Source: an uncultured Bacilli bacterium (GTDB lineage: Bacteria > Bacillota_I > Bacilli_A > RF39 > UBA660). Taken from it: DNA of 47,002 nucleotides. The notes under the pieces are model-generated. The model did not search any database and was not told the origin of the DNA. It worked only from the letters and a program-made list of their open reading frames with translations. This document shows, piece after piece, positions 1-47,002 of the stretch. How positions within the stretch are numbered: the first letter of the stretch is position 1; each line of letters begins with the position of its first letter. Location: contig CALVSR010000001.1 in NCBI GenBank assembly GCA_944359075.1, forward strand, positions 1-47,002, written 5' to 3'. A program made the position numbers and the translations under genes.

Positions 1-3000
1 TCACTATTATTGACACTAGCATTTACCGTAATACTAGATGTACTATATGGTACGGTTAATGTATAACTTATCGTATTACTTGCAAAGGTGGGCGATATAG
101 CATACCCTTCAACACTTAAACTCTTTAATGTTGCATCACTGCTTGCTTTTCTAGTAATTACCACATTGTATACTTCTATCAATCCACTTTGTGATGTTAC
201 CGTTACTTTAAATGTATTACTTCCTACATTTAAATTTTTACTTCCAATTCCTGTTACGATTGCTACACTAGATGTTGCTTCTGCATGAATTACTGCACTG
301 GTTACATTATTTTCTACCGTTAAACTATAATTATTATCATCTACTTTTACGATTGTATATCCTTCTACACTAATACTTTTTAAACTAGTATCGGTATCCT
401 TTTCTCTCGTTACTGTAATATTATATGTTCTTGTTGTCGTCTTATCTTCCGCTGTTACTTGAATATCAAAACTATTTTCTCCTACACTTAATACTTTGCT
501 TCCTAATCCTTCTACATTCGATACACTTTCCGTTGCTTCTCCTATTATTGTGATGGTATCTATATGATAGGGAACACTTAAACTATATACCAAAACATCT
601 TTAGAAAAAGTTGGAGTTATGGTTTGACCTTCTACCCCTAAATTTTTTAAACTTGCGTCTGAATTTGGTAATCTTGTCACTTTTACGGTATATGTTTTCT
701 TACTTCCACTTTGGGATGTTACTCCTACGTCAATCGTATTTTCTCCTACATTTAAACTATGTTCTCCATCACCAGAAATACTTGCTACACTACTATTGGC
801 TCTTGCAGTTACTATAGTGGATGTTACACTATTTTCTACCGTACAGCTATAACTTGTCGTATTACTATTAAAGTCTGGTGTTAATGTACAGTTTGTTAAG
901 CTTAAACCACTTAATGTATTATCCGTATCTTTCTCTCTTGTTACGATAATCGTATAGATTTTCGTTGTTTTATCCCCTGCAGTTACTACTACCTCTATAG
1001 TATTATTTCCTACGATTAGTTTTTTTTCTCCTGTTCCTGTTAAATTTGCTTCGCTATTATTCACACTAGCATTTACTGTGATACTTGACGTACTATATGG
1101 TACTGTCAGTCTATAACTTGTAGTATTACTACTAAAATCCGGTTCGATACCATATCCTTCTATTTCTAAATTCCTTAATGTAGCGTCATTACTTGCCTTT
1201 CGTGTAACTACTATTTTATATATTTTTACATCCCCGTTCTGTGCAGTTACTGACACCGTAATCGTATTCTCTCCTACTATTAAAGCTTTATTTCCATCGC
1301 CAGAAATTCTTGCCACACTACTAGTTGCTGTAGCACTTACCGTAGTACTAGCAATATTATTTTCTACCGTACATGTATAACTTGTCGTATTACTATTAAA
1401 TTTTGGTGTTAATGTACAATTTGTTAGGCTTAAACTACTTAATGTATTATCTGTATCTTTCTCTCTTGTTACTGTTATCGTATAGGTTTTCGTTGTTTTA
1501 TCTCCGGCAGTTACTACTATCTCTATAGTGTTATCTCCTACAATTAGTTCTTTTTCTCCTGTTCCTATTAAATTTGCCTCACTATTATTAACAAGGGCAT
1601 TTACTGTAATACTAGATGTTGCATAGGGAACACTTAAGCTATAAGTTGTAGTATTACTATTAAATTCTGGCTCTATATGGTATCCTTCAACATTTAAACT
1701 CTTTAGTGTCGCATCACTACTTGCTTTTCTAGTTACCGTAATTTTATAGGTTCTTGAACTTTCATTTTGAGCAGTTACGATTACATTTACTGTGTTGTCT
1801 CCTACTTTTAATTCTTGCTCTCCAATTCCATGAATCGTAGCCACACTGCTATTGGCACTAGCACTTATTGTAACATTACTTACACTATTTTCTACTATAC
1901 AACTATATGTCAATATTTCACTATTAAATTCGGGCACTAATGTGCAATTTGTTAGGCTTAAACTACTTAACGTATTATCCGTATCTTTCTCTCTTGTTAC
2001 GATAATCGTATAGGTTTTCGTTGTTTTATCCCCTGCAGTTACTACTACCTCTATAGTATTATTTCCTACGATTAGTTCTTTTTCTCCTGTTCCTGTTAAA
2101 TTTGCCTCACTATTATTAACAAGGGCATTTACTGTAATACTTGACGTACTATATGGTACTGTCAGTCTATAACTTGTAGTATTACTACTAAAATCCGGTT
2201 CGATACTATATCCTTCTATTTCTAAATTCCTTAATGTAGCGTCATTACTTGCTTTTCTCGTGACTACTATTTTATATGCTTTTATGCTTCCACTTTGCGA
2301 TGTTACCGTTACTGTAATGGTATTTGTTCCCACTACCAATGCCTTTTCGCCATCTCCTAATATACTTGCTACACTACTATTGGCTCTTGCAGTTACTATA
2401 GTGGATGTTACACTATTTTCTACCGTACAGCTATAACTTGTTGTATTACTATTAAAGTCTGGTGTTAATGTACAGTTTGTTAAGCTTAAACTACTTAATG
2501 TATTATCCGTATCTTTCTCTCTTGTTACCGTTATCGTATAGGTTTTCGTTGTTTTATCACCTGCAGTTACAGTTACAGTAACTATATTTATCCCTACTGC
2601 TAAATTGGTATTTCCACTAACTTCCACACTTGCTTCACTATGGTTCTTTTCTGCATTTACTTCTAGATCCGTTACAGAATATGGTACTGTTAAAGTATAT
2701 TCTATTATATTGCTGTCAAAAGCCGGATCGATACTATATCCTGTTACACTCAAACTTTTTAAACTTGCGTCACTACTTGCCTTTCTAGTAACAGCAATCG
2801 TATAGATTTTTTGACTTCCATTTTGTGCCGTTACTGTAACATTAATTACATTTTCTCCTACATTTAAGCTATGCTCTCCATCACCAGAAATTCTTGCTTC
2901 ACTACTATTGGCTATCGCTGTTACTGTAGTAGATGTTACATTATTCTCCACTGTACAATTATAACTTAATGTTTCACTATTAAATTCTTCTTCTATATTA

Positions 3001-3560
3001 CAGTTCGTTAAACTTAAACTCTTTAATGTGTTATCGGCATCTTTTTCTCTTATTACTCGAATGATATAGTTTGCTGTTACTTCTTTGCTTGCACTAGTTA
3101 CTTCTACTTCATAATCATTATTTCCTACTCTTAAGTTTGTCTTTTCGCCAATTCCGGTTACTTCTGCCCCAGTAATAGAAATATTTTGAATTGTAACCCT
3201 GTCGATACTATATGGTATCGTTACACTATATATATTTTCTTCTACATAACTTAAACGATATCCTGCTACTTCTACATTTTGAATACTTGCATCATTTGAT
3301 AGCTTTCTATTTACTGTAATTTGTATCTCTCTAGTCATTCCATTCTCTGCTGTTATTTTTACTTTTATGACATTGATTCCTATATTTAATTCATAACTTC
3401 CTAAACCTTCTACTATCTGTACTTCTTCTTTTTTACTTCCTACTACTTCTATGCTTGCTGTTTCATACGGCACTTCTACTGTATAAGAATTCATATTATC
3501 ACTATATTCTGGTGTTAAACTATATCCTACTACTCCTAAGCTTGCTAATCCGGTATTTCT
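1..3560 (-). repeat. Tandem in-frame coding repeats: 264-bp domain unit, 528-bp two-domain (A/B) super-unit
   Basis: 778-944 matches 2362-2528 (offset 1584 = 6x264) with 2 mismatches by eye. 937-1235 matches 1993-2291 (offset 1056 = 4x264) at roughly 95 percent. Motif cttgttac recurs at 937, ~1465, 1993 and 2521. Confidence 0.85.
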
Positions 3561-4604
3561 GGATTCTTCTCTTATAATTCTTAATATATATTCTTGTCTT
3601 TTCTCTTGATTTGCACTGGTTACTATTGCTCTATAAAAGTTTTCTCCTACTTTTAAGTTAAATTCTTCTATGGTTTCTGAAAGGCTACTTGCTGTACTCA
3701 TTCTAGTTACTGCTGTATTCATTTCTTTCATGCTAAGCGGTTTTACTAATGGTAAAGTATCTACCATTACCAAACTATCTAATGCCGTAATCTCTACTGT
3801 TGCTTCTGTATTCGTTGGTATGACATCAATATCTACTGTATCTACTTCATTGGGTACGGTTACTGTATATTGATATTCTTCATTGCTAACATTCGCAAAT
3901 AGATATTTTTGATTCGCTACCACCCTTTCTACCCCGGTATCTTCTGGATTCGTTGGTTCTGTTGCTGCCATATTTCTATCACTATTGGCATACACATTGA
4001 TTCTAATAGCCCCTTGTTTTCCTATATATGCTTCATCGCTCCAATCAACATCTTCATTTATCCACATTCTTACTCTAAATTCTTTTAGATACCCTTTCGT
4101 ATTCTTCAAAATCGTTTCCTGATAAACAGTTTTCCCACTTGCATTTTCTATTATAGTATCACTATAATCTGCTAATGTTTTTACTTCCCCATTACTGTCT
4201 AATGAAAAACTTATTTCTTCTTCTTCCCCGCTCGTAATATCCGTTAAATAAAACTTAATCGCATCTAGTGGTAAATTACTCCCTTCTACTTCTTCTGCTA
4301 CTACCTCATATTCCAAATCACTTCTGGAAAGACTAGATTCTACTTTAAAATCAAATACATTTCCTTCTCCTTCTTTACTCTTTCCTTCTTCATCATTGAT
4401 TGGAAATGCATCTGTTATTGCTATTCCATTCCCTATATTTTCATTTTCGGTGTATTTAAATGTAATAGACCCTAATTCTATACTATTTTCTCTACTTCCC
4501 TCTCTTACATAACTAAAGAAAGAAACACTTACCCCTATCGTTATTAAAATTAATGACAGGATTAGTAATAAACTGATTATTATTTGCTTACTTCTATTTT
4601 TCAT
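1..4604 (-). CDS. Giant repeat-rich surface protein, N-terminal >=1,534 aa (C-terminus beyond left window edge): signal/TM anchor, ~230-aa N-terminal domain, then ~15 tandem ~88-aa cadherin-like/Ig-like beta-sandwich repeats
   Basis: Absent from the ORF track because there is no stop inside the window. Reverse-strand ATG at 4604-4602 follows a GGTGA RBS. I translated this frame by hand down to position 3 without a stop. N-terminus MKNRSKQIIISLLLILSLILITIGVSVSFFSY. Repeats look like SDATLKSLSVTGYSIDPAFDSN..YTLTVPYSV......GNTNLAVGINIVTVTVTAGDKTTKTYTITVTR. Confidence 0.85.
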   Translation of the reverse strand, partial: MKNRSKQIIISLLLILSLILITIGVSVSFFSYVREGSRENSIELGSITFKYTENENIGNGIAITDAFPINDEEGKSKEGEGNVFDFKVESSLSRSDLEYEVVAEEVEGSNLPLDAIKFYLTDITSGEEEEISFSLDSNGEVKTLADYSDTIIENASGKTVYQETILKNTKGYLKEFRVRMWINEDVDWSDEAYIGKQGAIRINVYANSDRNMAATEPTNPEDTGVERVVANQKYLFANVSNEEYQYTVTVPNEVDTVDIDVIPTNTEATVEITALDSLVMVDTLPLVKPLSMKEMNTAVTRMSTASSLSETIEEFNLKVGENFYRAIVTSANQEKRQEYILRIIREESRNTGLASLGVVGYSLTPEYSDNMNSYTVEVPYETASIEVVGSKKEEVQIVEGLGSYELNIGINVIKVKITAENGMTREIQITVNRKLSNDASIQNVEVAGYRLSYVEENIYSVTIPYSIDRVTIQNISITGAEVTGIGEKTNLRVGNNDYEVEVTSASKEVTANYIIRVIREKDADNTLKSLSLTNCNIEEEFNSETLSYNCTVENNVTSTTVTAIANSSEARISGDGEHSLNVGENVINVTVTAQNGSQKIYTIAVTRKASSDASLKSLSVTGYSIDPAFDSNIIEYTLTVPYSVTDLEVNAEKNHSEASVEVSGNTNLAVGINIVTVTVTAGDKTTKTYTITVTREKDTDNTLSSLSLTNCTLTPDFNSNTTSYSCTVENSVTSTIVTARANSSVASILGDGEKALVVGTNTITVTVTSQSGSIKAYKIVVTRKASNDATLRNLEIEGYSIEPDFSSNTTSYRLTVPYSTSSITVNALVNNSEANLTGTGEKELIVGNNTIEVVVTAGDKTTKTYTIIVTREKDTDNTLSSLSLTNCTLVPEFNSEILTYSCIVENSVSNVTISASANSSVATIHGIGEQELKVGDNTVNVIVTAQNESSRTYKITVTRKASSDATLKSLNVEGYHIEPEFNSNTTTYSLSVPYATSSITVNALVNNSEANLIGTGEKELIVGDNTIEIVVTAGDKTTKTYTITVTREKDTDNTLSSLSLTNCTLTPKFNSNTTSYTCTVENNIASTTVSATATSSVARISGDGNKALIVGENTITVSVTAQNGDVKIYKIVVTRKASNDATLRNLEIEGYGIEPDFSSNTTSYRLTVPYSTSSITVNASVNNSEANLTGTGEKKLIVGNNTIEVVVTAGDKTTKIYTIIVTREKDTDNTLSGLSLTNCTLTPDFNSNTTSYSCTVENSVTSTIVTARANSSVASISGDGEHSLNVGENTIDVGVTSQSGSKKTYTVKVTRLPNSDASLKNLGVEGQTITPTFSKDVLVYSLSVPYHIDTITIIGEATESVSNVEGLGSKVLSVGENSFDIQVTAEDKTTTRTYNITVTREKDTDTSLKSISVEGYTIVKVDDNNYSLTVENNVTSAVIHAEATSSVAIVTGIGSKNLNVGSNTFKVTVTSQSGLIEVYNVVITRKASSDATLKSLSVEGYAISPTFASNTISYTLTVPYSTSSITVNASVNNS

Positions 4605-4629
4605 AAGTCACCACTATTCTTTATCTATA

Positions 4630-4658
4630 ATTTTAAACTTTCTGTAATGGGATGTCAA
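4630..4658 (-). promoter_or_regulatory. Near-consensus sigma-A type promoter for the giant surface-protein gene
   Basis: Minus-strand TTGACA (4658-4653), 17-nt spacer, TAAAAT (4635-4630). Located in the 85-bp gap between the pilD stop and the giant-gene ATG. Confidence 0.5.
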
Positions 4659-4689
4659 TTCCTGCTTTGGATTCTGATAAAACAATGTG

Positions 4690-5451
4690 TTATAAAAATA
4701 GACTTGTAAAAGTATTTATATCAAATTTAAATAGAAATAATAAAATAATAGAGGCAACTATAAATGGACCAAAAGGAATCAGGTGTTCCCGGTCTAATAC
4801 ATAAATCAAAATAGAAACTGGCAAAGCAATACTGCTAGCTATAAAAATCACAAAAATTCCTAAAATAGGGTGCAACACTAAACCTGAAATGAACATTAAT
4901 TTTACATCGGCGCCACCTAGGGTTTCTTTCTTAAATAACCAATTACCAAAAAGCATAATAAGATACATTACTAAAAAAGTAAGAAGCCCACTACCGACTT
5001 GTAGAAGTCCATCTTTGAATCCTAGATTTAAAAAGTTAACTATTATAATGATAATAGCACAAGTAAATGTTACTTCATCTGGAATAATCATATAAGTCAA
5101 ATCACTTACAATTACAATGCTAAATAAAGATACCAATGTTAAAGCAATTATCAATTCATAACTAAAGCCAAAGGAATAGAAACAAACAGCAAACAAAGCG
5201 CCTGTTATAATTTCAATAAAAGGATGAAAAACAGATATACTGGCATGACAATTTCGACATTTTCCTTTTTGTATCATGTAAGATAAAGCAGGAATTAACT
5301 CATACCAACAAAGCTTTTTACCACAATTTGGACAATAAGAATGTTTTGGTTTTACAATGGATTCTCCTTTTGGTAATCGATATCCTATTACATGATAGAA
5401 GGAACCAAAAATGGTTCCTAGTATAAAGAACACAATCAAATATAAAAACAT
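4690..5451 (-). CDS. pilD: Prepilin peptidase (A24 family, PilD/ComC type)
   Basis: 253-aa polytopic membrane protein. Has the N-terminal Cys pairs CPNCGKKL...CRNCHASIS and the Asp motifs IIPDEV and LGGADVKL typical of type IV prepilin peptidases. Confidence 0.9.
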   Translation of the reverse strand: MFLYLIVFFILGTIFGSFYHVIGYRLPKGESIVKPKHSYCPNCGKKLCWYELIPALSYMIQKGKCRNCHASISVFHPFIEIITGALFAVCFYSFGFSYELIIALTLVSLFSIVIVSDLTYMIIPDEVTFTCAIIIIIVNFLNLGFKDGLLQVGSGLLTFLVMYLIMLFGNWLFKKETLGGADVKLMFISGLVLHPILGIFVIFIASSIALPVSILIYVLDREHLIPFGPFIVASIILLFLFKFDINTFTSLFL

Positions 5452-5462
5452 TATATATCCCC

Positions 5463-6902
5463 CTAATTCATATTCCCTACAGCTCCATAAATGTCAAACA
5501 TTGGAATTACAATAGATAATAATATAAATCCTACTGCTATTGCTAAAAAGATAATGGTAATAGGTTCTACTAAACTTTTTACTACTGTAATTGCATTTTT
5601 ATGTAAACTACTGTAGTGATCTGCTACTTTTTCCATCATTTCACCCAACTTCCCTGTTGATTCTCCTGTTACTAACATTTCATAAGCAACTACAGGAAAA
5701 GCCCAATGTCCTCTAAAAGATTCTGAAATCTTACCACCTTTACTAAGAGTATCTAAAGTGTTCATAATAATTTCTTTATAAACTTCATTGTTAGATATTT
5801 TAGATAAAATTGCCATACTATCTGTAATATGAACACTATGATTCAAAAGTTGGGAAAAAGTTCTCGTAAACATACTAACTTCACTATAAATTATAATTTT
5901 TCCAATCACAGGAGTTTTCATTAACAGAGTTTGCACAGCCTTACGAAACGACTTTATACTTTTATAAGCAGTAATCAAAATAATTAAAAAAGCAGCAACT
6001 GCAATAATAACTCCTACATAGTATTGAGATACAAACTCACTAGCATTAATTGTAAAAACAGTAATTGCTGGGAGTGAAGTATCCATATCTGAGTACATTT
6101 TTACAAAGCTAGGAACAATGTAAACCAAACAGAATATTACAACAATAATCGATACTATAAAAATAATAAGGGGATAAGTAAGTGCTGTAATCATTTGTCT
6201 TTTAGTTTGATCGATGGATGTATAATAATCACTCATTTCATCTAATATGGTTGGCAAATCTCCTGTCATTTCACTAGCTTTTACCATATTAATTAATAGT
6301 CTCGGAAAAACATCACTTTGATTCTCTAAAGCTGTACTAAATTTTTCACCAGCTACTAAGTCATATACAATTCTTTCATATACTTTTCTTTTGGATGGCT
6401 TTTCTGTTTGCTTAGCTAGAATACGAACAGCATCTACTAATGGAATTCCAGCTTTAATGTATGTAGATAATTGCGTAAGCGCAAAACTTAGTTCACTGCT
6501 CTTAAAACGAGTCCCAAATAAACTGAGATCCATATCTAAACTAATCTTTTTTCGTGGTTCAATTTTGATTACTTCATATCCTTCATTAATCAAAAAAGCT
6601 TCTACTTCACTTATACTTTTTGCATCGAATGAACTTTTTATGATTTTCCCTGCTTCATTTTTAACTTGATAATTGAATGTTGTTAAATCTTTTTTATCCG
6701 CTTTTTTATCTGTTAATAATTCGTCTATATTATTACTAGAAGAAATAGTTCCCATAGTTTCTTTTAATAATTTTTTCTGTCTTTCTTCTTTTTCTATTAA
6801 CAATTCTTTTTGGATTTGTTGTTCTTTCGATTTTTGTATTAATCTTATGGGAAAACTAAAAATATTTTTCACCATATGATAAGTCCAGATAAATATATTC
6901 AT
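5463..6902 (-). CDS. pilC: Type IV pilus / type II secretion platform protein (GspF/PilC family) with ~75-aa Lys/Glu-rich N-terminal extension
   Basis: Canonical PilC start FNYQVKNEAGKIIKSSFDAKSISEVEAFLINEGYEVIKIEP begins near aa 76. Two T2SSF-like halves with TM segments. An 11-bp gap separates it from pilD. Confidence 0.88.
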   Translation of the reverse strand: MNIFIWTYHMVKNIFSFPIRLIQKSKEQQIQKELLIEKEERQKKLLKETMGTISSSNNIDELLTDKKADKKDLTTFNYQVKNEAGKIIKSSFDAKSISEVEAFLINEGYEVIKIEPRKKISLDMDLSLFGTRFKSSELSFALTQLSTYIKAGIPLVDAVRILAKQTEKPSKRKVYERIVYDLVAGEKFSTALENQSDVFPRLLINMVKASEMTGDLPTILDEMSDYYTSIDQTKRQMITALTYPLIIFIVSIIVVIFCLVYIVPSFVKMYSDMDTSLPAITVFTINASEFVSQYYVGVIIAVAAFLIILITAYKSIKSFRKAVQTLLMKTPVIGKIIIYSEVSMFTRTFSQLLNHSVHITDSMAILSKISNNEVYKEIIMNTLDTLSKGGKISESFRGHWAFPVVAYEMLVTGESTGKLGEMMEKVADHYSSLHKNAITVVKSLVEPITIIFLAIAVGFILLSIVIPMFDIYGAVGNMN

Positions 6903-7011
6903 ACTATCAACCCTTTTGCTACTTCCTATTCTATTTTAAGTATAGCATATTGTTGCTTTTTTTTAAACTTTTTTTTGCTTTTTCATATAATAATACAAAA
7001 GGAGTGAGATT

Positions 7012-7452
7012 ATGTTTGGAAACGGTTTCTATCATCCTTATATGTATCAACCTTATTATCAAGCTGCCAATATGGCCAGAAATTTAGGCGGTTTAAGTGG
7101 TGCTAGCAGTATTGCTAGAAATGGAATCGGAACAGGTCTAGGAAAAGGTCTTCTAAGTAAGTTTAGTTTTAGTGGTTTCCTAAATGGTGCTAGTAAAACC
7201 TTGAATGTAGTAAATCAAGCTATTCCCATCTTCTATCAAGTGCGACCTATGATCAACAATGCTAAAACGATGTTTAAAATTATAGGCGCAGTACAGGATA
7301 ATGATAGTCCAAAGAAAGCAATTTCTCCCAATACTAACAACAATGAAACGCATACAACGATAAGTTATGCTACTCAAGAACAAAACAACATGAACCGAAA
7401 ATCTGAAAAAGAAAATGATGTTGCCACAGAAAATCCCGTTTTCTTCATATAA
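7012..7452 (+). CDS. VrrA/YqfQ-like low-complexity protein
   Basis: Gly/Ser-rich N-terminus followed by LNGASKTLNVVNQAIPIFYQVRPMINNAKTMFKI, resembling the YqfQ core as I recall it. Syntenic with trmK-sigA-dnaG as in B. subtilis. Confidence 0.5.
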   Translation: MFGNGFYHPYMYQPYYQAANMARNLGGLSGASSIARNGIGTGLGKGLLSKFSFSGFLNGASKTLNVVNQAIPIFYQVRPMINNAKTMFKIIGAVQDNDSPKKAISPNTNNNETHTTISYATQEQNNMNRKSEKENDVATENPVFFI

Positions 7453-7455
7453 GAA

Positions 7456-8124
7456 CTATACAATTTTAGAAATTGCTCGTAGTTCTTTTTTTAATTGCCA
7501 TCTTCTTTCAAAATATTTCTTTGGTAGCAAAGACAGTAATTTTTCTTTCTGTTCTTGTTCTTTCTTTAAATATTCTATGAATAGAGAATCTTTCTTTTTA
7601 GATAAAACAGGACCATATAGATAATCGTGGTAACGGTATTTTTTTTTGCCTTTTTGAAAAAGTATAATTGGATAGATAATATTTTTATCTTTTACTAAGG
7701 TTTCATCAGCAATATAAAACCCTAATTTGCATATTTCACGTCTTACTTTATCCGCATCACTATTTGGAGATAAGATAATTTTATCTACTTTTTTATATTT
7801 CTCTTTGGAATATTTTAGAATTCCTATCATGTTGAGTCCACCCATTCCAGAAATAATGATTGTATCAATATCTTCTTCTATGGGATCGATACCAGATCCT
7901 AGTTTTAATAAAATTTTATTTTCTACATGATATTTTTGAATATTTTCTTTGGCACATAGAAGAGGTCCTTCTTTTATATCAGAAGCAATTACTTTCTTTG
8001 GTGTTTTATTTTGAACTAAGTAAATACTTAATAGAGCATGATCACATCCGACATCTATCACAGAACAATTTTCTGGTATTAAATTGGCAACAGCCAATAG
8101 TCTATTATTTAATTTCACTTTCAT
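7456..8124 (-). CDS. trmK: tRNA (adenine22-N1)-methyltransferase
   Basis: LLAVANLIPENCSVIDVGCDHALLSIYL and IISGMGG motifs match B. subtilis YqfN/TrmK. Sits directly downstream of sigA. Confidence 0.85.
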   Translation of the reverse strand: MKVKLNNRLLAVANLIPENCSVIDVGCDHALLSIYLVQNKTPKKVIASDIKEGPLLCAKENIQKYHVENKILLKLGSGIDPIEEDIDTIIISGMGGLNMIGILKYSKEKYKKVDKIILSPNSDADKVRREICKLGFYIADETLVKDKNIIYPIILFQKGKKKYRYHDYLYGPVLSKKKDSLFIEYLKKEQEQKEKLLSLLPKKYFERRWQLKKELRAISKIV

Positions 8125-8171
8125 AATATCCCTCTATCTCATTATAGCAGAAAAAAAGACTATTTCTAGCC

Positions 8172-9272
8172 TTAGTTTGTTAAAAAATCTTTTAGTTTTC
8201 TACTTCTAGATGGATGTCTTAATTTACGAAGTGCTTTGGCTTCGATTTGACGAATTCTTTCTCTTGTAACACCAAAGATTTGCCCTACCTCTTCTAGGGT
8301 TCTACACTGTCCATCATCCAATCCAAAGCGAAGTCTTAATACTCTTTCTTCTCTATCTGTTAGTGTTAAAAGAACGCCACTTAATTCTTCTTTTAACATT
8401 TCACTAGTTGCATATTCTTCTGGAGACATGGTTCTTTCATCTTTGATAAAATCTCCTAGATGAGAATCATCTTCTTCTCCAATTGGTGTTTCTAAAGATA
8501 CGGGATCTTGACTAATTTTATAGACTTCACGAACTTTTTCGATACTGATTCCTAGTTTTTTGGCAATCTCTTCATCTGTTGGTTCACGATTTAATTCTTG
8601 GGTTAATTGTCTTTGTACACGAGCTAATTTATTAATAGTTTCTACCATATGTACAGGAACACGAATGGTTCTAGCTTGGTCAGCTATGGCACGAGTAATG
8701 GCTTGTCGAATCCACCAAGTTGCATAAGTAGAAAATTTAAATCCTTTCGATGGATCATATTTTTCAACGGCCTTCATTAATCCAATATTTCCTTCCTGAA
8801 TCAAATCCAAAAATAGCATTCCACGTCCCACATAACGTTTGGCAATGGATACTACAAGACGAAGATTCGACTCTGCCAACATCTTTTTTGCATATTCATC
8901 GCCCTGTTCTGCTCTTAGTGCATACTCATATTCTTCATCAGAAGTAAGTAAATTAATTCGCCCTATTTCTTTCAAATACATTCTAACAGGATCATTAATT
9001 TTAATATCTTTAGATAAAGCTAAATCTTCTAGATCAACAAGTCCACCGTCTTCACCGTCATCGTCATCCATATCTCCTTGCTCTGAAGTAATCTCAATAT
9101 TATTGTCTACTAAAAAATTATATAAATCATCTAAAGAATCACTATCTACATCTAATCCTTTTAACTCTTCTGCTAATTGTTCATAAGTAATAAAACCATT
9201 CTTTTTTCCTAATTCTAATAAACTTTGTTTTCTTTCTTCGAATGTTTTAATTTCTTTTGTCATTATAGTCAA
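8172..9272 (-). CDS. sigA: Primary RNA polymerase sigma factor
   Basis: Acidic region 1. Region 2.4 [17 protein letters not shown]. Region 4.2 [30 protein letters not shown]. Confidence 0.95.
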
Positions 9273-9287
9273 CTCCCATTTTCACTT

Positions 9288-11039
9288 TTAAATGTTTGAT
9301 TTTAGTCTTGTGTTTAACTCCGTTATCTTTAGTCCAATTTTTGCTTGTATCATGACATCGTTTTCATTTTCCATCTGTTTTTTTAACTTTTTAATCTCCT
9401 GTGTGATTTGATATTCGCGAAGGGTTTGCATGTCATCCAATAATTCTTTCTCTGTTACCTCTTGATTAAGATCTAATTCTAAAGCCTTTTTTAGCACAGG
9501 TAAAAGCTTTTCTTTATCACTTAAATAGGTATAAAAATCGGCTGGTGTTATTATACCATACTTTTGATAATAATAAGAGATTTCACTTGCTAAAAAACGT
9601 TCTTCTTCGTTTGGAAAATTAATTTTTCCCTCATTATAATAGTTTAAACATCTCTTATCTACTAACATATAGTATAAAAGTGCATAGGTTGCTAGGTAAT
9701 ATTTATCCTTTTTGATGGTAGGTGCTTTTATAGTAAATGGTTTTTCTTCTTTTCTTTTCTCTTTTTCTTCGTTTTCTTTCAAGAAGGACAATAACCTTTT
9801 TTCCAAGGTATTATAACTTATATCAAACTCTTTTGCAAGTTTTTTTAAGATAAATTCACGATGAATTTCATCTTCTATTTTACTAGTTTCTTCCAAAACA
9901 CTGCGAATATACTCTGTTTTTTCTAAATCACTATTTAAATTTATATTCGATTTTAAACGTTTTATGCGATAATCACTTAAGGTTATCGCATTATTTACTA
10001 AATTTTGAAAAGCTTCCTTTCCATATTTCAAAATATAGTCATCTGGATCAAGTCCATGATCTAATTCGACTACTGACACTTGACATCCTAACTTTTCTAG
10101 CTCACTTCCATTATCTAGGCAAGCTTTTCGGCCCGGTTCATCACCATCAAAGCTTAAAATCACATGGTCTGATAAACGCTTAATTAAAGCAGCTTGTTCT
10201 TTGGTCATAGCTGTTCCCATAAGACCTACTGCATTTTTGATTCCTGCTTCTTTAGAGCGAATCACAGCCATAAAACCTTCCATCACAATTACTTGATTTT
10301 TGCTACGAACAAATTCACGAGCTAAGTGATAATTATAAAGTGTTTCTCCTTTTTGAAAAATTTTAGTTCCTTTGGTATTCACATATTTATTTTCTTTTAT
10401 ACCATCATAACGCCTACCAGAAAAACCGACTACTCTACCATTTAAATCATATAAAGGGAACATAATTCTATTCATGTAAACATCTTTATCTTGATTAGAT
10501 AGCCCGATATCGTTTAAAACATTTAAATTATAACCTTTACTAACAAGAAGCTTCGTTAAATGATCATTTTTGTCTAAGCTTAAACCAATTTTATATTCTT
10601 GAATCATTTTTTCATCAATCTGGCGATTTGATAAATATTCTTTCGCTTTCTTAGCATAACTACTATTCATATTATTTTGATAATATTTATGGGCTAACTC
10701 ATAGATTTCATATAACTTATCATATTTAGAAGATTTTTTTTGAATATTTAATCCTTTTATTTCTACCCCTGTTTTTTGCGATAATATATATAAAGCTTCT
10801 TTAAAAGATACATGCTCGTAATCCATAATAAAATTAAATACATTGCCACTAGCACCACAGGAAAAGCAGCGATAAATTTGTTTTTCACGAGAAACACTCA
10901 TAGAGGGGTTGGTATCATCATGAAATGGACACACTCCAAAGAAGTTTTTACCTTTTTGTGTAAGAGGTAAATAGCTAGAGACAATATCTACAATATCTAC
11001 TTTACTGCGTATTTCATTAATCACATTGGTATTATCCAT
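9288..11039 (-). CDS. dnaG: DNA primase
   Basis: CHC2 zinc finger CPFHDDTNPSMSV..YRCFSCGASGNVFNF. Toprim region VIVMEGFMAVI...SFDGDEPGRKA. Upstream of sigA. Confidence 0.95.
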   Translation of the reverse strand: MDNTNVINEIRSKVDIVDIVSSYLPLTQKGKNFFGVCPFHDDTNPSMSVSREKQIYRCFSCGASGNVFNFIMDYEHVSFKEALYILSQKTGVEIKGLNIQKKSSKYDKLYEIYELAHKYYQNNMNSSYAKKAKEYLSNRQIDEKMIQEYKIGLSLDKNDHLTKLLVSKGYNLNVLNDIGLSNQDKDVYMNRIMFPLYDLNGRVVGFSGRRYDGIKENKYVNTKGTKIFQKGETLYNYHLAREFVRSKNQVIVMEGFMAVIRSKEAGIKNAVGLMGTAMTKEQAALIKRLSDHVILSFDGDEPGRKACLDNGSELEKLGCQVSVVELDHGLDPDDYILKYGKEAFQNLVNNAITLSDYRIKRLKSNINLNSDLEKTEYIRSVLEETSKIEDEIHREFILKKLAKEFDISYNTLEKRLLSFLKENEEKEKRKEEKPFTIKAPTIKKDKYYLATYALLYYMLVDKRCLNYYNEGKINFPNEEERFLASEISYYYQKYGIITPADFYTYLSDKEKLLPVLKKALELDLNQEVTEKELLDDMQTLREYQITQEIKKLKKQMENENDVMIQAKIGLKITELNTRLKSNI

Positions 11040-11115
11040 AACTCACCTCCAACAAAACATATTATAACACCATGTTTCGACAAATTCTACCGAATTTTCG
11101 TGATAAACTCAAGAC

Positions 11116-11640
11116 ATGAAAAATTTTAAATATATTTTGATTAGTAGTATCATCATCTTTGGTTTAAACTTCTTGGCACACTTTGTGTTTGATATCTTTC
11201 AAAATGATATCATAGCTGTGTTTTTTCCAACCAATGAAAGTATTTTTCAACATATGAAAATGATATTTACTTGTTTTTTTATTTTTTATTTTATCTTATT
11301 TATAGTAAGGAGGAAATTTCATTTTGAGAATGTTTTTTTAGCTAATCTGATAGCTAGTATTAGCACAATAGCATTCTTTTTAATCATTTACATTCCAGTT
11401 TATTTAAGATTTGGAGAACATATGATTTTTACTTTTATTTTATTATTTATCTCTATTCTATTTGGACAATATATATCCTCTTCCTTCTTAAGGAAAAAAG
11501 ATTATAAACAAATAGACATTCTTAGTATTATTTTAATCTCTATTATCTTTATAATCTTGGGGTATTTAACTTATCATCCAATGGAAAACTTTATATTCTG
11601 GGATCCACAACATGAAACCTATGAAAGAGTCTTGAAATAG
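11116..11640 (+). CDS. Integral membrane protein (possibly DUF6512-like)
   Basis: About 6 predicted TM helices. The PTNESIFQHMKM motif resembles the NES.WEH.K motif I associate with DUF6512. Confidence 0.55.
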   Translation: MKNFKYILISSIIIFGLNFLAHFVFDIFQNDIIAVFFPTNESIFQHMKMIFTCFFIFYFILFIVRRKFHFENVFLANLIASISTIAFFLIIYIPVYLRFGEHMIFTFILLFISILFGQYISSSFLRKKDYKQIDILSIILISIIFIILGYLTYHPMENFIFWDPQHETYERVLK

Positions 11641-11708
11641 ACTTTTTTATTTGGAATATTATACTCTTGTATCCATTATTGCTTCCGAAAATTTATTATT
11701 TCCCATAA

Positions 11709-12740
11709 TTAGATTTGTTCATTTAATTCAAAATTTTTCTTTTCTTCTTCCACTGCTTCTATCAATTCTTGTTCTGTTGGTAAATGTAATTTATAACTAG
11801 CCGAAAAAATATTTTTACTATCTTTAGGAAGTGTATATTTTACAACAGTTTTATTTTTTACTGTTGATAGTAAAATGCCAACTGTTGGATTTTCATCAGT
11901 ATTTTTTATTTCTCTATCATAGTAATTTACATACATTTGCATTTGTCCAATATCTTGATGTGTTACTTTACCAATTTTTAAATCTATTATCACAAAACAT
12001 TTAGCCAATCTATTATAAAATACTAAATCTGGATAAAAATGATCTTCTTCCAAAGTAATTCTTACTTGTGAGCCTACAAACATAAATCCACGCCCTAATT
12101 CAAGCAAAAATTCTCTCAAATGTTTTAATATATTTTTCTCTAAATCCGTTTCTAAATATTCTGTATTTTCTTTAATATCTAAAAATTCTAAAACGAAAGG
12201 ATCTTTTACCAAATCTTTCCCTTTTTTTATCACTTGACCTGTTTTGGATAATTCTAAAACTTTACTTTTATTTTTGGAAAATATAAGTCTTTCATATAAT
12301 AGTGAACTAATTTGTCTTTCTAATTCTCGAACACTCCAATTAGAATTTATGCACTCTTTTTCATAAAAACTTCTTTTATTTTGTTCATCCACTTTTAATA
12401 GTTCTAAATAATGGGACCAACTTAATTTGGAAGACACTGTCTTCCAAATTGGATATACCAAATAAAATTTTCTCATAGTTCTTAAATTTCTGGAAGAAAA
12501 ACCCTTACCAAATTCATTTGTTAGTTTTAAAGATAATTTTTCTAAAATATTATCACCATAACTAGCTCTTTCATCGCCATGTTGAATTTTCATTATAACT
12601 CTTCCAATATTCCAATATAAATGAAGCATTTCAGTATTTACAGCAGAATAAACTTTATTTCTACTGCTAATTACTAATTCTTTAATATTATCAAATATAT
12701 TATTAATCTCATTTTCCTCTTTTATTAAATGATTATCCAT
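11709..12740 (-). CDS. PDDEXK nuclease-fold protein, YhcG/DUF1016 family
   Basis: N-terminal LHLYWNIGRVI...FGKGFSSRNLRTMRKFYLVYP and C-terminal YPDLVFYNRLAKCFVIIDLKIGKVTHQDIGQMQMYVNYY (D...D/E-x-K core). Confidence 0.8.
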   Translation of the reverse strand: MDNHLIKEENEINNIFDNIKELVISSRNKVYSAVNTEMLHLYWNIGRVIMKIQHGDERASYGDNILEKLSLKLTNEFGKGFSSRNLRTMRKFYLVYPIWKTVSSKLSWSHYLELLKVDEQNKRSFYEKECINSNWSVRELERQISSLLYERLIFSKNKSKVLELSKTGQVIKKGKDLVKDPFVLEFLDIKENTEYLETDLEKNILKHLREFLLELGRGFMFVGSQVRITLEEDHFYPDLVFYNRLAKCFVIIDLKIGKVTHQDIGQMQMYVNYYDREIKNTDENPTVGILLSTVKNKTVVKYTLPKDSKNIFSASYKLHLPTEQELIEAVEEEKKNFELNEQI

Positions 12741-12873
12741 TCATTTCCTCCCATCTTTGCATAAGAAATCAACATTTTTCCATTCGTTTTTACTATTTTA
12801 TTCTTAATATTATTATACTGAAAATCTTTTCGTTATTCTCCATTAATATAGTTTTTTTAAAATAATATTTCAT

Positions 12874-12908
12874 TAAAAAAACAAGCCAGCAAATAAGTTT
12901 AGCTTGTA
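12874..12908 (-). terminator. Rho-independent terminator
   Basis: Minus-strand stem ACAAGC/GCTTGT followed by a T7 run, downstream of the 12948 stop. Confidence 0.55.
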
Positions 12909-12947
12909 ATGTTCTTTATTATTTTTTATATATAATAGGCCTCATAT

Positions 12948-14148
12948 TTATACTTTTTTTAATAATTTAACAGTTTTTTTATTTTCTATCTCAGAAACTT
13001 GCAAAATTCCTTTTCTAGATTGTGCTTTGATATCTACATTAAAAATAATTTGGTCATCAAAGTCATTTTTATGTTTTTCTAACAAATTTAACCAATCAGG
13101 AGAAATCTTATCGGCAGGTATTTCTAAAGAAAGAATGTTTTTTATTAACATAGGACTAGGGTCTCTATTGATTGAATAACTAAATACATCATCTATACCA
13201 TCCCAAAATATCAGTGAGTCATTACCTAAAGGAGTCCGAATCCAAGCCGAATTAAATTCTAGACGAATTGTATCATGATTATTATTAAAAAATCTATTCT
13301 TTAATTGCATTAAATCAGATGAGAACAATTCATCAATAAGATAAGAAAATTTATTTTGATCTATGATTTCTACTATAGGAATATATTTTCTGCCATCAAC
13401 AGGAGTTAGCATATTATCATAAACAAGCTTATACAATTCCTGTTCTTGTTTTTCTACTACAAAAATTGCCTCATATAAAAATTTACTATACCAACCATAT
13501 TTTAGATATTGGATTTTTTTTAGAATATCAAGATATTTTTTTTCAACAAACAATCTTATTTTTCTATCACATACACCTTGAATCCCATCATTATCTGAAA
13601 GTAGTCCATAAAAGTAAAACTTCCTATTTTCAGACTGAATACTTATACAATTATTTAATTCATCTAATATATGTTTACATTCTTTATACTTCTCTCTTTT
13701 AATCTTGTCTCAATCCATTTATCATCATAGCCACGCTTACGATAATAACCAATGGCTCTCTTAATCGCTATTTCAGGATCAAATACTTCATCAATTCTTT
13801 CACTACCTAGATTTGCTAACCAAACTTTAAAAGGCTCTGCTTTAGGACTAGGTACTGATTCTATCAGTCTTAAAATTCCTTTTGTATCTAATGTATCGGT
13901 CAAATAGTTTTTCCATCTTTTTAAGATTTCATTTTCAGTTGTACGATATTTTCGTACAACTGGCTTCCTTCTTCTATCAGTTTTCTTTTTAAATCTGACC
14001 AATATCTTTTTGGAATATTACTATCAGTTAAAGCACCAATGACATCCACTACACAAAAATAATACTCTTCCTTTTCACTATCCCAGATACTTCTAATTTC
14101 ACTACCTTCAAAAAGATTTGATATCGTTTCTAATTTACCATCTTTCAT
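12948..14148 (-). pseudogene. Bro-N domain protein with unrecognised ~250-aa C-terminal part, broken into three ORFs (13921..14148, 13664..14002, 12948..13553)
   Basis: Bro-N-like N-terminus SEIRSIWDSEKEEYYFCVVDVIGAL. In-frame TAA at 13921-13923, then a frame change at the T5 run 13908-13912. Conserved LRLIESVPSPKAEPFKVWLANLGSERIDE. The third ORF frame is open upstream to 13709 with no ATG/GTG/TTG before the SD-less TTG at 13553. One extra A in the AAAA run near 13700 would join the frames. Confidence 0.55.
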
Positions 14149-14189
14149 TATGAATTCCCCCTCGTATAATACTTATTACTATTTAAGAT

Positions 14190-14783
14190 TTATTGTTTCA
14201 TTTCTGTTTTTATTTCTTTTACAAATTTTTCTGGAGTTGGTAGTTTTTCAGGCATAGTACTGCCAATTTCTTTAATGGCATTTCTAACAGCTTTACCTGC
14301 TTTATAATGTGTATCACAAGCTTCCTCTTCCCCTTTAATTTTTTTCTTATCAAGAACATCTTCTGTTTGAGTAACTCTAAATAAATTAGCGGCTAGTTCC
14401 GTACTACCCATTTCTGTGATTTCTTGTTTTCTAGTTTGAATCGCAAAATAAGTTTGTCCAAGGGCAATTACTTCTTTTTTGGGATTACCATTTTGTACAA
14501 TTAAATAACAAGCATATCTTGATAGTTTGTAATCAAGAACATTTTGAATATTTCCATTACCTCCAACTATCGGCTTGTTGAGTTCAACAAACTGTTCAAA
14601 GACCTCATTATTGCTAAGTTTACAAGCAATCATTGCCTTTCCTAAAACTTTCTTAAAATTTCTCCATTCTTTATATTCCAATACTTTTTGAAGCTCTCTG
14701 GCTTCCCAATATTCAACTCCGTTTTCATCAATGTGTTTAATACTTTCAAATAATTTATCACTATATAAAATTTCGTTTTTCAA
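14190..14783 (-). CDS. DNA damage-inducible protein D (DinD)-like, short form
   Basis: TTG start after a GGGGGAGG RBS. Motifs WEARELQKVLEYKEWRNF, LSRYACYLIVQNGNPKK, GQTYFAIQTR then directly MGSTELAANLFRVTQTE...MPEKLPTP. Relative to my recollection of the ~270-aa family, a central ~70-80 aa appears to be missing. Confidence 0.7.
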   Translation of the reverse strand: MKNEILYSDKLFESIKHIDENGVEYWEARELQKVLEYKEWRNFKKVLGKAMIACKLSNNEVFEQFVELNKPIVGGNGNIQNVLDYKLSRYACYLIVQNGNPKKEVIALGQTYFAIQTRKQEITEMGSTELAANLFRVTQTEDVLDKKKIKGEEEACDTHYKAGKAVRNAIKEIGSTMPEKLPTPEKFVKEIKTEMKQ

Positions 14784-15049
14784 ATTCCTTTCCTCCCCCT
14801 TAATTTTTATATTCCCTTTTTATTCTTTAGACTAAGGCGTAATGTTTTGATATCTTAGCAAAAACCTCCTTTTTCTCATATTTCTCCCGACAATAACACG
14901 CTATAGTATAATCTTCTTTGCTCCTCCTACTATGGAAGGTTAGGACTCTTTGCATTTTCATTATATCGTTTTGGTATCTAAAATTAAATCGAACAAACCC
15001 CATTTATAAAGAAAAAAACAAGTTTTATAGAACCTGTTTCTTCCCATTT

Positions 15050-15550
15050 TTATATTTTCTTTGAATAGATTTTTCTTAGAAAACCACTACTTACAACTTC
15101 GGTTTTCACATATTCTATCCCTAGTTTGTGGATTAGTTGATTACTAGCAATATTATCGGGGTGAGCCATTGTTACAATGTAATCAAAATGATTATCTTTT
15201 GCATAACCTTCTAATATGCCCATAATATGAGTCATAATACCCTGTTTACGATATTCTTTTAAGCACAATGCACCACCTAATTCACAAACTTTTTTACCTT
15301 CCAATCCTAATAACTTAATGTATTCTTGTAGCATATCCTGTTGTACATAAAGTTGACCCATGGCAACTAATTTGTCACCATCATAAGCGCCATATAAAGG
15401 TGCATAACTTTCATCAAACATTTTTTCATATTCCCATTCTTCATAAGGAATAAAAAATTCAGGATTTTCTAACCCCCCAATTACAGTATTAATTAATTCC
15501 CTAACCTTGCTTGCTTCTTCCTTAGAAATTTTTCTATACACTAGATTCAT
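15050..15550 (-). CDS. GNAT family N-acetyltransferase
   Basis: 166 aa with acetyl-CoA motif CLKEYRKQGIMTHIMG. The ATG overlaps the stop of the upstream cutA-like frame (ATGA). Confidence 0.85.
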   Translation of the reverse strand: MNLVYRKISKEEASKVRELINTVIGGLENPEFFIPYEEWEYEKMFDESYAPLYGAYDGDKLVAMGQLYVQQDMLQEYIKLLGLEGKKVCELGGALCLKEYRKQGIMTHIMGILEGYAKDNHFDYIVTMAHPDNIASNQLIHKLGIEYVKTEVVSSGFLRKIYSKKI

Positions 15551-15834
15551 TTCGTTTCCTCCTCAATCCAATTCAAATATCCTTGAAAGCCATCTACAAT
15601 ATCATACATAATGATTTGTGGAGTTTCATAACTATGTAATTTTAATATTTCCTGTTCTACTTCTTTATATAGATTTTTCTTAGATTTTATTTGTAGCAAA
15701 AATTCCTTACTATGTTCAATGTTTCCTTTCCAATGATAAGAACTAGTGATATTACTGAGCTGACAACAACTGACTAGTCTTTTATCAAGTAGTATTTCAA
15801 TTACTTTATTTGCTTCTTCTGCTATTGCTTTTTT
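15547..15834 (-). pseudogene. cutA: CutA1-like divalent-cation tolerance domain lacking any start codon
   Basis: Hand translation: KKAIAEEANKVIEILLDKRLVSCCQLSNITSSYHWKGNIEHSKEFLLQIKSKKNLYKEVEQEILKLHSYETPQIIMYDIVDGFQGYLNWIEEETK. Begins immediately after the TAA at 15835-15837, in the same frame as the upstream ORF. No ATG/GTG/TTG until near the end, so the first beta-strand is missing. Confidence 0.6.
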
Positions 15835-16754
15835 TTAATTCCTAAAATCATTCTTTATATTTTTCAAACCATCTTCCATGTTGATTTTTGTTGGAATAAT
15901 GTATTTTGCATTTACTTTATGTGATATTAAATTTGTTATGACTTTCATTGCTCTTGAACCATCAAACCATTTTGGATTATCACTATTTTGTCTCACTTTA
16001 TCTAATGAAGCAACAAGAGCATTTCTATCATATTTATCACTCATATCTAATGTTATCATATATTTTTGATTTTCATTTAAATATAATTCATTATTTAATA
16101 ATTCATATCTAGCATTGTTATACCAATATAAATGGTCACCACCTGCTAATATTAAAATTTCTGCATCTATATCTATGTTGCCAATTAAATCATCTACATA
16201 ATTATATACTTCTTCAAATGTAACAGTTGGTACATCTTCCTTTAAACTATCAAACTTGTTTGTGATATCTACAACACCAAAATTATAATATTTTTTGTCT
16301 ATTACTTTTTTATTTTTTACAAATATAAGCTCAATAGAGCCACCGCCTCCAATAAATACGCAAATATTTTTATCATAATCTATGTCATTATAACAGCCAA
16401 GTGCTGTATAATATGCCTCATCTTCTTGACTAACCACTTCAATTTTTAAATTATATTTATTGTATAATGCATTATTTATTTCTTCTAATTCTTCTTTAGA
16501 AATATTTCTAAAAAACTACATCCATAAATATGAATATTTTTTGTATATTCTAACGATTTATCTATGATTTTATATAATTTACCTAAATCAGTTGATATTA
16601 TTTTATTCTCTTTTTTATAATTGTTTTTAAATTCAATAGTGGTATTGTTTTCATATATCACTTTATTATCTTCATAAACATGTGTTTTTGTATTATTACT
16701 TCCTATTTCTATAATAGCAAATTTTTCTTTCATATTCATAAATCCTCCTACCAT
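15835..16754 (-). pseudogene. Ppx/GppA-like (ASKHA fold) phosphatase, frameshifted
   Basis: N-terminal FAIIEIGSNNTK (phosphate-1 motif) in ORF 16485..16754. It continues in ORF 15835..16437 with QEDEAYYTALG and VFIGGGGSIEL. The frames join if the A6 run at 16510-16515 (T6 in sense) had one more base: ..GCSFFRNISKEELEE.. Confidence 0.6.
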
Positions 16755-16796
16755 TTTATAAGTATCTACTTAATTGGGTATATTTATTTTTCATCA

Positions 16797-17438
16797 TTAT
16801 CGATTTTCCCCTTCAACTAGCATTAGATGCTTTTTTAGTTTATCGAGATTTGAAGCAATTGATAAAAGATAAGGAATATTACTTACTAAATCTATATCAT
16901 CTATTTGCTTTATTGAAGGGTCTAATGGTAATATTCTTTGTTCATATAATTCTTGATTTAATAAATCTTCTAACTTATCTACTCTATCTGCTACATAATT
17001 TTCAAAATAATATAAGGTCCAAACCTTTTTAGATTTAGAATATTTTAGTTCAAAAATCGGTAATAACTCATCAGCTATATGAACATCATTTAGGCGAAAA
17101 GTCTTTTTATATTCATCTATTAAGATTTGCTTTCTTATATTTTTGGTATAACCTCTTTCTTTTTCATAAATTTCCTTGTATACTTTTTGATATTCTTCAA
17201 TCAATTCTTTGTATGTTATATCTTCTTTACTAAATTTATAATTATCAATTGTGAATTTATGATCCAATTCATAAAAAGGGTAAAGACAGTCCCATGTACC
17301 TGGATTTGTATTATATACAACAATTCCTGATTTATTTTTATAACAAACATTTGTGTATAAATTCATAGCATTATCCAGTCTAATTGGTAGCATTTCTTTA
17401 GGTACTTTTTCATTTAAAATGTCTTTCGTAATAATCAT
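16797..17438 (-). CDS. Hypothetical protein, 213 aa
   Basis: Intact ORF with no motif I recognise. Confidence 0.45.
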   Translation of the reverse strand: MIITKDILNEKVPKEMLPIRLDNAMNLYTNVCYKNKSGIVVYNTNPGTWDCLYPFYELDHKFTIDNYKFSKEDITYKELIEEYQKVYKEIYEKERGYTKNIRKQILIDEYKKTFRLNDVHIADELLPIFELKYSKSKKVWTLYYFENYVADRVDKLEDLLNQELYEQRILPLDPSIKQIDDIDLVSNIPYLLSIASNLDKLKKHLMLVEGENR

Positions 17439-17515
17439 TAATTTTCCTTCTTTCCCTTATCTATCGCATTTGTTTTTTATCAAGCTTCATTTCATCATAA
17501 AATTCATTATAAATT

Positions 17516-18661
17516 TTATCTTTTAATTGTTCCACCATGACATTTTAATTCATAAACTTTAACAGTGCCTTTATGAATGGTTTCAATTCCCTCAAAATTA
17601 TCTAAATTACCATTTACTAAAAAGTTATATTTATAATCTCCATTTTGATAATTTTTTGGTCCTCTAACAGGAATTACTTCTGTATCTTCGCCAACCATCA
17701 TTAATGCCGGTCTTAAAGCTTTATCCATAGCTTCTTCGCTAAGTGTTTCATCTAAAGTTAGCCCATAATAATTCATTCCCCAAATAGGTGTTTCTTCAGT
17801 TAAATATACGACTTCTTCTCCCATAAATTTTGTTCCACCAAAGTAAGTGTCATGATATATCATCCCATTGTTTTCATAATGATAATCGTGAGAACCCTTT
17901 CTTGAAGAAGTCACTTTTTCTGCGTTTTCATTGGCATAAGTATGTTTTTTTGCCTCAATTAAAAAATTATATAAATCTTCTATTTTCTTTTCTTTTATCA
18001 ATCTATCCAAATCATAAATTCCATTAGGTTTCTTATTTTTCATCATCAATGCAATAGTTAAAACATCCTTTGCAAGTTCCTTAAAACCAATAACTCTACA
18101 ATTTAAATCTGCAACTTTCCAATCATTAATAAGTTCATCATATTTTAAAAAGGATTTAATTTCTACTTTTTTGCCTGCTTCATCTAATACTCTTTTGGCA
18201 ATAACTTTCGCGGTTTCACTAGGTATCTTTTTTGTTTTATAATGTGTTTCAATTAATTCAATATTTTCTTCTTCACATCTTTTAGCATACTCAACAACAT
18301 CATCAATAAATTTTTTTACTTCAAATCTAAAGTTGCCTCCTCTAAATACTGGGATTATATTGGATGCTTCTTCGAATGCTTTCATTTGCTCATCAGTTAA
18401 TCCTGCTGTACCAATAATAATTGGTTTTTTCATTTTCAAGGCATAATCTAATATTTTGTTAAAACTATCTTTGTGTGAAAAATCTACAATCACATCAAAA
18501 TCTTCTTTTACGCTATCTAATTCATCATAGTGATAGAAATTATTATCACTTCTACAGATACCTGCAACTATTTCTACTGAGTCACTTGTTTTAGCAATTT
18601 CTAATGCCTCTTTTCCAGTTCTGCCTGTTATTCCACTCCATAAAATTTTAACTTTTTCCAT
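17516..18661 (-). CDS. DapB-like (dihydrodipicolinate reductase fold) domain fused to a DUF5680-like C-terminal domain
   Basis: N-terminal KILWSGITGRTGKEA Rossmann motif and ETHYKTKKIPSETA (compare DapB E.HH..K.DAPSGTA). C-terminal 150 aa: KKHTYANE...YHDTYFGGTKFMGEEVVY...WGMNYYG...PVRGP, matching my recollection of DUF5680. Confidence 0.55.
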   Translation of the reverse strand: MEKVKILWSGITGRTGKEALEIAKTSDSVEIVAGICRSDNNFYHYDELDSVKEDFDVIVDFSHKDSFNKILDYALKMKKPIIIGTAGLTDEQMKAFEEASNIIPVFRGGNFRFEVKKFIDDVVEYAKRCEEENIELIETHYKTKKIPSETAKVIAKRVLDEAGKKVEIKSFLKYDELINDWKVADLNCRVIGFKELAKDVLTIALMMKNKKPNGIYDLDRLIKEKKIEDLYNFLIEAKKHTYANENAEKVTSSRKGSHDYHYENNGMIYHDTYFGGTKFMGEEVVYLTEETPIWGMNYYGLTLDETLSEEAMDKALRPALMMVGEDTEVIPVRGPKNYQNGDYKYNFLVNGNLDNFEGIETIHKGTVKVYELKCHGGTIKR

Positions 18662-18675
18662 ATTGATTATTCTCC

Positions 18676-19358
18676 TTAGTTATTTATATTTTTAATTCCA
18701 ACTTCTGGTATCATGACATCTTTTGGAGTATCAATGATAAATTCTATTAGTCTAGCCACTTCTTTGGTATCCAATCCATTAGCCATATTCTTTTGAATAT
18801 TCATTTTCTGAAACATATCTGTCTTCATCATACCAGGCATTACATCTGTAACTCTAATCCCATATTTAGCAACTTCATCTTGCAACGATTTTGTAAATCC
18901 AGTCACTCCCCATTTAGAAGTATTATATACAGTTCTTTCAGCCTTGTGATTGATTCCTGCTTGTGAATTTATATTAATAATTAGTCCATTCTTATTTTGT
19001 TTCATAGAAGGTACTACTGCTTTTGATACATTAATTACCCCAAGTAAATTAACCTCTATTACTGATTTTATTCTTTCACTGTCATTTACATCTAATTCTT
19101 CTTGAATCCATAATCCAGCATTATTAATTAAGACATCTATTTTGTGATAGTCTGTTATAATTTCATTAATTACCTTCTCAACAGAATGATAATCACTTAC
19201 ATCACATACTTTATATGCACAATGATTCTCATTTGCAACACTTATCAATTTGGTTTTATTGGTTGCTAGAATAATCACATCATTCTCTTTTGATAATACC
19301 TCTGCTAAGGACTTACCAAGTCCATCGCTCCCCCCGTTATTAGGATTGTTTTTCTCAT
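18676..19358 (-). pseudogene. Short-chain dehydrogenase/reductase (SDR), frameshifted in a poly-G tract
   Basis: ATG at 19358 gives MRKTILITGG, then the frame is lost. With G7 instead of G6 (C-run 19330-19335) it reads TGGSDGLGKSLAEVLSKENDVIILATNK, joining ORF 18676..19278. That ORF carries NNAG and the YNTSK catalytic motif. Confidence 0.7.
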
Positions 19359-19579
19359 AATCTTTTCCTTCATTTCTTTATTCTTATTTTATCATAAGCC
19401 AACTTTGCATTCCACTCTTATGAATAAAAAGTGGTTTGAACTCAACTACTTATCAACGAAAATCAAAGTTGCATAATTACTCATTTTCTTTTGTTCACAA
19501 AATGCATCACTTACACATAATTCATTTTTGTTTTATACTCGTTTTCAAATTTTTTATTATATGGCAATATCATTTTTAT

Positions 19580-20061
19580 CTACTCTCTTTCATTATTCCA
19601 AGGAATGATCGTTAGTAACGGCCATTTATTTTTCCATTTCTTAGTTTTTTCTTGATATTTTTCTTCCGTAAACTGTTTCTTAATGTGACGAATTGTCATA
19701 CTAAAAATATCGTTTAATCCATAGGGTGCACACACTACTAATTTATTATCTTCTAATCTTACTCCAATACAAGTGATGCTACTTCCCCAACTACTAATAG
19801 CATCTTCTAAATTCATATAAGGCGTTATTTTTTACCATATTTTGCTTCATACCATAAATGTACTCTTGCTTCATTTTTCTTCTCAATATTCCAGCTATAT
19901 AAAGTAAAATGATAAGGTAAAGTATCAGCTTTTACTCTATTATCAACATTTTTTCCAAATGGCACTTTACACAAAGCATAATTAATTTTGCTGACTAAAC
20001 CTTGAATCTTATCCACTGATTCTTGATTGATTAAGGAAATTAAAGTAACTCTTTCATTCAT
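19580..20061 (-). pseudogene. Two 78-aa ORFs that would fuse into one ~160-aa protein; weak 2H-phosphoesterase-like HxT motif in the first half
   Basis: The ORFs are separated by TAA plus 8 nt. One extra A in the A6 run (T-run 19828-19833) gives ..YGKKITPYMNLEDA.. as one continuous frame. LPYHFTL resembles a 2H HxT motif, but no second motif is seen. Confidence 0.3.
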
Positions 20062-20620
20062 AAAAACTTTTATCTCCTAGTTTCTTAATTAACCTCTTGT
20101 GAACTGGTCTTATAAAATCTACAATATTATTTCCTGTTGCTTCTTCAAATGAAATCCATTTAACCCCTTTGCTTTCATCTTCTCTAAAAATTAAAGGTGT
20201 TTTATCATCTGCTTCAAGTAAATACACAACATCTAAATGAGTATGTGCAGGGACATATTTTCCCTTTTTTATATGTCCAGCAATGGGTGAAGCTGATATA
20301 GAAAAAATGGAATTATCTAATACTTTAGTCTTTAATCCAGTTTCTTCTTCTACTTCACGAACCGCAACTGAAAGTAAATCTGCTTCTCCATCTGCATGAC
20401 CTCCTGGAAAGATCCAAGCATCATAGATATTATGATAAACAACTAACATTTTTGTTCTATCTTTATTAACCACAAAAGCACTAGATGCAAAATGCCCAAA
20501 TTCATTATTTCTCGTTAACACGTCATCAAATGTATCAATCCATTTTAATATATATTCTTTTATTTGTACTTCCTCTTCATCAAAAGGAACATAATTTGTT
20601 ATTTCTTCTCTTAATTTCAT
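20054..20620 (-). CDS. NUDIX hydrolase
   Basis: Nudix box GGHADGEADLLSVAVREVEEETGL. Confidence 0.85.
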   Translation of the reverse strand: MKLREEITNYVPFDEEEVQIKEYILKWIDTFDDVLTRNNEFGHFASSAFVVNKDRTKMLVVYHNIYDAWIFPGGHADGEADLLSVAVREVEEETGLKTKVLDNSIFSISASPIAGHIKKGKYVPAHTHLDVVYLLEADDKTPLIFREDESKGVKWISFEEATGNNIVDFIRPVHKRLIKKLGDKSFYE

Positions 20621-20621
20621 A

Positions 20622-21026
20622 TTAATTTTTACCTTTCCTATATAATTGTATCCATCCCAATTCTAACCATAACTTAATTTCGTCATAACACTGAACTTCC
20701 ACACTAGGCATTTTATAAACTACCAAGTCAATATTTTTGTTGTATATTAGGTTTTGAGTAAGTCCAAAAGCTAATTCAGCAAATGCAGCAGCACCTATAT
20801 AACCTTGAAGATTATTTTTATCTTCATTCATAATAAACAATATATCTGCTTGAATGATGCTTTTACAAAAATCCTTATGTATATTAGGATACAATTTCAT
20901 AAATTTCTCTTTATCTATTGGTTTGGGGTAATCAATTACTTCATAACCCTTTTCTTTAAAATGATGAACCCAATATTTCACTTTATCCTGTAACTTATTA
21001 CTTCCTGATATCACTACTTTTTTCAT
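20622..21026 (-). CDS. Nucleoside 2-deoxyribosyltransferase-like small Rossmann protein
   Basis: 134 aa. ADILFIMNEDKNNLQGYIGAAAFAELAFG resembles the NDT-like pattern (aD..v........G.iG.g...E...A). Stop is 1 nt from the NUDIX start. Confidence 0.45.
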   Translation of the reverse strand: MKKVVISGSNKLQDKVKYWVHHFKEKGYEVIDYPKPIDKEKFMKLYPNIHKDFCKSIIQADILFIMNEDKNNLQGYIGAAAFAELAFGLTQNLIYNKNIDLVVYKMPSVEVQCYDEIKLWLELGWIQLYRKGKN

Positions 21027-21038
21027 AGCATCTTACTC

Positions 21039-22055
21039 CTAAATCAAACTCTTTCTAGTAAATGTCTCAATATCCTTGTCTATATAAATATCGATAGTGC
21101 ATTTTTCTACTACTTTTACCCAGCCTAGTCCATTGATTACTAAATCTTCTCGATATTTCATTTCATAAGTTGTTTTGGCTAAATCTTTCATAATGGTTTG
21201 TCTACTTGCATTCATTTTTCTTACCTTTAAACCATTGGGAATATATAGAGTAAAACTATTTCTATCCCCTTCTTGATAATCTATTCTACAGATATTATCA
21301 ATTACTAAGCATTGACCCTTTTTAATTTGAAATGTTTTAGGTTTCATTTCCTTTTTATGAATCAATTTCTTTAACATACTACTATCTACATAGTTTGCAA
21401 TATTTCCCCTATCTACTAAACCTGGAGTATCTATTAAAGTTAAATCTTTATTTAGGGTAATCGTTACCGTATTTAAAGTAGTACTAGGAAGTGGTGAAAT
21501 CGTTAATTCATTTTCACTTTCCGAATAATCTTTGATTAATCTATTAATTAAACTACTTTTACCAGTATTGGTATGGCCTACTACATATACTTTATCAGAA
21601 GTTTTATACTTTTTTATCTTTTTCATCAACAAATCAATATTATAATTTTTATTCGCACTAATTACGATAATATCTTCATAAGTAACATCTAGCGATTGAA
21701 TATACTCTATTATTTTTTCATCTTTCACACTTTTAGGAAGTGCATCTTTCTTATTTAATACTAAAATCATTTTATTAGGTAGATATTCACGAATAGCATG
21801 AATATCTTTATCTATATTTAATAGATCTACAATATGAAGTACTAAGTTCTTGGTTTTTCCTACTGTTTTTAAAATTTCAATATATTCTTCATTCGACTTG
21901 GTTACTACTTGGTATTCTCCATAATTCTTCATACGAAAACATCTTTGACAAATATTATTTTCTAGACTAGTTACATAACCTTCTTGAGTAATATTTTCAT
22001 TTTGTAGTAAAATCCCACACCCTAAGCAATATTTTTTCTTACTCATAATACTCAC
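21039..22055 (-). CDS. yqeH: Ribosome biogenesis GTPase YqeH (circularly permuted)
   Basis: Zn-ribbon CLGCG...CQRCFR. G4 LNKKD precedes G1 GHTNTGKSSLIN and G3 DTPG. Follows yqeG as in Bacillus. Confidence 0.85.
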   Translation of the reverse strand: MSIMSKKKYCLGCGILLQNENITQEGYVTSLENNICQRCFRMKNYGEYQVVTKSNEEYIEILKTVGKTKNLVLHIVDLLNIDKDIHAIREYLPNKMILVLNKKDALPKSVKDEKIIEYIQSLDVTYEDIIVISANKNYNIDLLMKKIKKYKTSDKVYVVGHTNTGKSSLINRLIKDYSESENELTISPLPSTTLNTVTITLNKDLTLIDTPGLVDRGNIANYVDSSMLKKLIHKKEMKPKTFQIKKGQCLVIDNICRIDYQEGDRNSFTLYIPNGLKVRKMNASRQTIMKDLAKTTYEMKYREDLVINGLGWVKVVEKCTIDIYIDKDIETFTRKSLI

Positions 22056-22554
22056 CTTTTTTCATAATACTGTTTTTTGCATATCTTTTTAAAATTTTTC
22101 CTTCTATCAAACGATTCAAACTAGTAATTTTTAAATCTTTATTACCAAGTGGATCTACTAAAATAGTAAACATTCCATAACGATTACCACCATAGATATC
22201 GGTAACTAGTTGATCTCCAATCATACACATTTCTTGTTTTTGAAAACCATATTTTTTTCTTATTTTTCGATATCCTCTGGATAAAGGTTTTAAAGCATTT
22301 GCTACAAAATCACACTCTAAATATTCCGCATAAGTTTTTACTCTAGATGTTACATTATTCGATATAATTACAATCTGAAAGTCTTTTTTCAAAGAAACCA
22401 ATAATTTTTTTACTTCGTCTGTTATGATATGTTGATCAATCAAGGCAATAGTATTATCTAAATCAAAAACTAAACATTTGATACCTAGTTTCTTTAATTT
22501 TTTATAATTTATATCTTGTATTCTTTTTTGATACATATTTGGATAAAATTTCAT
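22039..22554 (-). CDS. yqeG: YqeG family HAD-IIIA phosphatase
   Basis: VFDLDNTI motif I and GDQLVTDI. Start moved to the ATG at 22554 (MKFYPNMYQKR) behind an AGGTGA RBS; the track ORF starts at 22593. Confidence 0.8.
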   Translation of the reverse strand: MKFYPNMYQKRIQDINYKKLKKLGIKCLVFDLDNTIALIDQHIITDEVKKLLVSLKKDFQIVIISNNVTSRVKTYAEYLECDFVANALKPLSRGYRKIRKKYGFQKQEMCMIGDQLVTDIYGGNRYGMFTILVDPLGNKDLKITSLNRLIEGKILKRYAKNSIMKKGEYYE

Positions 22555-22610
22555 CAAATCACCTATTTCTATTATATATAATTTTCCATTCAATGTAAAA
22601 GAAAAGATTC

Positions 22611-23201
22611 TTACTGCAATTCAGAATCTTTCATAATCATACAATTCTTTCTAACCCTTTTTTCTCCTAGTAAAGCATCATAAAATTCAAAAGCATACTT
22701 CATAATTTCATCACAATCTAATTCTGTATCTTTTATTTTTAAAATACATGGTGAATAAATCACATGAAACATCTTCAAATCTATATCCAAAAATTCAAAT
22801 CCTAAATTCTTCCAAAAACGAATCCTTTTTTCTCGTATTTTATTTTCTATTTCATCTTTTCCTAAACCGATTTTTTCAACCTCACCATAGATTCCTTTAT
22901 AATTTTTAAAAAATGTTTTTAATATTTTAACCGTTTTAGAACCATACTGTTGATTTTGAAATTCTTGAAAGATACCAAAATACTCTAATAATATATATGG
23001 ATTTTGATCTAAAGTATGATAAATTAAGAATCCTACTACTATATCATCATCCATAATTTTTATTAACTTTGTGATGCCTTTTAAATAATTCCGTTTGATA
23101 TTTCTTAAACTTTTTCTTTCTGTTTTAGGAAAAAGTTTTACATAATAAGAATAAATCTCGTGCTTAAATTGTTTATAATCAATCGATACTAATGCTAACA
23201 T
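22611..23201 (-). CDS. GNAT-like acetyltransferase
   Basis: FQNQQYGSKTVKIL acetyl-CoA-type motif; 196 aa. Confidence 0.55.
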   Translation of the reverse strand: MLALVSIDYKQFKHEIYSYYVKLFPKTERKSLRNIKRNYLKGITKLIKIMDDDIVVGFLIYHTLDQNPYILLEYFGIFQEFQNQQYGSKTVKILKTFFKNYKGIYGEVEKIGLGKDEIENKIREKRIRFWKNLGFEFLDIDLKMFHVIYSPCILKIKDTELDCDEIMKYAFEFYDALLGEKRVRKNCMIMKDSELQ

Positions 23202-23211
23202 ATTTACTCCT

Positions 23212-24774
23212 TCAGTTGTTGATTTTTTGTCTTACCATATGGGTATCCATATCTATTCTTTCAAAAGTATAACCATTTTCTTTCCCATAGCGAATAATAT
23301 CACGAAGAGCATCTCTGGTCCAAGTTTTAATATCGTGCATTAAAACAATATTGGCTCTGTTTTTGGATAAATTAGATGTGACATTTTGGTAAACTGCTTC
23401 TTTTGTTTTGGCATTATAAGCATCTCCAGAATCAATATTCCAATCATAATATCGATATCCCCGATTAAATAATTCTTGGGATAATTGGGTCATGATTCCT
23501 TGACTATATCGTTTACTAATGGTATTACTGCTTCCTCCCGGAAAACGAACGATTTTACTAGTTTGTCCTGTGAGTTTTTTTACCCGATTACTTACACTAT
23601 TTAAATCGCGGAAATAATTATCTACAGAAGCATAAACTTCGGCATAATTATGACTAGCTGTATGAAGACCTACTGTATGTCCTTCATCATACATTCTTTG
23701 AATTAAGTAATCTGGGCCATTATTGGTTACAAAAAAGGTTGCTTTTACTCCTTCTTCTTTTAAAATATCTAAAATAGCTCCAGTAGTCACATTACTAGGG
23801 CCATCATCAAAAGTTAAATAAATAGCTCCTTTTTTTATTTCTCCACTATTAGGATCTGTCTTTTTGGCAACAGTCACTTTTCTCTCTACAGTTGCGATAT
23901 TTCCACTATCATCACTCACTTGATAAGTTAATATATAGGTTCCTTCTTGTCCAGATTTTACTTCACCTGTCACTGATACTTTTTCTGTTATATCTCCACT
24001 ACAATTATCACTAGCAGTATACCCAGGTTCTTTAAAATCTTCCTCTAATCCTAAATACATGGTTTGATTGCCTTTTAATGTTATGGTTGGAGCTTCTTCG
24101 TCCTTTTCGTGAAGGATTCTACTAATAGATGCTGTATTACCAGAAGAATCTTTTACGCTATAAATCCAACGATCTTTTTCTTTTTTGATTTTTACTTTTT
24201 CAGTGATATCTCCATCATATTCATCTATAGCTTGATAGCCTATCTCTTTAAATTCAGAATTGGGACAGATATTCACTTCTGTATCTCCTTCTAATGTAAT
24301 TGTAGGTTTTTCTTTATCTACCACTTCTACAATTCTTTTCTTTTTTACGGTATAAAAACTATAATTAACTTTATAAATTACTTCATAAGTTCCAATTTTA
24401 TTAGTATCTACAGCACTAGTAATTTCTATTCTATCGGTTAAATCTTGTTGAAAATACTTAGCAGTTGCCCCCTGCTCAACATAAGTATCATGATAAGAGA
24501 TTTCTATTTTCTCCTCCCCATTTAATTCTATTTTAGGAATTATCAAGTGTAACCCTACAAATATACAAATTAGCAAAAAAAGAATCACGATTTGAATCAC
24601 AAACTTGTTAGAAGTATGATGCTTTTTCCTGATATCCTTTCTAATTTCATATTCTAATTCTTTTAAATCAGGTCCTTTGACTTGACCCTCTCTTAAAGGC
24701 CAATTAGGATGCAAGCGAATGTTTCTTCTTTTTACTGCATTCTTTTTTACTTCCTTCATAATACTCCTTCTCAC
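23212..24774 (-). CDS. Membrane-anchored polysaccharide deacetylase (NodB domain) with three Ig-like repeats
   Basis: TM segment FVIQIVILFLLICIFVGL. Repeats GYQAIDEYDGDITEKV / GYTASDNCSGDITEKV. NodB motifs TFDDGPS and HTASH. Confidence 0.85.
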   Translation of the reverse strand: MRRSIMKEVKKNAVKRRNIRLHPNWPLREGQVKGPDLKELEYEIRKDIRKKHHTSNKFVIQIVILFLLICIFVGLHLIIPKIELNGEEKIEISYHDTYVEQGATAKYFQQDLTDRIEITSAVDTNKIGTYEVIYKVNYSFYTVKKKRIVEVVDKEKPTITLEGDTEVNICPNSEFKEIGYQAIDEYDGDITEKVKIKKEKDRWIYSVKDSSGNTASISRILHEKDEEAPTITLKGNQTMYLGLEEDFKEPGYTASDNCSGDITEKVSVTGEVKSGQEGTYILTYQVSDDSGNIATVERKVTVAKKTDPNSGEIKKGAIYLTFDDGPSNVTTGAILDILKEEGVKATFFVTNNGPDYLIQRMYDEGHTVGLHTASHNYAEVYASVDNYFRDLNSVSNRVKKLTGQTSKIVRFPGGSSNTISKRYSQGIMTQLSQELFNRGYRYYDWNIDSGDAYNAKTKEAVYQNVTSNLSKNRANIVLMHDIKTWTRDALRDIIRYGKENGYTFERIDMDTHMVRQKINN

Positions 24775-24884
24775 TTTATTAAAATTCTCTACAAACTTAT
24801 TCTATCACTATTCAAGATTTTTAATTCAAAAAAAGCATCTATTTTTATTTTATAGACACTTTTATACAAATATACAGAAAATAC

Positions 24885-25583
24885 TTAATTAATCGCTTTG
24901 CTTCTCATAAATTCTCTTAAAATTTTAGTTAACGCTCGTTTTTCAATTCGTGAAACATAGCTTCTAGAAATTTTTAATTCCTTGGCTATCATTTTTTGAG
25001 TTTGTTCTTTGGTATTATTTAATCCATACCTTCTAATGATGATTTCTTTTTCGCGATCTGTTAATACTTTCAGGTAGTCTTTTAATAGTTTGATGTTATC
25101 TTTTTTATTAATTTCATCAATATAATCTGGCTTAGGGGCTTTTAAAATATCTAAGATGGTTATTTCATTTCCATCTTTATCAAAACCTACCGACTCATTG
25201 AGTGATACATTTTTCAAATTTTTGTTATTAGAACGAAAGTACATAAGAATTTCATTTTCAATACATCTTGCACAATAAGTAGTAATTTTAGTACCATGTT
25301 TGTTAGAAAAAGAATCTACTCCTTTAATTAATCCAATCGTTCCAATACTAATTAAATCATCACTATCTTCTATTCTAGAATCATACTTTTTTACAATATG
25401 GGCAACTAGTCTTAGATTGTGTTCGATCAATTTGTTTCTAGCTTCTTTATTTCCTTTTAGATGTTCTTCGATATAATATTCCTCTTCTTCTTTCGTTAAA
25501 GGATCGGGAAATACATTATTGGAGTATGATGCCGTAAAAAGAGAAAAATCTTTCCATAATAATTTTAATATTTTTCTTAACAT
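24885..25583 (-). CDS. sigK: Sporulation sigma factor SigK-like, with short pro-sequence
   Basis: NNVFPDPL, LIEHNLRLVAHIVKKY, DLISIGTIGLIKGV and ARCIENEILMYFR closely follow B. subtilis SigK. Start set at the ATG at 25583 behind an AGGTGA RBS; the track ORF starts at 25625. Confidence 0.75.
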   Translation of the reverse strand: MLRKILKLLWKDFSLFTASYSNNVFPDPLTKEEEEYYIEEHLKGNKEARNKLIEHNLRLVAHIVKKYDSRIEDSDDLISIGTIGLIKGVDSFSNKHGTKITTYCARCIENEILMYFRSNNKNLKNVSLNESVGFDKDGNEITILDILKAPKPDYIDEINKKDNIKLLKDYLKVLTDREKEIIIRRYGLNNTKEQTQKMIAKELKISRSYVSRIEKRALTKILREFMRSKAIN

Positions 25584-25640
25584 ATCATCACCTATTACAT
25601 GGTATGTCAAAATTTGTCGATGCATTCAAAAAACAAAATG

Positions 25641-27056
25641 TTAACGATCAAAATATTCTTTTATCACTTCTAAATCACTATATGGTAAGTATTTGTCTTC
25701 TATAGCCATATAGTTATCGATTCCTTTTCCGGCTACTAAAATAATATCATTGGCTTTGGCCATTCCAAACGCCTTATAAATGGCTTCTTTACGATCGATC
25801 ACGATTTCATAGTTGGTTTGATTCGATTCACTTACTAAATCTTTAATAATATCTTCTACTTTCTCATATCTAGGGTCATCGGTTGTAAAGATTACATAAT
25901 CTGATTTTTCTAATACTAGTTTGCCCATAGGAGCGCGCTTTTCTTTTTCTCTTCCACCAGCACTTCCAGTTATGGTAATAATTCTTCCAGTTTTTATTGT
26001 ATCCAACAAACCAAATAATTTAGAAAAAGCATCTGGAGTATGGGCATAATCTAAAACAATATGGTAATCTTGACCAAAATGTAAAAATTCCACTCTACCA
26101 CTTGGTGCTACAATATTTGGAACTTTTTGAATAATTGTTTCTATGTCATAGCCAATTGCTAACAATGCTAGAAAAGCAGCACATAAGTTATAAACATTAA
26201 ATTCACCTAGCAATGGTGATGTAAACTTATATAGTTTATCTTGATATTTTAAAGTGATGGTGGTATTGTTGAAGGAAAAATCGGTTTTTACAATCTGCAG
26301 GCTAGCTTCCTTTTTACCGTAAGTCAAAACAGTCCCCTTGGCAGCTTCTTTTACTTCTTCATAATGGTTATCGTCAACATTTAAAATTGAATAGCCATCT
26401 TCACTTACTTGAGCTACCAATTGTTTCTTACAAGCAACATAATTTTCAATCGTTTTATGGATATTTAGATGATCTTCTGTAATATTAGTAATAATACCTA
26501 CTTTAAAATTTAAATTGTCTAGTCGGTGACGATAAAAAGCTTCAGAGGATGTTTCCATACTAAGATAATGGCATCCACTATCTACAAATCTTTTGAAATA
26601 ACCATAGAGTCTATCGGAATCAGGAGTAGTATTACGAATGGATTCTTGAAATTTATCACAAATTATACCATTCGTTCCTAAATAACCACATATATCTCTT
26701 CCCATTAAATCTTGAATGATAGTAGCAACTGTTGTTTTGCCATTGGTACCGGTAATTCCGATGATGTCTAATTTCTCTTCAGGATGGTCATAGAATCTAC
26801 TTGCTAAAAGAGGTAATTCACGGTTAGTATTTTCTACTTTAATTATTGGAACAGAACATTTTACCTCTTTTTGAACAACAACGGCTGCGGCTCCATTCTG
26901 AATAGCTTCTTCCATAAAATCATGTCGATCCGCGGTTACTCCCATCGTACATACAAAAATATCTCCAGGTACTACTTCTTTCGAATTAATCTTAATTCCT
27001 TTTATTATAACATCTTCATATCCACAATTTGGATATAGTTCACTTAACTTCTTCAC
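25641..27056 (-). CDS. murE: UDP-N-acetylmuramoyl-L-alanyl-D-glutamate ligase (MurE)
   Basis: Mur ligase P-loop GITGTNGKTT, with central and C-terminal Mur ligase domains. The added amino acid cannot be decided by eye. Confidence 0.9.
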   Translation of the reverse strand: MKKLSELYPNCGYEDVIIKGIKINSKEVVPGDIFVCTMGVTADRHDFMEEAIQNGAAAVVVQKEVKCSVPIIKVENTNRELPLLASRFYDHPEEKLDIIGITGTNGKTTVATIIQDLMGRDICGYLGTNGIICDKFQESIRNTTPDSDRLYGYFKRFVDSGCHYLSMETSSEAFYRHRLDNLNFKVGIITNITEDHLNIHKTIENYVACKKQLVAQVSEDGYSILNVDDNHYEEVKEAAKGTVLTYGKKEASLQIVKTDFSFNNTTITLKYQDKLYKFTSPLLGEFNVYNLCAAFLALLAIGYDIETIIQKVPNIVAPSGRVEFLHFGQDYHIVLDYAHTPDAFSKLFGLLDTIKTGRIITITGSAGGREKEKRAPMGKLVLEKSDYVIFTTDDPRYEKVEDIIKDLVSESNQTNYEIVIDRKEAIYKAFGMAKANDIILVAGKGIDNYMAIEDKYLPYSDLEVIKEYFDR

Positions 27057-27933
27057 TACTTTCCCTCCTAAAAACCCTATACGGTTTCATTTTACTAGGA
27101 TCTTTTTGATATCTTTCATAAAGTGCTAATAATTTTTTCCTAGTATTGAATAATAAAACATATTTCTCTTTGGTATCCAATGTTAGAATGGCACCATTTT
27201 CTATTTTTTGTTCCTCTTCCTTTTTGATTATGATCTTTTCATAATTAGGAAAAGCATCTTCTATTTTTCGTAATTTAGTGATATCCATATCTTCTATGGA
27301 AACACAATCTTCTAAACTAAAATCTCCCTGCTTTTCTCGCACTAAATTTCTCATCGTGCAAGGATAACCTAGACAATTTCCGATGTCACGAATCAAACTT
27401 CTAATATAAGTTCCTTTACTAACATGTACATGAAAAGAAAATGTATAATAATTTTCTTCTTTTATAGGTTCTTTTAATAATTCAATTGAAAAGATTTCTA
27501 CTTCCCTTTTTGGAAGAGTTACCTCTTCTTGATTTCTGGCATATTCATATAACCTCTTACCGTTGACATGCAAAGCAGAATATTTGGGTACTTCTTGCAA
27601 ATATTTTCCTTTAAATTTTCTCAAAGCGTTTTCTACTACATTTTTGGTTAAATTCTCTATATTATATGTTTTTAAAATATGACCGGTGATATCTAACGTA
27701 TCGGTTTCCATTCCTACTATTACTTCGGCTTGGTATATTTTCGTAGTACTAGTTAAAAGATCAATTACTTTACATCCTTCATTTACTCCTAATACTAATA
27801 CTCCTGTTGCGATCGGATCCAGAGTTCCCGTATGACCAATATGTCTAGTATTTAACTTTTTACAGGCAATATTGACAACATCTCGACTTGTCATATTCTT
27901 CTCTTTATTCACAATTAAAATTCCACTTTTCAT
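27040..27933 (-). CDS. truB: tRNA pseudouridine(55) synthase
   Basis: GHTGTLDPIATGVLVLG catalytic Asp motif. Confidence 0.9.
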   Translation of the reverse strand: MKSGILIVNKEKNMTSRDVVNIACKKLNTRHIGHTGTLDPIATGVLVLGVNEGCKVIDLLTSTTKIYQAEVIVGMETDTLDITGHILKTYNIENLTKNVVENALRKFKGKYLQEVPKYSALHVNGKRLYEYARNQEEVTLPKREVEIFSIELLKEPIKEENYYTFSFHVHVSKGTYIRSLIRDIGNCLGYPCTMRNLVREKQGDFSLEDCVSIEDMDITKLRKIEDAFPNYEKIIIKKEEEQKIENGAILTLDTKEKYVLLFNTRKKLLALYERYQKDPSKMKPYRVFRRESSEEVK

Positions 27934-27976
27934 AGTTATACACCATTTTTAGTATATCAAATACTGATAAAAAAAA

Positions 27977-28894
27977 CTACTTATTAATAGTAGTTTCCTT
28001 GTAAAAAGATATAATTTCTTGTCTTAGATTTTCATGAAACACTCTATTTCGAATCATCTCTATTTCTTGTTTATATGGTGGGTAATCCCCTTCGATATAC
28101 GGTGTTTCTAAAATCTTAGGAATGGTTGCTAATTGTTCATGATAGATAATTTTGATTAGAGAATCAAAACCAATGGTACCAAAGCCAATATTTTCATGAC
28201 GATCTTTATGTGAGCCTCTGGTATTTTTACTGTCGTTGATATGAATGCAATGGATTTTATCTATACCTATAATTTGATTAAACTCTTCTAATACTTGATC
28301 AAAATCAGTTAAATCATATCCTGCATCATTTAAATGACAAGTATCCATACAGATTCCTAAACGATTAGAATAAGTGACACCGTTTAAAATCTGTTTTAAT
28401 TCATGAAAATTACTACCTATTTCTGATCCTTTTCCCGCCATAGTTTCTAATAGAATCATAGTATTACCATGATACTTTTTTAACACTTCATTTAATCCTT
28501 CAACAATATTTTGGATTCCTTCTTCTACCCCTACCCCAACATGACTTCCCGGATGTAATACTAGATATTTCATTCCCAACTCGCTACATCGTTCCAATTC
28601 TTCTATCAAAAAAGAAACACCAAACTCTAAATTTTTACGGTTAGCCAAATTGATAATATAAGGGGCATGGACAATCACTTTAGAGATATCTATCTGGTTT
28701 GCTTTCATCCAATTCATTGCTTCAATTGTTTTAAAATCATCAATAGGAGATCTAGCTGTATTTTGAGGGGCTCCAGTATAAAACATAAAAGTATTAGCAC
28801 CATAAGAAATAGCCTCTTGTACAGAAGCTAGCAATTGATCCTTTTTATTAAATGATACATGTGAACCAATCAAAAGCTTATTTTGTTTCTCCAT
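27977..28894 (-). CDS. nfo: Endonuclease IV (AP endonuclease family 2)
   Basis: Metal-ligand motifs HAPYIINL, HPGSH, CMDTCH and HINDS. Start set at MEKQNKLLIGSH (28894); the track ORF extension overlaps the pilin gene. Confidence 0.88.
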   Translation of the reverse strand: MEKQNKLLIGSHVSFNKKDQLLASVQEAISYGANTFMFYTGAPQNTARSPIDDFKTIEAMNWMKANQIDISKVIVHAPYIINLANRKNLEFGVSFLIEELERCSELGMKYLVLHPGSHVGVGVEEGIQNIVEGLNEVLKKYHGNTMILLETMAGKGSEIGSNFHELKQILNGVTYSNRLGICMDTCHLNDAGYDLTDFDQVLEEFNQIIGIDKIHCIHINDSKNTRGSHKDRHENIGFGTIGFDSLIKIIYHEQLATIPKILETPYIEGDYPPYKQEIEMIRNRVFHENLRQEIISFYKETTINK

Positions 28895-29495
28895 TTCCAC
28901 TACATTCCTCCTTACTAAATATGGTAGCATTCCAACTAATTTTATTGCCGTTCTCATCTACTGGTTGCACATCATCAAGTCCTGAAATAGTACTGTAACT
29001 TTTTACGAACCCTTCTTCAGTTCCACATATAGATTGAATCGTCACTTCCATTTTATTTTTGGCTTTTGCAATAATTTTATCTGTACTAATTTCGCTTTCT
29101 ATCGTTAATGGAATTGCATAATCTTTAGAATCTTGAGCTGCAAAATAATATTGATATTCAGGGTCTACACCGGTTCCTACATTAATGATAGCTACATAGC
29201 TTTTATTATATAAATATTGCCCACCAAATGCGGATTTTTCTTGCGCCTTTTCTAAACTGGCAGCATCTAAAGTTACAATAGTAACATCATTATTTCTGAT
29301 TGGCAAAGGATATATCTCACTAGTAGCATCATTTCTAACCGAATCAATAAAAAATTCTCCACTAGAAACAAATCCTTCCTTTTTAGAATCCGTAATATAT
29401 TGAGTTACTTTAGGAATCGCAATACCTAATAATACACCAAGAATCACAATGACTGCTAATAATTCAATTAGGGTAAATCCTTTTCTAGGCATCAT
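28878..29495 (-). CDS. Type IV pilin-like protein (P4)
   Basis: Prepilin leader MMPRKG|FTLIELLAVIVILGVLL after a GGAG RBS. C-terminal Cys pair (SICG...KEEC). Confidence 0.85.
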   Translation of the reverse strand: MMPRKGFTLIELLAVIVILGVLLGIAIPKVTQYITDSKKEGFVSSGEFFIDSVRNDATSEIYPLPIRNNDVTIVTLDAASLEKAQEKSAFGGQYLYNKSYVAIINVGTGVDPEYQYYFAAQDSKDYAIPLTIESEISTDKIIAKAKNKMEVTIQSICGTEEGFVKSYSTISGLDDVQPVDENGNKISWNATIFSKEECSGNGETK

Positions 29496-29575
29496 TTGGG
29501 TCACTCCTTTTATTATATATAATATAACATAACATAAGGACTAAAATTTATCAAGGAAAAGCACAGGAAAAGCAC

Positions 29576-29603
29576 AGAAAAAAAAGACTCATAACAAGTC
29601 TTC
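29576..29603 (-). terminator. Rho-independent terminator between pilin genes P3 and P4
   Basis: Minus-strand AAGACU-loop-AGUCUU followed by a U8 run. Confidence 0.6.
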
Positions 29604-29604
29604 T

Positions 29605-30180
29605 TTAGCATTCTACAGAACTATAAACAGTTGCATTCCATCCTGTGCTAGGTCTATATTTTTCTAAACCAGTAATATTATTAATCACCTTATATACGCC
29701 ATTTTCGTTACCACACATTGAATCAATCGTAACTTTGGTATTAGATGGGTTATTTCTTATAATAGAATCACGTTCTAAATCATCTTCTTCTGTTAAACTG
29801 ATATTATATCTTTTAGAATCACGAATAGAAATATAATACTGGTAATCTGGATCTTCATCGGTTCCAGCATTAATGATGGCTACATAACTATATTCAGGTA
29901 ACCAAACTCCATTAAATGGAGATTTCTGCCCACCTTTTTCTAGCTTAATCAAATCCACAGAAATAATAGTAACATCATCTACTCCAATAGGAAATTCGAA
30001 TATTTCACTAGTGGCATCTTTACGAACCGCGTCGATAAAATCTTTAGATGTAGTGATTAAACTATCTTTTCTAGAATTTGTGATATATTGAGTTACCTTA
30101 GGGATTGCTATTATTAATAGTATACCAACAATAACAATAACTGCTAATAATTCAATTAAAGTAAAAGCCTGTTTTCTCAT
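29605..30180 (-). CDS. Type IV pilin-like protein (P3)
   Basis: MRKQA|FTLIELLAVIVIVGILL after a GAGGTG RBS. Roughly half identical to P4 by eye. C-terminal Cys pair (SMCG...SVEC). Confidence 0.85.
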   Translation of the reverse strand: MRKQAFTLIELLAVIVIVGILLIIAIPKVTQYITNSRKDSLITTSKDFIDAVRKDATSEIFEFPIGVDDVTIISVDLIKLEKGGQKSPFNGVWLPEYSYVAIINAGTDEDPDYQYYISIRDSKRYNISLTEEDDLERDSIIRNNPSNTKVTIDSMCGNENGVYKVINNITGLEKYRPSTGWNATVYSSVEC

Positions 30181-30194
30181 TATCAACACCTCTT

Positions 30195-30761
30195 TTAATA
30201 AACAGTTGTAACGCTAAAGTTACCATCTGCAGTTGTTACTGTACCTCCAACCGTAGGCTTTGACATACCAGTACCACTAGAGATTTGAATGATATTTTCA
30301 CTTGTTAAATCATCGTAAGCAATTGCTCCAGCAGTTTGAGTACTATCTGATATAGTTCCAATGCCATAACCATCTTGATCTATAGCAGCAATATACATTT
30401 CATAGTGTGGATCTTCGGCTGTTCTAGTATTCGCAATGACTATAAAAGAACTGTCCGTGACATATTCTGCACCATACGGAGATGTTTTTCCACCTTTATT
30501 TAAATGTTCAATTAAATCATCGAAAAAAATAACAGTTGCTTCATTCGGATTTACTGGAAATTTATAAGTTCCAAGTGTTGCTTGATCCATCGCTGTCGAA
30601 GCATAAGATTGTACATTATTAATATAAGTACTCTTCTTAGAGACATTAATATATTTTGTTACTGATGGAATCGCTATTGCCAACAAAACTCCTAAAATAA
30701 CGATAACAGCTAATAATTCTATTAGGGTAAATCCTTTCTTACTTAATCTTACCTTTTTCAT
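30195..30761 (-). CDS. Type IV pilin-like protein (P2)
   Basis: MKKVRLSKKG|FTLIELLAVIVILGVLL, with an AGGAGAAG RBS. Confidence 0.85.
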   Translation of the reverse strand: MKKVRLSKKGFTLIELLAVIVILGVLLAIAIPSVTKYINVSKKSTYINNVQSYASTAMDQATLGTYKFPVNPNEATVIFFDDLIEHLNKGGKTSPYGAEYVTDSSFIVIANTRTAEDPHYEMYIAAIDQDGYGIGTISDSTQTAGAIAYDDLTSENIIQISSGTGMSKPTVGGTVTTADGNFSVTTVY

Positions 30762-30891
30762 AATAATCTTCTCCTATTCTATTAAACAGTTTAAGTATAT
30801 CATCTTTTCTTTAAATCAACAATATACTTTTTTAACTAAATGTAAAATTTTGGTAATCCAATATGTAAAAATTAATTAGTATTTTCAAATA

Positions 30892-31392
30892 TTAGTAACT
30901 TTGAATATCACCAGACACTCCAGTAATGGTTTTAATTTCTTGATCTGTAGGATTGGTAAAATCTCTCTCAATTAAAGTTAATTTCTGATCACTATCTAGT
31001 TCTTCCTTTTTTCTCAAACGAATTCCTTTATTTTTACCATCTACATTGGCTACTAAATTCACATAGTATTCTAAATATCCATTTTTACGTACAACAGCCA
31101 CATAAGAATTATCCACATCATATGGATTGCCATCTGGGTCCTTTGAAACATCACTAGTACCTACATAAGACAAACGTATTTTTAAAATTTCTGTTGAACT
31201 AGGTTTTTCTATATTACTATTGCTAATTTCATATTCTACTTGAGTAATTAGTTTTTTAGCATCAGCCAAATAAGTTTCTTTCTTATTTTTTTCTAACACA
31301 GATGTAACGTTAGGAATTGCAAGTAACATAATGATTGATAAAATAATAATTACTCCCAACAACTCTACTAGCGTAAAACCTCGTCTGCTCAT
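30892..31392 (-). CDS. Type IV pilin-like protein (P1)
   Basis: MSRRG|FTLVELLGVIIILSIIML, with a GAGGAGG RBS. Confidence 0.85.
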   Translation of the reverse strand: MSRRGFTLVELLGVIIILSIIMLLAIPNVTSVLEKNKKETYLADAKKLITQVEYEISNSNIEKPSSTEILKIRLSYVGTSDVSKDPDGNPYDVDNSYVAVVRKNGYLEYYVNLVANVDGKNKGIRLRKKEELDSDQKLTLIERDFTNPTDQEIKTITGVSGDIQSY

Positions 31393-31553
31393 ATCTTACC
31401 TCCTCGTATTGTTATCATTATAAAACGAAATCATAAAAACTTCAATGCTTTTGATTATAAATTCATTTGTATTCTATTTTTATATTTTTATCTAGAATCA
31501 TGCAAAATAGTATATTTTTTTCAGATTATCCAATAATAACATTAGGTGATATT

Positions 31554-33035
31554 ATGAACAACCATTCTATTTGGGAAAATGATTTGCACAATCAAAATCA
31601 AGCATCAAAGAAGAAAAAATTAGATTTACAAACAGATATTCTGATTATTGGTGGTGGAATTACAGGAATTACGACTGCTTATTTTCTGAAAAACTCTGAT
31701 CAAAAAGTTACACTAATTGATAAAGGACTAATTGGAATGGGCGTGACCTGTAAAACAACAGCCAAGCTCAATTATTTGCAAGGAATTATCTATCAAGAAT
31801 TGGAAAAAAATTTTGATCAACGAACGAGTAAGCTTTATTTTGATGCGCAACAAGAAGCTATCGACCTCATTACTAAAATAATCGCAAAAGAAAAAATCGA
31901 ATGTGATTTGCAGCAATGCGATTCCTTTATTTTTACCAAAGAAAAAAAAGGAATTCCCAAAATTGATAAAGAAAAAGAAATCTTAGAAGGATGGGATATC
32001 AAGTGCGGAACCGTTCATCAATTACCCATTCATTTTCCAATAGAATATGGTATCGTAACCAAGGATACTTATACTTTTCATCCACTTCAATATATTCAAG
32101 CATTAAAAAAGATTATCCAAGAAAAGATAACTATTTACGAACAGGTAATTGCTTTAGAAATTACGAAAGAAAAAGATCTTTTTCAAATCAAAACCAACCA
32201 AGGAGTAATTTCTTCTAAATATGTAATAGTAGCATGTCATTACCCTTTTTTCTTATGGCCCGGCTTCATTCCTGTCAAAACTTATATCAAAAGAGAGTAT
32301 GTAAATGCTAGTAAATTTCAAAAAAACTGTAGTCCTTTTACTGCAATTAGCATCGATTCTACATTACACTCTATTCGTTTTTATAAAGATTATATCATTT
32401 ATGGTTCTAATCAACATCGCTTAACCAATCAAATTGACTATCAAAAAAATTATCAAAAAAGTAAAAATGATTTCAAACGACTTTTTTCCAAAGAACCTGA
32501 ATATACTTGGATGAATCAGGATGTCATGTCCAATGATAAGCTACCTATTGTTGGAGTGATAGATAATAATAACCACAATCTATTAGTCGCAACTGCATTT
32601 GGTGCTTGGGGAATGACCAATGGAACGATTGCAGCCAAGATATTAGCAGATATTGTTTTAGAACATCCTAATCGATATATAGCATTATTTCAACCAAAAA
32701 GAAAAAATATTACTAGTGTGGTACAATCTATAATTGGTGTTCTTCACTATTCAAAAGTCTATTTGCAAACCACCATCAAAAAAAATCCTGTATTTTATAA
32801 TGATCATGTATATATTATAAAAATCAATGGCAATTACTATGGTGTTTATTACGATTATTATGGTAAAAAGCACATTGTCCATCATAAATGTCCACATATG
32901 AAATGTAACTTAGTATTTAATGATGAAGAAAAAACATGGGATTGTCCTTGCCATGGTTCCAGATTTGATATCGACGGAAAAGTATTAGAAGGTCCTGCCA
33001 ATTATTCTATTAGTGTCAATTTTCAAAATGAGTAG
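31554..33035 (+). CDS. FAD-dependent oxidoreductase with C-terminal Rieske [2Fe-2S] domain (YhfW-like architecture)
   Basis: IIGGGITGITTAY dinucleotide fold. CPHMKC-x13-CPCHGSRF Rieske motif. Start set at the ATG at 31554 behind an AGGTGA RBS. Confidence 0.8.
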   Translation: MNNHSIWENDLHNQNQASKKKKLDLQTDILIIGGGITGITTAYFLKNSDQKVTLIDKGLIGMGVTCKTTAKLNYLQGIIYQELEKNFDQRTSKLYFDAQQEAIDLITKIIAKEKIECDLQQCDSFIFTKEKKGIPKIDKEKEILEGWDIKCGTVHQLPIHFPIEYGIVTKDTYTFHPLQYIQALKKIIQEKITIYEQVIALEITKEKDLFQIKTNQGVISSKYVIVACHYPFFLWPGFIPVKTYIKREYVNASKFQKNCSPFTAISIDSTLHSIRFYKDYIIYGSNQHRLTNQIDYQKNYQKSKNDFKRLFSKEPEYTWMNQDVMSNDKLPIVGVIDNNNHNLLVATAFGAWGMTNGTIAAKILADIVLEHPNRYIALFQPKRKNITSVVQSIIGVLHYSKVYLQTTIKKNPVFYNDHVYIIKINGNYYGVYYDYYGKKHIVHHKCPHMKCNLVFNDEEKTWDCPCHGSRFDIDGKVLEGPANYSISVNFQNE

Positions 33036-33150
33036 TAGAAAATATTATACAAAAAAGCATCTATGATTATTTATTTTCTCTACCACTAAATCTTTCTATG
33101 GCATTTTTCCTATTTCAAAATATAATATATTAGAGAGGAGTAATGATTTT

Positions 33151-33267
33151 ATGTTTGGTGGATGTGGATGTAATCAAGGTTCTTGGTTATGGATCGTATT
33201 AATTGTATTTTTAATTCTTATTATTTGTAGACAAGATAGAAGACATGAATGCTGTCCGAATCATTAA
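33151..33267 (+). CDS. 38-aa Cys-rich small membrane peptide (YjcZ-like?)
   Basis: Below the ORF-track size cutoff. GAGAGGAG RBS 9 nt upstream. MFGGCGCNQGSWLWIVLIVFLILIICRQDRRHECCPNH. Followed by a perfect 10-bp-stem terminator. Confidence 0.45.
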   Translation: MFGGCGCNQGSWLWIVLIVFLILIICRQDRRHECCPNH

Positions 33268-33283
33268 TCTATAATAATTTTTT

Positions 33284-33318
33284 AAGATCATTTTAATATT
33301 ATAAATGATCTTTTTTTA
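33284..33318 (+). terminator. Rho-independent terminator
   Basis: AAGATCATTT / AAATGATCTT perfect 10-bp stem, 9-nt loop, T7 run. Confidence 0.7.
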
Positions 33319-33339
33319 ACTTAGAAATAGATTGAAAAC

Positions 33340-34008
33340 TCACCTATTGGTTTCTGATTCTAATTCTTTATCGATAATCCACTTTATATCCTCGATGGAT
33401 TTTTCTATATTAAAACGACCATTCCCTACTGGGTAGTAAACAGAATAAAACTTATATTCTGTTCCATTTATCTTTTTGGTAAACGGCTTTTTTCTTACTT
33501 GCGATACTGAAATTTTCTGACCTAGCACAATGGAACTAACTTGATTACCGAATAAAATAATGACAGTCGGTTTGATGATTTCAAATTCTTTCTCTAATAA
33601 ATTTAAATATTTTAAATAAACAGAATTCGGTAATTCTCTAGCATCTATTTGCGTACATTTTCCTAAATTGGTAATAAAGTATTTATGCTTTTCTACATTA
33701 TGATATACTTCTTCTGCAAATGCTTCTGTCCATTCGCTACCTTTCATTTGCTTGATTTTACTATAAAGCTCTTGATCTATTAAATGGAGAGTATAAAACA
33801 AATCCCAAATATTTTTGGTTCCTATCCATGGAGATTTCAATCCTTTCCATTCTTTAGAAGAGGCAATATTTCTACTAGTAGGATTCATAAACACAAAGCA
33901 AATATTAGGATGATCATCACATCCGCCATTATAAATCGAATCCAATTCTTTGGCACCATACTTTTTTTGAAGTTTATCATATTCTCTGTTTAAATCTTGT
34001 AAATTCAT
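33340..34008 (-). CDS. Uracil-DNA glycosylase superfamily protein
   Basis: CFVFMNPTSRN (motif A-like) and YYPVGNGRFN (motif B-like). Family assignment is from memory only. Confidence 0.5.
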   Translation of the reverse strand: MNLQDLNREYDKLQKKYGAKELDSIYNGGCDDHPNICFVFMNPTSRNIASSKEWKGLKSPWIGTKNIWDLFYTLHLIDQELYSKIKQMKGSEWTEAFAEEVYHNVEKHKYFITNLGKCTQIDARELPNSVYLKYLNLLEKEFEIIKPTVIILFGNQVSSIVLGQKISVSQVRKKPFTKKINGTEYKFYSVYYPVGNGRFNIEKSIEDIKWIIDKELESETNR

Positions 34009-34137
34009 ACTACACTCCTTTATACTTTAATAATATAGCATATCCCCATCTTCCATTCAAGTGAATAGATTACTAATCACATGTCATCTTTTTCAATAAA
34101 GTAAGCGATTCTATAAAATAAAAACTACCTACTACAG

Positions 34138-34894
34138 TTAGTAAGCAGTTTTAGATAAATTTTCATTTGCGCTTCTTAATATTCGAATAAAATGGTTAGC
34201 TTCTCTTACCACATGATCTGCTAAAAGTGGAATGATAATACTTCTGATCTTACAACTTAGAATTCCTTCTTCGCCGGTTACTTTGAAATTCCTAAAATTT
34301 ATCGTTTCTTGTAAACTAGTACTGGTTAAAGAAACAGGATTATTACTATAATTTCTCATAATTATCTCATATTCTTCTGCATACCTATCGGCTGTTAAAA
34401 TCAATTCTTTTTCCGTTGGATCTAATAAACCTCTAATAAATTCGGCATGTTCTTTCATAATGTTATTCCAAAACATTTCTTGCTCATAAATATAATTTTG
34501 TGTAAATGGTTCTCTGTTTTCAATTTTACTTAATAAAGTATGATACATTTTGGCTTCGTTCATAATATGCTCGATTAATAGTGGATAATTGGTAGTATAC
34601 ATTTTACAGGATAACACCTGGTTTAAAATATCATTCTTAAACTGAATTAAGTTTTGTATGATTGGTAACCATTTCACCAGCAGAAAGAAATTCTCTGCTA
34701 ATATTACCATTCGCCAAACTAATTGCATTTTCTAAAATATCTGCAAATGCCTGTTGAAAATCATAGGCTACTCTTTTCAAACTTTCATCCTTTTCAGTAA
34801 ATGCAGCTCCTAAAAAGAAACTGTGTTCTTTCATAATGCGATCAAAAAACAAATGTAATTCTAATGATAACCTTACATAATCTTGACGATTCAT
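34138..34894 (-). pseudogene. DUF2935 family protein, split into two overlapping ORFs
   Basis: SLELHLFFDRIMKEHSFFLGA and FWNNIMKEHAEFIRGLL are the two DUF2935-type repeats. The frame changes somewhere in 34637-34728. Confidence 0.55.
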
Positions 34895-35006
34895 ATTTTT
34901 GCTCCTCCTAATAATTTATATGTATATAAATAAAAGAAAATATCTTTCATATACTAAATTTTATTTACATATGAATAACTATGAAAATGAAGAAATGGGT
35001 GAAAAA

Positions 35007-36377
35007 ATGAATAAAAGAATTGCGTTGTATTTATTGGGATTTTGTACACTAATGATAGTAAGCTTTACTTGGATCTTTTTTAGTCAAAAAGAATCTTTAG
35101 TAGAAACAAATGAACTTACAGCTACTGTAATTTCTGTTAATGATAGTCAGATAACGATGCAAGATCATAATAACATTATTTATACATTCCCTAACAAAAA
35201 TGTGAATGCAGATATTGGCTCTAGTATCGTAATTGAATATTCGGGAATTCTTGATAAAAATACAGAAATTCAGGAAAGCAATATTGTTAGTTATATTCCT
35301 TCTACATTGGCAACAGATGAAAATGGAATCCCAATGACATGGTTGGATCATGGCATTTTTAGTAAGTATTATATTCTAGCAAATAATAAATTGAAAACTT
35401 TATCTTTAGATGAAAAAATTGGACAATTGTTTTTAGTTAGATATCCGGATACAGATGCCAAAGAGGCTTTACAAACATACCAATTCGGTGGATATTTATT
35501 CTTTGAAAAAGATTTTACAAATAAGACAGAAACAGAAGTAAAAAATATGATCAATGAATTACAAGAGATTAGCAAAATTCCGTTACTAACAGCAGTGGAT
35601 GAAGAAGGTGGAAAAATAGTTAGAGTTAGCAGCAATTCGAATTTAGTAGCTTCACCTTTCCTATCTTCACAGCAACTATATACTTTAGGTGGTTTCGCCA
35701 TGATTACACAAGATACTATTACCAAAAGTAGAGTTTTAAGCAATTTAGGTCTTAATGTAAACTTAGCTCCTGTTGTGGATGTATCCACCAATTCGAATGA
35801 TTACATTTATGAACGTAGCTTTGGACAAAACACAGAACTTACTTCTACCTACGCTAAAACAGTCATTGAAGCTAGTAAAGGAAATGACGTTTCATACACA
35901 TTAAAACATTTTCCCGGTTATGGAAATAATAGTGATACCCATGATAATAATTCCATTGATAATCGTACATTAGAAGATATCGTGAAATACGATTTACCAC
36001 CATTTGAAGCAGGAATTCAAGCTGGAGCAGAAGCGGTTTTAATCAGTCATAATACTGTTGTGAATATCGATAAAGATAATCCCGCTTCTCTTTCCGCTAG
36101 TGTTCACAATTTGCTTAGAAATGATTTGGATTTTACAGGAATTATTATAACGGATAATCTAGATATGGGTGCTATTTCTAATATTGATGATGCCACTGTA
36201 AAAGCAATTCTAGCAGGAAATGATTTGATTATTACTACTGATTACAAAACCAGCATAGAAGCAGTAAAACAAGCGCTTTATAACGGAACAATCAGTGAAG
36301 ACTTAATTAATAAACTAGCATTCAGAGTAATTGCATGGAAATATTATAAAGGACTTATGTATGATAATCAAAAGTAA
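35007..36377 (+). CDS. Membrane-anchored glycoside hydrolase family 3 (NagZ-like beta-N-acetylhexosaminidase)
   Basis: TM segment RIALYLLGFCTLMIVSFTWIFF. GH3 motifs KIGQLFLV, AVDEEGGKIVR and KHFPGYGN. Start set at 35007 behind a GGGTGA RBS. Confidence 0.85.
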   Translation: MNKRIALYLLGFCTLMIVSFTWIFFSQKESLVETNELTATVISVNDSQITMQDHNNIIYTFPNKNVNADIGSSIVIEYSGILDKNTEIQESNIVSYIPSTLATDENGIPMTWLDHGIFSKYYILANNKLKTLSLDEKIGQLFLVRYPDTDAKEALQTYQFGGYLFFEKDFTNKTETEVKNMINELQEISKIPLLTAVDEEGGKIVRVSSNSNLVASPFLSSQQLYTLGGFAMITQDTITKSRVLSNLGLNVNLAPVVDVSTNSNDYIYERSFGQNTELTSTYAKTVIEASKGNDVSYTLKHFPGYGNNSDTHDNNSIDNRTLEDIVKYDLPPFEAGIQAGAEAVLISHNTVVNIDKDNPASLSASVHNLLRNDLDFTGIIITDNLDMGAISNIDDATVKAILAGNDLIITTDYKTSIEAVKQALYNGTISEDLINKLAFRVIAWKYYKGLMYDNQK

Positions 36378-36406
36378 AAGCGCATTTTATCAGATTGCGC
36401 TTTTTT
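36376..36406. terminator. Bidirectional terminator between convergent genes
   Basis: AAAAGCGCA-loop-TGCGCTTTT hairpin with A/T runs on both sides. Confidence 0.65.
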
Positions 36407-36956
36407 AGTTTAAATTTAATTTTTGATAAGGAATTACTACTCGAAAACTGCCATCAGAATAAGGAGCCACTTGATATTGTTCAAAGAATATAATCAATCC
36501 CTCTTTAGAAAAAGCAAAATTTCTAAAATTCTCTAACCTTGGTTCCGTTCCTTCCATTAGCATATCTTTCTGAAAATAAGAGGTTTGAAAACTAGGATAT
36601 TTTTTTAAAATCGCTCTACTTTCTTCTGACAAGATTTTTAATAAGTCTGCATTATCTTTTGCTAAATTAGAAATCGTAATAATTTGATTTTTTTCTTTGT
36701 TATAAGTAATTGTATGAATGGTATTATTAGGATGAGCTCCCCCTGTATACACGGAAGTAAAGAAGACGTAAGATAGATAGAATTGATAGGAATATTTTTC
36801 ATAGTACATATCTAAAGTATAAGTAAAATTAGGTTGTATAGTACTTTTTCCGTATTCCATAAACTCATCTAAAAGAGAATCTACATATTTTTTTATTTCT
36901 TGATTCAAAATAGAATATTCCGTTCTTGGATAAGTTATTCTAATTTCATTTTTCAT
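36405..36956 (-). CDS. DUF3298/DUF4163 (RsiV C-terminal-like) domain protein
   Basis: SVYTGGAHPNN and FEQYQVAPYSDGSFRVVIPY are typical of DUF3298. Confidence 0.6.
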   Translation of the reverse strand: MKNEIRITYPRTEYSILNQEIKKYVDSLLDEFMEYGKSTIQPNFTYTLDMYYEKYSYQFYLSYVFFTSVYTGGAHPNNTIHTITYNKEKNQIITISNLAKDNADLLKILSEESRAILKKYPSFQTSYFQKDMLMEGTEPRLENFRNFAFSKEGLIIFFEQYQVAPYSDGSFRVVIPYQKLNLN

Positions 36957-37186
36957 ATATTTCACCATTATAATTTATGTAAAAAAGAAAAAAGAGTAAC
37001 GCTTACCCTAATCAAATCTATTAATCACTATCTAATTCTTTTCGTTGTTACATCGTTAAATCAGTCGCTTTAGAAATCAGCTCAATATCTAGTTTTTCCT
37101 ATTGTCATTTTATCTTTAAACTAACTCATAAAAACATCACCTCATCGGTTTGTCTATATTATACTCAAAGTTTTCAACATTAGAAT

Positions 37187-37645
37187 CTAATTTTGATTCT
37201 TTTCTAGTTGCAATAATTTCTCTTTTACTTCTATCCCGCAAGCAAATCCCGTTAAACTACCATTTTTGCCAATTACTCGATGACACGGCACAATAATTAA
37301 TAAAGGATTATGATGAATGGCTCCTCCCACTGCTCGTACTGCTTTTGGATTTTGGATAGCTAACGCAATTTCACTATAGGAGATGGTTTTGCCATAAGGA
37401 ATTTTCAAAAGTTCTTGCCATACTTGTTTTTGAAATTCGGTACCAATCAGTTCTATTTCTATATCAAAATCTTTTCTTACTCTTAAAAAATATTCTGTTA
37501 ATTGTTTTTTGCATTTCTCTAAAAGGAGAGTTTTTCCTACTGGTTTCTCTCTTCTCGTTACTAATGTAATATTCGTAATTTTAAAACTTTGCTCTTCTAT
37601 TTCTAGAAGACCAATGGGAGTTTCTAAATAATCGTAATTTTGCAT
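37187..37645 (-). CDS. ogt: Methylated-DNA--protein-cysteine methyltransferase
   Basis: Active site PCHRVIG and the YGKTISYSEIA helix. Start set at MQNYDYLETPIG; the longer track ORF overlaps folD. Confidence 0.85.
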   Translation of the reverse strand: MQNYDYLETPIGLLEIEEQSFKITNITLVTRREKPVGKTLLLEKCKKQLTEYFLRVRKDFDIEIELIGTEFQKQVWQELLKIPYGKTISYSEIALAIQNPKAVRAVGGAIHHNPLLIIVPCHRVIGKNGSLTGFACGIEVKEKLLQLEKNQN

Positions 37646-37689
37646 CGAACCACTTTCTTTCTTTATAAAATTATCTATTTCTACTGTCA

Positions 37690-38514
37690 CTATTCTTCCA
37701 TTAATAATTTTGTAGTCTCTATCAGGTTCCAAAACAAATAGATAGGGGTTAGTTGTCCTACTCCACCTGGAACTGGTGTTATCATGGATACAATATTTTT
37801 TACAGATTCAAAATCAACATCACCAACTATTCTTCCATCTAAGTCATTCGTCCCAACATCTATAACGATTTGTCCTTCTTTAAAATACTCATCAGTAAAA
37901 TATTTAGCTTTCCCAATTGCTGAAATAATAATTTCGGCATTTTTCATGATCTCTTTTAAGTTTTCTGTCTTAGAATCACATAAAGTTACTTGATTATCTT
38001 TTCTTAAAATCTGATATAGAGGCATTCCTACTAAATTACTTTTTCCAATAATTACTATTTTTCTATTTTTTAATAAAATATTATACTCTTCCAAGACTTT
38101 TAAAACAGCTCTAGCAGTACATGGTATCATACAAGACTTTCCTTTTAATAATCTTTCTTGATTTTCTTTTGTTACTCCATCTACATCTTTTTTATAATCC
38201 ATATAATTTACTAATTCCTGATAATCAAACTTTTTTAAAATAGGTTTTTGAATCATAATACCAGTAATATCTAGATTCTCATTCAGTTCTAATATCTTCT
38301 CTATAATCTCTTCTTTAGGGGTAGACTCATTATAATTTATTTCTATCAATTCTATTCCTAAGTTTTGAGCTAATTTCCTTTTACTTCTCAAATAAATATC
38401 ATTTTCTTGAAAATATCCAATTTGAATGACTGCTAAAGTAAGTTTGCTGTTTATGCTTTGTTTTAATCTTAAAAGTTCTTTTTCTCTAATATTTTTACAT
38501 TCTAATATTTGCAT
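37690..38514 (-). CDS. folD: Bifunctional methylenetetrahydrofolate dehydrogenase/cyclohydrolase
   Basis: KDVDG, PCTA, IIGKSNLVGMP and TPVPGGVGQLT motifs. Confidence 0.88.
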   Translation of the reverse strand: MQILECKNIREKELLRLKQSINSKLTLAVIQIGYFQENDIYLRSKRKLAQNLGIELIEINYNESTPKEEIIEKILELNENLDITGIMIQKPILKKFDYQELVNYMDYKKDVDGVTKENQERLLKGKSCMIPCTARAVLKVLEEYNILLKNRKIVIIGKSNLVGMPLYQILRKDNQVTLCDSKTENLKEIMKNAEIIISAIGKAKYFTDEYFKEGQIVIDVGTNDLDGRIVGDVDFESVKNIVSMITPVPGGVGQLTPIYLFWNLIETTKLLMEE

Positions 38515-38561
38515 TATCTACCACCACCTATTGATTAATTTCTTCTAGGTAAAACCTATCA

Positions 38562-40520
38562 TTATTTTATTTCGTACCTTTTTACTAGGGTGTTTTCTTT
38601 CTCACCCGTACGTAGTTGCTCCTTTAATATGGAAACATAAAATGGATTAGTACTAATATAATGAATACCAATACTATTAAAAAATTCTAAATTTTCTAGA
38701 TAATTTGTATGTTCTCCACAAATACCAATATTAATATTTTTATTTCCTACTTTAGCTCTATAAATTGCTTCATTCATGAACCATTTTACTTCTTCATTTA
38801 AATAGCAAAAATCTGTATCTCTTATATCTCTCGACTTTTTCGTCACACTTTCTGTTAAATCATTTAATCCAAAAGATATAAAATGTACCAGTTGTGCAAT
38901 CTTATCGCACTGATATATCGATTCTAAATTTTCTATCATAGCTCCTAATCTGTAGTCTATTTTGTAAGAATTGTTTATATCTGAAATAACATTTTTTATA
39001 TACTCTAGAGAATACAAATCCTCTATATAGGGAACTAAGATACTTACCTTTCCACTGTATTTACTACATATTTCAAAAATAGCTTCTATCTGAGCTTTTA
39101 ATAGTTTAGTATGATGATATTCAAAATATTTTGCTCCTCTTATATTTATATCAAAATCCCAGTAATAGTGTTCCTCTAATTCTTCTCTTGTCATTACAAA
39201 ATATTTTAAAATATCTTGGATTCTAAAATCAAATAATCTTACTGTTATGGCTTCATCAGTAAAACTACTAAAAATTAATTCTAATAATTTTTTTTGTTTC
39301 TCTTTAAAATCTTCCAATAAGTTATCATTAACCTCATAATCATCTAATAAAAATAGTGAAATATATTTTTCTTTCTTTTTTCTTGAGTAAAATAAGGTTT
39401 CTGTTCTAACTAATCCAATCCCATCTCGGTTGGTAGCTAAGGTTTGTTCTATCATTTCCTTTGTATCAGCGTTTGCTAAAATCATCAGATTAGAATCCTT
39501 TTTTTCATATTCAGAAATAATAGTTTTAGCAAGAATGGGATCTCCAAATCCATTTATTTTTGCTCTACCTTTTTCATTAACTTGAAAAGAATTTCCATCT
39601 ATATCACAAGCTAAAGTTAAATCCATATCCTCTAATTTTGCAATAGAGTGCATTAAATTGCATACTTTTTGATGACCAAACTTTGTCCGTGTTGCATCCA
39701 CTTTACTCAAGTCAATTACTTCATCGATAGTAGCATTTCTTAAATTAGCATATTTGATACTATCTTTATTTTGATTGACATTAATTAATCTTACTTTTCT
39801 TGTATTACTACTTAAATTAATACACGATGAAGCTGCTCTGCTACAGTCAATAATTATTTCTCCTTCAAATGGAAAGGGAAACCTATCTATATCTCTTACA
39901 TTAGAATAATGTCCGCTAATAGCAACATTATTTTCAAATTCGTAAACTCTTCTACCAACATTGACCCATTGTTTATATTTTTTATCATCTGGAGCAATAT
40001 TCATATAGGCTTCTCTTGCTGACATAGTTCCATCCATTACCTGTTTCACATCTTTTTCACGAAAACCTAAAATAACCATAGATTTGATAAATAATTTTAT
40101 CCTTTCTTGCTTTGATAATTCTTCCCACCCATCTGCATATACATACTCTAATTCCGGTTCATAGATTTCACTATTTTTAGGTTTTAATAAGTCTGTAGAA
40201 GTATAATTATTTTTATCATCTACATTAAACATAATTGCATAATCAAACTCTAATTTATCATCTATTACTTGCCCAACTGTCAATCCTAGTTGAGTATACA
40301 TCCTACATTCAGAGTGATTAGCATACCCACGATGGCCCCACACAATTCCATCTTTTATTCGAAAAGTATCATAACTTTTGTGATTATAGGTATAGAGACG
40401 CGGAAACAAATCACACTCAAAACCAATATAATCTAATTTATCCTCATATAAATCATAAGCAAAAGAAATTAACTTTACTAGTTCTGGTTCTTCATTCTTA
40501 TAACCGTTATCTAACAACAT
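38562..40520 (-). CDS. Unrecognised 340-aa N-terminal region fused to a PPDK-type PEP/pyruvate-binding TIM-barrel domain (no phosphohistidine or ATP-grasp domain)
   Basis: aa ~345-640: ILANADT..DGIGLVRTETLFY; ITVRLFDF; RLGAMIENLES; FISFGLNDLTESV..SRD; IGICGEHTNYLENLEFFNSIGIHYISTNPFYVS. These align motif-for-motif with the C-terminal domain of pyruvate phosphate dikinase / PEP synthase. No TSHAA-type swivel-domain motif anywhere. Confidence 0.65.
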   Translation of the reverse strand: MLLDNGYKNEEPELVKLISFAYDLYEDKLDYIGFECDLFPRLYTYNHKSYDTFRIKDGIVWGHRGYANHSECRMYTQLGLTVGQVIDDKLEFDYAIMFNVDDKNNYTSTDLLKPKNSEIYEPELEYVYADGWEELSKQERIKLFIKSMVILGFREKDVKQVMDGTMSAREAYMNIAPDDKKYKQWVNVGRRVYEFENNVAISGHYSNVRDIDRFPFPFEGEIIIDCSRAASSCINLSSNTRKVRLINVNQNKDSIKYANLRNATIDEVIDLSKVDATRTKFGHQKVCNLMHSIAKLEDMDLTLACDIDGNSFQVNEKGRAKINGFGDPILAKTIISEYEKKDSNLMILANADTKEMIEQTLATNRDGIGLVRTETLFYSRKKKEKYISLFLLDDYEVNDNLLEDFKEKQKKLLELIFSSFTDEAITVRLFDFRIQDILKYFVMTREELEEHYYWDFDINIRGAKYFEYHHTKLLKAQIEAIFEICSKYSGKVSILVPYIEDLYSLEYIKNVISDINNSYKIDYRLGAMIENLESIYQCDKIAQLVHFISFGLNDLTESVTKKSRDIRDTDFCYLNEEVKWFMNEAIYRAKVGNKNINIGICGEHTNYLENLEFFNSIGIHYISTNPFYVSILKEQLRTGEKENTLVKRYEIK

Positions 40521-40683
40521 AATATGATTCCTCCTTCATATTACCAAGATAAATATTTACCATATTTGGTATCCTTTATGATAACTTATTCTCAATTCAA
40601 AATCTAGTAATATTACTTCATTTACTGTCTCTGATTTTTATAGTAAAACGAAATTATATTACCACCAACAATATTATACTAAA

Positions 40684-40722
40684 GAAAAAAAGATACTTCT
40701 ATCTATTTTAGAAATATCTTTT
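40684..40722 (-). terminator. Strong Rho-independent terminator after the ATPase/Cys-ladder operon
   Basis: Minus-strand AAGAUAUUUCU-9 nt-AGAAGUAUCUU (11 bp with one G-U pair) followed by a U7 run. Confidence 0.7.
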
Positions 40723-40763
40723 GTTAGCTGTTTAAGGAACCCAACATTATTCTAAACTTCGTT

Positions 40764-41462
40764 TCATGACTCCATAATCCAATTAATTATTTCTTTCTTA
40801 ATCATATAGTATTCTTCCTCTTCAAATTGCATATTTGCAATACAAAATCTTTTATTAGAAATATGAGAGCAAAAAATACACTCATATAAATTGGAACAAT
40901 CTTGAATAAATAAAGAATTACTGATTTTACCAGAACATATTACATTATAACTATTGCTACAGCTATTAGAATCATCTACTCGAATACAAAAATTTAAATT
41001 CGTACTTCTCTGACTAGCTAACGTATAAGTACTATCATAACATCCATCGCAAAAAATAATATTGTTGCTATCCCCGCAGTTTGTTGACTGATAAACATTT
41101 TCACACCGATAGATAGGGTCACTTTTTATAACATTGGTAGAATTATAAACTCTTTCTGTTGTTGTATAGTTAATACTTTTCCATATGCTGATAATATCTT
41201 CTAAATTATTTACCTCTTTTTTAGGTTGCATCCATCCTTTTTCATTGTCCCAAGTTTCACTATTATTATTGGTAATATACTGATGAGAGTTGATATTAGC
41301 AGTCCAAGTAACTTCATTCGTAGTAGAATCATATACTTGTTTTGGTAGTTTAATATCAAAAGCATATTTATTTAATATTTCCTCTAAAGAATTGGTATTA
41401 TTTTGTTCAAATACATTATTAAAAATTTTATTAATTATTTCCAAAGCTTTCCTATCATTCAT
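40764..41462 (-). CDS. 232-aa protein with C-terminal Cys/Asn/Ser-rich ~9-residue ladder repeats
   Basis: 11 Cys, all within aa 120-207 (positions 120, 129, 138, 141, 159, 168, 176, 189, 195, 198, 207). The ATG overlaps the ATPase stop (ATGA). Confidence 0.6.
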   Translation of the reverse strand: MNDRKALEIINKIFNNVFEQNNTNSLEEILNKYAFDIKLPKQVYDSTTNEVTWTANINSHQYITNNNSETWDNEKGWMQPKKEVNNLEDIISIWKSINYTTTERVYNSTNVIKSDPIYRCENVYQSTNCGDSNNIIFCDGCYDSTYTLASQRSTNLNFCIRVDDSNSCSNSYNVICSGKISNSLFIQDCSNLYECIFCSHISNKRFCIANMQFEEEEYYMIKKEIINWIMES

Positions 41463-43318
41463 TATTTTAATTCCTTTCTACTGGTAGAAGTTTCTTTTAA
41501 AATATCATTTAATTTTACATCACATTTAAAAGAAAACCTCTTTTTTAATGGAGATACTTCTTCTAATGAAGTATCATGATTCTTCTCACTTCTTTTTCTC
41601 GGAACAGATATAAAATCTAAAGTTGTACCTTTCATGGCAGAATATAAAACAGTTCCATTACTAATACGAACAATGCAAGTTCGATTGGGTAATTCTGTTA
41701 ACAATTTTATTTTATATTCTTTCGTATTTTCTAACGGTATATTGATATCAAAACTATCTACTAACAAATTAGCATCTAATTTAGATACACGAAAAATATA
41801 ATAATTTAAGACATTGGCAAATATTGCATCCTTTACTTCTTGACTAACTTGATTTAAATACTGTCCTGCTACAAATAATGACAAATTATATTTTCTAGCT
41901 TCTGATAAAAATCTACATACAATAGGATTTTCAATAATAGAAATTTCATCTAAAACAAAAATAATATGTTCAGAATAAGTATAAGACTGTACTAATCCTA
42001 ATAACTGTTGCATCACTAATCCCGAAATCGTTTTCGTGATTTTATCTCCTAATTTAATTCTATCTAATGAAAGAATTGTTAGAAAGTTGTCTTGAATACT
42101 TTCTTTTAAAGTACTAAAATTCATTTTATCTTCTCCAAATACTGGTAATAGTTGCATCTCATCTATAAAAGAAATAATAGGTGAAATAGCTTCTCCATAA
42201 AAATTTGTCTTTATAGAACTAAAATCATTCAAAAAGAATTCTAATACATTAACTGGCAATTTCATCTTATATTCTCGAAGTAAACTCGATCGAAACTCTA
42301 CGTCTAATAACAATTTTCTTAAAACAGCAAAATTAAAATTTTTACTGATTAATAAAAAGGAAATGGAATATCTTAATACTCTTTCTAATTTAGAATTATA
42401 TTGATCTGCTATTAATGTTTTAAATAGCGATAAAAATAGTTCTGTTTGAGAGACATAATCATCACTGATCGATTCAAATAAAGAAATAGTATCTTCTTCT
42501 TTTTTAAAATCAATAATCCTAGTATCTAAAAGGGCTCCAATATCTTTTTCTAAAGAGGCATGAGGATCGATTACTACAATTTTATATTTTAACTTCTGTT
42601 CTTTATTTTGATAAATACTATTTACAAGTAGACTAATAAATTTACTTTTTCCGCTACCACTAGAACCTAATATTAGAGAATGGCGATTAAAATCATAACT
42701 ATTTTGATCTAAGTAATAATTTCCTTGTAAATACGGAAATGTATCAATTTGTAAGATAGCAGAACCAGAGTTTTGGTTTAAAAGATTTAACTGCTTTTCT
42801 ATTTTTAAATATTTGGGTACTTTTGGATAAAAGAAACGTTTATTTTTATCAAAATCAATACTAGCAAAAAAAGAAGGAATGATAAAACATTTTCTTTTTT
42901 CTATTTTGTCGTGATAGTCAAAGTATAAAGAAGAAAAAGATAAAAAGCGATTTTTAGAAATTGGCAAAATTTCAATCACAATATATTTTAAGATTCTATT
43001 TTTTTTACTTTCGTAGTAACTATAAATATCCGCAAAATTATCATTTAAATCACAAATTACTGGAAACTTTTTTTTGATACCGATAGATAGAATTTCTTCT
43101 TTTTCTATTTTCTTTAATAAAAAATCTTCCATATTATTAATTGTAGTCGGCAACACATGATTACTTTCTATTAAATAACGGATTTTATTTTTTTCACAAC
43201 AGATAATAAGATTCCATTTTCGAAAATAGCCATTATATTTAGAAATAATATGAATAAAATCTAGCCATTTTTCGTGTGAAACATTTGAGTTGGTTAAATA
43301 AATTTCTGTTAAAACCAT
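41462..43318 (-). CDS. Soluble HerA/FtsK/VirD4-like (DUF87-like) P-loop NTPase with unrecognised 215-aa N-terminal domain
   Basis: Walker A GSSGSGKS (aa 218-225), VVIDPH, a ~190-aa insert, Walker B IIFVLDE (aa 452-458), EARKYNLSLFVAGQ. No TM segment. Confidence 0.75.
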   Translation of the reverse strand: MVLTEIYLTNSNVSHEKWLDFIHIISKYNGYFRKWNLIICCEKNKIRYLIESNHVLPTTINNMEDFLLKKIEKEEILSIGIKKKFPVICDLNDNFADIYSYYESKKNRILKYIVIEILPISKNRFLSFSSLYFDYHDKIEKRKCFIIPSFFASIDFDKNKRFFYPKVPKYLKIEKQLNLLNQNSGSAILQIDTFPYLQGNYYLDQNSYDFNRHSLILGSSGSGKSKFISLLVNSIYQNKEQKLKYKIVVIDPHASLEKDIGALLDTRIIDFKKEEDTISLFESISDDYVSQTELFLSLFKTLIADQYNSKLERVLRYSISFLLISKNFNFAVLRKLLLDVEFRSSLLREYKMKLPVNVLEFFLNDFSSIKTNFYGEAISPIISFIDEMQLLPVFGEDKMNFSTLKESIQDNFLTILSLDRIKLGDKITKTISGLVMQQLLGLVQSYTYSEHIIFVLDEISIIENPIVCRFLSEARKYNLSLFVAGQYLNQVSQEVKDAIFANVLNYYIFRVSKLDANLLVDSFDINIPLENTKEYKIKLLTELPNRTCIVRISNGTVLYSAMKGTTLDFISVPRKRSEKNHDTSLEEVSPLKKRFSFKCDVKLNDILKETSTSRKELK

Positions 43319-43412
43319 ACTACCACCCTCTGAGGAAAATATAATAAATATTCATTCTATATTAAAAGAAAAATTATATTTTCATATTATACATATAGAT
43401 ACTTGGCAAATT

Positions 43413-43826
43413 CTAGGAAGTTAGAAAGTGTATTTTTATTTCTATATTTTTATTTCCATCAATATACTCTAATTCATAATCATATTTTCTATTATAGCAA
43501 TCAATTTCCTTTTCATATATTTCTTTAAGATTTTGTTCTTTCCCTTTAAATATTTCCCATTCCTCTATTTTTGGCAAATCAACTTCGATATAGCAGACAT
43601 CAAGACCATTTTTAGAAAAATCAATAGATTTTAATTTCTGTAATGTATCTTCATCATCAATTACACCTAAAGCATAATCAAAATAATTTTCAGTCCAATT
43701 CATGCCAAGACCAACTATCTTCTCATTATCTAGAATAGATGTTGCTGTATCCCAAAATTTACCTAATACATCAACCTGCTCCCAATCAATACACCTAACT
43801 CTTGTCTTATAACCTTTATATATCAT
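43413..43826 (-). CDS. GyrI-like / AraC effector-binding-domain-like small protein
   Basis: 137 aa. Pattern W..........G......YALGV...........IP.G.W..F.G is weakly GyrI-like. Overlaps the upstream GNAT stop. Confidence 0.4.
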   Translation of the reverse strand: MIYKGYKTRVRCIDWEQVDVLGKFWDTATSILDNEKIVGLGMNWTENYFDYALGVIDDEDTLQKLKSIDFSKNGLDVCYIEVDLPKIEEWEIFKGKEQNLKEIYEKEIDCYNRKYDYELEYIDGNKNIEIKIHFLTS

Positions 43827-44428
43827 ATTTTTATTCTTCCCTTCACTATACCATCTTTCTTCATTAATTCTATACTCCTCTCATGTTCATCGTCTGCGCC
43901 CTTAATATTAATAAATTGATTATTCCAATGGTCTATAGGTTCATCGCATAAACTACAACCAAATATTTTGCATTTTCCTTCTATAATGTCATATTGATCA
44001 TCTTCTGGATTCATATAGTATTCTCCTATTTCCATTGTCTTCTGATAAAATGGTTGTGCTTCTTTATTCCAAGCTTCATATGTATACAATCTTAAAAATT
44101 TTTTACGATATTGTTTTGCTATTACTAATATATCTTGAAACATTTGCGTTCCAAATCCTTTATGTCTATAGTTTTCTAATAATCCAAACCAACTTAACCA
44201 TATCGTATCAGGGTATTCTTTCATTTCATATAGCCCAATTACTCCAATAGGGGAATTATCATAATAAACTAGAAAATTAATAGGAAGATTATTGTGATTA
44301 TTTAACGATTCTAAATATTGATAATAAGCACTTGCGTAAGGAAAAATTTGATACTGTACTTGAGCGGCAAGTTTTATATTCTCATGGTTGATTCTTTCAT
44401 ATTTTAAATTTTTATTTTGATTCTCCAT
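43823..44428 (-). CDS. GNAT family N-acetyltransferase
   Basis: ENYRHKGFGTQMF motif A. Confidence 0.75.
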   Translation of the reverse strand: MENQNKNLKYERINHENIKLAAQVQYQIFPYASAYYQYLESLNNHNNLPINFLVYYDNSPIGVIGLYEMKEYPDTIWLSWFGLLENYRHKGFGTQMFQDILVIAKQYRKKFLRLYTYEAWNKEAQPFYQKTMEIGEYYMNPEDDQYDIIEGKCKIFGCSLCDEPIDHWNNQFINIKGADDEHERSIELMKKDGIVKGRIKI

Positions 44429-44469
44429 TTATTCTAATATTCTCCTTTACATCATTTTTTGATTTTTAT

Positions 44470-44979
44470 TTATTTTATCTTCTTTTCCCATAATACTCCT
44501 TCATATGGTTCCGTAAATTCTCCTCTATTTTCAAATCCGCAGTTTTTCCAATATTCATTAATTTTCGGATTTTGCTTTACGCAATCTAATCGCAAAACTG
44601 ATATCTTATTGTTCCTAGCCAATTTTTCAATAAAATCGAGCATTTTAATACCAATTCCGTGATAATCCACTTTTCCAATAAAGTGATGAATATAATAGGC
44701 ATTTAAATGATCAAGCCAATATTCTGAGTCTATATTTTTTAGTAAAAATGACCCAATTACTTCTTCTCCCTGCTTAGCAACATACAATTGATATTTTTTC
44801 ATTACTTTTAAAAAATACCTTTGATTATATCTTTGCGTATAATAACATTCATCCCATTGATAGATATGATGACTGTAGAACCATTTACATCTTTCTTTAA
44901 AAAGATCTAAAATCAAAGGGATATCCGCTTTTTTTGCCAATTGTATATTTAGTTCATCTTTATCCATAATTAGCATCAC
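44470..44979 (-). CDS. GNAT family N-acetyltransferase
   Basis: VDYHGIGIKMLDFIEKLA motif A. Overlaps the nitroreductase stop. Confidence 0.8.
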   Translation of the reverse strand: MMLIMDKDELNIQLAKKADIPLILDLFKERCKWFYSHHIYQWDECYYTQRYNQRYFLKVMKKYQLYVAKQGEEVIGSFLLKNIDSEYWLDHLNAYYIHHFIGKVDYHGIGIKMLDFIEKLARNNKISVLRLDCVKQNPKINEYWKNCGFENRGEFTEPYEGVLWEKKIK

Positions 44980-45545
44980 TCCATGATATCCTCTAATGTT
45001 TTCTTTTTTCTTTCATATGGAAATTCTATAGAATAGCCAATCGCTACAGCAGATACTAATTCCATATCTTCGTGACCTACTTCCTGGGCTATTTCTTTTC
45101 TAGTATAGACAATATCTCTAATCCATAAAGAACCTAAATTCAAATCCGTTGCTCTTAAGCAAATGTGTTCTATAGCACTACCGATTGATAAATAATCGCC
45201 TTCTAACCACTTTTCATTAGGACATCTAAAGACCAATATTAGAATCGGTGCTTCATGAATAACCTTTATACTTCCTGCTAAACTGCTAGTAGCAATATGT
45301 GGTTTCGTTGCTTTTTCTATACTATTTATATTATCTTTCTGCTTACATAATTGTTTTTCCATGATATCTGCTATTTTATTTTTCATATCTTTTTCTACAA
45401 CAACAAAATACCAATTTTGCCTATTTGCAGCTGATGGAGAGAGTCTTGCACATTCTATTAAATCGGCTATCTTTTCTTTTTCTATTTCTTTATGACTAAA
45501 TTCTCTTGTACTTCTTCTTTTCTCCATTACTTCTCTTAGTTCCAT
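44976..45545 (-). CDS. Nitroreductase family protein
   Basis: N-terminal RRSTREF and PSAANRQNW motifs. Confidence 0.85.
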   Translation of the reverse strand: MELREVMEKRRSTREFSHKEIEKEKIADLIECARLSPSAANRQNWYFVVVEKDMKNKIADIMEKQLCKQKDNINSIEKATKPHIATSSLAGSIKVIHEAPILILVFRCPNEKWLEGDYLSIGSAIEHICLRATDLNLGSLWIRDIVYTRKEIAQEVGHEDMELVSAVAIGYSIEFPYERKKKTLEDIME

Positions 45546-45589
45546 TTTTTAACACTCCTCAATTTATATAAAGATATCATGTGATTGCA

Positions 45590-45620
45590 TAAAAAAACTG
45601 ACTTTTTTAAAATCAGTTTT
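45590..45620 (-). terminator. Rho-independent terminator after the AraC-family gene
   Basis: AAACTGA/TCAGTTT stem followed by a T-run in the minus sense. Confidence 0.55.
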
Positions 45621-45624
45621 GTCA

Positions 45625-46422
45625 CTATTCAATCGGTACTAAAAAATCAGTAACGCCATCATGATAATATTCTAATTCTGGTAGTTCTCTTAAATTATAC
45701 TTACAACTAGGTAAAAACTCATAGTAAAATTCATGAGAAACTTTTTGCATATCTACTGCCTTGGTATTAGGAATATGAAATAATAACCATTTACACTTAG
45801 GAAATTCTATTTTTTCAAATTCTTCTATTTCTTTTCTCCATAATATCCAATATTCAAAATTGCCACTATTAAAACGATCTTCATACAATACCATACCATA
45901 ATCAAATGAACCATATTTATTACCGTATAATTCATTCATATTTTCACAGAAAGATGGAGCATCTTTAGAAATCGTATTTTCTGTAGTTTTCATTCCTTTT
46001 CCATATAAAGTAAAAGCATCTAAGGTAATAATCTTATATTCCATTTCTGACTTTGTATTTATTTGCTCTTTAAAATACATTTTAGGATAATTTTTTATTA
46101 CCTTTTCTTTCCTTATCTGACTAGGTTTGATACCATGAAACTTTTGAAAAGCTCTAGAAAAAGAAGTAGGATTCTCATACCCATATTTAAAAGCAATCTC
46201 TATTATTTTTTCTTGATTATATAAAATATCATATCCAGCTTGCGATAATCTTCTTTTTCGAATATATTCAGCTAATGAAATATTACATAATAAACTAAAC
46301 AGTCTTTGCATTGTATATTCATTTACACCTAGTATTCTAGATAATTTAGTATAAGAGATATCCTTATCTAAGTTTTCTTCAATATAATCCATCATTTTAT
46401 TTAATTCATGATAAATATTCAT
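45625..46422 (-). CDS. AraC family transcriptional regulator with GyrI-like effector domain
   Basis: HTH_18 region ISYTKLSRILGVNEYTMQRLF...YENPTSFSRAFQKFHGIKPSQ, with a C-terminal ~150-aa effector-binding-like domain. Confidence 0.9.
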   Translation of the reverse strand: MNIYHELNKMMDYIEENLDKDISYTKLSRILGVNEYTMQRLFSLLCNISLAEYIRKRRLSQAGYDILYNQEKIIEIAFKYGYENPTSFSRAFQKFHGIKPSQIRKEKVIKNYPKMYFKEQINTKSEMEYKIITLDAFTLYGKGMKTTENTISKDAPSFCENMNELYGNKYGSFDYGMVLYEDRFNSGNFEYWILWRKEIEEFEKIEFPKCKWLLFHIPNTKAVDMQKVSHEFYYEFLPSCKYNLRELPELEYYHDGVTDFLVPIE

Positions 46423-46523
46423 ATATTACACTACTCTTTTCTATCTTTTATTTAGTTTTAATACATAGCATTTTCGATACTCATAACACTCACCATTTTT
46501 TAATCAAAAATTCTAATCTCCTA

Positions 46524-46551
46524 TATGTTTTGACACAAGTATCAAAACATA
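46524..46551. promoter_or_regulatory. Perfect 10-bp inverted repeat (candidate operator or hairpin)
   Basis: TATGTTTTGA-8 nt-TCAAAACATA, about 100 bp upstream of the AraC-family start. Confidence 0.3.
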
Positions 46552-46620
46552 GGCGGATTTATAAAAATATTTTTATGGATTTATTATGTTCGATTGTTTA
46601 ATTATTTATAATATGTTACC

Positions 46621-46634
46621 ATTCCTATAGGAAT
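46621..46634. promoter_or_regulatory. Perfect 14-bp palindrome ATTCCTATAGGAAT
   Basis: Read directly from the sequence. Lies between a TATAAT box (46607-46612) and the small ORF at 46693. Confidence 0.3.
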
Positions 46635-46692
46635 ACTTAGTTAGTTTAGGTACTATTCTCCTTTACTTTGAAAAGTGGAAGGAGGTGAAATT

Positions 46693-46785
46693 ATGAGAAA
46701 TATAGAGAAATATCTCTGTACCATCATAATACTCCTTATTATTGTGATTTTAATCATATTAATAAAAATAGTACCAACTGTATAA
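46693..46785 (+). CDS. 30-aa hydrophobic peptide
   Basis: GGAAGGAGGTGA RBS 4-5 nt upstream. MRNIEKYLCTIIILLIIVILIILIKIVPTV. A terminator follows. Below the ORF-track cutoff. Confidence 0.35.
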   Translation: MRNIEKYLCTIIILLIIVILIILIKIVPTV

Positions 46786-46810
46786 GTCGGTACTAAACCT
46801 ATATTTTTTT

Positions 46811-46852
46811 GGAATAGTGCCTAACTCTTCAAAATTAGGTATTCCTTTTTTA
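46811..46852 (+). terminator. Rho-independent terminator after the small ORF
   Basis: GGAATA(GTG)CCTAA-loop-TTAGGTATTCC followed by a T6 run. Confidence 0.5.
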
Positions 46853-46885
46853 TTTTATGCAAGTTTCCTTGACATATTCATAATA

Positions 46886-46916
46886 ACATAAAAACGACTT
46901 TTTGACAAGTCGTTTA
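46886..46916 (-). terminator. Rho-independent terminator for the gene entering from the right edge
   Basis: AAACGACTT/AAGTCGTTT perfect 9-bp stem. The minus sense is followed by UUUUUAUGUUAUU. Confidence 0.5.
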
Positions 46917-46950
46917 AACATAAATTCAGGATAAACGCATGAAATTTTAA

Positions 46951-47002
46951 TCATGTGTTTTTTTCTAATAATTTTGCGATATCATTTGTATTTAGTAGCT
47001 TA
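46951..47002 (-). CDS. 3' end of an unidentified gene starting beyond the right edge
   Basis: Open minus-strand frame ...KLLNTNDIAKLLEKNT, stop TGA at 46953-46951. Only 16 codons are visible. Confidence 0.3.
   Translation of the reverse strand, partial: KLLNTNDIAKLLEKNT

Follow-up and report, generated by a model that had tools for sequence, protein, structure and literature searches.

A PPDK-like PEP-binding barrel joined to an N-terminal domain without detectable relatives in a rare protein family of gut Bacilli

The window, a 47,002-nucleotide stretch of DNA from an uncultured Bacilli bacterium, encodes a 652-residue protein that combines a C-terminal PEP/pyruvate-binding TIM barrel of the pyruvate phosphate dikinase (PPDK) type with a distinct N-terminal domain. 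By alignment, the barrel retains every residue with which PPDK and Enzyme I bind PEP and Mg2+ and protonate the enolate. The protein lacks both the ATP-grasp and the phospho-histidine swivel domain, and a 334-residue domain without detectable relatives replaces them. Judging from its sequence, the protein is probably a stand-alone PEP/pyruvate enzyme of new architecture, in which the barrel would perform phosphoryl transfer to an acceptor provided through the N-terminal domain. A search of the literature returned no description of this combination of barrel and N-terminal domain. The open reading frame and the motifs quoted for it in an earlier note on this DNA (GIGLVRTE, VRLFDF, GAMIEN, SFGLNDLT..SRD, GICGEH, and ANLRNATIDEVIDLSKVDATRTKF) are all found in the translation. 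The protein is encoded as follows.

38562..40520, minus strand: whole open reading frame (P0001), 652 residues plus stop; homologs of similar length exist
39519..40520, minus strand: N-terminal domain, residues 1-334; conserved, with an AF2 model and without a library match
39495..39518, minus strand: inter-domain linker, residues 335-342; low model confidence and a length that varies within the family
38607..39494, minus strand: PPDK-like PEP-utilizers_C TIM barrel, residues 343-638; identified by Pfam, whole-genome scan, hhalign, and Foldseek

Residues 343-638 match Pfam PF02896 (PEP-utilizers_C) with an E value of 1.3e-35. PPDK is the best match of the barrel by HMM, in the PDB, and by Foldseek. 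The family profile aligns to PPDK by hhalign with a probability of 100% and an E value of 9e-47, over the barrel part only. A PPDK in the PDB is matched by phmmer at an E value of 2e-17, and the full-length model matches PPDK, PpsA, and Enzyme I structures by Foldseek at E values of about 1e-20. The top NCBIfam model for the protein is PPDK, with 114 bits over model positions 518-856 only, which does not reach the cut-off of the PPDK equivalog TIGR01828 (843 bits). The scores drop sharply from the family (at least 129 bits) to canonical PPDKs (at most 90 bits). The family is derived from the PPDK TIM barrel that binds PEP and pyruvate.

The protein shares the C-terminal TIM barrel and the active-site set of Clostridium symbiosum PPDK (PDB 1DIK, 1KBL, and 2R82). 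PPDK residues R561, R617, D620, E745, N768/D769, and C831 correspond to R372, R428, D431, E530, N553/D554, and C601, respectively. The first three are equivalent in a gap-free alignment, and the others fall in the corresponding GxMIE, NDLT, and GICGEH motifs of PPDK. However, the family barrel lacks two PPDK-specific insertions, and the ATP-grasp (PF01326) and swivel (PF00391, with a TSH motif) domains of PPDK are replaced by the unrelated 334-residue domain. The codons of the main active-site residues are located as follows.

39405..39407, minus strand: R372, equivalent to PPDK R561 (PEP phosphate binding)
39237..39239, minus strand: R428, equivalent to PPDK R617
38931..38933, minus strand: E530, equivalent to PPDK E745 (Mg2+ ligand)
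38859..38864, minus strand: N553 and D554, equivalent to PPDK N768/D769 (substrate and Mg2+)
38829..38831, minus strand: R564, the Arg of the SRD motif
38718..38720, minus strand: C601 within GICGEH, counterpart of PPDK C831, which protonates the pyruvate enolate

R372, E374, R428, E530, D554, R564, and C601 are invariant in all 29 members of a family alignment whose sequences share only 29-56% identity with the query. N553, D431, and H604 show conservation of 90% or more in the family alignment. The earlier note had considered that the substrate-binding residues might prove to be lost; they are kept and invariant. Together with the PF02896 and hhalign matches, this upholds its description of an orphan PPDK-type barrel with an intact catalytic set. 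The same conservation bears on the idea of a non-catalytic PEP/pyruvate sensor, in which the barrel would bind the metabolite and the N-terminal domain would serve as an output or interaction module. Such a sensor would fit an N-terminal domain without a recognizable catalytic motif and the failure to find a conserved enzymatic partner. It is nonetheless improbable: all 29 members keep the Mg2+ ligands and the proton-donor Cys, whereas binding-only domains usually lose catalytic residues, and neither Pfam nor Foldseek detects a DNA-binding or signalling domain.

The C-terminal domains of PpsA and PTS Enzyme I (PDB 8A8E, 9DAE, 2XZ9, and 2HWG) are homologous barrels with the same Arg/Glu/Asn-Asp/Cys constellation. 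They are more distant than PPDK, with NCBIfam scores of 79 and 70 bits (PpsA) and 60 bits (Enzyme I), compared with 114 bits for PPDK. The Enzyme I models reach at most 60 bits against cut-offs of at least 341, and unlike Enzyme I, the family protein contains neither a His domain nor an HPr-binding domain. HpcH/HpaI aldolase, malyl-CoA lyase, and pyruvate kinase share the superfamily fold and Mg2+-pyruvate/enolate chemistry (Foldseek E values of 1e-5 to 1e-4), but they are much more distant, and the Cys and the Arg pair of the family are of the PPDK/Enzyme I type.

These distant relatives raise the alternative that the barrel carries out other PEP or pyruvate chemistry (hydrolysis, enolpyruvyl transfer, or aldolase/lyase C-C chemistry), with the N-terminal domain binding a co-substrate. 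The absence of the canonical phospho-acceptor domain would agree with such chemistry, as would weak PF03328 (HpcH_HpaI) matches in many family members and the rank of the malyl-CoA lyase, HpcH/HpaI, and pyruvate kinase barrels after PPDK and Enzyme I in Foldseek. However, the HpcH matches are short (~75 residues), weak, and lie beneath a far stronger PF02896 match. The retained residues, among them the Arg pair that binds phosphate and the GICGEH Cys, are specifically those of PPDK and Enzyme I, and the hhalign match to PPDK stands at 9e-47. Other chemistry is thus rather unlikely, and phosphoryl transfer on a PPDK-type barrel is the preferred reading.

The AF2 model of the N-terminal domain has a pLDDT of 88.5 and a pTM of 0.81, and the AF2 models rest on shallow alignments of 15-24 sequences. 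The model is composed of an alpha+beta part, with helices (residues 12-37), a six-stranded sheet (51-126), helices (137-181), and hairpins (183-202), and an irregular, beta-rich part (203-334). The domain has no sequence match in Pfam, NCBIfam, PHROGs, PADLOC, or PDB sequences. Foldseek searches with the model give best E values of 0.15 in the PDB and 0.075 in BFVD, neither of which is a structural match. The earlier note had recognized almost nothing in the N-terminal region, and these sequence and structure searches bear it out. An NTF2/SnoaL-like fold for residues 12-126 occupies the top Foldseek rows, with a probability of at most 0.09 and a TM score below 0.25, and is a weak lead only. 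The pentapeptide-repeat-like stretch suggested earlier for residues 259-282 is not supported, as the region has no clear periodicity and no fold match. Hydrophobic positions in residues 205-335 show no clear periodicity, and a pentapeptide/LRR-like solenoid spanning residues 203-334, which would repeat regularly every 5 or every 20-24 residues, was likewise rejected on the lack of a repeat-family match in Foldseek and Pfam. Two motifs stand out in the domain.

40314..40316, minus strand: codon of H69 in an (N/D)H(S/T) motif, on the loop that joins strands 58-66 and 74-86; inferred candidate phospho-acceptor
39846..39878, minus strand: PFPF(E/D)G...DC motif, residues 215-225; P215 and D225 are invariant within the N-terminal domain

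No Pfam match to PF00391 or PF01326 occurs anywhere in the protein. For a cryptic swivel or ATP-grasp domain in the N-terminal domain, hhalign against full-length PPDK gives a probability of 0.4%, and the central domain of PPDK and Enzyme I is not among the Foldseek results for this domain. The hhalign and Foldseek comparisons are both negative for a hidden His or ATP-grasp domain in the N terminus and, with Pfam, agree with the earlier statement that the protein has neither. As far as these alignments indicate, the N-terminal domain is not derived from PPDK.

The missing domains could in principle reside elsewhere, making the protein part of an ordinary split PPDK or PpsA that receives phosphate in trans from a separate His/ATP-grasp protein or from a resident PPDK. 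PPDK is the closest relative of the barrel, and the genome (92% complete) encodes one canonical PPDK, an open frame of 882 codons. A PF02896/PF00391 scan of the genome finds no Enzyme I, the PPDK being the only other match. However, the barrel shares only 24-28% identity with PPDKs and only 26% with the barrel of the resident enzyme, and it is almost always fused to the conserved N-terminal domain. No His-domain or ATP-grasp gene lies beside the family gene at 23 family loci. The earlier note had raised a His-domain partner gene as the sign of a split enzyme; because the sole PF00391 domain of the genome sits inside the canonical PPDK, an ordinary split PPDK is very unlikely.

The family comprises about 197 full-length homologs of 595-697 residues with 29-60% identity. 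The N-terminal domain is found in 32 of 1.84 billion cluster representatives, most of them 595-697 residues long. Six of the eight representatives checked in Pfam contain PF02896, and the other two, of 269 and 390 residues, are short and probably cut. The mean pairwise identity among members amounts to 38% in the N-terminal domain and 36% in the barrel; by this measure, conservation of the N-terminal domain is no lower than that of the barrel. The two are joined by a linker of variable length: the segment equivalent to residues 322-346 contains 11-33 residues across 29 members, and residues 335-341 have a pLDDT below 50. The comparisons indicate that N-terminal domain plus barrel is a fixed architecture under selection.

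Two loci resemble natural two-gene forms: L029, with P0181 and an upstream gene of 348 residues, and L030, with P0182. Both are 1-nt frameshifts and not genuine split versions, and the frameshift in L029 reflects the loss of one A in an A-run within the ANAD motif. Frameshifted or decayed copies are frequent (G091, G467, L029, L030, and P0133), indicating that the gene is dispensable, and in some lineages it may be losing its function. Several such eroded copies in relatives would also suit a decaying, functionless PPDK relic. But the open reading frame is intact here, the ~197 full-length homologs keep all catalytic residues, and the N-terminal domain is not PPDK-derived by hhalign; a relic is the least probable of the explanations considered.

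The family is present in 16 of 185,579 species genomes, nearly all of them small-genome MAGs of gut Bacilli. Within its own order it occurs in 3 of 301 genomes, and one of these copies is a pseudogene. The gene is accessory and patchily distributed. A tblastn search with the N-terminal domain found nothing among phage records (50,697) or plasmid records (72,556), and cargo of phages or plasmids was rejected on this basis. Membership in a defence system was also rejected, as neither PADLOC nor PHROG has a match for the protein.

No neighbour gene is conserved across the 23 family loci. A radical SAM protein of 356 residues adjoins the gene in five loci of one clade, yet it is absent from the present genome, and the radical SAM gene beside another copy (L027) is unrelated to it. 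NUDIX or HAD genes often lie nearby, but the NUDIX proteins share only 28-35% identity and are not orthologs. Neither was retained as a partner.

In this window, a HerA-like ATPase/Cys-ladder pair lies adjacent and upstream on the same strand, and the earlier note had tentatively linked it to the barrel protein. If the protein were a third component of this module, this adjacency would be explained, as would the raw genome co-occurrence with the ATPase (10 of 17, compared with a background of 31 of 298, or ~11%; odds ratio 12). However, ~45-55% of the close relatives of two of the genomes (G310 and G308) carry the ATPase anyway, most of these ATPase-carrying relatives not being among the family loci found. 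The raw enrichment therefore looks like a lineage effect, and it vanishes when clades are matched. The pair is near the family gene at none of 18 other loci, for which flanks of ~8 kb, or as much as a shorter contig offered, were covered. Two genomes with both could be checked, G301 and G310, and in each the family gene and the ATPase are on different contigs. In addition, a hairpin and a U-run separate the genes in the window. A functional link to the upstream pair is not supported, and a shared module is scarcely credible. The signals upstream of the gene are the following.

40530..40537, minus strand: ribosome-binding site GAAGGAGG, 9 nt 5' of the ATG
40673..40678, minus strand: TATAAT -10-like hexamer directly 3' of the terminator; tentative own promoter, with a leader that would be ~150 nt
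40681..40725, minus strand: A/U-rich hairpin followed by a U-run; probable intrinsic terminator for the HerA-like/Cys-ladder operon upstream

The hairpin is formed by 17-nt arms (40685-40701 and 40709-40725) that are 88% complementary and enclose a 7-nt loop, and the intergenic region upstream of the barrel-protein gene folds with a z score of -2.84. The hairpin was not picked up by a stricter terminator scan. The earlier note had placed a terminator behind the upstream operon; the hairpin and U-run there are real, though A/U-rich. The promoter scan found no -35 partner for the TATAAT hexamer. A riboswitch in the ~150-nt leader was rejected, as Rfam families give no match. The barrel-protein gene has its own ribosome-binding site and probably its own promoter.

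These observations suggest how the protein may work. It would be a self-contained cytoplasmic enzyme of a small, previously unnamed family, whose barrel would bind Mg2+-PEP or, in the reverse direction, pyruvate. As suggested by the retained residues, it may carry out the half-reaction usual in the PPDK family, in which the phosphoryl group leaves PEP and C601 protonates the enolate to yield pyruvate. The phosphoryl acceptor would not be the canonical swivel histidine and would be supplied or positioned by the N-terminal domain. It could be a residue of that domain, from which the phosphate is then passed on. The best candidate is H69, located in a beta-hairpin loop and the most conserved His of the domain (24 of 24 sequences in one alignment and 28 of 29 in another); a divergent member, P0143, has Asp at this column. 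Alternatively, the acceptor could be a small-molecule or protein substrate held by the N-terminal domain. A more specific proposal is that the family forms a new PEP-utilising class without a swivelling phospho-histidine, in which a dikinase barrel acts as a PEP-dependent kinase, with an N-terminal domain that carries H69 as the acceptor or binds a directly phosphorylated substrate. This is conceivable and put forward tentatively.

PPDK, PEP synthase, and Enzyme I exemplify the textbook swivelling-domain mechanism. To our knowledge, in all characterised PPDK, PpsA, and Enzyme I members the barrel cannot act except by way of a mobile phospho-histidine domain. Rifampin phosphotransferase, B. subtilis YvkC, and related proteins contain the ATP-grasp and swivel His domains without the PEP barrel. 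They are another instance of a trimmed PEP-utilising toolkit put to use on a new substrate, and a mirror image of the present family, which retains the barrel alone and gains a new domain. The family is rare, patchy, and evidently dispensable, and lies almost entirely in uncultured gut Bacilli, which limits its practical scope. It adds an uncharacterised domain with a confident model that is matchless in the PDB and BFVD. It also represents a conserved natural lineage in which a fully equipped PEP barrel has exchanged its carrier and nucleotide-binding domains for an unrelated domain. If the proposed function is correct, the family would use another route for spending the phosphoryl-transfer potential of PEP, and it could offer a new PEP-dependent activity for biocatalysis.

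The window is a stretch of bacterial chromosome of low GC content (~29%), and the gene under study encodes a 652-residue protein. Its surroundings contain the following features:

37187-37732, - strand: ogt, after folD, with a 43-nt overlap with folD
37690-38514, - strand: folD, beginning 47 nt past the barrel-gene stop
38562-40520, - strand: barrel-gene ORF, encoding 652 aa
40530-40537: strong ribosome-binding site ahead of the barrel gene
40673-40678: TATAAT hexamer between the upstream unit and the barrel gene
40681-40725: A/U-rich hairpin with a U-run, between the ATPase/Cys-ladder unit and the barrel gene
40764-41462: Cys-ladder protein, 232 aa, between the ATPase and the barrel gene
41462-43318, - strand: DUF87/HerA-like P-loop ATPase, upstream of the barrel gene

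The C-terminus is a phosphoenolpyruvate (PEP)/pyruvate barrel of the pyruvate phosphate dikinase (PPDK) type. The earlier note had proposed this from motifs, each of which is found in the ORF, and Pfam, NCBIfam, phmmer, Foldseek, and profile-profile comparison all confirm it. The PEP-utilizers_C domain (PF02896) spans residues 343-638 (E 1.3e-35) and is the only significant Pfam match in the full protein. The NCBIfam models of PPDK (114 bits), PEP synthase (PpsA; 79 and 70 bits), and PTS Enzyme I (EI; 60 bits) align solely over the barrel and score far under their cut-offs. PHROGs and PADLOC searches with the 652-residue protein gave no match. Against PDB sequences, phmmer matched Clostridium symbiosum PPDK (E 2e-17), and the full-length AlphaFold2 model (pLDDT 86.7, pTM 0.76) matched PPDK, PpsA, and EI barrels in Foldseek with E values of ~1e-20 to 1e-11. 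When the family profile was compared with a profile of 11 aligned full-length PPDKs, the barrel alone aligned (Prob 100%, E 9e-47).

The barrel contains an intact PPDK-type Mg2+-PEP/pyruvate site. In PPDK residue numbering, a gap-free alignment to the C. symbiosum enzyme equates R372, R428, and D431 with R561, R617, and D620. E530 in GxMIE, N553/D554 in NDLT, and C601 in GICGEH correspond to E745, N768/D769, and C831. The substrate-binding residues are kept across the family: among 29 aligned members, which share just 29-56% identity with the query, R372, E374, R428, E530, D554, R564, and C601 never vary, and conservation is 90% or more at D431, N553, and H604. That the protein is a relic has a negligible chance of being correct. 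A divergent family member of 871 residues, P0133, has its barrel catalytic residues replaced (GAMIE to GVMIA, GTNDLTE to DTSALAY, and the second Arg to Lys) and carries a low-complexity C-terminal extension of ~260 residues; it may have degenerated or acquired a new function.

The family is real, conserved, and narrowly distributed. Searching 5.8 billion proteins by word index returned ~197 full-length homologs of ~595-666 residues, all with PF02896 as the sole Pfam domain; those with names are 'hypothetical protein' entries from uncultured Bacilli MAGs. Conservation of the N-terminal region equals or exceeds that of the barrel (mean pairwise identity 38% vs 36%). Among the 29 members, the N-terminal residues P215, D225, and G282 are invariant, F216-P217-F218, I265, and E267 show conservation of 90% or more, and H69 is kept in 28. 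Some members carry E-Q in place of the H283/H284 pair, which is therefore not essential.

The N-domain is a conserved domain without detectable relatives, tethered to the barrel by a linker of 11-33 residues across the family. An exhaustive phmmer search with residues 1-340 matched just 32 proteins among 1.84 billion cluster representatives, most of them query-like in length (595-697 residues). PEP-utilizers_C was found in six of the eight checked with Pfam; the other two are short (269 and 390 residues) and look cut. The region had been described as unrecognisable, and it remains so: no Pfam, NCBIfam, PHROG, or PADLOC model covers it, and a profile search of PDB sequences and Pfam scans of 15 members gave no consistent match. 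AlphaFold2 models the N-domain alone with a pLDDT of 88.5 and a pTM of 0.81, and the linker at residues 335-341 with low confidence. Foldseek found no match to the N-domain model in PDB or BFVD with E < 0.07; the top matches are weak and NTF2/SnoaL-like (probability ≤0.09). The stretch once called pentapeptide-like lacks repeat periodicity.

Against whole PPDK, the N-domain scores a Prob of 0.4% in profile-profile comparison. Being unmatched to PPDK by profile and structure, it is therefore no cryptic ATP-grasp or phospho-His swivel domain, and the reported absence of both domains, also seen with Pfam, is upheld. Within the PEP-utilising enzyme superfamily, to which the barrel belongs, PPDK is closest. 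Unlike PPDK, PpsA, and EI, however, the protein has neither a swivel His domain nor an ATP-grasp or HPr-binding domain. With two defining features missing, it should not be filed in any of those families.

A barrel without these domains could be half of a split PPDK or PpsA with a His-domain partner, a reading that is very unlikely. In the window's own genome (1.34 Mb at 92% completeness), PF02896 matches two genes and no more: the barrel gene and a canonical PPDK (882-codon open frame) on a different contig. The genome's sole PF00391 His domain sits in that PPDK, and the genome therefore has no Enzyme I. Identity between the studied barrel and that of the resident PPDK is just 26%. In a barrel-only search, a sharp gap separates the family (at least 129 bits, PF02896 only) from canonical PPDKs (at most 90 bits, 24-28% identity). 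Short 'barrel-only' matches were rejected as natural forms, being fragments or frameshifted copies: locus L029 (791-2739) lacks one A from an A-run within the ANAD motif, and L030 (2674-4579) shifts frame near residue 220.

A functional link to the upstream ATPase/Cys-ladder operon, tentatively raised earlier, is not supported. The ATPase ortholog occurs in 10 of 17 family-positive genomes vs 31 of the 298 genomes sampled from the window's order (raw odds ratio 12, p 5e-6), but this enrichment seems to reflect lineage, since the ATPase is common among close relatives anyway (9 of ~21 and 11 of ~20 closest relatives of two family-positive genomes). Going by the locus list, most ATPase-bearing close relatives are not among the family loci found. 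Neither an ATPase nor a Cys-ladder homolog lies in the fetched flanks (up to 8 kb) of 18 other family loci, and in the comparable pairs, genomes G301 and G310, ATPase and family gene occupy separate contigs. That the protein is a component of a HerA module is thus highly improbable. The ATPase itself is patchy (33 of the order's 301 genomes and 24 of its 127 genera), reaches ~45-55% in two sub-clades, and is a pseudogene in genomes G043 and G267.

NUDIX, HAD, MBL-fold, inositol-monophosphatase-like, GDPD, GNAT, and radical SAM genes recur near family loci, and none is conserved across them. NUDIX was rejected as a partner, the genes at family loci not being orthologous. A 356-residue radical SAM protein (NCBIfam variant_rSAM match, weakly MSMEG_0568-like) adjoins the family gene (~16-140 nt) in a clade of 611-619-residue proteins, following it at four loci and preceding it at the fifth:

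L004: 9864-10934
L015: 6794-7864
L018: 9828-10898
L020: 4067-5137
L021: 1837-2907

It was likewise rejected, being restricted to this clade and missing from the window's own genome; the radical SAM gene at locus L027 is unrelated. No terminator was detected between the barrel gene and folD, and the barrel gene, folD, and ogt may be co-transcribed in the window, an arrangement not seen at other family loci. The ~150-nt leader (40521-40672) matches no Rfam family and forms a better fold than its shuffled controls do (z = -2.84). It holds a perfect palindrome, TACCAAATATGGTA, at 40558-40571 (- strand), ~40 nt before the ATG, and could be an operator or regulatory leader.

The barrel gene is accessory and dispensable, and it is rare and patchily distributed. 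A pattern scan of 185,579 species (one genome per species) yielded 16 loci, every one in a MAG of an uncultured gut organism assigned to 'Bacilli bacterium', Mycoplasmatota, or Erysipelotrichaceae; mouse, goat, and rumen are among the sources. An additional contig of 4 kb is binned as Methanosphaera, probably wrongly. The N-domain is present in 3 of 301 genomes of the window's own order and absent from all seven congeners, and no relatives occur among 50,697 phage or 72,556 plasmid records. One of the three positives, G091 (C2:66816-67317), from the same taxonomic family as the window's genome, is an eroded pseudogene with four in-frame stops. Eroded or frameshifted copies occur in several relatives, including L029, L030, G467 (C16:11550-12269, with a TGA), and L010 (6039-8002, read as two ORFs), and some could be assembly errors. 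Losses of the family seem to be common. At L027 (1-13836; ERZ24911412 NODE_705), homolog P0074 adjoins a Mob_Pre relaxase, a large serine recombinase, a Schlafen/AlbA_2-HATPase gene, and a 271-residue radical SAM gene; there the family gene is apparently carried by an integrative mobilisable element.

The protein is probably an enzyme of new architecture that works alone on PEP/pyruvate, is catalytically competent, and has no connection with the ATPase pair. The barrel would perform the PEP-to-pyruvate phosphoryl-transfer half-reaction typical of the PEP-utilising family, and the acceptor would be provided by the N-domain, either a residue of its own or a substrate that it binds. The best candidate for such a residue is H69, located in the loop from strand 58-66 to strand 74-86. 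Such phosphotransfer to a new acceptor is a tentative proposal; that the barrel does other PEP/pyruvate chemistry is rather unlikely, and that the protein is a sensor is decidedly so. A literature search for the combination of barrel and N-domain found no description. The protein represents a PEP-barrel architecture whose N-domain lies outside existing Pfam, NCBIfam, PHROG, and PADLOC models.

Follow-up and report, generated by a model that had tools for sequence, protein, structure and literature searches.

The closest described ring ATPases

HerA (DUF87) proteins are soluble P-loop motors with an extra N-terminal domain, the HAS β-barrel, and their genes adjoin that of an obligate partner, as in the NurA-HerA, Sir2-HerA, and DUF4297-HerA modules. 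In the type IV coupling proteins (TrwB/VirD4 and Cagβ), an all-alpha domain splits the nucleotide-binding domain, and these proteins have a transmembrane (TM) anchor and a relaxase and type IV secretion system (T4SS) context. The MADS defense system requires MAD6, MAD7, and MAD8 in one operon (10.1101/2023.03.30.534895). We compared with these systems two adjacent genes on the reverse strand of the window, i.e., the whole stretch of 47,002 nucleotides analyzed here. One encodes a soluble P-loop ATPase of 618 residues (41462..43318), and the other encodes an acidic Cys-rich repeat protein of 232 residues with a pI of 4.75 (40764..41462); both open reading frames were present where an earlier note on this DNA had called them. 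Gene neighborhoods were compared in 80 related loci from uncultured gut Bacilli/"Tenericutes" MAGs, which were the best species-level matches (the best 80 of 191 species genomes with a relative, one locus per genome), and in 48 metagenome loci bearing this ATPase clade.

The ATPase has the P-loop superfamily in common with HerA, with which its Walker A, Walker B, and E-x-R-K-Y/F-x region aligns; the HerA chains 8xau and 8wiv aligned with it over the Walker A and SEARKYN region. The two kinds of module are also alike in combining a soluble motor, an extra N-terminal domain, and an obligate partner gene adjoining. However, the curated HerA models, including those of PADLOC, matched only the P-loop stretch of the ATPase, with 21.4 bits for NCBIfam HerA_antiphage against a cut-off of 800. 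Its N-domain, modeled as mixed α/β, showed no detectable match to the HAS β-barrel in a sequence-profile search of the PDB. Whereas HerA has NurA, Sir2, or DUF4297 as a partner, the sole conserved partner of the ATPase in the 80 + 48 loci was the unannotated repeat protein.

A largely helical segment of the ATPase model, between DPH and Walker B, may correspond to the all-alpha domain of the type IV coupling proteins. These proteins matched in Foldseek at 1e-7, and their rmsd was the lowest of all (5.5-7 Å over ~340-420 columns). PF10412 (TrwB) scored 16.2 bits, below its cut-off of 20.5, and many ATPase homologs bear precomputed PF10412 matches; conju_CD1115 (VirD4-like) scored 27.6 bits against a cut-off of 250, and TrwB_AAD_bind and TraG-D_C were also below their cut-offs. 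In contrast to the coupling proteins, the ATPase has neither a TM anchor nor a relaxase/T4SS context. The FtsK/SpoIIIE model PF01580 scored 19.7 bits (cut-off 24) at residues 200-238 only, and the ATPase lacks a membrane domain. The best PADLOC match was mad8 of MADS (1.5e-15, residues 211-512), but membership of MADS was rejected, as that system needs MAD6-8 and none of the four neighbors scanned matched any PADLOC model.

A metagenome scan with the VVIDPH and SEARKFN patterns brought up a sister group of membrane-anchored ATPases of ~890 residues from CPR-like bacteria; these ATPases have both patterns in common with the ATPase and are 25-28% identical to it over the motor domain. These sister proteins differ in having an N-terminal TM segment and a conserved DprA-TopA/FtsQ-MurG-FtsW-MraY neighborhood, and a repeat-protein gene was found beside none of them (0/21 loci). 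The ATPase–partner pair belongs to no described system, as the earlier note had supposed; the matches of the ATPase are at superfamily level only, and the literature that we searched contained no description of the pair.

The ATPase and its hexad-repeat partner

The motifs GSSGSGKS (Walker A, residues 218-225), VVIDPH (248-253), IIFVLDE (Walker B, 452-458), and EARKYNLSLFVAGQ (473-486) were read from the translation of the ATPase and support the HerA/VirD4-like motor previously proposed from them. The catalytic motifs of the clade (Walker A, DPH, the DE of Walker B, E-A/T-R-K-F/Y-N, and Q-Y-x-x-Q) were intact and kept in all lineages. An AF2 model with an overall pLDDT of 71 predicted an α/β N-domain of strands and two long helices (~1-165, pLDDT ~80-88), a disordered linker (169-209), a RecA-like core, and a disordered C-tail whose end is a conserved LKDIL..STSRK motif. 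The long insert that had been noticed between VVIDPH and Walker B spans roughly 200 residues and was modeled as largely helical (~288-410). Foldseek placed the modeled fold among the ring ATPases HerA, VirB4, TrwB, and DndH, with HerA (4d2i) as the best match (2e-10), followed by VirB4 (3e-8) and TrwB (1e-7).

Pfam DUF87 scored 42.5 bits but covered residues 202-253 only, and scans with Pfam, NCBIfam, PADLOC, and PHROGs all matched the ATPase at the P-loop level alone. The N-terminal ~165-210 residues had no Pfam, NCBIfam, or PDB sequence match, in agreement with the earlier note, and a profile of the N-domain alone found no match among PDB sequences; PDB sequence searches with single- and cross-lineage profiles of both proteins gave nothing useful. 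The absence of a TM segment noted before for the ATPase also held, and the partner has none either: the maximum Kyte-Doolittle 19-residue mean was 1.39 for the ATPase and 0.70 for the partner, and it stayed below 1.6 in the other clade ATPases checked. A clade profile matched the partner-linked CPR and DPANN ATPases at 1e-52 to 1e-123 and a canonical archaeal HerA at 3e-8. Judged from these sequence comparisons, the ATPase is a distinct clade of the FtsK/HerA superfamily, a new clade with a new partner family, and its assignment goes to the superfamily level without a match to a well-characterized family.

The two genes were adjacent in all 80 related genomes and in 44 of the 48 metagenome loci, the four exceptions being short contigs with ~1 kb or less on one side in three cases. 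In the window the genes overlap by one base, the TAA stop and ATG start forming TAATG; the stop/start overlap claimed earlier is real and translational coupling is supported, although the sequence is not the reported "ATGA". In relatives, the two genes overlap by up to 20 nt or stand up to 19 nt apart, most often overlapping by 8 or 4 nt. An intrinsic terminator, as previously proposed, closes the unit (40679..40722, reverse strand); it consists of a 14-bp A/U-rich stem (40688-40722) and a U-run, with a predicted ΔG of −14.1 kcal/mol (z = −3.2). It escaped a consensus scan only for having fewer than 3 G-C pairs in the stem. Homologue clusters number over 1000 for either protein (at least 2100 for the ATPase and 1100 for the partner, plus >600 diverse partner representatives at 50% identity), which together with the strict synteny is more than chance would give. 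On gene order, the ATPase and the repeat protein are an obligate, translationally coupled two-gene module.

The partner comprises an N-terminal α/β region (~1-107), about 17 hexads (108-214), and a C-terminal helix (215-231). Within the hexads, every sixth residue is small, with hydrophobic residues at +3/+4, and autocorrelation peaked at 6, 12, and 18, most strongly at period 12. In 24 diverse members, positions 108, 114, …, 183 and 195 were small in 71-100%, and in ≥83% except at position 189. This pattern is shared with hexapeptide-repeat and β-solenoid proteins, such as left-handed β-helix acyltransferases, bactofilins, and the 12-residue repeats of Tenebrio antifreeze protein, but the likeness lies in the sequence pattern only, with no match to a Pfam repeat model. 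The partner had no match in Pfam (E ≤ 0.1), NCBIfam, PADLOC, or PDB sequences, and its single weak PHROGs match was phrog_15341, a family of unknown function. Its AF2 model was of low confidence (pLDDT 60.7, from an alignment of 121 sequences with little diversity), and Foldseek with this model returned nothing below E = 4, Tenebrio antifreeze protein (TmAFP) appearing at E = 6-7, a result that does not exclude the fold.

The cysteines had been described as a "Cys ladder", and the partner family is indeed Cys-rich (~4% versus a background of 1.2-1.5%). C195, C198, and C207 are widely conserved, and H200 is present in half of the members. However, at most of these positions Cys is freely replaced by Ser, Thr, Ala, Gly, or Asn in other members, as few as 4 Cys are present in some of them, and no invariant complete ligand set was found. 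A fixed metal site was therefore rejected family-wide, and the pattern reads as a small-residue ladder of a hexad, β-solenoid-like repeat. The partner is acidic (net charge −10) and the ATPase is basic (+9); from the periodicity and charge, the partner may be a β-solenoid and a DNA mimic.

The upstream regulator and the gene neighborhood

The conserved, regulated chromosomal unit of which the ATPase and its partner form the core opens with an AraC/XylS-type regulator (45625..46422, reverse strand) whose effector-binding domain is GyrI-like (Cass2). For this regulator, Pfam scores of 71 (HTH_18), 42.8 (HTH_AraC), and 36.2 bits (GyrI-like) exceeded the cut-offs of 33.6, 26.6, and 26, and it has the same HTH_18 plus GyrI-like/Cass2 architecture as Rob-like AraC regulators. 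In 68 of the 76 loci with upstream sequence, an orthologue in the same orientation immediately preceded the ATPase gene, usually by ~77 nt. The three genes of the unit co-diverge (rho 0.88-0.93; regulator versus ATPase, 0.88); the partner varies least among them, with 75% mean pairwise identity between species.

Starting in the AraC stop codon is an inverted repeat with a T-run (AGTGAC…ACTGAT…GTCAGT-T7; 45591..45626, reverse strand), predicted to fold at −12.2 kcal/mol (z = −2.9). The AraC–ATPase spacer of 55 related loci contained ACTGAC-N18-GTCAGT and a T-run, in which the sequence of the arms was conserved and covariation was absent. The repeat also precedes the ATPase in two loci where no AraC gene was found upstream, one of them truncated by the end of its contig. 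Besides resembling a terminator, the repeat is a candidate operator. The repeat is followed by a putative extended −10 promoter (TG-a-TATCTT) and ribosome-binding site (GAGGAG) at 45551..45580 on the reverse strand; the consensus of this region in the 55 loci was TTTGnTATAnT, then GAGGTGA, then ATG.

In the window, this putative promoter stands before a nitroreductase gene (44976..45545, reverse strand; Pfam Nitroreductase, 86 bits) inserted between the regulator and the ATPase. The same nitroreductase insertion occurs in only four of the related loci. Two GNAT acetyltransferase genes (44470-44979 and 43823-44428; Pfam Acetyltransf_1) and a 137-residue open reading frame (43413-43826), all on the reverse strand, have almost no counterparts in those loci. 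The AraC gene had been taken for the controller of a separate detox-like operon, but synteny indicates that it is a conserved third gene of the unit rather than a separate neighbor and that the nitroreductase, GNAT, and 137-residue genes are insertions in this lineage. In the literature searched, no link between this regulator and the ATPase pair had been described.

The earlier note had also suspected horizontal acquisition from a visibly higher AT content. That difference proved weak: the GC content was 0.248 for the ATPase gene (z = −1.5, fourth lowest of 45 genes; GC3 z = −1.3) and 0.266 for the Cys-rich gene (z = −0.8; GC3 z = +0.3), and several other stretches of the window were equally AT-rich. 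By GC and GC3 across the window genes, recent transfer was not clearly indicated. Scans of IMG/VR with both proteins, tblastn against phages, and a plasmid search with the partner found nothing; the plasmid search with the ATPase found only ~24%-identical DUF87/T4SS proteins, among them a T4SS DNA-binding-domain protein on a Sulfitobacter plasmid (24%). Among phages, plasmids, and IMG/VR, no relative was closer than ~24% identity. With three co-diverging genes and housekeeping flanks in the window as well, the suspicion was not borne out.

The pair occurs in small-genome gut Bacilli (RF39-like), Patescibacteria/CPR, and DPANN archaea. In bacteria, one partner gene per module is usual. In DPANN archaea, by tandem multiplication, the partner reaches as many as nine paralogues over about 14 kb of genomes of roughly 1 Mb; these paralogues are old and in part 1:1 orthologous across genomes. 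A transcription factor accompanies the module elsewhere too, its family varying (HTH_10, AsnC/MarR, TrmB, or HTH_23). Elsewhere among bacteria, a gene for UvrB (three related loci), UvrD/PcrA, or RecX in the same orientation immediately precedes the module, which also adjoins DnaG; an HhH-GPD glycosylase gene is near the module in one locus, and ogt is 3 kb away in the window. Redox neighbors (flavodoxin, an FNR-like reductase with thioredoxin, SOD, and nitroreductase, in separate lineages) were approximately as frequent as DNA-repair neighbors, which came from about 3 independent contexts; ArsR/thioredoxin/ArsP genes were further neighbors of this kind. The association with repair genes could be chance; informational genes are common in tiny genomes. 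Flanks differ between species, downstream neighbors in other lineages followed no pattern, and an Rfam scan of the window found no RNA family. Across lineages the neighbors were ribosomal, RNA polymerase, repair, and tRNA-synthetase genes rather than defense genes, although TnpB or HicA genes were near two loci. As the earlier note had stated for the window, no Sir2, nuclease, relaxase, or T4SS gene was associated with the module, none being conserved in the 80 + 48 loci. The neighborhood census that it had called for found the Cys-rich gene regularly beside the ATPase and no link to defense islands.

Possible functions of the module

Our best guess, held with low confidence (a probability of roughly 0.35), is that the unit encodes a translocase for DNA or nucleoprotein, under regulation and with an acidic adaptor. 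The ATPase would form a hexameric ring that burns ATP to translocate DNA or to remodel a nucleoprotein substrate in the cytoplasm. The repeat protein would be bound to the ATPase in stoichiometric amounts and serve as adaptor or gate; its charge and elongated repeat might let it mimic nucleic acid or compete with it. A small molecule, probably a toxic one, would cause the regulator to switch expression on, and the role of the unit would lie in maintaining the chromosome or tolerating stress rather than in conjugation or a classical defense island. This reading draws on the intact catalytic motifs, the modeled ring-ATPase fold and the lack of TM segments, on the strict adjacency and co-divergence of the genes with a highly constrained partner, on the regulator and its conserved DNA element as well as the transcription factors beside the module in other lineages, on the opposite charges of the two proteins, and on the housekeeping surroundings with no close phage, plasmid, or viral relatives. 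The insertion of the GNAT and nitroreductase genes under the same promoter region is suggestive, as it fits a genotoxic or xenobiotic response, and the neighborhood of UvrB, UvrD/PcrA, RecX, DnaG, HhH-GPD, and ogt genes is suggestive as well. Neither protein has a recognizable DNA-binding or nuclease domain, and a simple adaptor is hard to square with archaeal arrays of up to nine old paralogues. More tentatively, the ATPase and its hexad-repeat partners may be an unrecognized ancient cytoplasmic machine common to reduced-genome Bacilli, CPR, and DPANN, in which either a ring motor would assemble or remodel a β-solenoid polymer or DNA-mimicking β-solenoids would control access to the chromosome.

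It is doubtful that the ATPase works like a T4SS coupling protein or the T7SS EssC, recruiting, unfolding, or assembling the repeat proteins into a filament, scaffold, or exported structure for a host-dependent lifestyle. This idea draws on the modeled TrwB-like all-alpha insert with the PF10412 matches of many homologues, on the arrays of paralogous candidate substrates that abut the motor, and on the occurrence in RF39-like Bacilli, CPR, and DPANN; a hetero-oligomeric assembly is suggested by the distinct paralogues that form an orthologous core, and β-solenoid repeats often polymerize. However, the ATPase and the sampled repeat proteins have no TM segment, no signal peptide was obvious by eye in the latter, and no channel or membrane component is conserved nearby. 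The membrane-anchored sister ATPases are without the partner, and a single partner gene is usual in bacteria.

Defense against phages or plasmids is not favored, and we consider it unlikely. Here, a HerA-like motor would sense or process invading DNA, the repeat protein would be a new effector or sensor, and the arrays would be diversified specificities. HerA-type ATPases drive the Sir2-HerA and DUF4297-HerA systems, whose structures were among the Foldseek matches, an ATPase-plus-unknown two-gene layout is typical of defense, and the mad8 match, the TnpB or HicA genes, and the varying flanks could be read in the same sense. Against this, the partner has no known effector domain and is strongly constrained rather than hypervariable, its identity between species being above that of the ATPase, and the archaeal paralogues are old and partly 1:1 orthologous. 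The other MADS components were not among the neighbors scanned, and across lineages the neighbors are ribosomal, RNA polymerase, repair, and tRNA-synthetase genes. There was one locus per genome in the best 80 of 191 species genomes, and neither phages, plasmids, nor IMG/VR yielded the pair.

It is improbable that the module deals with redox, thiol, or metal stress. In that case the Cys-rich protein would buffer or carry metals or electrophiles and the ATPase would load, unload, or recycle it, in keeping with the Cys content, the widely conserved C195, C198, and C207, and the redox neighbors in separate lineages. The exchange of most Cys positions and the lack of an invariant complete ligand set speak against it, and we know of no FtsK/HerA-type ATPase acting as a metallochaperone. 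Finally, the reading as an orphan coupling protein of an integrative and conjugative element extending elsewhere was rejected in spite of the weak CD1115, TrwB_AAD_bind, and TraG-D_C matches and the Sulfitobacter plasmid protein, as all such model matches are far below curated cut-offs, the ATPase has no TM anchor, the unit keeps a regulator and partner of its own from species to species, and the neighborhood census, in which no relaxase, VirB4, integrase, or other T4SS gene was conserved in 80 + 48 loci, effectively refutes it.

P-loop similarity alone should not label the pair as HerA, VirD4, or defense. The module combines a motor whose superfamily is well understood, one obligate partner family unannotated in the libraries searched, and usually a dedicated regulator, and it is small enough for reconstitution in vitro; in the gut lineage, the regulator and candidate operator offer a handle for finding the inducing signal in metatranscriptomes. 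Few CPR, DPANN, and small-genome gut Bacilli have been cultured, and many of the genes conserved in them are without an assigned function. A function for the module would extend to at least 2100 clusters of the ATPase and 1100 of the partner, plus >600 diverse partner representatives, and could explain its retention in streamlined genomes and its amplification in archaea. If the module is indeed an ancient machine, its retention and its multiplication to nine paralogues would mark it as central, not accessory.

The gene pair and its terminator

The pair lies on the reverse strand, with a 618-aa ATPase ORF (41462–43318) as its first gene and a 232-aa ORF for a Cys-rich protein (40764–41462; hereafter the partner) directly after it. 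The two genes are coupled via a one-base overlap, in which the last base of the ATPase TAA stop is the first base of the partner ATG; the junction is thus TAATG and not the ATGA given in an earlier note made from the sequence. Every ATPase motif quoted there, including VVIDPH and Walker B, was found in the translation, and hydropathy analysis of both proteins revealed no TM-like segment. The ATPase is basic (net charge +9), and the partner is acidic (pI 4.75, net charge −10). The proposed terminator was supported by an A/U-rich hairpin (40688–40722) with a U-run 3′ of the partner gene (ΔG −14.1 kcal/mol, z = −3.2), which a consensus terminator scan had passed over solely because its stem contains few G-C pairs. 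The AT-richness ascribed to the pair was only marginal, with GC z-scores of −1.5 for the ATPase gene and −0.8 for the partner gene among 45 genes (window, 29% GC).

Two observations concern the genes beyond the terminator. A 652-aa protein (38562–40520, reverse strand) just downstream of it has counterparts in only 3 of the 80 related loci. Its C-terminal 300 residues are a PEP-binding domain of PEP-utilizing enzymes (123 bits), its first ~340 residues gave no match at all, and it lacks the nucleotide-binding and phosphohistidine domains usual in PPDK, PEP synthase, and Enzyme I, scoring far under all the NCBIfam cut-offs in that comparison. The longest-ORF calls for ogt (37187–37732, TTG start) and folD (37690–38514) overlap by 43 nt (37690–37732), probably as an artefact of the ORF rule, the true ogt start being an internal Met.

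A conserved unit with its regulator in gut Bacilli

More than 1000 homologue clusters, all unnamed, were found for each of the ATPase and the partner. When a single genome was scanned for each species, relatives were detected in 191 species, all represented by uncultured gut MAGs labeled Bacilli, "Tenericutes," "Mollicutes," or "Erysipelotrichaceae," including Candidatus Coprovivens; these appear to be RF39-type small-genome Bacilli. The neighborhood census covered 80 loci retrieved from these species, and the partner gene was immediately 3′ of the ATPase gene in all 80, mostly with overlaps of 8 or 4 nt.

The sole other conserved neighbor in these loci is the orthologue of 45625–46422, which encodes a regulator of the AraC family carrying a GyrI-like effector domain. 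Among the 76 loci having upstream sequence, 68 have it directly upstream of the ATPase gene and in the same orientation, typically at a spacing of 77 nt; it is therefore part of the unit, not the outside neighbor it had been taken for. The regulator, the ATPase, and the partner co-diverge (Spearman 0.88–0.93), and the partner is the most constrained of the three, with a mean pairwise identity of 75% versus 65% for each of the others. The 77-nt spacer, conserved across 55 loci, contains, in order, the inverted repeat ACTGAC-N18-GTCAGT with a T-run, TTTGnTATAnT, and GAGGTGA-ATG. The arms of the repeat are kept in sequence without covariation, which suggests a protein-binding site, alongside or in place of a terminator.

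In the window, the interval between the regulator and the ATPase holds a nitroreductase gene followed by two GNAT genes and a 137-aa ORF. Four related genomes share the nitroreductase insertion with the window, and two other related genomes carry a transglutaminase-like gene in its place. The inverted-repeat element (45591–45626) stands right after the AraC stop and 5′ of the nitroreductase gene; therefore, the six genes from the nitroreductase through the partner probably form one operon. In one transglutaminase-bearing locus, L045, the element occurs twice (3258–3285 and 4266–4293), on either side of the insert, as if the insertion had duplicated or carried the regulatory element. No family match was obtained for the 137-aa ORF (43413–43826, reverse strand), which separates the GNAT genes from the ATPase; on visual comparison, its C-terminal YELEYI…I.IHF appears similar to the last part of the regulator's GyrI-like domain (ELEYYHDG…FLVPIE).

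A distinct ATPase clade and a hexad-repeat partner family

The ATPase reached the Pfam cut-off for DUF87 only over the P-loop stretch (202–253) and was far under the Pfam and NCBIfam cut-offs for FtsK_SpoIIIE, TrwB_AAD_bind, VirD4-like CD1115, and HerA_antiphage. Its AF2 model (pLDDT 71) comprises an α/β N-domain (1–165) joined by a disordered linker to a RecA-like core, which has a largely helical insert (~288–410) between VVIDPH and Walker B, and ends in a disordered tail. In Foldseek, the model was about equally near to HerA (2e-10), VirB4 (3e-8), TrwB (1e-7), and DndH-C (4e-7), matches that mean superfamily membership only. The protein belongs to a distinct soluble clade of the FtsK/HerA superfamily with intact catalytic motifs. 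Structural matches in BFVD were better than those to any solved structure (E 1e-14 to 4e-16) and fell on 800–900-aa proteins from large phages of Bacillus (JL, and phage G, whose gp156 adjoins gp155). These proteins and the PHROGs families phrog_5156, phrog_7035, and phrog_15341 all lack an assigned function, and the partner itself matched phrog_15341 weakly (E 2e-4 to 2e-3).

The partner gave no match in Pfam, NCBIfam, PADLOC, or PDB; its AF2 model was poor (pLDDT 60.7), and a fold search with this low-confidence model found nothing. Conservation was measured over 24 diverse members, using window numbering. Only C195, F197, I208, N210, and Y218 are near-invariant, and Cys occupies position 198 in 79% and position 207 in 71% of members. 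Between residues 108 and 195, each sixth position is small (C, S, T, A, G, or N) in 71 to 100% of members, and at least 83% everywhere save position 189, with hydrophobic residues at +3/+4; autocorrelation in the RF39 alignment peaked at period 12, with lower values at 6 and 18. The "Cys ladder" of the earlier note is thus a ladder of small residues that marks a hexad repeat, a pattern of the β-solenoid kind, which is the putative fold of the family.

An exhaustive profile search yielded 632 partner representatives at 50% clustering, comprising ~240-aa single forms, including those of Patescibacteria, and ~525-aa forms carrying the domain twice, from Micrarchaeota and other DPANN archaea. Starting from the repeat proteins, the ATPase abutted one or more repeat genes in 7 of 12 distinct non-RF39 loci. 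Against the profile of the RF39 ATPases, these linked ATPases scored 1e-52 to 1e-123, the bacterial matches also covering the N-domain, whereas a canonical archaeal HerA reached only 3e-8. Starting from metagenome ATPases, a repeat-family gene was present within 150 nt in 44 of 48 clade-level loci, mostly directly downstream; the other four are on short contigs, three of which have a flank of at most ~1 kb on one side, and the fourth (L136) retains 2 kb downstream. By contrast, a repeat gene was absent from all 21 loci of a sister group of ATPases, so the association is confined to this clade, across both prokaryotic domains. The two-gene module of the earlier note is accordingly real and wider than had been seen.

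The sister proteins (~890 aa, with an N-terminal TM segment; L151–L176, e.g. L155:6774–9344 and L167:6771–9440) are on contigs of CPR-like appearance, between upstream genes for Pth, DprA, topoisomerase I, and a sigma/HTH-like 355-aa protein and the downstream dcw-cluster genes for FtsQ, MurG, FtsW, MraY, and FtsI; they may be membrane DNA translocases tied to DNA uptake or cell division. Within the clade, the ATPase of two Patescibacteria loci (L087:4267–5991 and L088), adjoining a repeat gene, is split at the all-alpha insert into ORFs of 360 and 210 aa, each with a strong match to the ATPase profile (about 1e-55). Because two independent assemblies give the same gene calls, the split may be genuine and not an assembly error.

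Flanking genes vary by species and mostly have housekeeping functions. Directly upstream of the module in bacteria other than RF39, on the same strand and 4 to 79 nt away, stands a gene for UvrB (three related loci), UvrD/PcrA, or RecX (one locus each); a divergently transcribed gene for DnaG also occurs in this position. The UvrD/PcrA helicase (L149:5327–7966) carries an intein (Intein_splicing domain, residues 310–424). Other upstream genes encode flavodoxin (L095, where flavodoxin, ATPase, and partner genes, in this order, adjoin rpoBC), an FNR-like reductase, SOD, TrmB- and AsnC-type regulators, and translation proteins; downstream genes in non-RF39 lineages showed no pattern. DNA-repair and redox/xenobiotic-stress themes are weak hints, each from a handful of independent contexts and neither statistically secure.

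Possible functions of the module

We favor, at a probability of about 0.35, a reading in which the ATPase would be an ATP-driven hexameric translocase or remodeler of DNA or nucleoprotein, to which the acidic repeat protein would bind stoichiometrically as an adaptor or gate; expression in the gut lineage would be under the control of the small-molecule-sensing AraC/GyrI regulator, within a response to toxic compounds. By analogy, the unit would belong with NurA-HerA, Sir2-HerA, and coupling proteins with an accessory factor, which likewise combine a ring ATPase with a dedicated partner. Wherever membership was tested, the unit failed to qualify as HerA, VirD4/TrwB, FtsK, or MADS.

The observation least well explained by the translocase–adaptor reading is the archaeal arrays, in which the ATPase gene is accompanied by 3 to 9 tandem paralogues (L081/082, L083, L091, and L093). 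The largest (L091:6906–20675, L083:1–12555, and L081:1380–11503) have 8–9 paralogues of 250-aa single and ~530-aa double forms, often overlapping by 4–8 nt, over up to ~14 kb, and those of L081/082 and L091 enclose a gene for an HTH regulator. Locus L096 similarly has an HTH gene, the ATPase, six tandem paralogues, and one further ORF, the seventh, whose 248-aa product did not match the family profile. Several archaeal paralogues are 1:1 orthologous across genomes (e.g. L081.6 = L091.4 = L083.4 = L093.1), and the minimal set of three in L093 is represented in the larger arrays; the rest are lineage-specific tandem expansions. The paralogues are old, not hypervariable, judging from their mutual identity of 30 to 50%. 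A system in which the motor acts on, or assembles, β-solenoid subunits is a conceivable alternative, if a clearly less probable one.

A new defense module is slightly less probable still. The top PADLOC match of the ATPase was mad8 of MADS (1.5e-15); MADS requires MAD6-8 (10.1101/2023.03.30.534895), and none of the four neighboring genes scanned matched any PADLOC defense model, so MADS membership was rejected. The defense framing of the earlier note is not supported. A thiol, metal, or redox function is improbable: the family is Cys-rich (~4% versus a background of 1.2–1.5%), but the ladder positions are interchangeable small residues among the 24 members. A conjugative remnant is effectively refuted by the neighborhood census. 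In plasmids, the partner had no relative and the ATPase only ~24%-identical DUF87/T4SS proteins, and neither protein had a relative in IMG/VR or GenBank phages. With the AT-richness only marginal, the horizontal acquisition suggested earlier is not supported. Some other function takes the remaining probability.

The ATPase clade and the partner family are new, the latter lacking annotation in Pfam, NCBIfam, and PADLOC, and no description of the pair was found in the searchable literature, a scope that leaves out many subscription papers. The ATPase is obligately paired with a hexad-repeat protein, usually accompanied by a transcription factor, in a chromosomal and constrained module of RF39-like Bacilli, CPR bacteria, and DPANN archaea. 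DPANN genomes are ~1 Mb in size, for which a repeat array of up to ~14 kb is a large investment.
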